Shown: piece by piece, positions 1 through 24,000 of the stretch
Layout of the letters: the number at the start of each line of letters is the position of its first letter
Numbering within the stretch: position 1 is the first letter of the stretch
Origin: Dehalococcoidia bacterium
Lineage (GTDB): Bacteria > Chloroflexota > Dehalococcoidia > Lucifugimonadales > Lucifugimonadaceae
Assembly (NCBI GenBank): GCA_963422715.1
Contig: OY730475.1
Location: forward strand, 649,428 to 673,427
Direction of reading: 5' to 3'
DNA length: 24,000 nt
Notes under the pieces: generated by a model
Database searches by the model: none
Told to the model about the DNA's origin: nothing
The model's input: only the letters and a program-made list of their open reading frames with translations
Program-made: the position numbers and the translations under genes

Positions 1-546
1 CCCCCTTTCTCTAAATCCGAGGCGCAGGCAGATGCGTCAGGCGGAATACTCTTAATCGCAGAAAGAACTGTGGCGGTCGGTGAAATCTTGGATACTGGGG
101 TGAGGGATGGCGATAAGTGCGTCATGAATCATGGATCACTTGAAGTCGAGGTTGAAGTATCTGTTGATGAGCCCTCGGCTGAGATCAGTTTTCGGTTGAC
201 TGATGATTGCAAGTTAGTCGTTGCTTCCAAGCAAAGGCATGCCTCCGATGCTGCATCGCATACACATCGGTCAATCATTAGCGCCGATGATTCGATTCAA
301 AGGTATGACGCGGAGGAAGCTAAGTCGGAATGGAGTGACGCTTTCGCAATCGATGCCGCCGCTACTTTCGTGAGATTCACTTACGATGAGACAAATAGTG
401 GGTTTTCATTCTATGGGTCGCCGGAAGAGGAGTGCGTCAAGTTTGGTTGGTGGAAAACCGAGCGATGTCGTATGGATAGTCAGTCACAAAGCTCATCCAG
501 CATTGAAGCCACGGCCTATGGAAGATTCAGCATCAAGGCTACTTGA
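1..546 (+). CDS. hypothetical protein, possibly truncated at the window edge
   Basis: The ORF-track frame 70..546 has no stop codon back to base 1, so the GTG at 70 may be internal. The product is acidic/Ser-rich with no motif I recognise. The call rests on ORF length only. Confidence 0.35.
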   Translation, partial: PPFSKSEAQADASGGILLIAERTVAVGEILDTGVRDGDKCVMNHGSLEVEVEVSVDEPSAEISFRLTDDCKLVVASKQRHASDAASHTHRSIISADDSIQRYDAEEAKSEWSDAFAIDAAATFVRFTYDETNSGFSFYGSPEEECVKFGWWKTERCRMDSQSQSSSSIEATAYGRFSIKAT

Positions 547-861
547 GGCTATCGTCATTCTCAGAAGCCGACATTCACCGCTAGACGATCAGGCAGAGGC
601 ACTGCAAAGTGCTGGTCAGATACGAATCGATTGGCAGTCCTCCATTTCACCTGTGATGGCGGCCTGCATAAAGCAGGATAGTGGAGAAAGGAGGCCCGAT
701 GGCTAAAGACGAACTTGAGCGCCGCGCCGATACGCCGTTCTAATAAAACAAAAAATGGCCCGTCAAGGCGCCTGTGTCCATATCACGGTCGTACCCGGCG
801 TGGCGCTCCTATGAAGATGTGATTGCTGTTAGTTTTACGGAGCGTTGCCGCGTATTGAAGT

Positions 862-1497
862 ATGCCCAAGCGTTACGAAATACATCTTTCTTGCCGAGGA
901 GATAATACGAAGATGGTACAAACCGTAAGTCAGATAGGAATAGGTGGCAAGTGGGGCAAATGGATGACGATTGTTGCCGGGGTGGTAAGCGCGGTAGTTT
1001 GGACCACGGTGGTTGTTGCGGATCATGCTGGCAGCGGGGCGGGACTGATCGACAGAGCGTTGATGTTTGAGCTCGCGTTCATCTGGGCGATTATATGGTT
1101 CATCGCAAATGCGATTCGGTTTCTGGAGGGGAAGAGACTAGCCGTTTTATCGCTGTTGCCCGCGGGAGTTGGGTTGGTTCTGTTTGGGATCGCACAGGGA
1201 TTCTTCGTGCAGACTCCAGAAGGCGATTGGTACCGGATGGCATTGGGAATCGCTCCAATCGCGCTGGGTCTTGCAGCTCTTTTGAGTGTGTTGCCGCATC
1301 CAATGCCGATTCAGATATGGCCACTGCACACCGGAAATTCAGAGATGATAACTAGAATCATCATCGATCCGATAGGCCTGACGCGACGAGACCCGCCTGC
1401 GATGGCTAGCCATCGCAGGCGGTGTTGCATTCGTATTGGCGATGCCAGTTTCGCCTACTGTGGTTCCTTTGGCAGTAGCGATAACGTGCGCAGTTAG
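862..1497 (+). CDS. hypothetical multi-pass membrane protein (hydrophobic part ends ~1300; frame appears to break near 1385-1395)
   Basis: Several hydrophobic helix-length segments (IVAGVVSAVVWTTVVVA, LAFIWAIIWFIANAI, LSLLPAGVGLVLFGIAQGFF, ALGIAPIALGLAALLSVL). The last ~60 codons turn Arg/Cys-rich and look non-native. The start is uncertain (ATG 862, 913 or 961). Confidence 0.5.
   Translation: MPKRYEIHLSCRGDNTKMVQTVSQIGIGGKWGKWMTIVAGVVSAVVWTTVVVADHAGSGAGLIDRALMFELAFIWAIIWFIANAIRFLEGKRLAVLSLLPAGVGLVLFGIAQGFFVQTPEGDWYRMALGIAPIALGLAALLSVLPHPMPIQIWPLHTGNSEMITRIIIDPIGLTRRDPPAMASHRRRCCIRIGDASFAYCGSFGSSDNVRS
1393..1422. repeat. 30-bp perfect palindrome ccgcctgcgatgg-ctag-ccatcgcaggcgg
   Basis: Read directly: 13-nt arms plus the self-complementary centre ctag. 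It lies exactly where hydrophobic coding switches from frame 1 to frame 2. Confidence 0.9.
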
Positions 1498-1687
1498 GTA
1501 CGCTGACACTTTTCAAGGGAGCGAGCGAGTGAGAGTGATGGGGCTGAGCTTTGTTGCGACCGTCTTAGCGGCGACTTTCTCAATCGGATTCATTGGTACA
1601 CCTGAGATTTGGATGGCAGCACCGGCGTTCATGTTGTTTCTTTTGTCGATAGCGCTGGCGATGTTCAGAAGCGCAAAGAAAGAATGA
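1436..1687 (+). CDS. small hydrophobic protein, or C-terminal continuation of the 862 gene in another frame
   Basis: The product has two helix-length hydrophobic segments (VVPLAVAITCAV; LSFVATVLAATFSIGFIG ... AAPAFMLFLLSIALAMF). The same frame is already hydrophobic upstream of the TTG start, back to 1382 (RLRWLAIAGGVAFVLA), where no start codon exists. Confidence 0.4.
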   Translation: MAMPVSPTVVPLAVAITCAVRYADTFQGSERVRVMGLSFVATVLAATFSIGFIGTPEIWMAAPAFMLFLLSIALAMFRSAKKE

Positions 1688-2221
1688 CCAGGCAATCTGA
1701 GTGTGCGAAACAAAGTCTCCCCCCCCCGTCCCAGATCACTGGATTTTGCGATTCCTGCCGTGGTAGAGCGAAATGATCTCCGCATAACGCCATAAAGCGC
1801 ATCGCAATCAATACCCTCGGCGCATCGCGGGGACATGAATGCTATCGCTTGCATCTCCTTCGGGCCAGAATCGCAGGTCTCAAAGAATCGGCAGTCAACG
1901 ACGATCGATGCAACCATATCAGAGTTTCATAGACCCATCAATCAGCCATCAATCCAGAGTCGGAACAGTTCTCTTTCATGGCGATCGCACCCATGTCTCC
2001 ATGCCGTTCTCATGGCAGCCCATGTTTTCTCAGCATTCAACGCTGATGGTTTCAGAAAGCGGAACGAATTAACACAACTATCGGTTTACGGCAGCGCAAT
2101 ATGAAATCACCTTGCGGCTCTGCTAAATTACTCTTAACAGCGTCATACCCTCCGAGAAAGAATCCACAACTAAGGAAACTATCTGCGACTCGCAAAGAGA
2201 TTGAAAACAGGAGCCACATCA

Positions 2222-2476
2222 ATGTGTAGAAGCATCAAGACTCTGCGGCAACACAACGGCTTAGCCACGGATGACGAAATCCGTGCCGCGGCTCTTCAGT
2301 TCGTGCGCAAAGTGAGCGGCTATCGCCAACCTTCTCAGGCGAACACAGAGGCCTTCTACAACGCGGTAGACGACATCGCTACCGCCACTCGTCATATGCT
2401 GATCACACTCAAGACGCGGCGAATGGCTTATGCCACGCAGAACAAGACTATCCATCCCGAAAAGAACAATGTTTGA
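2222..2476 (+). CDS. DUF2277 family protein
   Basis: From ATG 2222 the product begins MCRSIKTLR...DDEIRAAALQFVRKVSGYRQPSQAN, matching my memory of the DUF2277 N-terminus. GGAG at 2210-2213 lies 8 nt upstream of ATG 2222. The track start at 2201 is a TTG. Confidence 0.7.
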   Translation: MCRSIKTLRQHNGLATDDEIRAAALQFVRKVSGYRQPSQANTEAFYNAVDDIATATRHMLITLKTRRMAYATQNKTIHPEKNNV

Positions 2477-2554
2477 TGCTGAATATCAGTTCGTGCCAAC
2501 GGCTCATCTCTGCATCCATTTACAAGCACCCAAATAGAAAGAAGCTCTGACAAC

Positions 2555-3268
2555 ATGCCCCTCAAACCCGTAGCATCGGAAATCCTGCAAGGACTAAAGG
2601 CTTACGACTCCGCCACGGTTCAGAATGCTGCCATCTTGTTACGAGGATATATACCAGAGCATCTCGACTACTCGGGGCCGGAACTGTTGCCGTATCTGCA
2701 CGATCTCGAAGGCTCCGGCAAGCCGACTGTAGGCTACGCGCTCACATCCACTTGGACGCCGTTAAGTGAGCCCGCGTCGGAGCAAGAGCTGGGCAATCGC
2801 ATGGAATATATGGACTCGATCGCGAAGGCTGACGCGCCGGTGATAGTGGTTCAGCAAGATGTGGATATCCCGCCGCGGCGCGGCGCGATAATCGGCGACG
2901 GTATGGCATTCATGATGCGCGCGCTGGGAGCCGTAGGCGCAGTGGTGGACGGCAATGCACGTGACTTGTCCGGGATCGAGAACGCAGGATTATCGCTCTG
3001 GGCCACGGGACGCGTGCCCGGACATGGTCCGTTCAACATGATCGAGCACGATCTCCCCGTCACCGTCGCTGGGTTGCAGATTCATCCCGGCGACATCTTG
3101 GTGTGCGATGGCGATGGTGTTACACGAGTCCCTATCGACATCGCGGAAGACGTTCTTATGAAGTGCGCCGAGGTACGAGCCAAAGAGGGCGAGTCGCATC
3201 GCTACTTCAGCAATCCTGAATTCACTCTCACCGACTGGGAATCCTATAAGGCGCGAATGACACAGTAA
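2555..3268 (+). CDS. RraA-like / HMG-aldolase-family protein
   Basis: Carries the family signature GDGMAFMMRALGAVGAVVDGNARD and PGDILVCDGDGV. The length of 237 aa is typical. Confidence 0.8.
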   Translation: MPLKPVASEILQGLKAYDSATVQNAAILLRGYIPEHLDYSGPELLPYLHDLEGSGKPTVGYALTSTWTPLSEPASEQELGNRMEYMDSIAKADAPVIVVQQDVDIPPRRGAIIGDGMAFMMRALGAVGAVVDGNARDLSGIENAGLSLWATGRVPGHGPFNMIEHDLPVTVAGLQIHPGDILVCDGDGVTRVPIDIAEDVLMKCAEVRAKEGESHRYFSNPEFTLTDWESYKARMTQ

Positions 3269-3335
3269 AAGTTAAAGGATTTCATGTCGCTCTACAACCT
3301 CTGGACTGAGAGTCATAGAGAAGGATTGTCTACGG

Positions 3336-4220
3336 CTACTTGAAATAGTCTTGCAAACATTTGGCTTCAGCTATGGATCTAAGACGTTGCAATCCTTCTA
3401 CTTCAATCTGACGCACACGTTCTCGTGTAATCCCGAATTTATCACCCAACTGTTGCAGAGTGAGAGATCTGTCGCAAGCGATGCCGTAACGCATACGAAT
3501 GATAGCGGCATTTCTTGAATGATCCAAATCGTTTATCAGTCGTATTATCTCTGACATCAAAGCTCTTGAAGACACTATTTCATCAACCGAATCGGCTAAT
3601 GGATCGCATAGCGTCTCTGATATAGGGCGTTCAACTTTGCATTCTAATGATTCGATGCTAACGAATTCGGTTTGACGCCAATTCAGATATTGTTGCGTCT
3701 CCTCAATGCCCAGCCCAGCGATAGTAGCGATTTCATGGATTGTCAACGGTGGGCTATCAGCTGAATCTCGCTCTCTGAAACCCCGATCTATCTTGTGCAC
3801 AATCTGCATAATGTTTTGTGGCAATCTGATGAGTCTGTGTTCGTAATTCAAGGATCTGCGCATTGTCTCGTAAATCCAAAGTATCGCGACATGTCGCAAC
3901 CACTTGCCCCGCCGTGGCTTGTAGCCATCGATGCAGTTGATCAATCCGATATTGCCCGCTTGCACCAGATCACCAATGGGGGCTGGCCAATGCTTCCGCT
4001 TCTTGGCTTCTCGCAACACTAGCCACAAGTGCGATTCGATCAATCGAGCTCGTGCGGTCATGTCGCCGGCTATGTGGAGCTCTACCTGTTCAATCTCTTC
4101 TAAGCGGTTTAGCTTTGGAATACGCTGAACTTCGTCTTCATAAAGTTGCAAGCCAAAAGATTCGAGATTCGGTGTCGATTCGCCTGATTCGGCATCATGA
4201 AGTGAAAAATCTACCCCCAT
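3336..4220 (-). CDS. RNA polymerase sigma-70 family factor (divergent region 2)
   Basis: Region 2-like DLVQAGNIGLINCIDGYKPRRG. Region 4.2 HTH LTLQQLGDKFGITRERVRQIEVEGLQRLR. Region 3-like LTIHEIATIAGLGIEE. The track start is TTG 4229; the first ATG is at 4220. Confidence 0.85.
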   Translation of the reverse strand: MGVDFSLHDAESGESTPNLESFGLQLYEDEVQRIPKLNRLEEIEQVELHIAGDMTARARLIESHLWLVLREAKKRKHWPAPIGDLVQAGNIGLINCIDGYKPRRGKWLRHVAILWIYETMRRSLNYEHRLIRLPQNIMQIVHKIDRGFRERDSADSPPLTIHEIATIAGLGIEETQQYLNWRQTEFVSIESLECKVERPISETLCDPLADSVDEIVSSRALMSEIIRLINDLDHSRNAAIIRMRYGIACDRSLTLQQLGDKFGITRERVRQIEVEGLQRLRSIAEAKCLQDYFK

Positions 4221-4240
4221 ACCGACCAATTCTCAGCTGT

Positions 4241-7018
4241 CTATTGGGATTGCTCCACAGCCTGTACTAGTGCTTCATACATGCCGTCGCTTCTATCAGT
4301 GGGATTGAATTGAATATCGAACGCGCCGCTGGCATCAGCTACGTCGGAAGCGACCGGTTTCAGCAACTCCAATGCCCCTGCCGAAGCGGTGAATTCCAGT
4401 GCCGCCAGCGGCGCGCCGAGACGTATCTGCGCGTCATGCTTAGCCTTTCTTACCGCCGCGATGGCGCGACAGGCGACTCTGAATGATGATTCGCTAGCCG
4501 GCGGTTCTACCACGCTCAGTTCGTATCTGGAAAGCATCTCGCCTGATTTCGCCGGCACCGACTGGCTCAGCGATCGCGCCGTGGAATCGGTAAGCGGCCA
4601 AGGCGCTTGGTGCACAGAAGCGAACCCCGTCTCCGCGGCGAACGACCACGACCACACTTCGTCCGTGATAGTGGGCACGAACGGCGCGAAAAGACGCAGT
4701 AATACGTTAAGCCCTAGACGGAGAGTCGCTACTGCTGATGCTCGGCCTGCGTAATCTTCTTCGCTCCGGGCGCGTCGTTTTACGAGTTCGATGTAGTTAT
4801 CGGCAAACGATTCCCAGAAGAAGCCTTCTATGATCTGCAGAGCGTGTGCGAACTCAAAGTTTTCAAAATAATCGGTAGCTCTGTCTACAACGTCACTGAG
4901 CTCGGCTACAAAGGCTCGGTCGAGTTCATTGATGATGGCTCCAGGCTCGGCTTCTTGCATGAGGACGAACTTACCGGCGTTGTATAGCTTAGTAACAAGC
5001 TTGGAGCCAATGGTGAAAATCGATTCGTCGTACGCCATATCCATGCCGAGCCGCCCATTGGCAGCCCAGTAGCGCACAGCATCGGCGCCGTATCGCTCCA
5101 CCAGCGGCATCGGCGTTACGGCAACGCCGCGCGACTTGCTCATCTTCTTGCGATCGGGATCCAAGATAAAACCTGAGATCATGGCATTATGCCACGGCAC
5201 AGCATCGTGGTGCAATACGGATTTGACTATCGTGTAAAAGGCCCAGGTTCTAATGATCTCATGAGCCTGTGGACGAAGGTCCATAGGGAATAGCTGCTCC
5301 ATACGGTCATCATCTTCACCCCAGCGAGCGACTATCTGAGGCGTCATCGAAGATGTGAACCACGTGTCGAATACATCTTGCTCGCCGACAAATCCGCCGG
5401 GAAGACCGCGTTGCTCCTCACCATAGCCGGGCGGCGGCGTGAGCGTCGGATCCACCGGCAGCATCTCTTCAGTAGCGACTAGATAGGAATTATGATCGAT
5501 CGCGCCGTCTTCATCGAGCGGATACCATATGGGTATCGGCACCCCGAAGTATCGTTGCCGGCTGATAGCCCAGTCGTGAGACAGTCCATCCGTCCAGTTA
5601 GCGTATCTCTTGAACATGAAATCGGGGCGCCATTCAATCTCAGCGCCCTTCTGCAATAGAAGCGGCTTCTTATCCATGAGACGCACGAACCACTGGCGCG
5701 ACGGGATGTACTCAATCGGCGTATTGCCCTTCTCGTAGTAACGGACAACGTGTTCAATCGGTTTCGGCTCTGACTGCAGTGGCGCGGACACGCTTCCGGA
5801 ATCATTCAGAGCCAGAGCTGAATTGGCGGGCTGGCGCATCATCTCCACTATCGACTGTCGCACCGATTTGAGCCGTTGCCCCGCCAAGCAGTCGTAGTTG
5901 GATTGAGCCTGTTCGGGATTCAAGCTGCTCCAACCCTCCGTGTCGGCATGATACTCGACGAAATTTCGCGCGGTGGCGCGGCCGTCACGGCCGACCATCG
6001 GGCGCAGGTCGAGACCGTGTTCACGCCACCACTCCACATCATTCTCATCCCCGAAAGTGCATAGCATCAGAATGCCAGTGCCCTTCTCGGGATCGGCTTT
6101 CTCACTCGGGAATATCGGCACTTTGGCAAAGAAACCCGGCGTTACTGCATATTTACCGAAGAGAGATTTATAGCGGTCGTCGTCCGGATGAGCGGTGACT
6201 CCGACGCATGCCGGGATGAGTTCGGGCCGGGTAGTGGAAATGACGAAAGATTGCGGCATGCCCGCTTCACCCTTTATGGCTTCGTACACTCCAAACTCAA
6301 TGTCATGATAAGCTCCCGGCGTGAGACGATCTTCCACTTCGGCTTGAGCCACCGCGGTTTGGAAATCTACGTCCCACATAGTGGGCAGCTCAGATGTATA
6401 GACGTGGCCTTTAGTCTCAAGGTCTAGAAAAGAGCGTTGGGAGATGCGCCGGCAACGATCGTCGATAGTGGCGTATTCTTCGTCCCAATCGATGGAAAAG
6501 CCGAGCCGGTAGAAAAGTTCCTTGTAAGCCTTTTCGTCTTCCGCCGTAACGATATGGCAGAGTTCGATGAAGTTTTCACGAGATACGATCAGAGTCTGAT
6601 TCTTGGACAGCCCGGCAGCTTTGCGCTGTTGGTCGACGTTCAACTCTGGAATATAGGGAACATTGGGTTCCGCGCGCACGTTGAAGTAGTTCTGCACTCG
6701 TCTCTCAGTAGGCAGTCCGTTGTCATCCCAGCCCATGGGATATACGACGTTCCATCCCTTCATGCGGCGGTAGCGCGCGATGAGGTCTTGGTGAGTGTAT
6801 GAGAATACATGCCCTGGGTGCAGTGATCCGCTCGCGGTCGGCGGCGGTGAATCGATGACGAAGTTGCACGACCTTTCGGCGCTGTGATCGTGTCGTGCAA
6901 TACCTAGATCGTCCCAGATGCGTCGCCAGTGAGATTCGCGCTCCTTGATGTTGAACCGTCTGGGAAGCATCTTCGGATCGATGGGCTTCACTTCGGCTTT
7001 TGCAGATGTCATGCTCAA
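4241..7018 (-). CDS. valS: valine--tRNA ligase (archaeal/actinobacterial-type ValRS)
   Basis: Class I aaRS motifs: HIGH-type SLHPGHVFSYTHQD and KMSKS. The segment PPPTASGSLHPGHVFSYTHQDLIARYRRMKGWNVVYPMGWDDNGLPTERRVQNYF matches the ValRS subtype as I remember it. AGGAG lies 7 nt upstream of TTG 7018. A T-box leader lies upstream. Confidence 0.93.
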   Translation of the reverse strand: MSMTSAKAEVKPIDPKMLPRRFNIKERESHWRRIWDDLGIARHDHSAERSCNFVIDSPPPTASGSLHPGHVFSYTHQDLIARYRRMKGWNVVYPMGWDDNGLPTERRVQNYFNVRAEPNVPYIPELNVDQQRKAAGLSKNQTLIVSRENFIELCHIVTAEDEKAYKELFYRLGFSIDWDEEYATIDDRCRRISQRSFLDLETKGHVYTSELPTMWDVDFQTAVAQAEVEDRLTPGAYHDIEFGVYEAIKGEAGMPQSFVISTTRPELIPACVGVTAHPDDDRYKSLFGKYAVTPGFFAKVPIFPSEKADPEKGTGILMLCTFGDENDVEWWREHGLDLRPMVGRDGRATARNFVEYHADTEGWSSLNPEQAQSNYDCLAGQRLKSVRQSIVEMMRQPANSALALNDSGSVSAPLQSEPKPIEHVVRYYEKGNTPIEYIPSRQWFVRLMDKKPLLLQKGAEIEWRPDFMFKRYANWTDGLSHDWAISRQRYFGVPIPIWYPLDEDGAIDHNSYLVATEEMLPVDPTLTPPPGYGEEQRGLPGGFVGEQDVFDTWFTSSMTPQIVARWGEDDDRMEQLFPMDLRPQAHEIIRTWAFYTIVKSVLHHDAVPWHNAMISGFILDPDRKKMSKSRGVAVTPMPLVERYGADAVRYWAANGRLGMDMAYDESIFTIGSKLVTKLYNAGKFVLMQEAEPGAIINELDRAFVAELSDVVDRATDYFENFEFAHALQIIEGFFWESFADNYIELVKRRARSEEDYAGRASAVATLRLGLNVLLRLFAPFVPTITDEVWSWSFAAETGFASVHQAPWPLTDSTARSLSQSVPAKSGEMLSRYELSVVEPPASESSFRVACRAIAAVRKAKHDAQIRLGAPLAALEFTASAGALELLKPVASDVADASGAFDIQFNPTDRSDGMYEALVQAVEQSQ

Positions 7019-7074
7019 GTTTTATCTCCTGTCTCAGCAGTAAGAAAGATGCGGGCTGTTAGTTCTCTCCAGAA

Positions 7075-7108
7075 CGAAAAAACCCCGTCCTAACCAAAGG
7101 ACGGGGCT
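7075..7108 (-). terminator. intrinsic terminator of the T-box leader
   Basis: Minus-strand GCCCCGUCC-uuugguua-GGACGGGG(U) hairpin (7083..7107) followed by U6 (7077..7082). It lies about 60 nt upstream of the valS start. Confidence 0.8.
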
Positions 7109-7370
7109 AGGATTAGGCTTGCCTCGCGGTACCACCTTCGTTGCCGCTCGAACACAATCGAATCGGCCTCTCGATTGACGCTAGTAACGGGCGTTAACCG
7201 TCTCCACTTAATTTACGCGCGGCGCATGGATTCGATACCAATACACCACACCGCGTCTTTCAGCGGAACCGCTCCAGGGCGACTTCACGATGAATGCGTC
7301 ACCGGCTTTACAGCTACGACCGGCTCTCTCAAGACGCAAAACAACCGCTACTGCTCCTCTTCACAGCGTT
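7075..7370 (-). promoter_or_regulatory. T-box riboswitch leader (tRNA-sensing), upstream of valS
   Basis: Minus-strand GGUGGUACCGCGAG (7123..7136) is an exact match to the T-box core. An F-box-like CCGUUA lies at 7185..7190. Upstream elements are GUGA, AGCAGUA and GAGAGAG (7324..7364). A terminator hairpin plus U-tract follows immediately downstream. GAA-GUC-G at 7280..7286 is a candidate Val specifier. Confidence 0.88.
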
Positions 7371-7390
7371 GAAACATATTTATATGGAAC

Positions 7391-7418
7391 ATACTAACTT
7401 AATGCGATGCAACTGTAA
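7391..7418 (-). promoter_or_regulatory. candidate sigma-70-type promoter for the T-box/valS transcript
   Basis: Minus-strand TTACAG (7413..7418), a 16-nt spacer, then TAGTAT (7391..7396), about 25 nt upstream of the first leader elements. This is a pattern match only. Confidence 0.3.
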
Positions 7419-7571
7419 CCGCGTTGAAAATCGAAAAGATAGACTGAAGCATCGCTGTCTCTTGGGTTATTCACGAGTAGATCGGACCGAGGCATGGATT
7501 CCCTCCGCGTGAGTGTGACGGAAGTGGAAGCCCATTATGGATAACAGAGACCATGGACGCCCATGCGACAC

Positions 7572-8480
7572 TCAATCGAAACTATGTCCCGGCTCGATAC
7601 CGCTTTCGCAAGGATTTATTTTCGGCCCCTTTCCGACTCGGACTCTCTGCACTTTCAGGCTGCCATTCTTAATTGCCATCACAAGCCCCGATTCTTTGAC
7701 GGTAAGAATCTGACCCGGCAAGGCATGAGTAGATGAACGCGACGCGACGCGGCTTCCGTATAGCCTGATCTTCTCCCCGTTCCATTCGCACCATGCGCCG
7801 GGCTGTGGATCGCAACCGCGTATCAGGTCATGCAACTGCTGAATATCCATACTCCAGTCGATGCGAGACTCGGTTTCACCGCACCAGCTCTCGTAAGTGG
7901 CCAACGATTCATCCTGCTCTATGCTCGGAGCATTTCCCGTTGCCACCAGTTCTACTGCCTCAGCGATCGCGTCTACGCCCATGGGAAACAAACGATTGAA
8001 GTAAATAGAGCCCACGGTGTCATCGGGAAGTATCTCTACCCTTTTCTGCAGCAACACGGGACCGGTATCCAGGCCACGGTCGGGCCAGAAAATGGTGAGT
8101 CCAGTTTCGGAATCTCCGTTTATGATGGCCCAGTTTATAGAGCTCGGCCCTCGGTGACGCGGCAACAAAGATGGATGATACTGAATAGTTCCGAGAGTCG
8201 GCGCATCAATGATTTGCATCGGCACTATATCGGTTACATAAGCCATGACCGTAAGATCGGCATCAATCGATGTGAAAGTGTCGATACATGCCTTATCCCT
8301 CAGGCGCTTGAACTGCCATCGCGGCGACTGTCGGGCTCGGGCTGCTTCGGTCAATGGTTCCGCGCCGCGCTGAGTGTCCGGCGGGGCGAATACGCCAACT
8401 ATTCGGTGCTTTCCACTTGCCGCCAGCGCATCAAGCACAGCTGCCCCAAATGCCGATTGACCTATGATGGCGAGTTTCAT
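7572..8480 (-). CDS. formyltransferase family protein (Fmt / 10-formyl-THF dehydrogenase N-domain-like)
   Basis: From ATG 8480: MKLAIIGQSAFG...HPSLLPRHRGPSSINWAIINGDSETGLTIFWPDRGLDTGPVLLQK...LPDDTV...GNAP...ATYE. This is the formyltransferase catalytic core (His and Asp motifs) plus the C-terminal Fmt-like domain. The track start at 8546 adds 22 atypical residues. Confidence 0.85.
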   Translation of the reverse strand: MKLAIIGQSAFGAAVLDALAASGKHRIVGVFAPPDTQRGAEPLTEAARARQSPRWQFKRLRDKACIDTFTSIDADLTVMAYVTDIVPMQIIDAPTLGTIQYHPSLLPRHRGPSSINWAIINGDSETGLTIFWPDRGLDTGPVLLQKRVEILPDDTVGSIYFNRLFPMGVDAIAEAVELVATGNAPSIEQDESLATYESWCGETESRIDWSMDIQQLHDLIRGCDPQPGAWCEWNGEKIRLYGSRVASRSSTHALPGQILTVKESGLVMAIKNGSLKVQRVRVGKGPKINPCESGIEPGHSFD

Positions 8481-8518
8481 GTGATTTGCGCTTATCCTTG
8501 AACTATTGATATGAGGGA

Positions 8519-8974
8519 ATGCCTGCGCGTATTCAGGATATGACATCTGCTAGTGTAAACCAGCCTTATCCAGAACATATGGATGATGGCGATGGCGTGC
8601 CGCCGGCGAACGCGGACGAGTATTTCGCGCGCGGCTTGAAGTCGGCACAGATGGGATTCCCGGATAGAGCGGCGGATGATTTCGAGCAAGCGGCATGGCT
8701 CGATCCAGGCAATTTCCACATTCAATTCAATCTTGGGACCGCGTATCTAAGCATGGGAATGTTCGAGCAGGCAGTGATCAACCTAGACCGTGCATTGCGA
8801 CTGTCGCCGGACAGTTCAGATGCTCTGGGCAATCGAGCTGTTGCCCGCACCGCGCTAGGTCAAGATGAGCTGGCGCAATCGGATATCGACCGTGCGATTG
8901 AGCTAGGCGCACCGCCAGATGGGATGCGGGCAGTGGTGGAATATGTGAAACAGCGCCGCCGGCCAGCGGAATAG
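8519..8974 (+). CDS. tetratricopeptide (TPR) repeat protein
   Basis: About three TPR-like units (YFARGLKSAQMGFPDRAADDFEQAAWLDP; FNLGTAYLSMGMFEQAVINLDRALRLSP; LGNRAVARTALGQDELAQSDIDRAIELG). The start is uncertain (8519, 8540 or 8579). Confidence 0.7.
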   Translation: MPARIQDMTSASVNQPYPEHMDDGDGVPPANADEYFARGLKSAQMGFPDRAADDFEQAAWLDPGNFHIQFNLGTAYLSMGMFEQAVINLDRALRLSPDSSDALGNRAVARTALGQDELAQSDIDRAIELGAPPDGMRAVVEYVKQRRRPAE

Positions 8975-9031
8975 AATCTTCTATATCGATCGATAGCACA
9001 ATAGTTGTAACCCTAAAGGAATCGGTGCAAA

Positions 9032-10060
9032 ATGGTCAAAACTCGCGTCGGCATCATCAATGTAACCGGCTATGCCGGCTCTGAGCTGGCGCGCATTCTA
9101 TATCGACACACGGATGTCGAAGTGGTCCAGGTAACGGGGCGCAGTGCGGCGGGCAAGATGCTGTCAGAGGTATTCCCATATCTGCGCGACGCCGACATAA
9201 AGGTATCTCCGGCCCTTGATGCATCAGTGGATTTCGTTTTCTCGGCCTTGCCGCATGCCGCCAGCGCGGAAGCATTGATACCTTTCATCGAGCAATCAGT
9301 GCCATGCATAGACCTAAGCGCTGATTTCCGTCTGAAGGATCGCGCCACTTACGAGCAGTGGTATAAGATACAGCACCCGATTCCCGAATACCTATCGGAG
9401 ACGGTCTACGGTCTGCCGGAACTGCATCGGGCAAAGATCAAACGAGCCAGATTGGTCGCCAATCCGGGATGCTACCCGACGGGCACGATACTAGGCTTAG
9501 CGCCAGCGGTCGATGCCGGCATCGTGGATCCCGATGTGATCAGCGACTGCAAATCGGGTGTGTCTGGCGCCGGACGCAGCAACGACGCGAAGTACGGTTT
9601 CTCAGAGCTGAACGACAATATCTCTGCCTACGCGCTGAGCGGCCATCGCCATGCCCCGGAGATGATTCAGGAGCTGAGCAGTCGCTGCGAATCAGGCGAT
9701 ATATCCGTAACATTTGTGCCGCACCTCGCGCCGATGACACGCGGCATATTAGGCACTCACTACGCCAATCTCGCTTCAAACGACACCAATCAGCGCGACG
9801 TAGTGGATCTCTACCGCTCGTTCTATGGTGACGAGCCCTTTGTGCGCGTCATAGATTCGCCGCCTTCCACAAAGGAAACTTGGGGCAGCAACTACATACT
9901 CATCAACGTGAACGTGGATGAAGCGAATGGGCGTTTGATTGTTATCACCGCGCTTGATAACTTGATGAAAGGCGCTGCCGGAGCCGCGGTGCAGAACATG
10001 AATCTGATGCTGGGTATGCCGGAGGATGAGGCTCTGGATTCGTTATCAGTGTATCCATAG
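9032..10060 (+). CDS. argC: N-acetyl-gamma-glutamyl-phosphate reductase
   Basis: N-terminal Rossmann VGIINVTGYAGSELARIL, active-site ANPGCYPT and C-terminal DNLMKGAAGAAVQNMN. AAAGGA lies upstream of the ATG. Confidence 0.93.
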   Translation: MVKTRVGIINVTGYAGSELARILYRHTDVEVVQVTGRSAAGKMLSEVFPYLRDADIKVSPALDASVDFVFSALPHAASAEALIPFIEQSVPCIDLSADFRLKDRATYEQWYKIQHPIPEYLSETVYGLPELHRAKIKRARLVANPGCYPTGTILGLAPAVDAGIVDPDVISDCKSGVSGAGRSNDAKYGFSELNDNISAYALSGHRHAPEMIQELSSRCESGDISVTFVPHLAPMTRGILGTHYANLASNDTNQRDVVDLYRSFYGDEPFVRVIDSPPSTKETWGSNYILINVNVDEANGRLIVITALDNLMKGAAGAAVQNMNLMLGMPEDEALDSLSVYP

Positions 10061-10224
10061 CGCATCCGTTCATCTCAAGCTCTCGACACGCGCTGATTGC
10101 TAATAATCGCAAATCGCATTTCCCCTGCTGCAGAGCGTCTTCGAAGCGTGGATGGATGCATTAGCGGTGTTATGCTAAATAAGAGTGCCTGCTCTACATG
10201 CAACAGGCATGTTTAGTGTCTAGC

Positions 10225-10300
10225 GCCCCGTTGGTGCAGCGGTTAGCACGTCGGCCTTTCAAGCCGGAGATCACGGGTTCGAATCCCGTACGGGGTACCA
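10225..10300 (+). tRNA. tRNA-Glu (anticodon UUC)
   Basis: Hand-folded cloverleaf. Acceptor GCCCCGU/ACGGGGU (G1-U72 wobble). D arm GUGC-AGCGGUUA-GCAC. Anticodon arm UCGGC-CUUUCAA-GCCGG with UUC at 10258..10260. 5-nt variable loop. T arm ACGGG-UUCGAAU-CCCGU. A73 and an encoded CCA. Total 76 nt. Confidence 0.9.
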
Positions 10301-10428
10301 AATCTTATCCATCATCTGCGCGCGTCTAGCTGTCGACTGTGATGGGGCGTGAATCACAGTGTGGCGCCGATGCTCTTGAAGCGCTCTAAACCACCAATCC
10401 TTCGTGCACAAAGAGGAGACTCAAACCG

Positions 10429-10577
10429 TTTTAATTGGTGCGAATGCAATTAAAATTCAGGTGGCAAATTTGAATCGTCGATATTCTGATGAAAACGTTT
10501 TGAATCTAGACCGGCATGATTCAAATTAAGCATGTTAAATTTGAATCGTTGAAGTTGAGATGCAAAAGATTTTAATC
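10429..10577. promoter_or_regulatory. AT-rich intergenic region with an inverted repeat and an iterated TTTGAATC motif (operator/iteron-like)
   Basis: Inverted repeat TTTTAATTG-N9-CAATTAAAA at 10429..10455. AAATTTGAATCGT is repeated exactly at 10466..10478 and 10537..10549. TTTTGAATC lies at 10498..10506. An inverted copy GATTCAAATT lies at 10518..10527. A degenerate ATTTTAATC lies at 10569..10577, just before the Fic start. Confidence 0.55.
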
Positions 10578-10591
10578 AGTGATTGAAGATC

Positions 10592-11749
10592 ATGCGCCGT
10601 GAGATGCCCAGCCGATACGAAACTGTGAACTCCGCGGACGAGAGTTTCAGAGCCTTTATACCGCTACCGCCTTCACCGCCGTTGTCGACAGATAGCGAGT
10701 TGTTGCACCTTCTCGCAGATGCCATGCTGGCGCTGGGACGTCTGGACACGGCATCTTCCCAACTGCCGGATCAGTCGCTTCTCATTTACTCTTATATCCG
10801 CAAGGAAGCGGTGCTCTCATCGCAGATAGAAGGCACACAGTCTTCAATTTCAGATCTGTTGAGGTACGAACTGACGGGAATGCCGGGCGGCTTACGAGAT
10901 GACGTTGTAGAAGTGTCTAACTACGTTGCGGCGATGAATCATGGATTGCAAAGATTAGGCGAAGATTTTCCGCTATCGAATCGGTTGCTAAGAGAACTCC
11001 ATGAAAAACTGCTATCAAATGGCCGCGGCAGTGATAAGACGCCAGGTGAGTTCAGACGCTCGCAAGTATGGATCGGCAGTTCACGTCCCAGCGACGCTAA
11101 TTTCGTGCCGCCGCCTCACATCTATATTGACGATAGCATGGGGGAATTGGAACTCTTTCTACATGCTAAGGATGACGGTATACCGCCGCTGGTGCGCGCC
11201 GGATTGGCTCACGTTCAGTTCGAGACCATCCATCCCTTTCTCGACGGGAATGGGCGTATCGGGCGATTGTTGATTACATTCATGCTCTGCTCGGCCGGGA
11301 TCTTGCGACACCCGACTCTCTATCTGAGCCTCTACTTCAAACGACATCGATCCAGATACTATGAGTTGTTGAACGAGGTGCGGGCGACGGGTGATTGGGA
11401 AGCGTGGCTCAGATTCTTCTTGACGGGCGTGCGCGATACGGCAGAGAACGCTTACACCACATCACAGCGCATCTTTAACCTATTTGAGGAGCACGGCGCC
11501 AGCATTGAGCAGATAGGCACCCGTCGAGGATCTGTAGCTAGAGCGCATGAGGCTTTGAAAAAGATGCCGATCGCCTCGATAGCCGAGTTGAGCAAGCTTG
11601 CAGACATTACCTACCCTACGGTGTCATCAGCGATTGAGACGATGGTAGAGATGGGTATCGCGCAGGAGGTAACTGGCGGGCGAACCAATCGCCTGTTCGT
11701 GTATGACCGTTACATTGCGATACTGAACGAGGGCACAGAGATCGAGTGA
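10592..11749 (+). CDS. Fic family protein (Fic_N + Fic core + C-terminal winged-helix-like region)
   Basis: Fic motif HPFLDGNGRIGR at 11231..11266. Inhibitory-helix motif SSQIEG (SxxxEG) at 10817..10834. The C-terminal ~70 aa look wHTH-like. The track start is TTG 10583; the first ATG is 10592. Confidence 0.9.
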   Translation: MRREMPSRYETVNSADESFRAFIPLPPSPPLSTDSELLHLLADAMLALGRLDTASSQLPDQSLLIYSYIRKEAVLSSQIEGTQSSISDLLRYELTGMPGGLRDDVVEVSNYVAAMNHGLQRLGEDFPLSNRLLRELHEKLLSNGRGSDKTPGEFRRSQVWIGSSRPSDANFVPPPHIYIDDSMGELELFLHAKDDGIPPLVRAGLAHVQFETIHPFLDGNGRIGRLLITFMLCSAGILRHPTLYLSLYFKRHRSRYYELLNEVRATGDWEAWLRFFLTGVRDTAENAYTTSQRIFNLFEEHGASIEQIGTRRGSVARAHEALKKMPIASIAELSKLADITYPTVSSAIETMVEMGIAQEVTGGRTNRLFVYDRYIAILNEGTEIE

Positions 11750-11873
11750 ATCCATGCTAAGAACATACTTATTGGCAAGAGAATAGAATGAGATCAGGGA
11801 GCCTAAAATAACATCGCCGGCTGGGTAGACGAAGCAATTCAGATTCGTAAGCAATGCTCTTAAACTGTCAATC

Positions 11874-12314
11874 ATGAGTGTCGCGGGACAATTTAATGAA
11901 GAGTCATCTGCGGTTCAGACTCACCTGAATATTCTGCATGATGTTATCTCGCGCATGGCAAGGAACAGCGCGTCCTGCAAAACATGGTGCGTAACGCTAG
12001 TAGCAGCCACGCTGGTGCTGATCGCCAGGCTGGATGAGCCGAATTACGCCATCACCGCATTGCTTCCCACTATCGCCTTCTTGATTCTCGATGCTTATTA
12101 TCTCTCGCTGGAAAGACGTTTCCGACGTTCATACGATACCTTCGTCCATCGGCTTCACTCAGTAAGGCTAGAGGCAAATGATATATACACGATACAGCCC
12201 ATCGGCTCCGCGATCGCGGAGTTCCTTAACAGCCTGCTTCGCTCATTTTCGATATTGCCTTTCTACGGGGTAGTCTCGGCGCTAGTCATTATTGTTTGGA
12301 TACTCATCCTTTAA
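11874..12314 (+). CDS. hypothetical small membrane protein (about 3 predicted TM segments)
   Basis: Hydrophobic segments WCVTLVAATLVLIA, ITALLPTIAFLILDAYYL and FSILPFYGVVSALVIIVWILIL. The N-terminal amphipathic segment is QTHLNILHDVISRMARNS. I cannot name a family with confidence. Confidence 0.6.
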   Translation: MSVAGQFNEESSAVQTHLNILHDVISRMARNSASCKTWCVTLVAATLVLIARLDEPNYAITALLPTIAFLILDAYYLSLERRFRRSYDTFVHRLHSVRLEANDIYTIQPIGSAIAEFLNSLLRSFSILPFYGVVSALVIIVWILIL

Positions 12315-12343
12315 TTGAGTGCAAGCTCTATCTATACGCGTCG

Positions 12344-13828
12344 CTACACCGATGGCAGACCAGCATCGTCGCCAGTATCAGACTGCCAAATCCTGATCCG
12401 TGCCGCCATGTCGCGGATACGGTCCCGATGCGCCGAATCATTGTAAAGATTGGTCATTTCGTGCGGATCGCTATTCAGGTCGTACAGTTCGCACTGATCG
12501 GCCGGGCATAGGTTCAGTTTCCAGCGATCCGGGGTAATCACGGTGCGCCACGGCATCGATGCCATGCGATTGATCTCCGGCGTGCCCAAGTTGCGGTCGC
12601 CCATGCCATTCCATTGCACGAATACATCGTTTTCACTCAGATCGGCATCTCCTTTCAAAACTGAAGCCAGACTGTTCCCCTGCAGATGCTCCGGCATCGT
12701 TGAAACTGTCGCGCTACCGCTCAGATCCAGCAGTGTCGGTACGAGATCCACAAGAGAAACCGATCCCTTTATCCGTCTCGGCAGTTCCGAGGCATCGGGA
12801 TCAGAATTAGGCAGACTTATGAGCAGCGGCACCCGCGATGCCTCTTCATACATAGAGCGCTTCTCCAACATACCGTGGTCTCCGCCCATCTCGCCATGCT
12901 CACTAGTGAATACGATGACGGTATTGTCGAGTTGTCCACTATTTTGCAGAGCTTCCAGCATCTTGCCTACCTGGCGGTCTACAAGCGTGACGTTGGCGAA
13001 GTACTGCGCGCGCAGACCGCGCCAGCCATCTTCTGCCGTCAAGTCGTGGTAATCGGCAATGCCGAGCGGGTTTAAGTTGCCTGCCATATAGTAGTCGGCG
13101 CGCAGACGATTGATGAGCGAACCATCGTCCGGACGTTTTAGGAACGTCGGTCCGACGGCGATTTCTTGAGGATCGTAAAGGGAGTTCAACGGCCCGATGT
13201 AAGGAGGGTGCGGCTCGAAGAACGATACGTAGAGCATGAATGGCATATCAGAGCGTGCCGATTGGGGATGATCGGCAATGAAGCGCGCGGCGCTGTCGCC
13301 CAGGAACGATGCCTGCGTCTGATCCTCGGCAAGTTCTGCTGTTGCTACCCAACTCTCATAAGACTCCCAAGTGGCGGGCGGTTCAATGCCATGCCGTCGC
13401 AGGTGCGCATTGTAATCAGCCTCTATGAATCGGTACTCGCGCCGAGTGGCGCGCACGCGCTGAAAATCTTCAACGCTCACCCATTCATCAAAGCCGTGCT
13501 GTCGGATCATATCGTCACCGAGATGCCACTTGCCGAAGTAGGCGGAATAGTAATCTTCGTCGATCATCTCGGCTATCGTTTTACAATCGGCGGGCAGTGG
13601 TATATTGTTGCGATGCAGTCCAACCGCATGGGGATAGAGCCCCGTCATGATCGATGCCCGGCTCGGAGTGCATACGGGCTGAGTCACATAAGCATTGTCA
13701 AAGATGAATGATCGATCCGCGATGCGATCCAGGTTCGGCGTATGAATCCAGTCGTTTCCATAGCAGGCAAGCGAATCTTGCCGTTGCTGATCGGTGAGAA
13801 TGAACAGGATGTTCGGTCGGTCATTCAT
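12344..13828 (-). CDS. sulfatase (Cys-type, formylglycine-dependent)
   Basis: N-terminal NILFILTDQQRQD, the sulfatase signature CTPSRASIMTG (C-x-P-x-R), and the downstream VIVFTSEHGEMGGDHG metal/active-site region. No obvious signal peptide. Confidence 0.9.
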   Translation of the reverse strand: MNDRPNILFILTDQQRQDSLACYGNDWIHTPNLDRIADRSFIFDNAYVTQPVCTPSRASIMTGLYPHAVGLHRNNIPLPADCKTIAEMIDEDYYSAYFGKWHLGDDMIRQHGFDEWVSVEDFQRVRATRREYRFIEADYNAHLRRHGIEPPATWESYESWVATAELAEDQTQASFLGDSAARFIADHPQSARSDMPFMLYVSFFEPHPPYIGPLNSLYDPQEIAVGPTFLKRPDDGSLINRLRADYYMAGNLNPLGIADYHDLTAEDGWRGLRAQYFANVTLVDRQVGKMLEALQNSGQLDNTVIVFTSEHGEMGGDHGMLEKRSMYEEASRVPLLISLPNSDPDASELPRRIKGSVSLVDLVPTLLDLSGSATVSTMPEHLQGNSLASVLKGDADLSENDVFVQWNGMGDRNLGTPEINRMASMPWRTVITPDRWKLNLCPADQCELYDLNSDPHEMTNLYNDSAHRDRIRDMAARIRIWQSDTGDDAGLPSV

Positions 13829-14056
13829 TGTCGGGCCTTTCCTGCGCTAGAAGATCGTTTGGCGTGCCGTATATATCGTATCTATCAGGTTACATACAGG
13901 TTCAAAATCATGAACCGCGCATCTAGTCGCATTCGCTGCCGATTAAAGCGCTGGCTAGCTGGATGTGGACAACCAAGAGTGTTAGCGCGCGATGCTCTAG
14001 AATCGAGATGAGGCGTTGCGCGTTACAACCGGTTACTTGAAAGGCGGTTACCTATA

Positions 14057-14467
14057 GTGCCAGAGATAAATTCCGAAGCTGCATTTATAGCCCTACCGCG
14101 GCGAAGCCGTGTATCTCGGGGCAACAAGCGCGAGGATAGACCTTGGGGATCGTACGAGGTCTTGACGCGGGGAGCCGGTTTCCAGGTAAAGCGATTAAGC
14201 ATAAAGCCGGAGCAGCGTCTTTCCTATCAGTGGCATCGGCATCGTGCAGAGACCTGGACGGTAGCGCGCGGCATTGCGCTGGTGACGATAGAAGGCGAAG
14301 AGCGAACCCTGGGGCCGGCGCAGTCGATCCATGTTCCACGCACTCATAAGCATCGCATTGCCAATCCGTCATCGATCGAGCCACTGGAGATCATCGAGGT
14401 TCAGACTGGGGATTATCTAGGCGAGGATGATATCGTGCGCATTGAAGATGATTTTGGGCGGGATTGA
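14057..14467 (+). CDS. cupin-domain protein, type II phosphomannose isomerase C-terminal-like
   Basis: RPWGSYEVL...GFQVKRLSIKPEQRLSYQWHRHRAETWTVARG...HRIANP...LEIIEVQTGDYLGEDDIVRIEDDFGR resembles the ManC/PMI cupin module. GTG start. Confidence 0.75.
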   Translation: MPEINSEAAFIALPRRSRVSRGNKREDRPWGSYEVLTRGAGFQVKRLSIKPEQRLSYQWHRHRAETWTVARGIALVTIEGEERTLGPAQSIHVPRTHKHRIANPSSIEPLEIIEVQTGDYLGEDDIVRIEDDFGRD

Positions 14468-14586
14468 TGAAGGCAGTTGATCGAATAGATTCTGATTGGC
14501 ATTCTTGCGGTTCAATTATGAGCTAATGCGCAACCACCCAATCTGGCGAGTAACCGATAGCTTTTAGGTAGCGATCAATCGTTCCA

Positions 14587-15552
14587 TCATCTGGCGTTGG
14601 CGGTCGTAGTAGACAGAATTTCAAAGCGTACTGAGGAATCACGGTACCTCTGTATCTCGCTGAGCACTGCGCTCACCACATTCACCGCCACCGCGTTGCC
14701 AGCCTGTTTGCGCGTCTGGGAATCTGAGCACACAATCTTGAAATGCTCCGGGAAGCCTTGCAACCTTAGCATCTCACGCGGCGTCAAACGTCTTACGCCG
14801 TCTACCAGCAGGTAGTTGTATGAAGCGTTGGCGCGGAGCGCGCAGGAAAAAGGGTACGAGGAGATGTGTCCGCCCTTGTTTTCGTGCCAGATCGACGGCG
14901 AGGCGCTAGGTGTATGGGCATCCAGTCGTTTGCGGCGGATGTGTTCAGATACGTAGTGCTTGGTGGGTGCGTCTTGCTCTAACACTCTGCTCAGCGACTT
15001 CATCTTCTTACTTTTGAGGCGATGCCATTCGATTTGCGCGCCGATGCGGTTAGCCACTATAAATATCCTTTCGCGTTTTTGGGGCAATCCGAATTCCAAT
15101 GCATTCAGCACTCGGTGATCCACGGCGTACCCAAGCGATTCAAGCGATTTCAGGATGGTTTTAAGAGTCATGCCACCGTCGTTGGAGATGAGTTGCTTAA
15201 CGTTCTCCAGCACTATCCATCTCGGCCGTTTGGCGTGTATGATGCGTTCAATTTCGAAGAAAAGAGTGCCGCGGCGGTCTCTCATACCGTTCATCTTGCC
15301 GATGATGCTGAAGGGCTGGCACGGAAAACCTGCCAAAAGGACGTCGTGGTCTGGTATCTCAGATGCATCGACATCTCGGATGTCGCCTGTAGGCTCTTCA
15401 CCGAAGTTGGCAGCGTAAGCGCGTCGGCAGTGCGCATCAATCTCACTAGAGAATAAACATTGCCAGCCAATAGATTCAGCGGCTATCCTGAACCCTCCGA
15501 TGCCAGCGAATAGGTCTATGAAACTGAGCGGCGAGAATACTGATGGCGGCAT
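14587..15552 (-). CDS. dcm: DNA (cytosine-5)-methyltransferase
   Basis: Canonical C5-MTase motifs: I FIDLFAGIGGF, IV GFPCQPFS, VI ENVKQL, VIII QKRERIFIV, X GNAVAVNV. It is short (321 aa) with a small target-recognition region. Confidence 0.95.
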   Translation of the reverse strand: MPPSVFSPLSFIDLFAGIGGFRIAAESIGWQCLFSSEIDAHCRRAYAANFGEEPTGDIRDVDASEIPDHDVLLAGFPCQPFSIIGKMNGMRDRRGTLFFEIERIIHAKRPRWIVLENVKQLISNDGGMTLKTILKSLESLGYAVDHRVLNALEFGLPQKRERIFIVANRIGAQIEWHRLKSKKMKSLSRVLEQDAPTKHYVSEHIRRKRLDAHTPSASPSIWHENKGGHISSYPFSCALRANASYNYLLVDGVRRLTPREMLRLQGFPEHFKIVCSDSQTRKQAGNAVAVNVVSAVLSEIQRYRDSSVRFEILSTTTANAR

Positions 15553-15650
15553 ATGCAGATTATAGGCGCTTCAATCTGAAACTGGATTGTGGGATGAGCC
15601 GGCAGTGGATTTCATCATTCCAAAGTATATCGATGGAATAAACTAACCCC

Positions 15651-16097
15651 ATGTCTGAATCTGCAAATATCTCGGTGCCAGCCGCGACTGATGAGACGAC
15701 TCGCAAGTCGATGCAGTCTAATCGCCGAGCTGACACTAAGCCTGAAGTTCGGCTGCGCAGTTTGTTGCATCGCGCTGGTCTAAGATTCCGAAAGGATCGT
15801 TATATTCGGCTATCGGAGCGCGGCGTGAAAGTTGATGTGGTGTTTCCAGCCGCGCGCCTGGCGGTTTTCATGGATGGATGCTTCTGGCACCGTTGCCCCG
15901 AACATGCGACTATGCCGGCTAGCAATCGGAACTATTGGCGAGCGAAGTTCCAACGCAACATTGACCGCGATGATCGGCACAACCGCGAATTGGGCAAGCT
16001 GGGATGGATGGTAGTGAGAATCTGGGAGCATGAGGTGCGAGACGATGATCTGGCAGCGCATTCGGTCGCGCGCATCAGAGCAATAGTGAAGCGGTAA
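15651..16097 (+). CDS. vsr: very short patch repair endonuclease
   Basis: TKPEVRLRSLLHRAGLRFR, VDVVFPAARLAVFMDGCFWHRCPEH and NYWRAKFQRNIDRDDRHNRELGKLGWMVVRIWEHE align with the E. coli Vsr signature as I remember it. Confidence 0.93.
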   Translation: MSESANISVPAATDETTRKSMQSNRRADTKPEVRLRSLLHRAGLRFRKDRYIRLSERGVKVDVVFPAARLAVFMDGCFWHRCPEHATMPASNRNYWRAKFQRNIDRDDRHNRELGKLGWMVVRIWEHEVRDDDLAAHSVARIRAIVKR

Positions 16098-16207
16098 TAT
16101 GCATGAAGCAGCGATGTCTAGCATTGAAAATCTGTTGCTCGATGGCAACACAGCAGTGTGTGCTTCATGCCAGGCGTTTTGATCAATGAAGCTTGGAGGT
16201 AAGATTG

Positions 16208-16861
16208 ATGCGAGAAACTGAGCTAGTTGCGATACTAGAAACGGCCTATACCGGTGCGGTGTACGATGCCATGCGAGAACTCGATCTTCCAGACGGCATC
16301 TTGCCGCACGATATTCGCCCGTTAGATCCAGATAGCAAACTTATCGGACGGGTATGGACCTGTCGCGGCAACATGATGGATGGAGTGTCGCAAGATGATT
16401 CGCTGCTATCTTGGACCGGCATGTTGAGCGCGGCTCCGATCGGTTCGGTGGTGATTTGTCAGCCGAACGATTCCACGATCGCGCATATGGGCGAGCTGTC
16501 GGCGGAGACGCTGAAGTTTCGCGGCGTAAAGGGATATATCGTAGATGGTGGAAATCGCGACACTGATTTCATCTTGCGTCTCGGCTTCCCGGTATTCTGC
16601 CGATATCTCACGCCGGCCGACATCGTGTCGCGTTGGGTGGTTGACGCTATGGGCGATCCGATAATGATCGGCGACGTGAGAATTGAGAGCGGAGATTACG
16701 TGATCGCAGACCGTGACGGTGTCGTGATCGTTCCTCGCGACGGAGCATCCGCGGTAGCTAGACGCGTGCACGAAGTGATGAACACGGAGAATGAGTTACG
16801 GTCGATGATCTTGAAAGGCATGGAGCCGCAAAAGGCATATCTCAAATACCGTCGCTTTTGA
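16208..16861 (+). CDS. RraA-like / HMG-aldolase-family protein (second paralogue)
   Basis: GELSAETLKFRGVKGYIVDGGNRD and SGDYVIADRDGVVIVP. GGAGG at 16195..16199 lies 8 nt upstream of ATG 16208. The track start at 16193 is a TTG. Confidence 0.8.
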   Translation: MRETELVAILETAYTGAVYDAMRELDLPDGILPHDIRPLDPDSKLIGRVWTCRGNMMDGVSQDDSLLSWTGMLSAAPIGSVVICQPNDSTIAHMGELSAETLKFRGVKGYIVDGGNRDTDFILRLGFPVFCRYLTPADIVSRWVVDAMGDPIMIGDVRIESGDYVIADRDGVVIVPRDGASAVARRVHEVMNTENELRSMILKGMEPQKAYLKYRRF

Positions 16862-17046
16862 GCTTGTCTGGCAGACGCGCAGTTGGAGATATTGACTCAA
16901 CGGCTATAGTGTCAAATTCTGTTGCTCTGATAGAGAGCGAGATAGTAGCATTTTCTACATGTGGCGGCGTGAATCGAGCCGTGTTTAGCGCATCACTTAA
17001 ATGCCCGCTCGAGTATCGAATTGACGGCTTAACCTGAAGGCACGCT

Positions 17047-20000
17047 ATGTTGGAGAACGAGATCATAGTCCGCGGCGCTCGCGAACACAATCTCCAAGGC
17101 GTTGATGTTCGGATCCCGCGCGACCAGCTGGTAGTTGTAACCGGGGTTTCCGGGTCCGGCAAGAGCAGTTTGGCGTTCGACACCATCTACGCGGAGGGAC
17201 AACGCCGATATGTAGAGAGTCTCTCGGCATACGCACGTCAATTCCTGGGGCGGATGGAGAAGCCCGATGTCGATCACATCGAAGGGCTGAGCCCTTCCAT
17301 ATCGATCGATCAGAAGGGGGTTTCTCGCAATCCACGCTCCACAGTGGGCACGGTGACCGAGATCTACGACTATCTGCGTCTGCTATTCGCGCGGGCCGGA
17401 CGTCCGCATTGTCGCAATTGCAAACGTCCCGTAGAGCGCCAATCCGTTCAGCAGATCGTCGATTCGATTCTAGGTCTGGACGAAGGCTCTCGACTCTTGC
17501 TGCTCGCGCCTCTGGTAACGCACATGAAGGGCGAACACACTGCGATCTTCAATAATGCTCACCGTGAAGGTTTCGTCCGTGCGCGTGTAGATGGTGAAGT
17601 GCGCGAACTCACCGATGAGATAAAGCTTAATAAGAACCAATGGCACAACATCGAGGTCGTTGTAGATCGCATCATCATTCGTCCCAGCACGGATCGCGAG
17701 CGATTGACAGAATCGGTCGAGACCGCGTTGAAACTGGCTGGCGGAGTACTCACTGTCTCGGTTCTGAATCCTTCAGAACAGCTGCTAAAGGAGCTCTCTT
17801 CAGGAGCGCGTAGCGGCGCCTCGGAGCGAAGGCTGAAGGGTCGCCGGCGGCGCAAAACGAAAACGCCGCGAGATGAAGCGCGCGACCTCATCTATTCGGA
17901 GCATTTCGCATGCCCCTCGTGCGACATATCGATGTCTGAGCTTGAGCCGCGCGATTTCTCCTTCAACACCCCCTACGGAGCCTGCCCCGATTGTACCGGA
18001 CTGGGATTCAGCATGGAGATTGATCCCGACTTAGTGGTTCCTGACAAGTCGCTGACGCTGTCGGATGGAGCAGTCGCGCCTTGGCGCCAGAAGGGCGCGA
18101 GTTCGGCATGGGCTGATTCAGCGATGCGGACTCTCCAAGAGCATTTTGACGTGCCTCTAGACGTCTCCATGCGCGAAATGGACTCCGATCATTTGAAACT
18201 GGTGTTGTACGGGGCCGGCAGTCGGCGTGTAAAGATGACACACATCACTCAAAAGGGCGATGCTTACACCTGGATGGGACGTGTCGAGGGCGTGATATCG
18301 AATCTGGAACGTAGATATTCCCAGACAGAATCCGAGAACGTGCGCGCCGAGATCGAGCGTTATATGGCCCAGCGCCCATGCAACGCCTGTAACGGCGATA
18401 GATTGAAACCCGACGCCCTCGCAGTAACACTCATCGGCATGAACATCGTGCAAGTAACTAGACAATCGGTAGAACATGCGCTCAAATGGATCTCCGCTTG
18501 CCGCAATGGTGCTTGGGACGAAGAAACAACTGCTATCCAAGAGACGATGACGAATCGGGAACTGGCGATAGCAGATCAGATATTCAAGGAGATCGAAGCG
18601 CGTCTGGGATTCCTTTCCCGAGTCGGGCTTGACTATCTGACACTCGACCGTTCGGCGGGCACTCTTTCCGGCGGCGAGGGGCAAAGGATCCGATTGGCGA
18701 CGCAGATCGGATCCGGTCTGATGGGGGTGCTGTACGTCTGTGACGAGCCATCGGTAGGGCTTCATCCGCACGATGGCGACCGCTTGATTGCGACGCTGAA
18801 GAGTTTGCGCGATGTCGGCAACACGGTTCTGATAGTGGAGCATGATGAAGCCGTCATGCGCGCCGCGGATCATATCGTAGACCTCGGGCCGGGCGCCGGC
18901 GAACATGGCGGTAATATAGTTGCCCAAGGCGACATAGACGCTATCGCTTCAGCTGATGATTCGTTGACCGGCGCTTATCTCAGCGGACGAAAATCTATCG
19001 CTACCCCGCGCGAACGTCGTAAGAGCGGGCAAGATGCCATCCGTGTCCTCGGCGCTGCGGCTAACAACTTGAAAGATATAGATATCAACATTCCTCTCGG
19101 CGTGTTCGTCTGTGTAACGGGAGTCTCCGGTTCTGGCAAGAGCACACTGGTGAACGAGATCATACTGAAACGCTTGGCGCAACACTTCTATCGCGCTAAA
19201 GATCGCCCGGGAAAGCACCACGAAGTAACAGGGTTAGAGCTGATCGACAAGGTGATCAACATCGATCAATCGCCGATCGGGCGCACTCCGCGTTCTAACC
19301 CGGCGACCTACACCAAGATGTTCGACGCGGTGCGTCAGCTATTCGCCTCGCTCCCAGAATCGAAGGCTCGTGGGTACACCCCCGGACGGTTCTCATTCAA
19401 CGTGCGCGGGGGACGGTGCGAGCCTTGTTCTGGCGCCGGATATACCCAGATAGAGATGCAGTTCCTGCCCGACGTGACAGTGCCCTGCGACGTGTGCAAC
19501 GGCGCGCGCTACAACCGTGAGGCGCTGGAGATTCGGTTCAAAGGCAATTCGATCTCCGACGTTTTGAATATGACTGTTAGCGAGGCGCAACAGGTTTTTA
19601 AGAATATTCCCGCAGTGTCGAACAAGCTGCAGACGCTATCGGATGTGGGGCTTGGGTATATACGATTGGGTCAGCCAGCAACCACTCTATCGGGTGGCGA
19701 AGCGCAACGAATAAAACTGTCGGCGGAGCTATCTAAGCGCGGCACCGGCAAGACGCTCTATATCCTAGATGAACCCACTACCGGGCTTTCCTTCGAAGAT
19801 GCTTCAAGGTTGCTGGCGGTGTTGCATCGCCTGGTTGATACTGGCAATACAGTGTTACTCATTGAGCATCATCTTGATTTGATCAAGAATGCCGATTGGC
19901 TGATAGACCTCGGTCCGGGCGCCGGGGATGCCGGCGGTGAACTGGTGGCGGAGGGAACTCCGGAGTTCATGGCATCTGTAGAACGATCCTTTACCGGCAC

Positions 20001-20277
20001 ATATCTGCGCGATTCAGCAGGTATCGTGCCTGATGCTAACGCGCCGGGATCAGTGGAAATATCCAACGCCAACTTCAACGGGGCAGTGAAAATGAGATCC
20101 GGATTGAACCAAGACGATCTCAAACTGTCTGAAAGCCTAGACGGAACCGCGCGCGATCTCACACGCGCCGCTAGCAGGAACGGCGCTGATCCATCTGTGG
20201 CGACAGAAGTCAATGGCTCCTTGGGTATGAAACCCAGCCGTAAACGTAGCGCCAAGCGTTCCGGATCGCGACGTTGA
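17047..20277 (+). CDS. uvrA: excinuclease ABC subunit A
   Basis: Two ABC ATPase modules (GVSGSGKSSL/T twice; LSGGEGQR/LSGGEAQR signatures; Walker B YVCDEPS/YILDEPT). Zn-module cysteines CPSC...CPDC and CEPC...CDVC. Non-canonical basic insertion and C-terminal tail (see findings). Confidence 0.97.
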   Translation: MLENEIIVRGAREHNLQGVDVRIPRDQLVVVTGVSGSGKSSLAFDTIYAEGQRRYVESLSAYARQFLGRMEKPDVDHIEGLSPSISIDQKGVSRNPRSTVGTVTEIYDYLRLLFARAGRPHCRNCKRPVERQSVQQIVDSILGLDEGSRLLLLAPLVTHMKGEHTAIFNNAHREGFVRARVDGEVRELTDEIKLNKNQWHNIEVVVDRIIIRPSTDRERLTESVETALKLAGGVLTVSVLNPSEQLLKELSSGARSGASERRLKGRRRRKTKTPRDEARDLIYSEHFACPSCDISMSELEPRDFSFNTPYGACPDCTGLGFSMEIDPDLVVPDKSLTLSDGAVAPWRQKGASSAWADSAMRTLQEHFDVPLDVSMREMDSDHLKLVLYGAGSRRVKMTHITQKGDAYTWMGRVEGVISNLERRYSQTESENVRAEIERYMAQRPCNACNGDRLKPDALAVTLIGMNIVQVTRQSVEHALKWISACRNGAWDEETTAIQETMTNRELAIADQIFKEIEARLGFLSRVGLDYLTLDRSAGTLSGGEGQRIRLATQIGSGLMGVLYVCDEPSVGLHPHDGDRLIATLKSLRDVGNTVLIVEHDEAVMRAADHIVDLGPGAGEHGGNIVAQGDIDAIASADDSLTGAYLSGRKSIATPRERRKSGQDAIRVLGAAANNLKDIDINIPLGVFVCVTGVSGSGKSTLVNEIILKRLAQHFYRAKDRPGKHHEVTGLELIDKVINIDQSPIGRTPRSNPATYTKMFDAVRQLFASLPESKARGYTPGRFSFNVRGGRCEPCSGAGYTQIEMQFLPDVTVPCDVCNGARYNREALEIRFKGNSISDVLNMTVSEAQQVFKNIPAVSNKLQTLSDVGLGYIRLGQPATTLSGGEAQRIKLSAELSKRGTGKTLYILDEPTTGLSFEDASRLLAVLHRLVDTGNTVLLIEHHLDLIKNADWLIDLGPGAGDAGGELVAEGTPEFMASVERSFTGTYLRDSAGIVPDANAPGSVEISNANFNGAVKMRSGLNQDDLKLSESLDGTARDLTRAASRNGADPSVATEVNGSLGMKPSRKRSAKRSGSRR

Positions 20278-20804
20278 TGGCGCAAGATGGCAGAGGCAGA
20301 TCATCGCTTTCGTCACCGCCGTTGCACGTCCAAGACGGACTGTTCGGCAACTCCTGCTTCGGTTGCGGCGCCTGGAACCGCCGTGGACTAAACATAAAAT
20401 CTCGCTGGGAAGGCGACTGGTCGATCTGCGAGTTCACCCCGCAGCCGCATCATGCCGCAATGCCTGCTGATATTGTGAATGGCGGCATCATCGCCGCAGT
20501 GATCGACTGCCACTGCGTTTGCACCGCGATAGCAGACGCTTATCGCAGAGCCGATCGATACGCCGGCGACGGCAAGCTTCCGCTGCTCTGGTACGCCACC
20601 GCTTCCCTCAACATCAACTATCGCCGTCCGACGCCCCTGATGGGTATATTCACGGTGCGCGCTAAGGTGATTTCGGTACGTGGGAGACGGACTACACTGT
20701 CGGCAGAGCTATTGTCTCACGAGAACGAGCTCACGTGCGATGCGGAAGTGGTAGCAGTAGAAGTACCGGATGAATGGGCACGTAAAGAGGGATTGTTTGG
20801 GTAG
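20277..20804 (+). CDS. hotdog-fold thioesterase (PaaI-like)
   Basis: CFGCGAWNRRGLNIK...VNGGIIAAVIDCH resembles PaaI/4HBT-type thioesterases. ATG 20277 overlaps the uvrA TGA (20275..20277) as TGATG. The track start at 20274 is a TTG. Confidence 0.7.
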   Translation: MAQDGRGRSSLSSPPLHVQDGLFGNSCFGCGAWNRRGLNIKSRWEGDWSICEFTPQPHHAAMPADIVNGGIIAAVIDCHCVCTAIADAYRRADRYAGDGKLPLLWYATASLNINYRRPTPLMGIFTVRAKVISVRGRRTTLSAELLSHENELTCDAEVVAVEVPDEWARKEGLFG

Positions 20805-20843
20805 GGATGGCACATGCTGTAAATCTGGGATTGGGTTTTGCAA

Positions 20844-21326
20844 ATGGAATGGCAAGATATTACAGACGATTTGATTCTAGAGATGCTCCAATCGCCTAAA
20901 CGAGTAACGGATGGGCTATCACTTCCGAAAGACACTAAGCAGAATTTTTCTCAATTCTGCAAACTTGAAGACGCGGATCAACGTTTATTCAGAGTGGTTG
21001 TCAGGCAGAATTTGCTTAAGCGAAGTGATTTTTCATGCATGTTGATTCTTACCTCACCGGTGACGAAAGAGTTGCATCTTGCTAGGTACAACGGAAATAC
21101 TCACCCGCATACCAACAAGCTTGAAAGAGACAGATTCCAGAATCAGTTCCATAAACACCAGACTACTGAAAGGTACATCAAGAGAGGTTTCAGACCCGAT
21201 GGATTCGCATTACCAACAGATGATTACAACGATCTGCACGGTGCACTGAGACAATTATTTAAAGACTGCAATATCAGCTCTGATGCCAACGATTGGGATC
21301 TAAGCCGTCAAATGAGACTGACTTGA
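20844..21326 (+). CDS. hypothetical protein with His-rich motif (no family assigned)
   Basis: Clean ORF in the AT-richer region. Motif block LHLARYNGNTHPHTNKLERDRFQNQFHKHQTTERY at 21072..21176. It is followed 8 nt later by the next gene on the same strand. Confidence 0.55.
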   Translation: MEWQDITDDLILEMLQSPKRVTDGLSLPKDTKQNFSQFCKLEDADQRLFRVVVRQNLLKRSDFSCMLILTSPVTKELHLARYNGNTHPHTNKLERDRFQNQFHKHQTTERYIKRGFRPDGFALPTDDYNDLHGALRQLFKDCNISSDANDWDLSRQMRLT

Positions 21327-21334
21327 GGGAGACA

Positions 21335-22168
21335 ATGCACTTTATGGATACAAAATTGGCTGCACTAAATGAAGCATTGCACAGCCAACTTCGCGACTTA
21401 GTTCACATCACGTCGCATCCGGACGACGGCGAATTATCGGTCAACACGCCATGGACGTTTGACGATGGCGATGGATTCCAAATATACGTGCGCCATATCG
21501 GTGAGAGTATCCGTCTAACTGATTTGGCTCATACCTACATGCAATTGTCATATGAGATAAACATTGATACGCTGGAAAACAGTGAAACTAGACGCGCTTT
21601 GTTACAGCGAGCACTCGACGAACACAATATCGTAGACAAAAACGGCGAACTGTGTACCGAGGTGAGATTAGATTCGATCGGGGAAGGCATCTTTAGGATG
21701 ACGCGCGCGATCGAGGCTGTTTACGCCTTGCGTCATCATTCACTGAATCGGACCAGGAATCAAGCCCGTAGCACATTTATCGATGACTTGGAGCGTGACC
21801 TGCGAAACGAATTCCGCGATGCGGGGTTTGAGACTAACTTCGCCCCTCTGAAATCGAAAAAGGCGTCGTATTACAAGGCTGACTTCAAGTTAGACACGGC
21901 AGATCGTGAAGTGCCTGCATTGATATTCGGTGTGCATAACAGCAACAAAGCGCGGTTGACATCAATCAGCTTGTATGAGTTCATCCTACAAGAACTCAAA
22001 TTCAGAGACATAGTGGTGGTTCCAGATCGCGATCAGATAGGAAGGGCTGATTACGAGCGATTGGATGAAATATCAACCGATGTCATCTCTCGGAGCGAAC
22101 TGAACGTAAATCTCGGCAAGGCGATTAGAGAACGGATCTCTGCTCATACTTTAGCTTTAGGCCGTTGA
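21335..22168 (+). CDS. hypothetical protein, DUF1828/DUF1829-like two-domain architecture (assignment from memory)
   Basis: N-terminal half: WTFDDGDGFQIYVRHIGESIRLTDLAHTYMQL...RRALLQRALDEHNI...GELCTEV...LTRAIEAVYAL fits my recollection of DUF1828. The C-terminal half (YYKADFKLD...PALIFGVHNSNKARLTSISLYEF) fits DUF1829. A purine-rich GAGGGAGA precedes ATG 21335. Confidence 0.55.
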   Translation: MHFMDTKLAALNEALHSQLRDLVHITSHPDDGELSVNTPWTFDDGDGFQIYVRHIGESIRLTDLAHTYMQLSYEINIDTLENSETRRALLQRALDEHNIVDKNGELCTEVRLDSIGEGIFRMTRAIEAVYALRHHSLNRTRNQARSTFIDDLERDLRNEFRDAGFETNFAPLKSKKASYYKADFKLDTADREVPALIFGVHNSNKARLTSISLYEFILQELKFRDIVVVPDRDQIGRADYERLDEISTDVISRSELNVNLGKAIRERISAHTLALGR

Positions 22169-22244
22169 CAGCGCGATTTCATCGCAACTAGTGCCATGCT
22201 ATCTTAAGTGTTATTCTTTCACGTTCTCAATAGAGTCTCGCCAG

Positions 22245-23519
22245 TTAAGTGAGTTCGTAATCCACTTCAATTTCGAATTTAGGCGCTTCAATCTCAGCAT
22301 TGTTTAACCAATCAATTATAAATAGATTGACTGCATCATTGAATTCATCTATAGCACCGATTCGATATCTGGGGAATCCGTCATAATTACCGCACTTCAG
22401 TTCCGGAGCATCGAATACAAGTTGAGACCGATCTGCAGTAGCCGTAATTAGAAATTTTATTAGCTTTACATCATTTCCAAATACGACTAGCTGCACTTCG
22501 AGTCCGTATTCTAGAGTTGGAGTGCCGGCGTATCGCCTGATGCGCTCAATATTGCGTAAACCATTAGCCAACCAATGAACTACTGCATTTAGATACAGCA
22601 CCTTTTCTACAGGCCTACCTTTTGCGAATCCATTCAACACTTCCAATACGCCATCTGACCATAGAGTTTCTCTATCGATAGAAAAAGAATCTCTATCGTA
22701 GATGAATTTTGTTCCGCGTAGAACCGGGATATAAGTTCTATTAATGTTAATCAACAGAGATGGAATCGGGTATACAGGATTCGGATTATTCTTGTACCAA
22801 GCGCGTAGATCAAGATTTTCAGGAGTAATATCACGATTCCCGTGCACATGCCCTAGATCCAGCTCGTCTACCGGAACGAACGTCATCCGGAAACAGAGGC
22901 CGTCATCGCGTTTCGACTTCAAATCACTGATGAACCGATTGAAATCAAGTTTACGCGTTTCGTAGACCCTGTTCATCGCCTCTAATCGGTTAGCAGACCT
23001 AAATGTCATATCCTGTATCTCCCGCATATCCATCGGCACCGATTCGGAACCGCGACGGCGATAACACTGGTTGTCTGCCTTGCTTCTATGTGGCGCACGC
23101 GTAGAACGCGGCACATCAAGCGCTACGACACCTGAACCGTTGCCATCCGTTACTATGCCGGCAGTCTGCATTCTCAGCAACGGCGGCTCAATCGAATCAC
23201 CGCAGATGCGCTCAATACGTCTCGCCAGTTCAGCACAATCCGCAATCGGCACTATTTCCGCGGCGACATCTGGTTCGCCATCATCCTCTTGCACTCCCAA
23301 GAAGATGCGTCCTCCATACCCGTTCGCGAATGCCACGATCTCCTTGAGGATAGCTTTCTTGGCATCTTTCGTTAACTTATTGCTGTCTGATCCTTTGCTT
23401 GATGAAAGTCCACGCTTGAACTCGACGTTCTCGCCTTCACGAATCTTGTGTTCGACCAACATGCAGATGTCATCGGCATTCAGCTCGTTTACAGGTTTTG
23501 TCAGTGCCGGAATAGTCAT
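22245..23519 (-). CDS. AlbA_2 (Schlafen-type) domain protein with uncharacterised C-terminal domain
   Basis: The N-terminal ~165 aa carry the AlbA_2 signature: E..VEFKRGL, AILKEIVAFANGYGGRIFLGVQEDDGE, and CYRRRGSESVPM at the domain end. Residues ~170-424 match nothing I recognise. Confidence 0.72.
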   Translation of the reverse strand: MTIPALTKPVNELNADDICMLVEHKIREGENVEFKRGLSSSKGSDSNKLTKDAKKAILKEIVAFANGYGGRIFLGVQEDDGEPDVAAEIVPIADCAELARRIERICGDSIEPPLLRMQTAGIVTDGNGSGVVALDVPRSTRAPHRSKADNQCYRRRGSESVPMDMREIQDMTFRSANRLEAMNRVYETRKLDFNRFISDLKSKRDDGLCFRMTFVPVDELDLGHVHGNRDITPENLDLRAWYKNNPNPVYPIPSLLININRTYIPVLRGTKFIYDRDSFSIDRETLWSDGVLEVLNGFAKGRPVEKVLYLNAVVHWLANGLRNIERIRRYAGTPTLEYGLEVQLVVFGNDVKLIKFLITATADRSQLVFDAPELKCGNYDGFPRYRIGAIDEFNDAVNLFIIDWLNNAEIEAPKFEIEVDYELT

Positions 23520-23621
23520 AAATGCGGAGAACTTGCTACGAGTATTTGATTGGCGATGAGGCTACACGCTCAATGCGAACGCAAACGGACATGTTCATGA
23601 TTTCTTTGGCGGTTGCATCTT

Positions 23622-23679
23622 GGAGATTTACTCACTTCTCCAGATCCTTAGGACTGTTCAATTTGCCGCCTGGTGGTTT
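23622..23679. repeat. direct repeat copy 1 (58 bp)
   Basis: 54/58 identical to 23932..23989 (offset exactly 310 bp). Mismatches at 23651, 23657, 23671 and 23674. Confidence 0.9.
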
Positions 23680-23868
23680 ACTGCTCTTGATCCATGCCTC
23701 CGGTTTCTGAGGGACTTTAGGCGGAGCAGAAGACTTACGTGTAAGCACACGACCATAAGATCTAAGTATCTTCGTTAGTTCCTCTCCTGATAAAGTATCA
23801 TTCTGTTCATTTTCAGGCAATCTATATCTCCATTCATAGTGTAATTCAACAGAATCATAGCATATCAT
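23632..23868 (-). CDS. small hypothetical protein (78 aa) with Lys/Pro-rich C-terminus
   Basis: The ORF is co-oriented with and upstream of the AlbA_2 gene. Its C-terminal 19 codons are conserved in a second copy 310 bp upstream, with third-position changes that keep the minus frame open, whereas the plus frame gains a stop. Confidence 0.4.
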   Translation of the reverse strand: MICYDSVELHYEWRYRLPENEQNDTLSGEELTKILRSYGRVLTRKSSAPPKVPQKPEAWIKSSKPPGGKLNSPKDLEK

Positions 23869-23931
23869 ATACGGAAGTAACTCCCCATCCTATTGTATCT
23901 TGAGCATTATTCTCTGAAGCGGCAGGATTTG

Positions 23932-23989
23932 GGAGATTTACTCACTTCTCCAGATCCTTATGACTGCTCAATTTGCCGCCCGGCGGTTT
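23932..23989. repeat. direct repeat copy 2 (58 bp)
   Basis: See copy 1. Identity includes 10 nt beyond the minus-strand stop codon. Confidence 0.9.
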
Positions 23990-24000
23990 GTTAAGCCATG
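23942..24000 (-). CDS. 3' end of a paralogous small gene (runs off the window)
   Basis: The minus frame reads ...WLNKPPGGKLSSHKDLEK-stop, parallel to ...WIKSSKPPGGKLNSPKDLEK-stop of the 78-aa ORF. The stop codon is at 23942..23944. Confidence 0.3.
   Translation of the reverse strand, partial: WLNKPPGGKLSSHKDLEK

Follow-up and report, generated by a model that had tools for sequence, protein, structure and literature searches.

The window, the whole 24,000-nt stretch of DNA that we analyzed, ends in a compositionally distinct islet that starts after a thioesterase gene. All open reading frames of the islet lie where the initial annotation had placed them. Its features are the following:

20805..20843, no strand: left islet junction, the 39-nt spacer from the thioesterase stop to the P1 start, and the composition change point
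20844..21326, plus strand: P1, 160 amino acids, apparently a divergent DUF6978 / PDC-M24A family protein, with conserved clustered histidines
21335..22168, plus strand: P2, 277 amino acids, PDC-M24B family, with an N-terminal DUF1828 and then a C-terminal domain without assigned family
22245..23519, minus strand: P3, 424 amino acids, prokaryotic Schlafen protein (pSlfn; Pfam SLFN_AlbA_2)
23609..23679, no strand: direct repeat copy 1, 71 nt, covering the last 16 codons of P4 and 23 nt past its stop
23632..23868, minus strand: P4, an ORF of 78 amino acids in the same orientation as P3 and separated from its upstream end by 112 nt; gene status uncertain
23919..23989, no strand: direct repeat copy 2, 71 nt, at the 3′ end of the P4 paralogue
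23942..24000, minus strand: partial P4 paralogue that runs off the window, which contains only its last 18 codons and stop

The islet differs in composition from the rest of the window. Positions 20805 to 24000 have a GC content of 45.5%, versus 53.5% for positions 1 to 20804, and the drop occurs at about 20.8 kb. Upstream windows of equal length (n = 353) range from 0.512 to 0.563 with a standard deviation of 0.012, which puts the islet about 6 standard deviations under the upstream mean. The tetranucleotide L1 distance between the islet and the upstream profile is 0.305, and the maximum for an upstream window is 0.212. The difference is also seen at third codon positions: GC3 is 0.44 in P1, 0.52 in P2, 0.45 in P3 and 0.35 in P4, compared with 0.61 in uvrA, 0.64 in the thioesterase gene and 0.56 to 0.66 in 10 of 11 upstream ORFs. 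The initial annotation had described A/T-richer DNA from about 20.81 kb to the window end and had proposed sliding GC and tetranucleotide analyses; both find the shift, the lowest upstream window having 51.2% GC. The islet reaches at least position 24000, with its right boundary outside the window. Searches of the window revealed neither repeats flanking the islet nor a tRNA or integrase.

In P3, residues 1-164 form an AlbA_2/Slfn nuclease domain and residues 204-424 a beta-rich C-terminal domain, with a long helix (165-203) between the two. SLFN_AlbA_2 (PF04326) matches residues 28-164 with an E-value of 1.8e-16. The segment E28-GENV-E33-F-K35 has the form Ex4ExK, and E28, E33 and K35 are invariant in 51/51 homologues. 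In the AF2 model (pLDDT 90), residues 204-424 are confidently modelled. Foldseek matches of this model (2kyy, SLFN5/11/12/13/14 and SAMD9) are limited to the N-domain; the C-terminal domain has no significant PDB match by Foldseek and no Pfam relative. Thus, the Schlafen-type N-domain that had been proposed for this protein is borne out, as is the statement that its C-domain lacks a recognized relative. Family membership, catalytic motif and N-domain fold of P3 are established by these results.

Members of the pSlfn family were shown in 2026 to be phage-triggered tRNases (Nat Microbiol, PMC13056530). P3 resembles these proteins, and RorSlfn5 in particular, in having an N-terminal Slfn/AlbA_2 domain with Ex4(E/D)xK, the motif responsible for catalysis in SLFN11 and RorSlfn5 (PMC13056530). 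It is also a single polypeptide whose C-terminal domain diverges faster than the nuclease: mean identity to P3 homologues is 50% in the N-domain and 29% in the C-domain, and the sensor domain of pSlfn5 likewise diverges faster than its nuclease (PMC13056530). However, the C-domain of P3 is not detectably Ig-like, RorSlfn5 being compared by description only, and P3 would belong to the 17% “unannotated fusion” class of that study. Of the pSlfn genes tested in E. coli, 2/7 conferred defence (PMC13056530). The N-domain fold is also shared with human SLFN11/12/13/14 and SAMD9 (Foldseek E-values of 1e-4 to 1e-2, probability 0.9-1.0), whose AlbA_2 domains have the catalytic carboxylate motif as well and 13-20% sequence identity to P3. 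Unlike these human proteins, P3 has one lobe rather than a two-lobed horseshoe, and has no helicase or GTPase-like domains.

Known defence genes within ±10 kb, a feature associated with pSlfn genes, are seen for relatives of P3. They occur in a variable hotspot with HEC-02A (1.7e-122), HEC-09 (3.6e-80) and an SngC/BrxH-like helicase (2.8e-44), as well as MTase-like proteins and PIN toxin-antitoxin pairs. The sole defence-type neighbour of P3 in the window is the PDC-M24-like candidate pair P1-P2. Relatives of P3 are often preceded by a retropepsin-like gene and a large MTase-like gene. Neither is present in the window, so P3 may occur here without partners, or its partners may lie past position 24000.

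A nuclease is not the only role that could be proposed for P3, since AlbA_2 often carries the annotation “putative DNA-binding domain”, and JGI names of P3 homologues include this term. P3 could then be a nucleic-acid-binding regulator. The best Foldseek match, 2kyy, comes from a RecG-related protein, of which it is the N-domain; the solved structure of the SAMD9 AlbA_2 domain includes bound DNA; and defence neighbours are lacking for 30% of pSlfn genes (PMC13056530). We nevertheless regard a regulator as unlikely: the invariant triad is the one that is catalytic in SLFN11 and RorSlfn5, neither an HTH nor a histidine-kinase domain is present in P3, homologues of P3 are located among defence genes, and the C-domain diverges fast, as a sensor would be expected to do.

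The two-gene operon of P1 and P2 is an obligate pair. In 112/119 genome loci, the P1 relative is immediately followed on the same strand by a P2 relative, and six of the other seven loci end within 130 nt of the P1 relative. In viral contigs (IMG/VR), the pair is present in 28/29, and the 29th is cut off. Among 96 measured pairs, a 4-nt overlap is the commonest spacing (35 pairs), followed by a 1-nt overlap (13). The pair is spread over many bacterial phyla, and two archaeal MAGs, one of Methanomassiliicoccales and one of Nanoarchaeia, carry it as well.

The initial annotation had called P2 “DUF1828/DUF1829-like”, of which the first half stands and the second does not. DUF1828 (PF08861) matches P2 with an E-value of 6e-17 (score 62 bits, cut-off 22), and its domain contains an invariant acidic cluster of D44, G45, D46 and D63. 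Pfam usually pairs DUF1829 with DUF1828. DUF1829, however, matches neither P2 (E ≤ 1) nor the other 94 members of its family (E ≤ 0.001), so the C-terminal half of P2 is not DUF1829. P2 also matches both PDC-M24B models of PADLOC, PDLC04539 (E-value 1.2e-12) and PDLC04540 (4.5e-10), and all 95 of the 95 family members match both DUF1828 and PDC-M24B.

P1 has 642 cluster representatives as relatives (E ≤ 1e-3) and matches phrog_27326 with an E-value of 4e-32. Across 112 homologues, H87, H89, H103 and H105 vary little or not at all, which confirms the “His-motif” noted earlier in this protein and shows that it is conserved. R81, N91 and E94 are further conserved residues, and R81, H89, N91 and H105 are invariant. 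The AF2 model is confident (pLDDT 94.2), and a fold search with it found no structural match in PDB or BFVD. Because four conserved His occur with Asn, Glu and Arg in a small alpha/beta fold, we suggest that P1 may be a metal- or phosphate-dependent hydrolase; the proposed active site comes from conservation.

Although the gene combination had not been recognized as any named system, both modules belong to families that are already catalogued. P3 fits pSlfn (PMC13056530), and P1-P2 resembles the PADLOC candidate system PDC-M24, which is a two-gene operon with A then B, adjacent and co-oriented. In the window, P2 starts 8 nt past the P1 stop on the same strand, and P2 is PDC-M24B (E-value 1e-12). 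The family of P1 appears to overlap PDC-M24A by way of its relatives: PDC-M24A (PDLC04538) is matched by 23/61 P1 relatives (best E-value 1.2e-8), and DUF6978 (PF22398) by 69/112 (best E-value 1e-9). However, P1 of the window is itself too divergent to match the PDC-M24A or DUF6978 models at E ≤ 1, and PADLOC is therefore probably blind to this locus. PDC-M24 is itself a computational prediction only. PDC candidates were defined by recurrent embedding within known defence loci, and PDC-M24 was not in the set of candidates tested (bioRxiv 10.1101/2024.09.26.614923). We found no paper mentioning or testing it in the literature that we searched.

A second system compared with the pair is DS-6/HipAD (DefensePredictor, PMC13092281), which has been validated in defence and consists of two genes, the second encoding a DUF1829 protein. 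We rejected this assignment: the domains of P2 differ, since it has DUF1828 rather than DUF1829 or DUF3037, and P1 is not a HipA kinase.

Among published defence systems, DS-6/HipAD alone has a partner that bears DUF1829, and it has been proposed to be toxin-antitoxin-like (PMC13092281). P1-P2 could similarly be a toxin-antitoxin or addiction module that mainly stabilizes its carrier DNA, whether prophage or islet, instead of acting against phages. A strictly paired operon in which the genes mostly have a few-base overlap or gap is consistent with such a module, as are the occurrence of the pair on prophages and DNA of foreign composition and the PIN-type toxin-antitoxin pairs that populate similar hotspots. 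Yet the proteins, at 160 and about 260 amino acids, exceed typical type II partners, Pfam reveals no HTH or antitoxin-type DNA-binding domain in either, and P2 lacks DUF1829. A role mainly in addiction is improbable in our judgment, although toxin-antitoxin behaviour and abortive-infection defence are compatible, such that this explanation overlaps our main one.

Homologues of P1-P2 occur in the immunity region of phages. In Pseudomonas phage 5399, one strand carries cI, then a small ORF and then the homologues of P1 and P2, in that order. Among the ORFs at most three positions from the pair in 20 distinct viral contigs, 13 carry a Peptidase_S24 (cI/LexA type) domain, and others carry HTH_3, CII, Cro, N peptide or antirepressor domains. 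This location resembles, in position alone, that of lambda rexAB, the exclusion genes of a prophage immunity region: the two-gene cassette of phage 5399 comes directly downstream of the cI-type repressor gene and is co-oriented with it, and in most other viral contigs a cI-type repressor is at most three ORFs away. The resemblance concerns the phage homologues and not the window. RexB is a membrane protein. By contrast, reading the sequences by eye reveals no obvious hydrophobic membrane-spanning stretch in P1 or P2, and no sequence homology to RexA or RexB was seen, Pfam giving no family except DUF1828.

The same context might suggest that the pair serves the phage lifecycle, in control of lysogeny and induction or in anti-defence, and that the chromosomal copy is the leftover of a decayed prophage. 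Aside from the nearby repressor, CII, Cro, N and antirepressor genes, this idea is in line with the existence of PHROG families for both P1 and P2 and with the foreign composition of the islet. We consider it quite unlikely, however. In most of the 119 genome loci, the genes right next to the pair are not phage genes; chromosomal neighbours are heterogeneous, including ABC transporters, response regulators, TPR proteins and restriction-modification genes. Moreover, no integrase, structural or replication genes adjoin the pair in the window, the pair is present in only 5 of 50,697 sequenced phage records, it also occurs in the two archaeal MAGs, and its PADLOC listing rests on embedding in defence loci.

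P4 had been included among the genes of a possible defence locus, and we found no support for this; even its status as a gene is doubtful. Profile searches gave no Pfam, NCBIfam, PADLOC or PHROG match, and no relatives were found in the protein collection searched, in plasmids or in any fetched locus. The two copies of the direct repeat are 87% identical over 71 nt, and the two C-termini within this repeat read KSSKPPGGKLNSPKDLEK and WLNKPPGGKLSSHKDLEK, each followed by the stop.

The initial annotation left it open whether the islet has one or two defence-like modules. Two is the answer that stands, namely a strict pair matching a PADLOC candidate and a member of a family with proven phage defence, located side by side and independent of each other. 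That P1, P2, P3 and P4 constitute a single multi-gene system is highly implausible: the four genes are adjacent and share a low GC content, but P3-type genes are absent from 147/148 other loci with the pair (the exception, L093, has a weak AlbA_2 match), the pair is absent from 7/7 loci with P3 homologues, P1-P2 and P3 are convergently transcribed, and P4 has no homologue in the plasmids or fetched loci searched.

We therefore favour, with a probability of roughly 0.65, the explanation that the DNA from 20805 to at least 24000 is a small stretch of horizontally acquired, compositionally foreign DNA with two unrelated anti-phage modules, the first (P1-P2) being a divergent member of PDC-M24 and the second (P3) a single-gene prokaryotic Schlafen system. 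Both are probably anti-phage; this activity is inferred, as are the substrate, the trigger and what P1 and P2 each do. Since P1 and P2 are always encoded together, by genes mostly overlapping or a few bases apart, the two proteins, both presumably cytoplasmic, may act as a complex. P1 would be the enzymatic partner, and P2, with its DUF1828 acidic cluster and further domain, would sense infection or restrain P1. Because the pair adjoins a cI-type repressor gene, the position of lambda rexAB, a prophage-borne pair may be expressed in lysogens and exclude other phages. If P3 works like RorSlfn5, its variable C-terminal domain might recognize a phage protein, which would free the N-terminal Ex4ExK nuclease to cut tRNA and shut down translation.

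Given that both modules are in catalogued families, the islet is a sound lead, though one of only moderate novelty. PDC-M24 is one among hundreds of computational defence candidates, and the novelty that remains is its mechanism of action. The pair is essentially never split, and in most viral contigs examined it adjoins a temperate-phage repressor gene; divergent A components such as P1 of the window are missed by current PADLOC and Pfam models. Together with the confident model of the A protein, for which no solved structural relative was found and which bears the conserved cluster of four histidines, these properties make the pair a well-defined target for phage challenge and mutagenesis. 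P3 adds one unannotated sensor domain to the newly recognized bacterial Schlafen family, and this domain could help to map the phage proteins detected by Schlafen tRNases. It is conceivable, at somewhat worse than even odds, that PDC-M24-type pairs are a genuine, widespread anti-phage system in which P1 is an enzyme of an unseen four-histidine fold and, separately, that the C-domain of P3 is a new class of phage-protein sensor on a Schlafen tRNase. If so, the four-histidine centre of P1 would represent a new biochemical mechanism of immunity.

The A/T-richer DNA at 20805-24000, directly after uvrA and a thioesterase gene in this Dehalococcoidia contig, probably comprises two independent anti-phage modules; we put the probability of this reading at roughly 65%. 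We are considerably surer of the family assignments of the modules, which are very probably correct. ORF calling gave four ORFs, and the partial copy of the last of these is listed with them.

20844-21326, plus strand: P1, upstream gene of a pair
21335-22168, plus strand: P2, downstream gene of the pair
22245-23519, minus strand: P3, a prokaryotic Schlafen (pSlfn) gene
23632-23868, minus strand: P4, an orphan ORF
23942-24000: second copy of the P4 3′ end, within a 71-nt direct repeat

These positions agree with those in the initial annotation, which had also claimed an A/T shift at this islet. The shift is real by three measures. GC content is 0.535 in 1-20804 and 0.455 in 20805-24000, and the minimum among 353 upstream windows of islet length is 0.512 (sd 0.012). 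GC3 is 0.61-0.64 in uvrA and the thioesterase gene but only 0.35-0.52 across the islet's four ORFs, and the tetranucleotide distance to the upstream profile is 0.305, compared with an upstream-window maximum of 0.212. Within the window, the left junction shows no tRNA, integrase or flanking repeat, and the right end of the islet lies beyond the window edge at 24000. An exact 40-mer scan of metagenomes for a continuation of the contig gave no match, and exact look-ups of the P1, P2 and P3 sequences matched no record. Twenty-two relatives of the thioesterase were found in metagenomes; uvrA is kept upstream only in one locus (L152), which stops within the thioesterase gene. An Rfam search of the islet returned no match, and promoter and terminator scans did not exceed chance.

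Some features lie outside the islet. UvrA (17047-20277, plus strand; 1076 aa) has a low-complexity C-terminal tail of ~120 aa that ends in a basic stretch (...KPSRKRSAKRSGSRR). The thioesterase gene starts at 20274, before uvrA has ended, and this overlap is suggestive of translational coupling between the two genes. A 297-aa ORF at 3336-4229 (minus strand) has a GC content of 0.465 and a GC3 of 0.47, versus 0.56-0.66 for the GC3 of its neighbours; possibly the window has here another short insert of foreign DNA. A T-box leader (7094-7373, minus strand; Rfam, 107.7 bits) is located upstream of a 925-aa ORF at 4241-7018, and a tRNA-Glu occupies 10225-10300.

P2 starts 8 nt past the P1 stop and is preceded by a GGGAG motif. 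In profile libraries, P1 matches phrog_27326 (E 4e-32), while P2 matches phrog_5059, DUF1828 (E 6e-17) and PDC-M24B (E 1e-12), component B of the PADLOC candidate defence system PDC-M24. A word-indexed homologue search found nothing besides the query for either protein, so that an exhaustive search was needed for P1. This HMMER search yielded 642 cluster representatives at E≤1e-3 and 273 at E≤1e-10, and stand-alone proteins of ~160 aa are the majority of the best 150 of the 642. Matches to PDC-M24A, the other component, occur in 23 of 61 P1 relatives, and matches to Pfam DUF6978 in 69 of 112. P1 of the window matches neither of these two models because it is too divergent. P2 relatives, collected downstream of P1, match both DUF1828 and PDC-M24B in 95 of 95 cases; none of the 95 carries DUF1829, so the earlier DUF1829 label for P2 was not sustained. 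Of the relatives collected, the one most similar to the window P2 comes from a Dehalococcoidia MAG (L104; 32% identity); this similarity and the T-box leader may point to a Chloroflexota-like host. The Staphylococcus plasmids NZ_CP121501.1 and NZ_CP095108.1 and the Rhizobium phage MN988516.1 have annotated DUF1828 proteins that are more distant (25-28% identity, partial coverage).

P1 and P2 form one conserved two-gene module. A P1 motif back-translated by hand (R.NG..H.H.N-x11-H.H..T), searched for in a single genome of each species, gave at least 120 loci. Among the loci listed, 119 contain a P1-family ORF, and in 112 of these a co-oriented P2-family ORF follows immediately. In six of the seven exceptions the sequence ends less than 130 nt from P1, and in the seventh (L117) P1 is truncated. 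Of 96 pairs measured, 35 overlap by 4 nt and 13 by 1 nt, the two most frequent spacings. Hosts among the loci listed include Burkholderiales, Bacteroidota, Verrucomicrobiota, Chlorobiota, Cyanobacteria, Actinomycetota, Acidobacteriota, Dehalococcoidia, Nitrospirales and two archaeal MAGs. The same motif applied to IMG/VR identified 29 viral contigs, all with P1 and 28 with P2 directly downstream; the single contig lacking P2 is cut at the end of the locus.

Two long ORFs (L070:4184-5482 and L123:148-1525) match both the P1 and the P2 profile and could be taken for fusions of the two genes. We rejected this interpretation: P1 is frameshifted and read through into P2, and these ORFs are pseudogenes or assembly errors. 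At L121:2909-5713, the only such locus among those listed, the P1 and P2 homologues are 1.6 kb apart, and an insertion into the operon may have occurred.

A tblastn search of phage genomes found P1 and P2 together in three Pseudomonas temperate phages, where they are adjacent in the gene order of the window, with a 4-nt overlap, and closely follow an annotated cI repressor on the same strand. In 20 distinct viral contigs, ORFs at most three positions from the pair include 13 that carry Peptidase_S24, the cI/LexA-type repressor domain, as well as others with HTH_3, HTH_31, CII, Cro, N peptide, antirepressor or Rha domains. Because repressor, CII, Cro, N and antirepressor domains are nearby, we conclude that the pair is cargo of the temperate-phage immunity region. 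The same position is taken by rexAB in lambda and by further exclusion genes that lysogens express.

On chromosomes the immediate neighbours are heterogeneous, and a conserved third gene is absent. Restriction enzymes, methyltransferases and other PADLOC candidates are among them, and so are ABC transporters, response regulators and TPR proteins. The PDC class of PADLOC is defined by recurrent embedding within known defence loci, and PDC-M24 was outside the candidate set tested in that study (bioRxiv 10.1101/2024.09.26.614923). No paper in the literature searched names PDC-M24.

The structural model of P1 (pLDDT 94.2, pTM 0.88; 112 homologues in the input) begins with an N-terminal helix and an antiparallel meander of four strands; three short strands come next, then two more helices with one strand between them. 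R81, H89, N91 and H105 are invariant, and the nearly invariant residues include D8, K19, R54, N83, G84, H87, E94, H103, T108, R110 and Y111. The two H-x-H pairs thus marked out are in or beside two short strands that adjoin each other (89-91 and 103-106), close to where the sheet ends, and likely form a putative metal- or phosphate-binding catalytic centre. Foldseek comparison of the model with PDB and BFVD gave nothing significant, and sequence and profile searches of PDB matched neither P1 nor P2. Readings of the P1 motif as HEPN Rx5H, HNH, HIT/GalT "HPH", cupin HxHx4E or GIY-YIG were set aside, since the model is rich in beta strands and Foldseek matched it to none of those well-represented folds. 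In P2, G45, D46, D63, Y73 and R86 of the N-terminal domain are invariant, and the C-terminal half conserves an STF..D, Y..D, P...F pattern.

P3 is a prokaryotic Schlafen. SLFN_AlbA_2 covers residues 28-164 (E 2e-16), and E28, E33 and K35 (E-GENV-E-F-K) are invariant within the family, for which we found 54 homologues at E≤0.001, mostly full-length at ~420 aa. The model (pLDDT 90) joins the AlbA_2 domain through a 40-residue helix to a beta-rich C-domain. Foldseek matches to 2kyy, SLFN5/11/12/13/14 and SAMD9 involve the N-domain only; the best C-domain match, AdoMetDC, is not significant (E 0.01-0.06, probability <0.45). Mean identity to homologues is 29% in the C-domain versus 50% in the N-domain, and such faster C-domain divergence is the pattern described for the pSlfn sensor domain (PMC13056530). 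That study gave 55 architectures, with fusions to unannotated domains making up 17%, and reported that the C-terminal Ig-like domain of RorSlfn5 senses a T5 tail assembly chaperone, whereupon tRNA cleavage is unleashed (PMC13056530).

In 2.6-Mb genomes, a variable hotspot bounded by an Aminotran_4 gene on one side and MR_MLE/MutS on the other contains P3 homologues, with HEC-02A (E 1.7e-122), HEC-09/NYN (E 3.6e-80), an SngC/BrxH-like helicase (E 2.8e-44) and PIN toxin-antitoxin pairs as neighbours. Upstream of P3 homologues this hotspot also has large MTase-like proteins of 739-970 aa (L009:4610-7522, L008:5732-7951, L134:5077-7509) with no Pfam domains, whose weak PADLOC matches are to the models for type II MTase, mad2 and PglX; they are possibly restriction-modification enzymes of a single chain, or BREX-like ones. 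In four of five distinct neighbourhoods examined, a 120-aa retropepsin-like gene precedes the P3 homologue on the same strand (L009:7614-7976, L132:7618-7980, L134:7620-7982, L130:6670-7032), with a gap of ~20 nt in three of the four. Its product has an LVDTGA motif and matches Pfam gag-asp_proteas/Asp_protease_2 and PADLOC PEPT_D (E 5e-4); the pSlfn proteins of this clade may have it as a partner. Both the retropepsin-like and the MTase-like genes are absent from the window.

P1-P2 and P3 could in principle be parts of a single system, given that they are side by side. They are convergently transcribed, a P3-type gene is near the pair in 0 of 148 other pair loci, barring one weak AlbA_2 hit in L093, and the pair is missing from all seven loci carrying P3 homologues. 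Their proximity is island-type clustering and does not make them one system. The L093 hit is a 515-aa ORF (382-1929) in a Polaromonas MAG that adjoins a P1-P2 pair and matches the AlbA_2/P3 profile with E 2e-6.

P4 (78 aa) has no match in family profile libraries, is absent from the protein collection and has no relative in plasmids or any of the fetched loci. A HicA-like resemblance in "SGEELTKILRSYG" was unsupported by Pfam. The direct repeat (23609-23679 and 23919-23989; 87% identity) spans the P4 3′ end and 23 nt past its stop, with the second copy 310 nt away. This arrangement points either to duplication of a small gene or to a repeated element of short length. Conservation extends into the non-coding tail, so that what was duplicated may exceed a coding sequence.

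Family membership and context support the defence reading of the islet in the initial annotation. Its statement that the gene combination was not recognised as any named system did not hold: the modules correspond to PDC-M24, a candidate, and to pSlfn, validated in 2026. Both being already named, they belong to known kinds. The residual novelty is in PDC-M24 as a candidate system, whose A protein lacks a solved structural relative and has a conserved His4 centre, and in the unannotated, putative sensor domain of P3.

Follow-up and report, generated by a model that had tools for sequence, protein, structure and literature searches.

Near one end of the window analysed here, a stretch of 24,000 nucleotides on contig OY730475.1 from a Dehalococcoidia bacterium, two short genes lie one behind the other at a sharp boundary in base composition. 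Exactly at the edge of this cassette the GC content drops from 0.58 to 0.43, and it stays low past a gene with an AlbA_2 domain to the window end, while the housekeeping genes uvrA and that for a hotdog thioesterase are located upstream of the pair. The drop at the cassette edge indicates that the window contains a horizontally acquired island. The locus therefore raises the question of what the two genes at the head of this island encode, whether they belong together, and what they might do for the cell that carries them. The features are as follows, with positions in the window and the strand.

20805..24000, no strand assigned: low-GC island, starting at the upstream edge of the pair and holding the AlbA_2-domain gene 22245..23519 (−)
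20844..21326, +: gene 1, 160-aa DUF6978-family protein, PDC-M24A-like, phrog_27326; alternative start TTG 20838
21072..21176, +: His/Asn block of gene 1, residues 77–111 (L77 to Y111), with R81, N83, G84, H87, H89, N91, E94, H103, H105, T108, E109, R110 and Y111; predicted metal- or phosphate-binding catalytic centre
21323..21346, +: junction, with TGA 21324–21326, the purine-rich GAGGGAGA at 21325–21332 and the possible starts TTG 21323, ATG 21335 and ATG 21344
21335..22168, +: gene 2, 277-aa DUF1828 protein, PDC-M24B, phrog_5059
21446..21718, +: DUF1828 domain, gene 2 residues 38–128, with invariant P39, D44-G45-D46, D63 and G104
21752..22165, +: C-terminal domain of gene 2, approximately residues 140–277, with conserved F148, Y180, D183, P194, R207, I211 and R242; not DUF1829 by HMM

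Both the list of open reading frames and the raw sequence place the longest frame of gene 1 at 20838..21326 on the plus strand, from a TTG start to the stop TGA at 21324..21326. Because the N-termini of homologues align at ATG 20844, this is the likelier start and gives a protein of 160 amino acids, with which the block LHLARYNGNTHPHTN-x11-FHKHQTTERY maps exactly onto 21072..21176. The GAGGGAGA element overlaps the stop of gene 1, and ATG 21335 opens a frame of 277 codons ending at 22168, leaving a gap of 8 nt between the genes. The coordinates, stop codon, purine-rich element, gene 2 ATG and His/Asn block given in a preliminary description of this DNA are all borne out. For gene 2, the start codon could be any of the three candidates of the junction: with TTG 21323 the genes would share the TTGA overlap that is typical for the family, and the N-termini of gene 2 homologues align with ATG 21344. 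It had also been proposed that the two genes are co-transcribed and translationally linked, for which the 8-nt gap and the tight junctions throughout the family provide backing. Scans for promoters and terminators returned nothing informative.

Gene 2 is the more readily classified of the two. Residues 38–128 match the Pfam family DUF1828 (PF08861) with 62.1 bits against a cut-off of 22 (E 6.4e-17), and all 40 aligned homologues match it too. The protein also matches the PDC-M24B models PDLC04539 and PDLC04540 (E 1.2e-12 and 4.5e-10) and phrog_5059 (E 1e-19). The earlier assignment of a two-domain DUF1828/DUF1829 architecture thus stands for its first half and fails for its second, since DUF1829 (PF08862) was found neither in gene 2 of the window at E ≤ 1 nor in any of the 40 homologues at E ≤ 0.1. 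Because DUF1829 is undetected, the C-terminal domain is either a different module or a very divergent one. What the protein shares with DUF1828–DUF1829 proteins is consequently an N-terminal DUF1828 with a further domain of about 140 amino acids behind it, in which DUF1829 itself goes undetected. A profile match of this domain to Csx1-Crn2 in the PDB was discarded, being marginal (E 0.0095) and spanning the boundary between the end of the CARF domain and the HTH. No DNA-binding antitoxin domain is detectable in gene 2. The residues P39, D44-G45-D46, D63, G104, F148 and I211 are invariant, and Y180, D183, P194, R207 and R242 are conserved at 93% or more. Given the invariant acidic cluster D44-G-D46, D63 and D183, gene 2 itself could be the enzyme of the pair.

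Gene 1 of the window has no Pfam, NCBIfam or PADLOC match of its own. It does not reach the gathering score of DUF6978 (PF22398), and at E ≤ 1 it matches neither that model nor those of PDC-M24A. Word-indexed searches with the single proteins returned only the queries. An exhaustive HMMER scan found 642 representative clusters related to gene 1 with a threshold of E ≤ 1e-3, and with E ≤ 1e-10 there were still 273. Nearly all of these proteins are about 160 amino acids long; apparent domain fusions in the longer ones were rejected, their N-terminal extensions looking instead like miscalled starts. Gene 1 matches the family profile at E 8.7e-51 and phrog_27326 at E 3.6e-32. Judged by the 642 clusters for gene 1 and the DUF1828 match at E 6e-17 for gene 2, both are real genes, far beyond chance. 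Since 44 of the 56 aligned relatives of gene 1 match PF22398 at E ≤ 1, gene 1 and the DUF6978 proteins form a single homologous family. Matches to PDC-M24A are found for 22 of the same 56. The relatives of the two proteins carry the public names 'DUF6978 family protein' and 'DUF1828 domain-containing protein' in NCBI and UniRef.

A pair of DUF6978 and DUF1828 proteins is already known as a type, having been catalogued by PADLOC as the candidate system PDC-M24. The layout is the same, with a protein of about 160 amino acids followed by a DUF1828 protein of about 260–290, although gene 1 of the window is too divergent for a direct match to the PDC-M24A models. By homology the window pair is a divergent member of this candidate system, the membership of gene 1 holding through its family, without a direct model match. 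PDC-M24 is a bioinformatic candidate, and membership therefore brings no mechanism with it. The PDC systems in general are unpublished bioinformatic candidates, and another PDC-M system gave no defence when tested. In the literature searched, no study of function turned up for DUF6978, DUF1828, DUF1829, PDC-M24 or the Pfam accessions.

Do the two genes belong together? Scanning one genome per species, we found 129 relatives of gene 1 and kept 80 loci, in one of which the contig ends before the position of gene 2. Gene 2 lies directly downstream on the same strand in each of the 79 testable loci and in each of 28 viral contigs from IMG/VR, so that adjacency on one strand is observed in 107 of 107 testable relatives. 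The junctions are equally constrained. Scoring the window together with 106 other loci, 60 of the 107 have a 4-nt overlap and 73 an overlap of some kind, with a gap of 0–20 nt at 32 and a larger one at just two. Tight coupling is a trait of the family. The same pair was found in five metagenomic places with unrelated flanks, and clustering of the neighbours revealed no third gene conserved across loci. For this reason we rejected the convergent gene 22245..23519 of the window (minus strand; AlbA_2 at E 1.8e-16) as a partner of the family. Further into the island, the reading of a 78-aa open reading frame at 23632..23868 as HicA-like was not supported.

The association is less strict in the reverse direction. 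Gene 1 is located upstream of gene 2 in 66 of 73 testable metagenome loci, and with the 107 of 107 counted from gene 1 this upholds the expectation of the preliminary description that the pair would be kept as neighbours elsewhere. The seven exceptions comprise a locus with a decayed gene 1 (L184), a lineage in which gene 2 is solo (L134, L139 and L156), and three further loci (L135, L187 and L123). In the last of these a protein of the Abi family (PDB 8vz6, E 1.9e-45) is encoded directly upstream of gene 2, in the place of gene 1. Gene 1 is thus always accompanied by gene 2, but gene 2 can also stand alone or beside another partner. This asymmetry is what one would expect to see between a toxic effector and the protein that regulates it. 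Together with the conserved polar and His site of gene 1, described below, and the Abi locus, it favours a polarity in which gene 1 is the effector and gene 2 the regulator.

The same asymmetry would be found if the cassette were a selfish addiction module, similar to a toxin-antitoxin pair, that stabilises islands, prophages and restriction-modification cassettes and has no direct role against phage. Such a module would be suited by the compactness of the operon, whose two genes overlap in their stop and start codons, as well as by the patchy, horizontal distribution and the location in mobile DNA of low GC content. Yet no type II toxin-antitoxin family is recognisable, the known toxin and antitoxin families of Pfam, NCBIfam and PADLOC being unmatched, and the lack of a detectable DNA-binding antitoxin domain in gene 2 runs against it too. 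Moreover, plasmids are the usual home of addiction modules, and a search of the 72,556 plasmids of PLSDB returned no homologue of gene 1. We consider this explanation unlikely.

Conservation of gene 1 was scored over alignments of 56 and 84 sequences. In the 84 sequences K19, R81, H89, N91, H103, H105, T108, Y111 and A122 are invariant, and R54, F63, S64, N83, G84, H87, E94, E109 and R110 are conserved at 92% or more. Within the His/Asn block H87 is conserved at 92%, while H89, N91, H103 and H105 are present in every sequence, and the conservation of the histidines among homologues, on which the earlier description had made its interpretation depend, is therefore confirmed. As the most conserved part of the protein, this block is the core of the gene 1 family.

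The spatial arrangement of these residues was examined in an AlphaFold2 model based on a multiple alignment of 45 sequences, which has a pLDDT of 90.8 and a pTM of 0.86; a run from the single sequence (pLDDT 43) was not used. In the model an N-terminal helix leads into a five-stranded antiparallel meander, followed by short strands at 89–91, 96–98 and 103–106, a helix at 109–113, another strand and a long helix. H89 and N91 lie on the first of the short strands, with H103 and H105 on the last of them, just ahead of the helix at 109–113. Every second residue of a strand points to the same side, which allows H87, H89 and N91 to form a single cluster together with H103 and H105. It is plausible that this cluster, with four conserved basic residues, constitutes a metal- or phosphate-binding catalytic centre. 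The same remark on DUF6978, that it has the look of a metal- or phosphate-binding catalytic centre, is made in a preprint on MRSA (10.64898/2026.05.15.725322).

The modelled fold apparently resembles no solved structure. A Foldseek search of the PDB gave nothing at E ≤ 1e-3, the best match having E 0.45 and TM scores reaching at most 0.28, and PDB sequence and profile searches with both proteins returned only noise. The sole significant match in BFVD is to an uncharacterised siphovirus protein (E 1.8e-4, TM 0.55). By eye we take the HPHTN motif to resemble the H-x-H-x-Q of GalT-type proteins, and gene 1 has no profile or fold match to the HIT/GalT superfamily. Gene 1 matches neither the fold nor the profile of any known nuclease or hydrolase, so it is the pattern of conservation that argues for an enzyme.

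It had been suggested that the block is the site of an HNH or His-Me finger nuclease, which would make gene 1 a DNA nuclease of the beta-beta-alpha-metal type paired with a DUF1828/DUF1829 sensor. There is an evident likeness in the invariant cluster of His and Asn residues, comprising the conserved H87, H89, N91, H103 and H105. The strands 89–91, 96–98 and 103–106 with the helix 109–113 are superficially arranged in a beta-beta-alpha manner in the model, and the conserved basic residues would suit the binding of nucleic acid. The spacing and the placement in secondary structure are atypical, however. The Asn is only two residues beyond H89 rather than across the hairpin, and the second pair of histidines is in a strand and not in the helix, whose sole well-conserved acidic residue, E109, varies across the wider family. 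Neither gene 1 nor any of its 56 relatives matches an HNH-type Pfam family at E ≤ 1, and there was no such match among PDB sequences. None of the 50 best Foldseek matches in the PDB is a His-Me, HIT or PD-(D/E)xK protein, although that comparison is global and a local beta-beta-alpha motif of about 30 residues could escape it. On the sensor side, DUF1829 goes undetected in gene 2. Profiles, fold search and motif spacing all leave the HNH/His-Me assignment unsupported, and we regard this reading as quite improbable.

We now turn to the distribution of the cassette. Relatives with unrelated flanks are found in Verrucomicrobiota, Planctomycetota, Chloroflexota, Spirochaetia, Acidobacteriota, Bacteroidota, Proteobacteria, Bacillota and Thermotogae, and the pair occurs in phages as well. 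The cassette is mobile, reaching different phyla as well as temperate phages. Its preferred sites of insertion are inside or beside restriction-modification systems, and immediately after the repressor gene of a prophage.

The immediate neighbours are dominated by restriction-modification functions. In 117 flanking proteins we counted N6_N4_Mtase eight times, ResIII six, N6_Mtase four, DUF1156 and HSDR_N_2 three each, and GmrSD_N twice. MmeI and a TOTE primase were also seen among these proteins. Using five seed proteins, a restriction-modification gene was found within 5 kb in 24 of the 80 genome loci. The arrangement is most intimate at five loci (L012, L016, L018, L042 and L062), where the pair is inserted between the mod and res genes of a type III system on the same strand. 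At L082 res is directly downstream of the pair, and the contig is short on the upstream side. At L054 and L085 the pair is flanked by two N6_Mtase/HSDR_N genes. The remaining genome loci, about 70%, have no restriction-modification neighbour of the five seed types, and many flanks are housekeeping genes.

Embedding of this kind could mean that the cassette is an accessory or guard of the restriction system, either monitoring it or being held latent and firing when an anti-restriction protein of a phage disables restriction, or else regulating its expression or specificity. Such a role would account for the five insertions between mod and res and for the N6_Mtase/HSDR_N pairs at L054 and L085, and methylases and ResIII are the commonest families among the neighbours. 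The concept of defence genes embedded within restriction-modification systems has been set out before (bioRxiv 10.1101/2024.01.29.577857). Adjacent restriction-modification genes are missing, however, at most loci, among them the window, L002 to L006 and the 28 viral contigs, so the cassette must be able to work without a specific partner of this kind. Furthermore, the adjoining systems vary in type, between type III, MmeI, type IIG-like and DUF1156. We consider it unlikely that the cassette is such an accessory or guard rather than an autonomous defence. A more general comparison is with embedded defence genes of the PrrC type, which the pair resembles in its position between type III mod and res on the same strand. 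It differs in having no ABC-ATPase or anticodon-nuclease domain, and most copies are not embedded. The pair does match the pattern described as guilt by embedding, that is, of defence genes found inside restriction-modification operons (bioRxiv 10.1101/2024.01.29.577857).

The second setting is that of prophages. Pseudomonas phage 5399 carries orthologues of both genes, with 38% identity for gene 1 and 31% for gene 2 and an overlap of 4 nt. This pair matches both PDC-M24A (at E 1.2e-8) and PDC-M24B, and is on the same strand as cI, behind cI and one open reading frame of 84 amino acids. Of the 28 viral contigs, 13 likewise have a cI-like repressor gene ahead of the pair on the same strand. The transcription side of the repressor, which is the lysogenic side, is the usual place of exclusion genes that protect the host, those of the lambda rexAB type. 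The likeness to rexAB-type operons, a two-gene module near cI in phage 5399 and 13 of 28 viral contigs, is positional only, and RexA and RexB have no relation to the pair in sequence or fold.

Alternatively, the phage or mobile element rather than the host could benefit from the cassette, for example in anti-defence, lysogeny or metabolism, and the vicinity of restriction-modification genes would be due only to shared integration hotspots. It does occur in temperate Pseudomonas phages and in the 28 IMG/VR contigs, and PHROG families exist for both proteins. But in prophages the pair is on the lysogenic transcription side, most copies are chromosomal with phage genes absent nearby, and hotspots alone can hardly explain why the pair is inserted on the same strand between mod and res. 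We think it very unlikely that the cassette is of this kind.

We are thus led to prefer, with moderate confidence, the view that the pair is a horizontally acquired, autonomous DUF6978 and DUF1828 cassette, and a candidate whose function is most likely anti-phage defence or superinfection exclusion. The sensor/effector layout proposed in the preliminary description, although offered there as speculation, agrees with this, since the layout of a conflict system fits the genomic contexts and the PADLOC candidate models of PDC-M24. In the mechanism that we envisage, the small DUF6978 protein would act as the effector, being a phosphoesterase or nuclease that depends on metal or on His catalysis. 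H87, H89 and N91 would form its active site together with H103 and H105 on neighbouring strands. The conserved basic residues K19, R54, R81 and R110 would ring the active site, and would suit a substrate that bears phosphate. The two-domain DUF1828 protein would bind the effector and either restrain or activate it, releasing it upon a cue of infection, with the result that nucleic acid of the phage or the cell, or a nucleotide, may be degraded.

A bolder version can be put forward tentatively, as a possibility that we judge to be less than probable. DUF6978 could be the founder of a previously unseen fold of His-based, metal-dependent nuclease or phosphoesterase, which with its obligate DUF1828 partner would form a widespread module of abortive infection or second-line defence. 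Temperate phages would employ it to exclude superinfecting phages, while bacteria would carry it inside the operons of type III and type IIG restriction-modification systems as a backup for when restriction is disabled.

If the preferred view of an autonomous defence or exclusion cassette is right, one of many catalogued defence candidates acquires a sharper case, through near-obligate pairing, embedding in restriction-modification systems, a link to prophage repressors and a small putative effector whose confidently modelled fold has no counterpart among solved structures. The conserved site of four His and one Asn residue provides clear targets for mutagenesis. Should activity be shown, a new fold would join the enzymes of the immune repertoire, and two DUF families that span at least nine bacterial phyla and temperate Pseudomonas phages would gain a function. 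As for the window, the acquired island adjoining uvrA starts with this pair.

Homologues of gene 2, the DUF1828 protein that follows the DUF6978-family protein of gene 1, are also found at other loci (L-numbers).

L123 417..1361, Abi family protein (PDB 8vz6, E 1.9e-45)
L123 1389..2174, gene 2 homologue, directly downstream of the Abi family protein with a 27-nt gap
L044 3366..4118 (-), second, divergent DUF1828-like ORF (gene 2 profile, E 2e-9)
L055 5329..5826 and L075 5446..5955, short gene 2-like genes of only ~165 aa (weak match to the same profile, E ~1e-10)

At L123 the Abi family protein takes the place of DUF6978 upstream of the gene 2 homologue, so the DUF1828 protein may be able to partner other effectors. 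The second ORF at L044 is oriented divergently to the canonical pair and adjoins an MmeI-type R-M gene. At L055 and L075, from two Dehalococcoidia genomes, the short gene lies downstream of DUF6978; either this variant is truncated or its length results from a long-read frameshift.

Within the window, the low-GC island containing the pair holds two further features.

22245..23519 (-), Schlafen/AlbA_2-domain protein, 424 aa (PF04326, E 1.8e-16, N-terminal)
23609..23679 and 23919..23989, 71-nt direct repeat (copies 87% identical, at a spacing of 310 nt)

The AlbA_2 gene is convergent to the pair and is not conserved beside it at other loci. Its product has a weak match to phrog_12156 'DNA helicase' and no PDB sequence match. 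The repeat overlaps the 3' end of a minus-strand ORF (23632..23868, 78 aa), which suggests tandem paralogous small genes continuing past the window end. A possible HicA-like identity for this ORF found no support.

The remaining features lie upstream of the pair.

2555..3268 and 16193..16861, RraA-like/aldolase paralogues (PF03737)
10225..10300, tRNA-Glu(UUC) gene
10583..11749, Fic/DOC-family gene (Fic_N and Fic domains)
14587..15552 (-), C-5 cytosine DNA methylase (PF00145, E 1e-86)
15651..16097 (+), Vsr very-short-patch mismatch endonuclease (PDB 1cw0, E 3e-15)
17047..20277, UvrA-like ORF, 1076 aa

The divergently oriented methylase and Vsr genes (14587..16097) are a Dcm-Vsr-type pair, with no obvious accompanying restriction gene. 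The Fic/DOC-family gene comes after the tRNA gene where GC dips slightly, and the two may constitute a small tRNA-linked island. The two RraA-like paralogues are separated by 13 kb. The UvrA-like ORF has basic low-complexity insertions and a long C-terminal tail rich in Ser, Arg and Lys, and its stop overlaps the start of a thioesterase gene (20274..20804).

Follow-up and report, generated by a model that had tools for sequence, protein, structure and literature searches.

What is the function of a bacterial gene whose product joins a Schlafen-type nuclease domain to a second half that matches no described family? The question is raised by a gene near the end of the window, as the whole 24,000-nt stretch of DNA analysed here is called (Dehalococcoidia bacterium, GCA_963422715.1 OY730475.1:649428-673427). 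A first-pass annotation had described its product as a non-canonical AlbA_2 fusion and possibly a single-protein sensor/effector; the open reading frame is present as described and all of the peptides quoted for it are found in its translation (Table 1). The gene is real and conserved, as attested by 54 full-length homologues and a confident AlphaFold model, and neither a promoter nor a Shine-Dalgarno sequence is evident upstream of it. The explanation that we consider probable is that it constitutes a single-protein defence system of the prokaryotic Schlafen (pSlfn) type, a latent tRNase carrying a C-domain that senses or regulates.

Table 1. Features of the Schlafen gene and its surroundings. 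Positions are those of the window unless preceded by another identifier.
Feature	Position	Strand	Basis or remark
Low-GC islet	20805..24000, continuing ~800 nt past the window end		GC 0.43-0.48 vs ~0.55 in the flanks
Convergent pair, 162 aa + 291-aa DUF1828 protein	20838..22168	+	PDC-M24-like candidate defence pair
Whole Schlafen gene, 424 aa, ATG start	22245..23519	-	Schlafen (AlbA_2) nuclease domain + linker helix + C-domain
SLFN_AlbA_2 domain, residues 28-164	23028..23438	-	Pfam PF04326
Catalytic motif E28-x4-E33-x-K35 (EGENVEFK)	23415..23438	-	Alignment and SLFN11 comparison
E78, third active-site acidic residue (GVQED)	23286..23288	-	Invariant in 39/39 homologues
MREIQD motif (165-170) and long linker helix (165-203)	22911..23027	-	Alignment and both models
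Beta-rich C-domain, residues 204-424, presumed sensor/regulator	22248..22910	-	No family match
Small paralogous ORFs, 78 aa, Pro/Lys-rich C-terminus	23632-23868; L082:~2330-2560	-	Directly upstream of the Schlafen gene
Type IIG restriction-methyltransferase, 1023 aa	L082:3252-6323 = G000:C1:674251-677322	-	PADLOC E 4.7e-66
NYN protein, HEC-09 candidate	L082:6591-7235 = G000:C1:677590-678234	-	PADLOC E 6.7e-41

The identity of the N-terminal domain is the firmest part of the answer. PF04326 matches it with an E value of 1.8e-16 and 61.1 bits, far above the curated cut-off of 25.3 bits, and over model positions 1-118 of 118, which bears out the earlier AlbA_2 call. Across an alignment of 39 homologues, E28, E33 and K35 are invariant and the Ex4(E/D)xK motif, the catalytic signature of Schlafen RNases (Perez Taboada et al., PMC13056530), is intact. 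The family profile places this stretch on the E-x4-E-F-K of pig SLFN11 (7fex), and the family consensus 'GieE', which contains E78, aligns with the acidic pair of GVDD in 5yd0 and 7fex, where either D may be the matching residue. The third acidic residue, which follows the FAN..GG..G motif, is presumably the equivalent of SLFN13 D248 and SLFN11 D252. Further invariant positions in this part of the protein are A65, N66, G69, G70, G75, P112, G130, S139, P143, H144 and R155; beyond it they are M165, I168, Q169, R268, G290 and D403, with R166 and D170 kept in 38 of the 39 sequences. The domain has the fold of the SLFN catalytic lobe. When the full-length protein was modelled with AlphaFold2 and the family alignment (pLDDT 88.6, pTM 0.80), the helix starting at MREIQD ran unbroken to residue 203, as it did in the second model described below, and was followed by a beta-rich domain of two layers. 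The 260 residues beyond the Slfn domain exceed the 40 aa above which a second domain is counted in pSlfn systems. Mean pairwise identity is 44% in the nuclease domain versus 25% in the C-domain, the same pattern of a sensor less conserved than its nuclease that is found in pSlfn5 (PMC13056530).

The C-terminal half proved to be a domain of a different kind from those that usually follow AlbA_2. The earlier statement that it lacks both HATPase_c_4 (PF13749) and a helix-turn-helix (HTH) holds at the level of hidden Markov models, as neither scored in any of 56 family C-domains at E<=0.1 or in the protein itself at E<=1. HATPase_c_4 was detected in two further AlbA_2 proteins from this genome, which served as positive controls (2e-16 and 9e-18), and the usual regulator architecture can thus be ruled out at this level. 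The genome of the window encodes these two canonical AlbA_2 + HATPase_c_4 proteins at L084 (G000:C1:460258-463593) and L086 (G000:C1:1801632-1804976), and one of the two genes lies directly downstream of a gene for an AAA_21 (AbiEii-like) ATPase. That HATPase_c_4 with or without HTH is the usual arrangement, as the annotation had assumed, agrees with the published survey, in which HisKinase (HATPase) with or without HTH is the commonest pSlfn form (53%; PMC13056530). Nor could any motif be placed in the C-terminal half, for which Pfam gave no match at E<=1 except a chance-level one to ACT_PSP_2 (E 0.2), NCBIfam and PADLOC gave none, and the 56 family C-domains produced no meaningful match to any Pfam family. 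Folded alone with 56 homologues taken from genome loci, the C-domain yielded a confident model (pLDDT 89.9, pTM 0.90). Foldseek searches of this model against the PDB returned nothing at E<=0.001, the best hit having an E value of 0.015 and a TM score of 0.17. These values lie inside the stated background of the tool, and the predicted fold is therefore left unassigned and termed no more than possibly AdoMetDC-like, in the manner of S-adenosylmethionine decarboxylase and the N-domain of spermine synthase. Searches of the PDB with the single sequence and with the profile found no match, which leaves the C-domain without a sequence link to solved structures, and the nearest clusters in the ESM Atlas were uninformative, being unnamed hypothetical proteins of 190-230 aa.

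A survey of domain architectures demonstrated that the fusion is a fixed one. A phmmer search with residues 171-424 against 1.84 billion representatives gave only 44 matches, which in proteins of 405-440 aa always fell at about 172-420, and a profile run against 5.8 billion clusters yielded 222 matches, 120 of them listed. All of the 44 and of the 120 listed carry either PF04326 or no Pfam family at all, and the latter are short forms beginning at or slightly upstream of M165 in MREIQD. Among the matches listed, the C-domain appears to be found exclusively downstream of this Slfn domain. Some database proteins of 237-294 aa do begin exactly at M165 and could be taken for a free-standing C-domain or for one half of a two-gene form. 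Both possibilities were ruled out at the level of the genes. In 81 genome loci the split form was seen only twice, both times in broken copies, and of the copies at 60 metagenome loci practically every one (about 48 of about 50) is preceded by in-frame Slfn motifs. In one of the broken copies (L006:5848-7118, + strand) a 2-nt frameshift falls precisely on the domain boundary, and in the other (L077:1869-3512, + strand) an in-frame TAG lies within the Schlafen domain. The short database entries most likely arose during gene calling, from genes that are broken or were given a wrong start. In conclusion, fusion is the rule in this family and the two-domain architecture is fixed; the earlier description as a non-canonical AlbA_2 fusion can stand, with a motif-intact Schlafen-type domain in front and a C-domain that is neither HATPase_c_4 nor HTH.

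The distribution of the family is rare, patchy and accessory, and the gene moves horizontally. A word-indexed search of 5.8 billion protein clusters recovered the 54 full-length relatives, with identities down to 26%; nearly all are of 400-440 aa and PF04326 is their sole Pfam family. A relative is encoded in 211 of approximately 186,000 species genomes. Within the genus of the window, the gene is present in 6 of 35 species, in one of them as a broken copy, and it is absent from 25 other genera of the same order. The closest relatives come from Dehalococcoidia MAGs (41-58% identity), and the remaining ones, at approximately 30% identity, from Latescibacterota, Alpha- and Gammaproteobacteria, Acidobacteriota, Chloroflexota, Binatota, Nitrospirota, Gemmatimonadota, Poribacteria and others. 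The family resides mainly in uncultured Dehalococcoidia, Latescibacterota, Proteobacteria and Acidobacteriota. Members of different phyla are interspersed in the tree, where the protein of the window sits in a separate Dehalococcoidia clade (support 99) and the restriction-linked members all group together in a single well-supported clade of 37. A phage origin was rejected, with a single match in 2.9 million viral contigs and weak fold matches in BFVD (TM about 0.2); such scarcity speaks neither for nor against a host defence gene and says nothing about the trigger.

The genomic setting points in the same direction as the anatomy. The gene lies in a low-GC islet that begins after uvrA and a thioesterase gene and contains a PDC-M24-like pair, the Schlafen gene, two small paralogous ORFs and a 219-aa ORF of membrane type. 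The pair is the two-gene operon to which the Schlafen gene had been reported to be convergent, and this arrangement was confirmed, the stop codons being about 76-77 nt apart (76 nt between the stops by coordinates). The second gene of the pair matches DUF1828 in Pfam (E 6.3e-17) and PDC-M24B in PADLOC (E 1.4e-12). Past the window end, the type IIG and HEC-09 genes abut the islet within about 5 kb of the Schlafen gene. With the PDC-M24B-like gene, the type IIG gene and HEC-09, known defence genes are thus found within +/-10 kb, the distance used for pSlfn genes. In other loci, HEC-09-like NYN genes stand directly upstream of the Schlafen homologue (L037, L042) or near it (L006). A DNA repeat (L082 2050-2100 and 2360-2410) occurs in the region of the small ORFs, and the 219-aa ORF that follows them (L082:2567-3226) has a hydrophobic N-terminus and no family match.

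Because this anatomy and context fit the pSlfn defence proteins described in 2026, the gene is best read as encoding a latent tRNase that acts as a single protein. In the mechanism proposed, the N-terminal Schlafen domain would be a latent RNase, most likely a nuclease of the tRNA anticodon arm or acceptor stem like SLFN11/13 and RorSlfn5, which the long helix and the C-domain of approximately 220 aa would keep inactive, probably inside an oligomer. Recognition of an infection cue by the C-domain, for example a phage protein or nucleic acid, would release the nuclease, and the resulting tRNA cleavage would stop translation and limit phage yield. The analysis establishes the domain identity, the intact motif, the fixed architecture, a distribution that is accessory and marked by horizontal movement, and a setting in a defence island; we infer that the protein acts as an RNase, that its C-domain is the sensor and what the trigger is. 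The earlier suggestion of a single-protein sensor/effector gains support, by analogy, from the intact motif, the defence islet and the same design in published proteins (PMC13056530). Several points count against a defence reading. The clade of the window has no fixed defence partner, close relatives of the gene stand beside metabolic genes and the gene lacks an evident promoter or Shine-Dalgarno sequence; only two of the seven pSlfn systems assayed protected, and 30% of pSlfn genes lie away from defence genes (PMC13056530). Against the sensor role it counts that the C-domain could serve substrate binding or oligomerisation.

The neighbourhoods of the homologues bring in a second explanation, in which restriction enzymes play the central part. 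The 137 immediate neighbour genes fall into 101 Pfam families, which excludes one universal partner gene. The flanks are rich in defence and mobility functions (ResIII/helicase, N6_Mtase, type ISP, HTH_3, AAA_15/21, NYN, NACHT/STAND, SIR2, HmaC, HsdM), the mobility genes including IS1595 and IS110 transposases and integrases. A restriction-modification (RM) gene of the N6-MTase type occurs within 8 kb at 22 of 80 homologous loci and is often directly adjacent. At 12 of the 80 it is an MmeI-like (type IIL) enzyme, convergent with the Schlafen homologue in eight of the 12 with a gap of 31-341 nt (MmeI-like genes lie downstream in L013, L021, L027, L047, L049, L063, L064, L065, L072 and L074). 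Ten of these enzymes are 68-84% identical to one another, although their hosts belong to five or six phyla (among them Acidobacteriota, Chloroflexota, Binatota, Nitrospirota and, within Proteobacteria, Alphaproteobacteria), which points to a widely transferred cassette. Their Slfn partners diverge much faster and are only 40-66% identical (38-66% over all 12 loci), and the pairing is therefore old. Pairwise identities of Slfn and MmeI proteins are correlated (Mantel r 0.68, reached by 7 of 2000 permutations), a result that leans on one outlier (L039), and an independent metagenome sample contained one further Slfn-MmeI pair (L112). Two loci from Latescibacterota (L016, L044) have a same-strand type ISP gene that stops 36-41 nt before the Schlafen homologue; in a third (L073) only a 113-aa ISP-like fragment occupies this position. 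These observations would fit a restriction-linked guard tRNase similar to PrrC, kept latent by, or monitoring, a single-chain N6-adenine RM enzyme of type IIG, IIL or ISP. Its C-domain would be the docking or monitoring module, and tRNA would be cut once a phage anti-restriction factor disables the RM enzyme. A precedent is the back-up role in BREX proposed for Schlafen RNases (PMC12839542), and in the genome of the window the type IIG gene lies upstream of the Schlafen gene on the same strand. It is, however, separated from it by 1.3 kb and three ORFs and has a normal GC content, as opposed to a gene inside a low-GC islet, and no RM gene pairing was found in the clade to which the gene of the window belongs. 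With the queries used, no RM gene was detected in 58 of the 80 genome loci and in 28 of 30 metagenome loci of at least 6 kb, and convergent genes are not co-transcribed. Defence islands harbour RM genes more often than any other kind, so the association is also partly generic. The idea is thus attractive for the sister clade and unlikely for the gene of the window. An insertion of the PrrC type between hsdS and hsdR was not seen, the large downstream genes being SIR2 or NACHT/STAND and not HsdR, and none of the papers searched joins Schlafen proteins with MmeI, type IIG or type ISP enzymes. One Latescibacterota genome holds a dense defence island (L045) in which a gene for a 475-aa pentapeptide-repeat protein (L045:6496-7920, + strand) separates a type ISP enzyme from the Schlafen homologue, with a gene for a 1522-aa NACHT/STAND protein coming next.

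The remaining members of the Dehalococcoidia clade have neighbours of another kind, which bear on whether the gene has a defence role at all. They lie beside an uncharacterised 970-aa protein, a retropepsin-like protease and metabolic genes (Aminotran_4, MR_MLE). In relatives of the same genus, genes for retropepsin-like aspartyl proteases of 120-138 aa (L002:7564-7980, L003:7573-7980, L004:7602-7973 and L005:7618-7980, + strand) precede the Schlafen gene in the same orientation with a gap of 20-30 nt; they carry a DTGA motif and match gag-asp_proteas (E 2.9e-8). Further upstream, a conserved protein of 970-982 aa (L003:4606-7518, L004:4607-7519, L005:4629-7577, + strand) matches nothing in Pfam and has no sequence match in the PDB. 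The three genes may form a lineage-specific operon in these relatives; the window contains neither the protease gene nor that of the 970-982-aa protein. The metabolic company of close relatives would fit a protein that binds nucleic acids or processes RNA in a regulatory or housekeeping job, with AlbA_2 as a DNA- or RNA-binding domain. AlbA_2 proteins have traditionally been labelled DNA-binding proteins or transcription regulators, the NCBI name of one family member is simply 'ATP-binding protein', and the share of pSlfn genes away from defence genes quoted above agrees with such a role. Mere binding would not require catalytic residues to be invariant, however, and neither an HTH nor another DNA-binding module was detected; the patchy accessory distribution, the location in a low-GC islet, the pseudogenised copies and the predominance of defence and mobile neighbours across phyla likewise argue against it, and we regard this alternative as improbable.

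A further explanation retains the nuclease and assigns the C-domain a mechanical task, as a substrate clamp or oligomerisation module comparable to the non-catalytic lobe of eukaryotic SLFN N-domains, with the signal coming from the product of a neighbouring gene or from an upstream small ORF that acts as an antitoxin-like inhibitor. Eukaryotic SLFN nucleases need two lobes to clamp tRNA and pSlfn proteins have one, the conserved arginine positions R211, R268 and R328 of the C-domain would suit the binding of RNA phosphates, the high pTM of the full-length model indicates fixed packing between the domains, and the two small paralogous ORFs stand directly upstream on the same strand. Even so, this role is quite unlikely to be the one that the C-domain plays. 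Also unlikely is that the C-domain is a new Schlafen-dedicated sensor fold that docks on or monitors MmeI-type IIL, type ISP and type IIG enzymes as a Schlafen counterpart of PrrC. If true, this would be the first case of a protein guarding type IIL/ISP restriction, and back-up immunity by restriction-linked anticodon nucleases would have arisen independently a second time.

The latent single-protein tRNase that is favoured here belongs to a class of wide interest, as Schlafen tRNases are among the few immune effectors common to humans and bacteria. The general principle of a Schlafen nuclease combined with a variable sensor has already been published (PMC13056530), and what is new is a C-domain without a family match. 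How the many domains fused to Schlafen nucleases sense infection is an open issue in the field, for which this family provides a compact (424 aa) and confidently modelled example, with a presumed sensor that lacks an obvious structural relative and changes more rapidly than the nuclease. The sister clade that travels with MmeI-type enzymes through at least five phyla offers a concrete case for a phage-sensing fold or for a Schlafen protein that guards restriction. A candidate defence gene is also added for Dehalococcoidia and further lineages that are for the most part uncultured and about whose immune repertoires little is known.

Compared with known systems, the protein shares its N-terminal domain with the canonical AlbA_2-HATPase_c_4(-HTH) proteins, the 'RecG-like' or 'transcriptional regulator' group that also takes in the pSlfn-HisKinase class and the BREX-linked back-up effectors of PMC12839542, which are of similar length (396-414 aa) and homologous in AlbA_2 (27% identity to a paralogue of the same genome); it differs from them in lacking the HATPase_c_4 module, the place of which is taken by the helix and the beta-rich domain. 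The eukaryotic SLFN11, 12, 13 and 14 and the tRNase domain of SAMD9/9L are more distant, with identities of 11-24%, and the bacterial protein has one lobe instead of the two-lobed N-domain and neither the SWADL linker nor the helicase domain of eukaryotic Schlafens. PrrC and RloC serve as an analogy for the sister clade only, as latent tRNA nucleases whose genes lie beside a restriction-modification enzyme. PrrC is an unrelated protein that combines an ABC-type NTPase domain with a nuclease domain of its own, and no Pfam or NCBIfam match to such domains was found in the Schlafen gene product, of which SLFN_AlbA_2 is the sole domain. The type I link of PrrC/RloC also differs from the partnership in the sister clade, which is with single-chain type IIL, ISP or IIG enzymes, usually convergent and missing at most loci. 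Related work describes Schlafen tRNases that cA4 activates in type III CRISPR systems, as well as Schlafen-Argonaute fusions. The closest parallel is found in the pSlfn defence proteins, in which a Slfn tRNase effector is fused to one of many sensors (Perez Taboada et al., Nat Microbiol 2026, PMC13056530). Fusions of this type protect E. coli against phages and cut tRNA on sensing a phage protein, and RorSlfn5 has been shown both to protect and to cleave tRNA in response to its trigger (PMC13056530). The classes pSlfn1-55 include RorSlfn5 with an Ig-like sensor and EcoSlfn7 with DUF262; 69.6% of pSlfn genes lie near defence genes, 17.2% of pSlfn (558 clusters) carry fused domains without Pfam or ECOD assignment and a 'TBP-like' class makes up 1.5% (PMC13056530). 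By Pfam, the domain fused here is not Ig-like, DUF262, HisKinase, HTH or DUF5929, and the 'TBP-like' and the 'unannotated' classes are both possible homes for it. The Slfn domain of this protein is N-terminal, its hosts are mainly uncultured lineages and its function is predicted from sequence. It has in common with pSlfn proteins a single polypeptide that unites an Ex4(E/D)xK nuclease with a non-nuclease domain, a location in defence islands and a nuclease that is the more conserved of the two parts.
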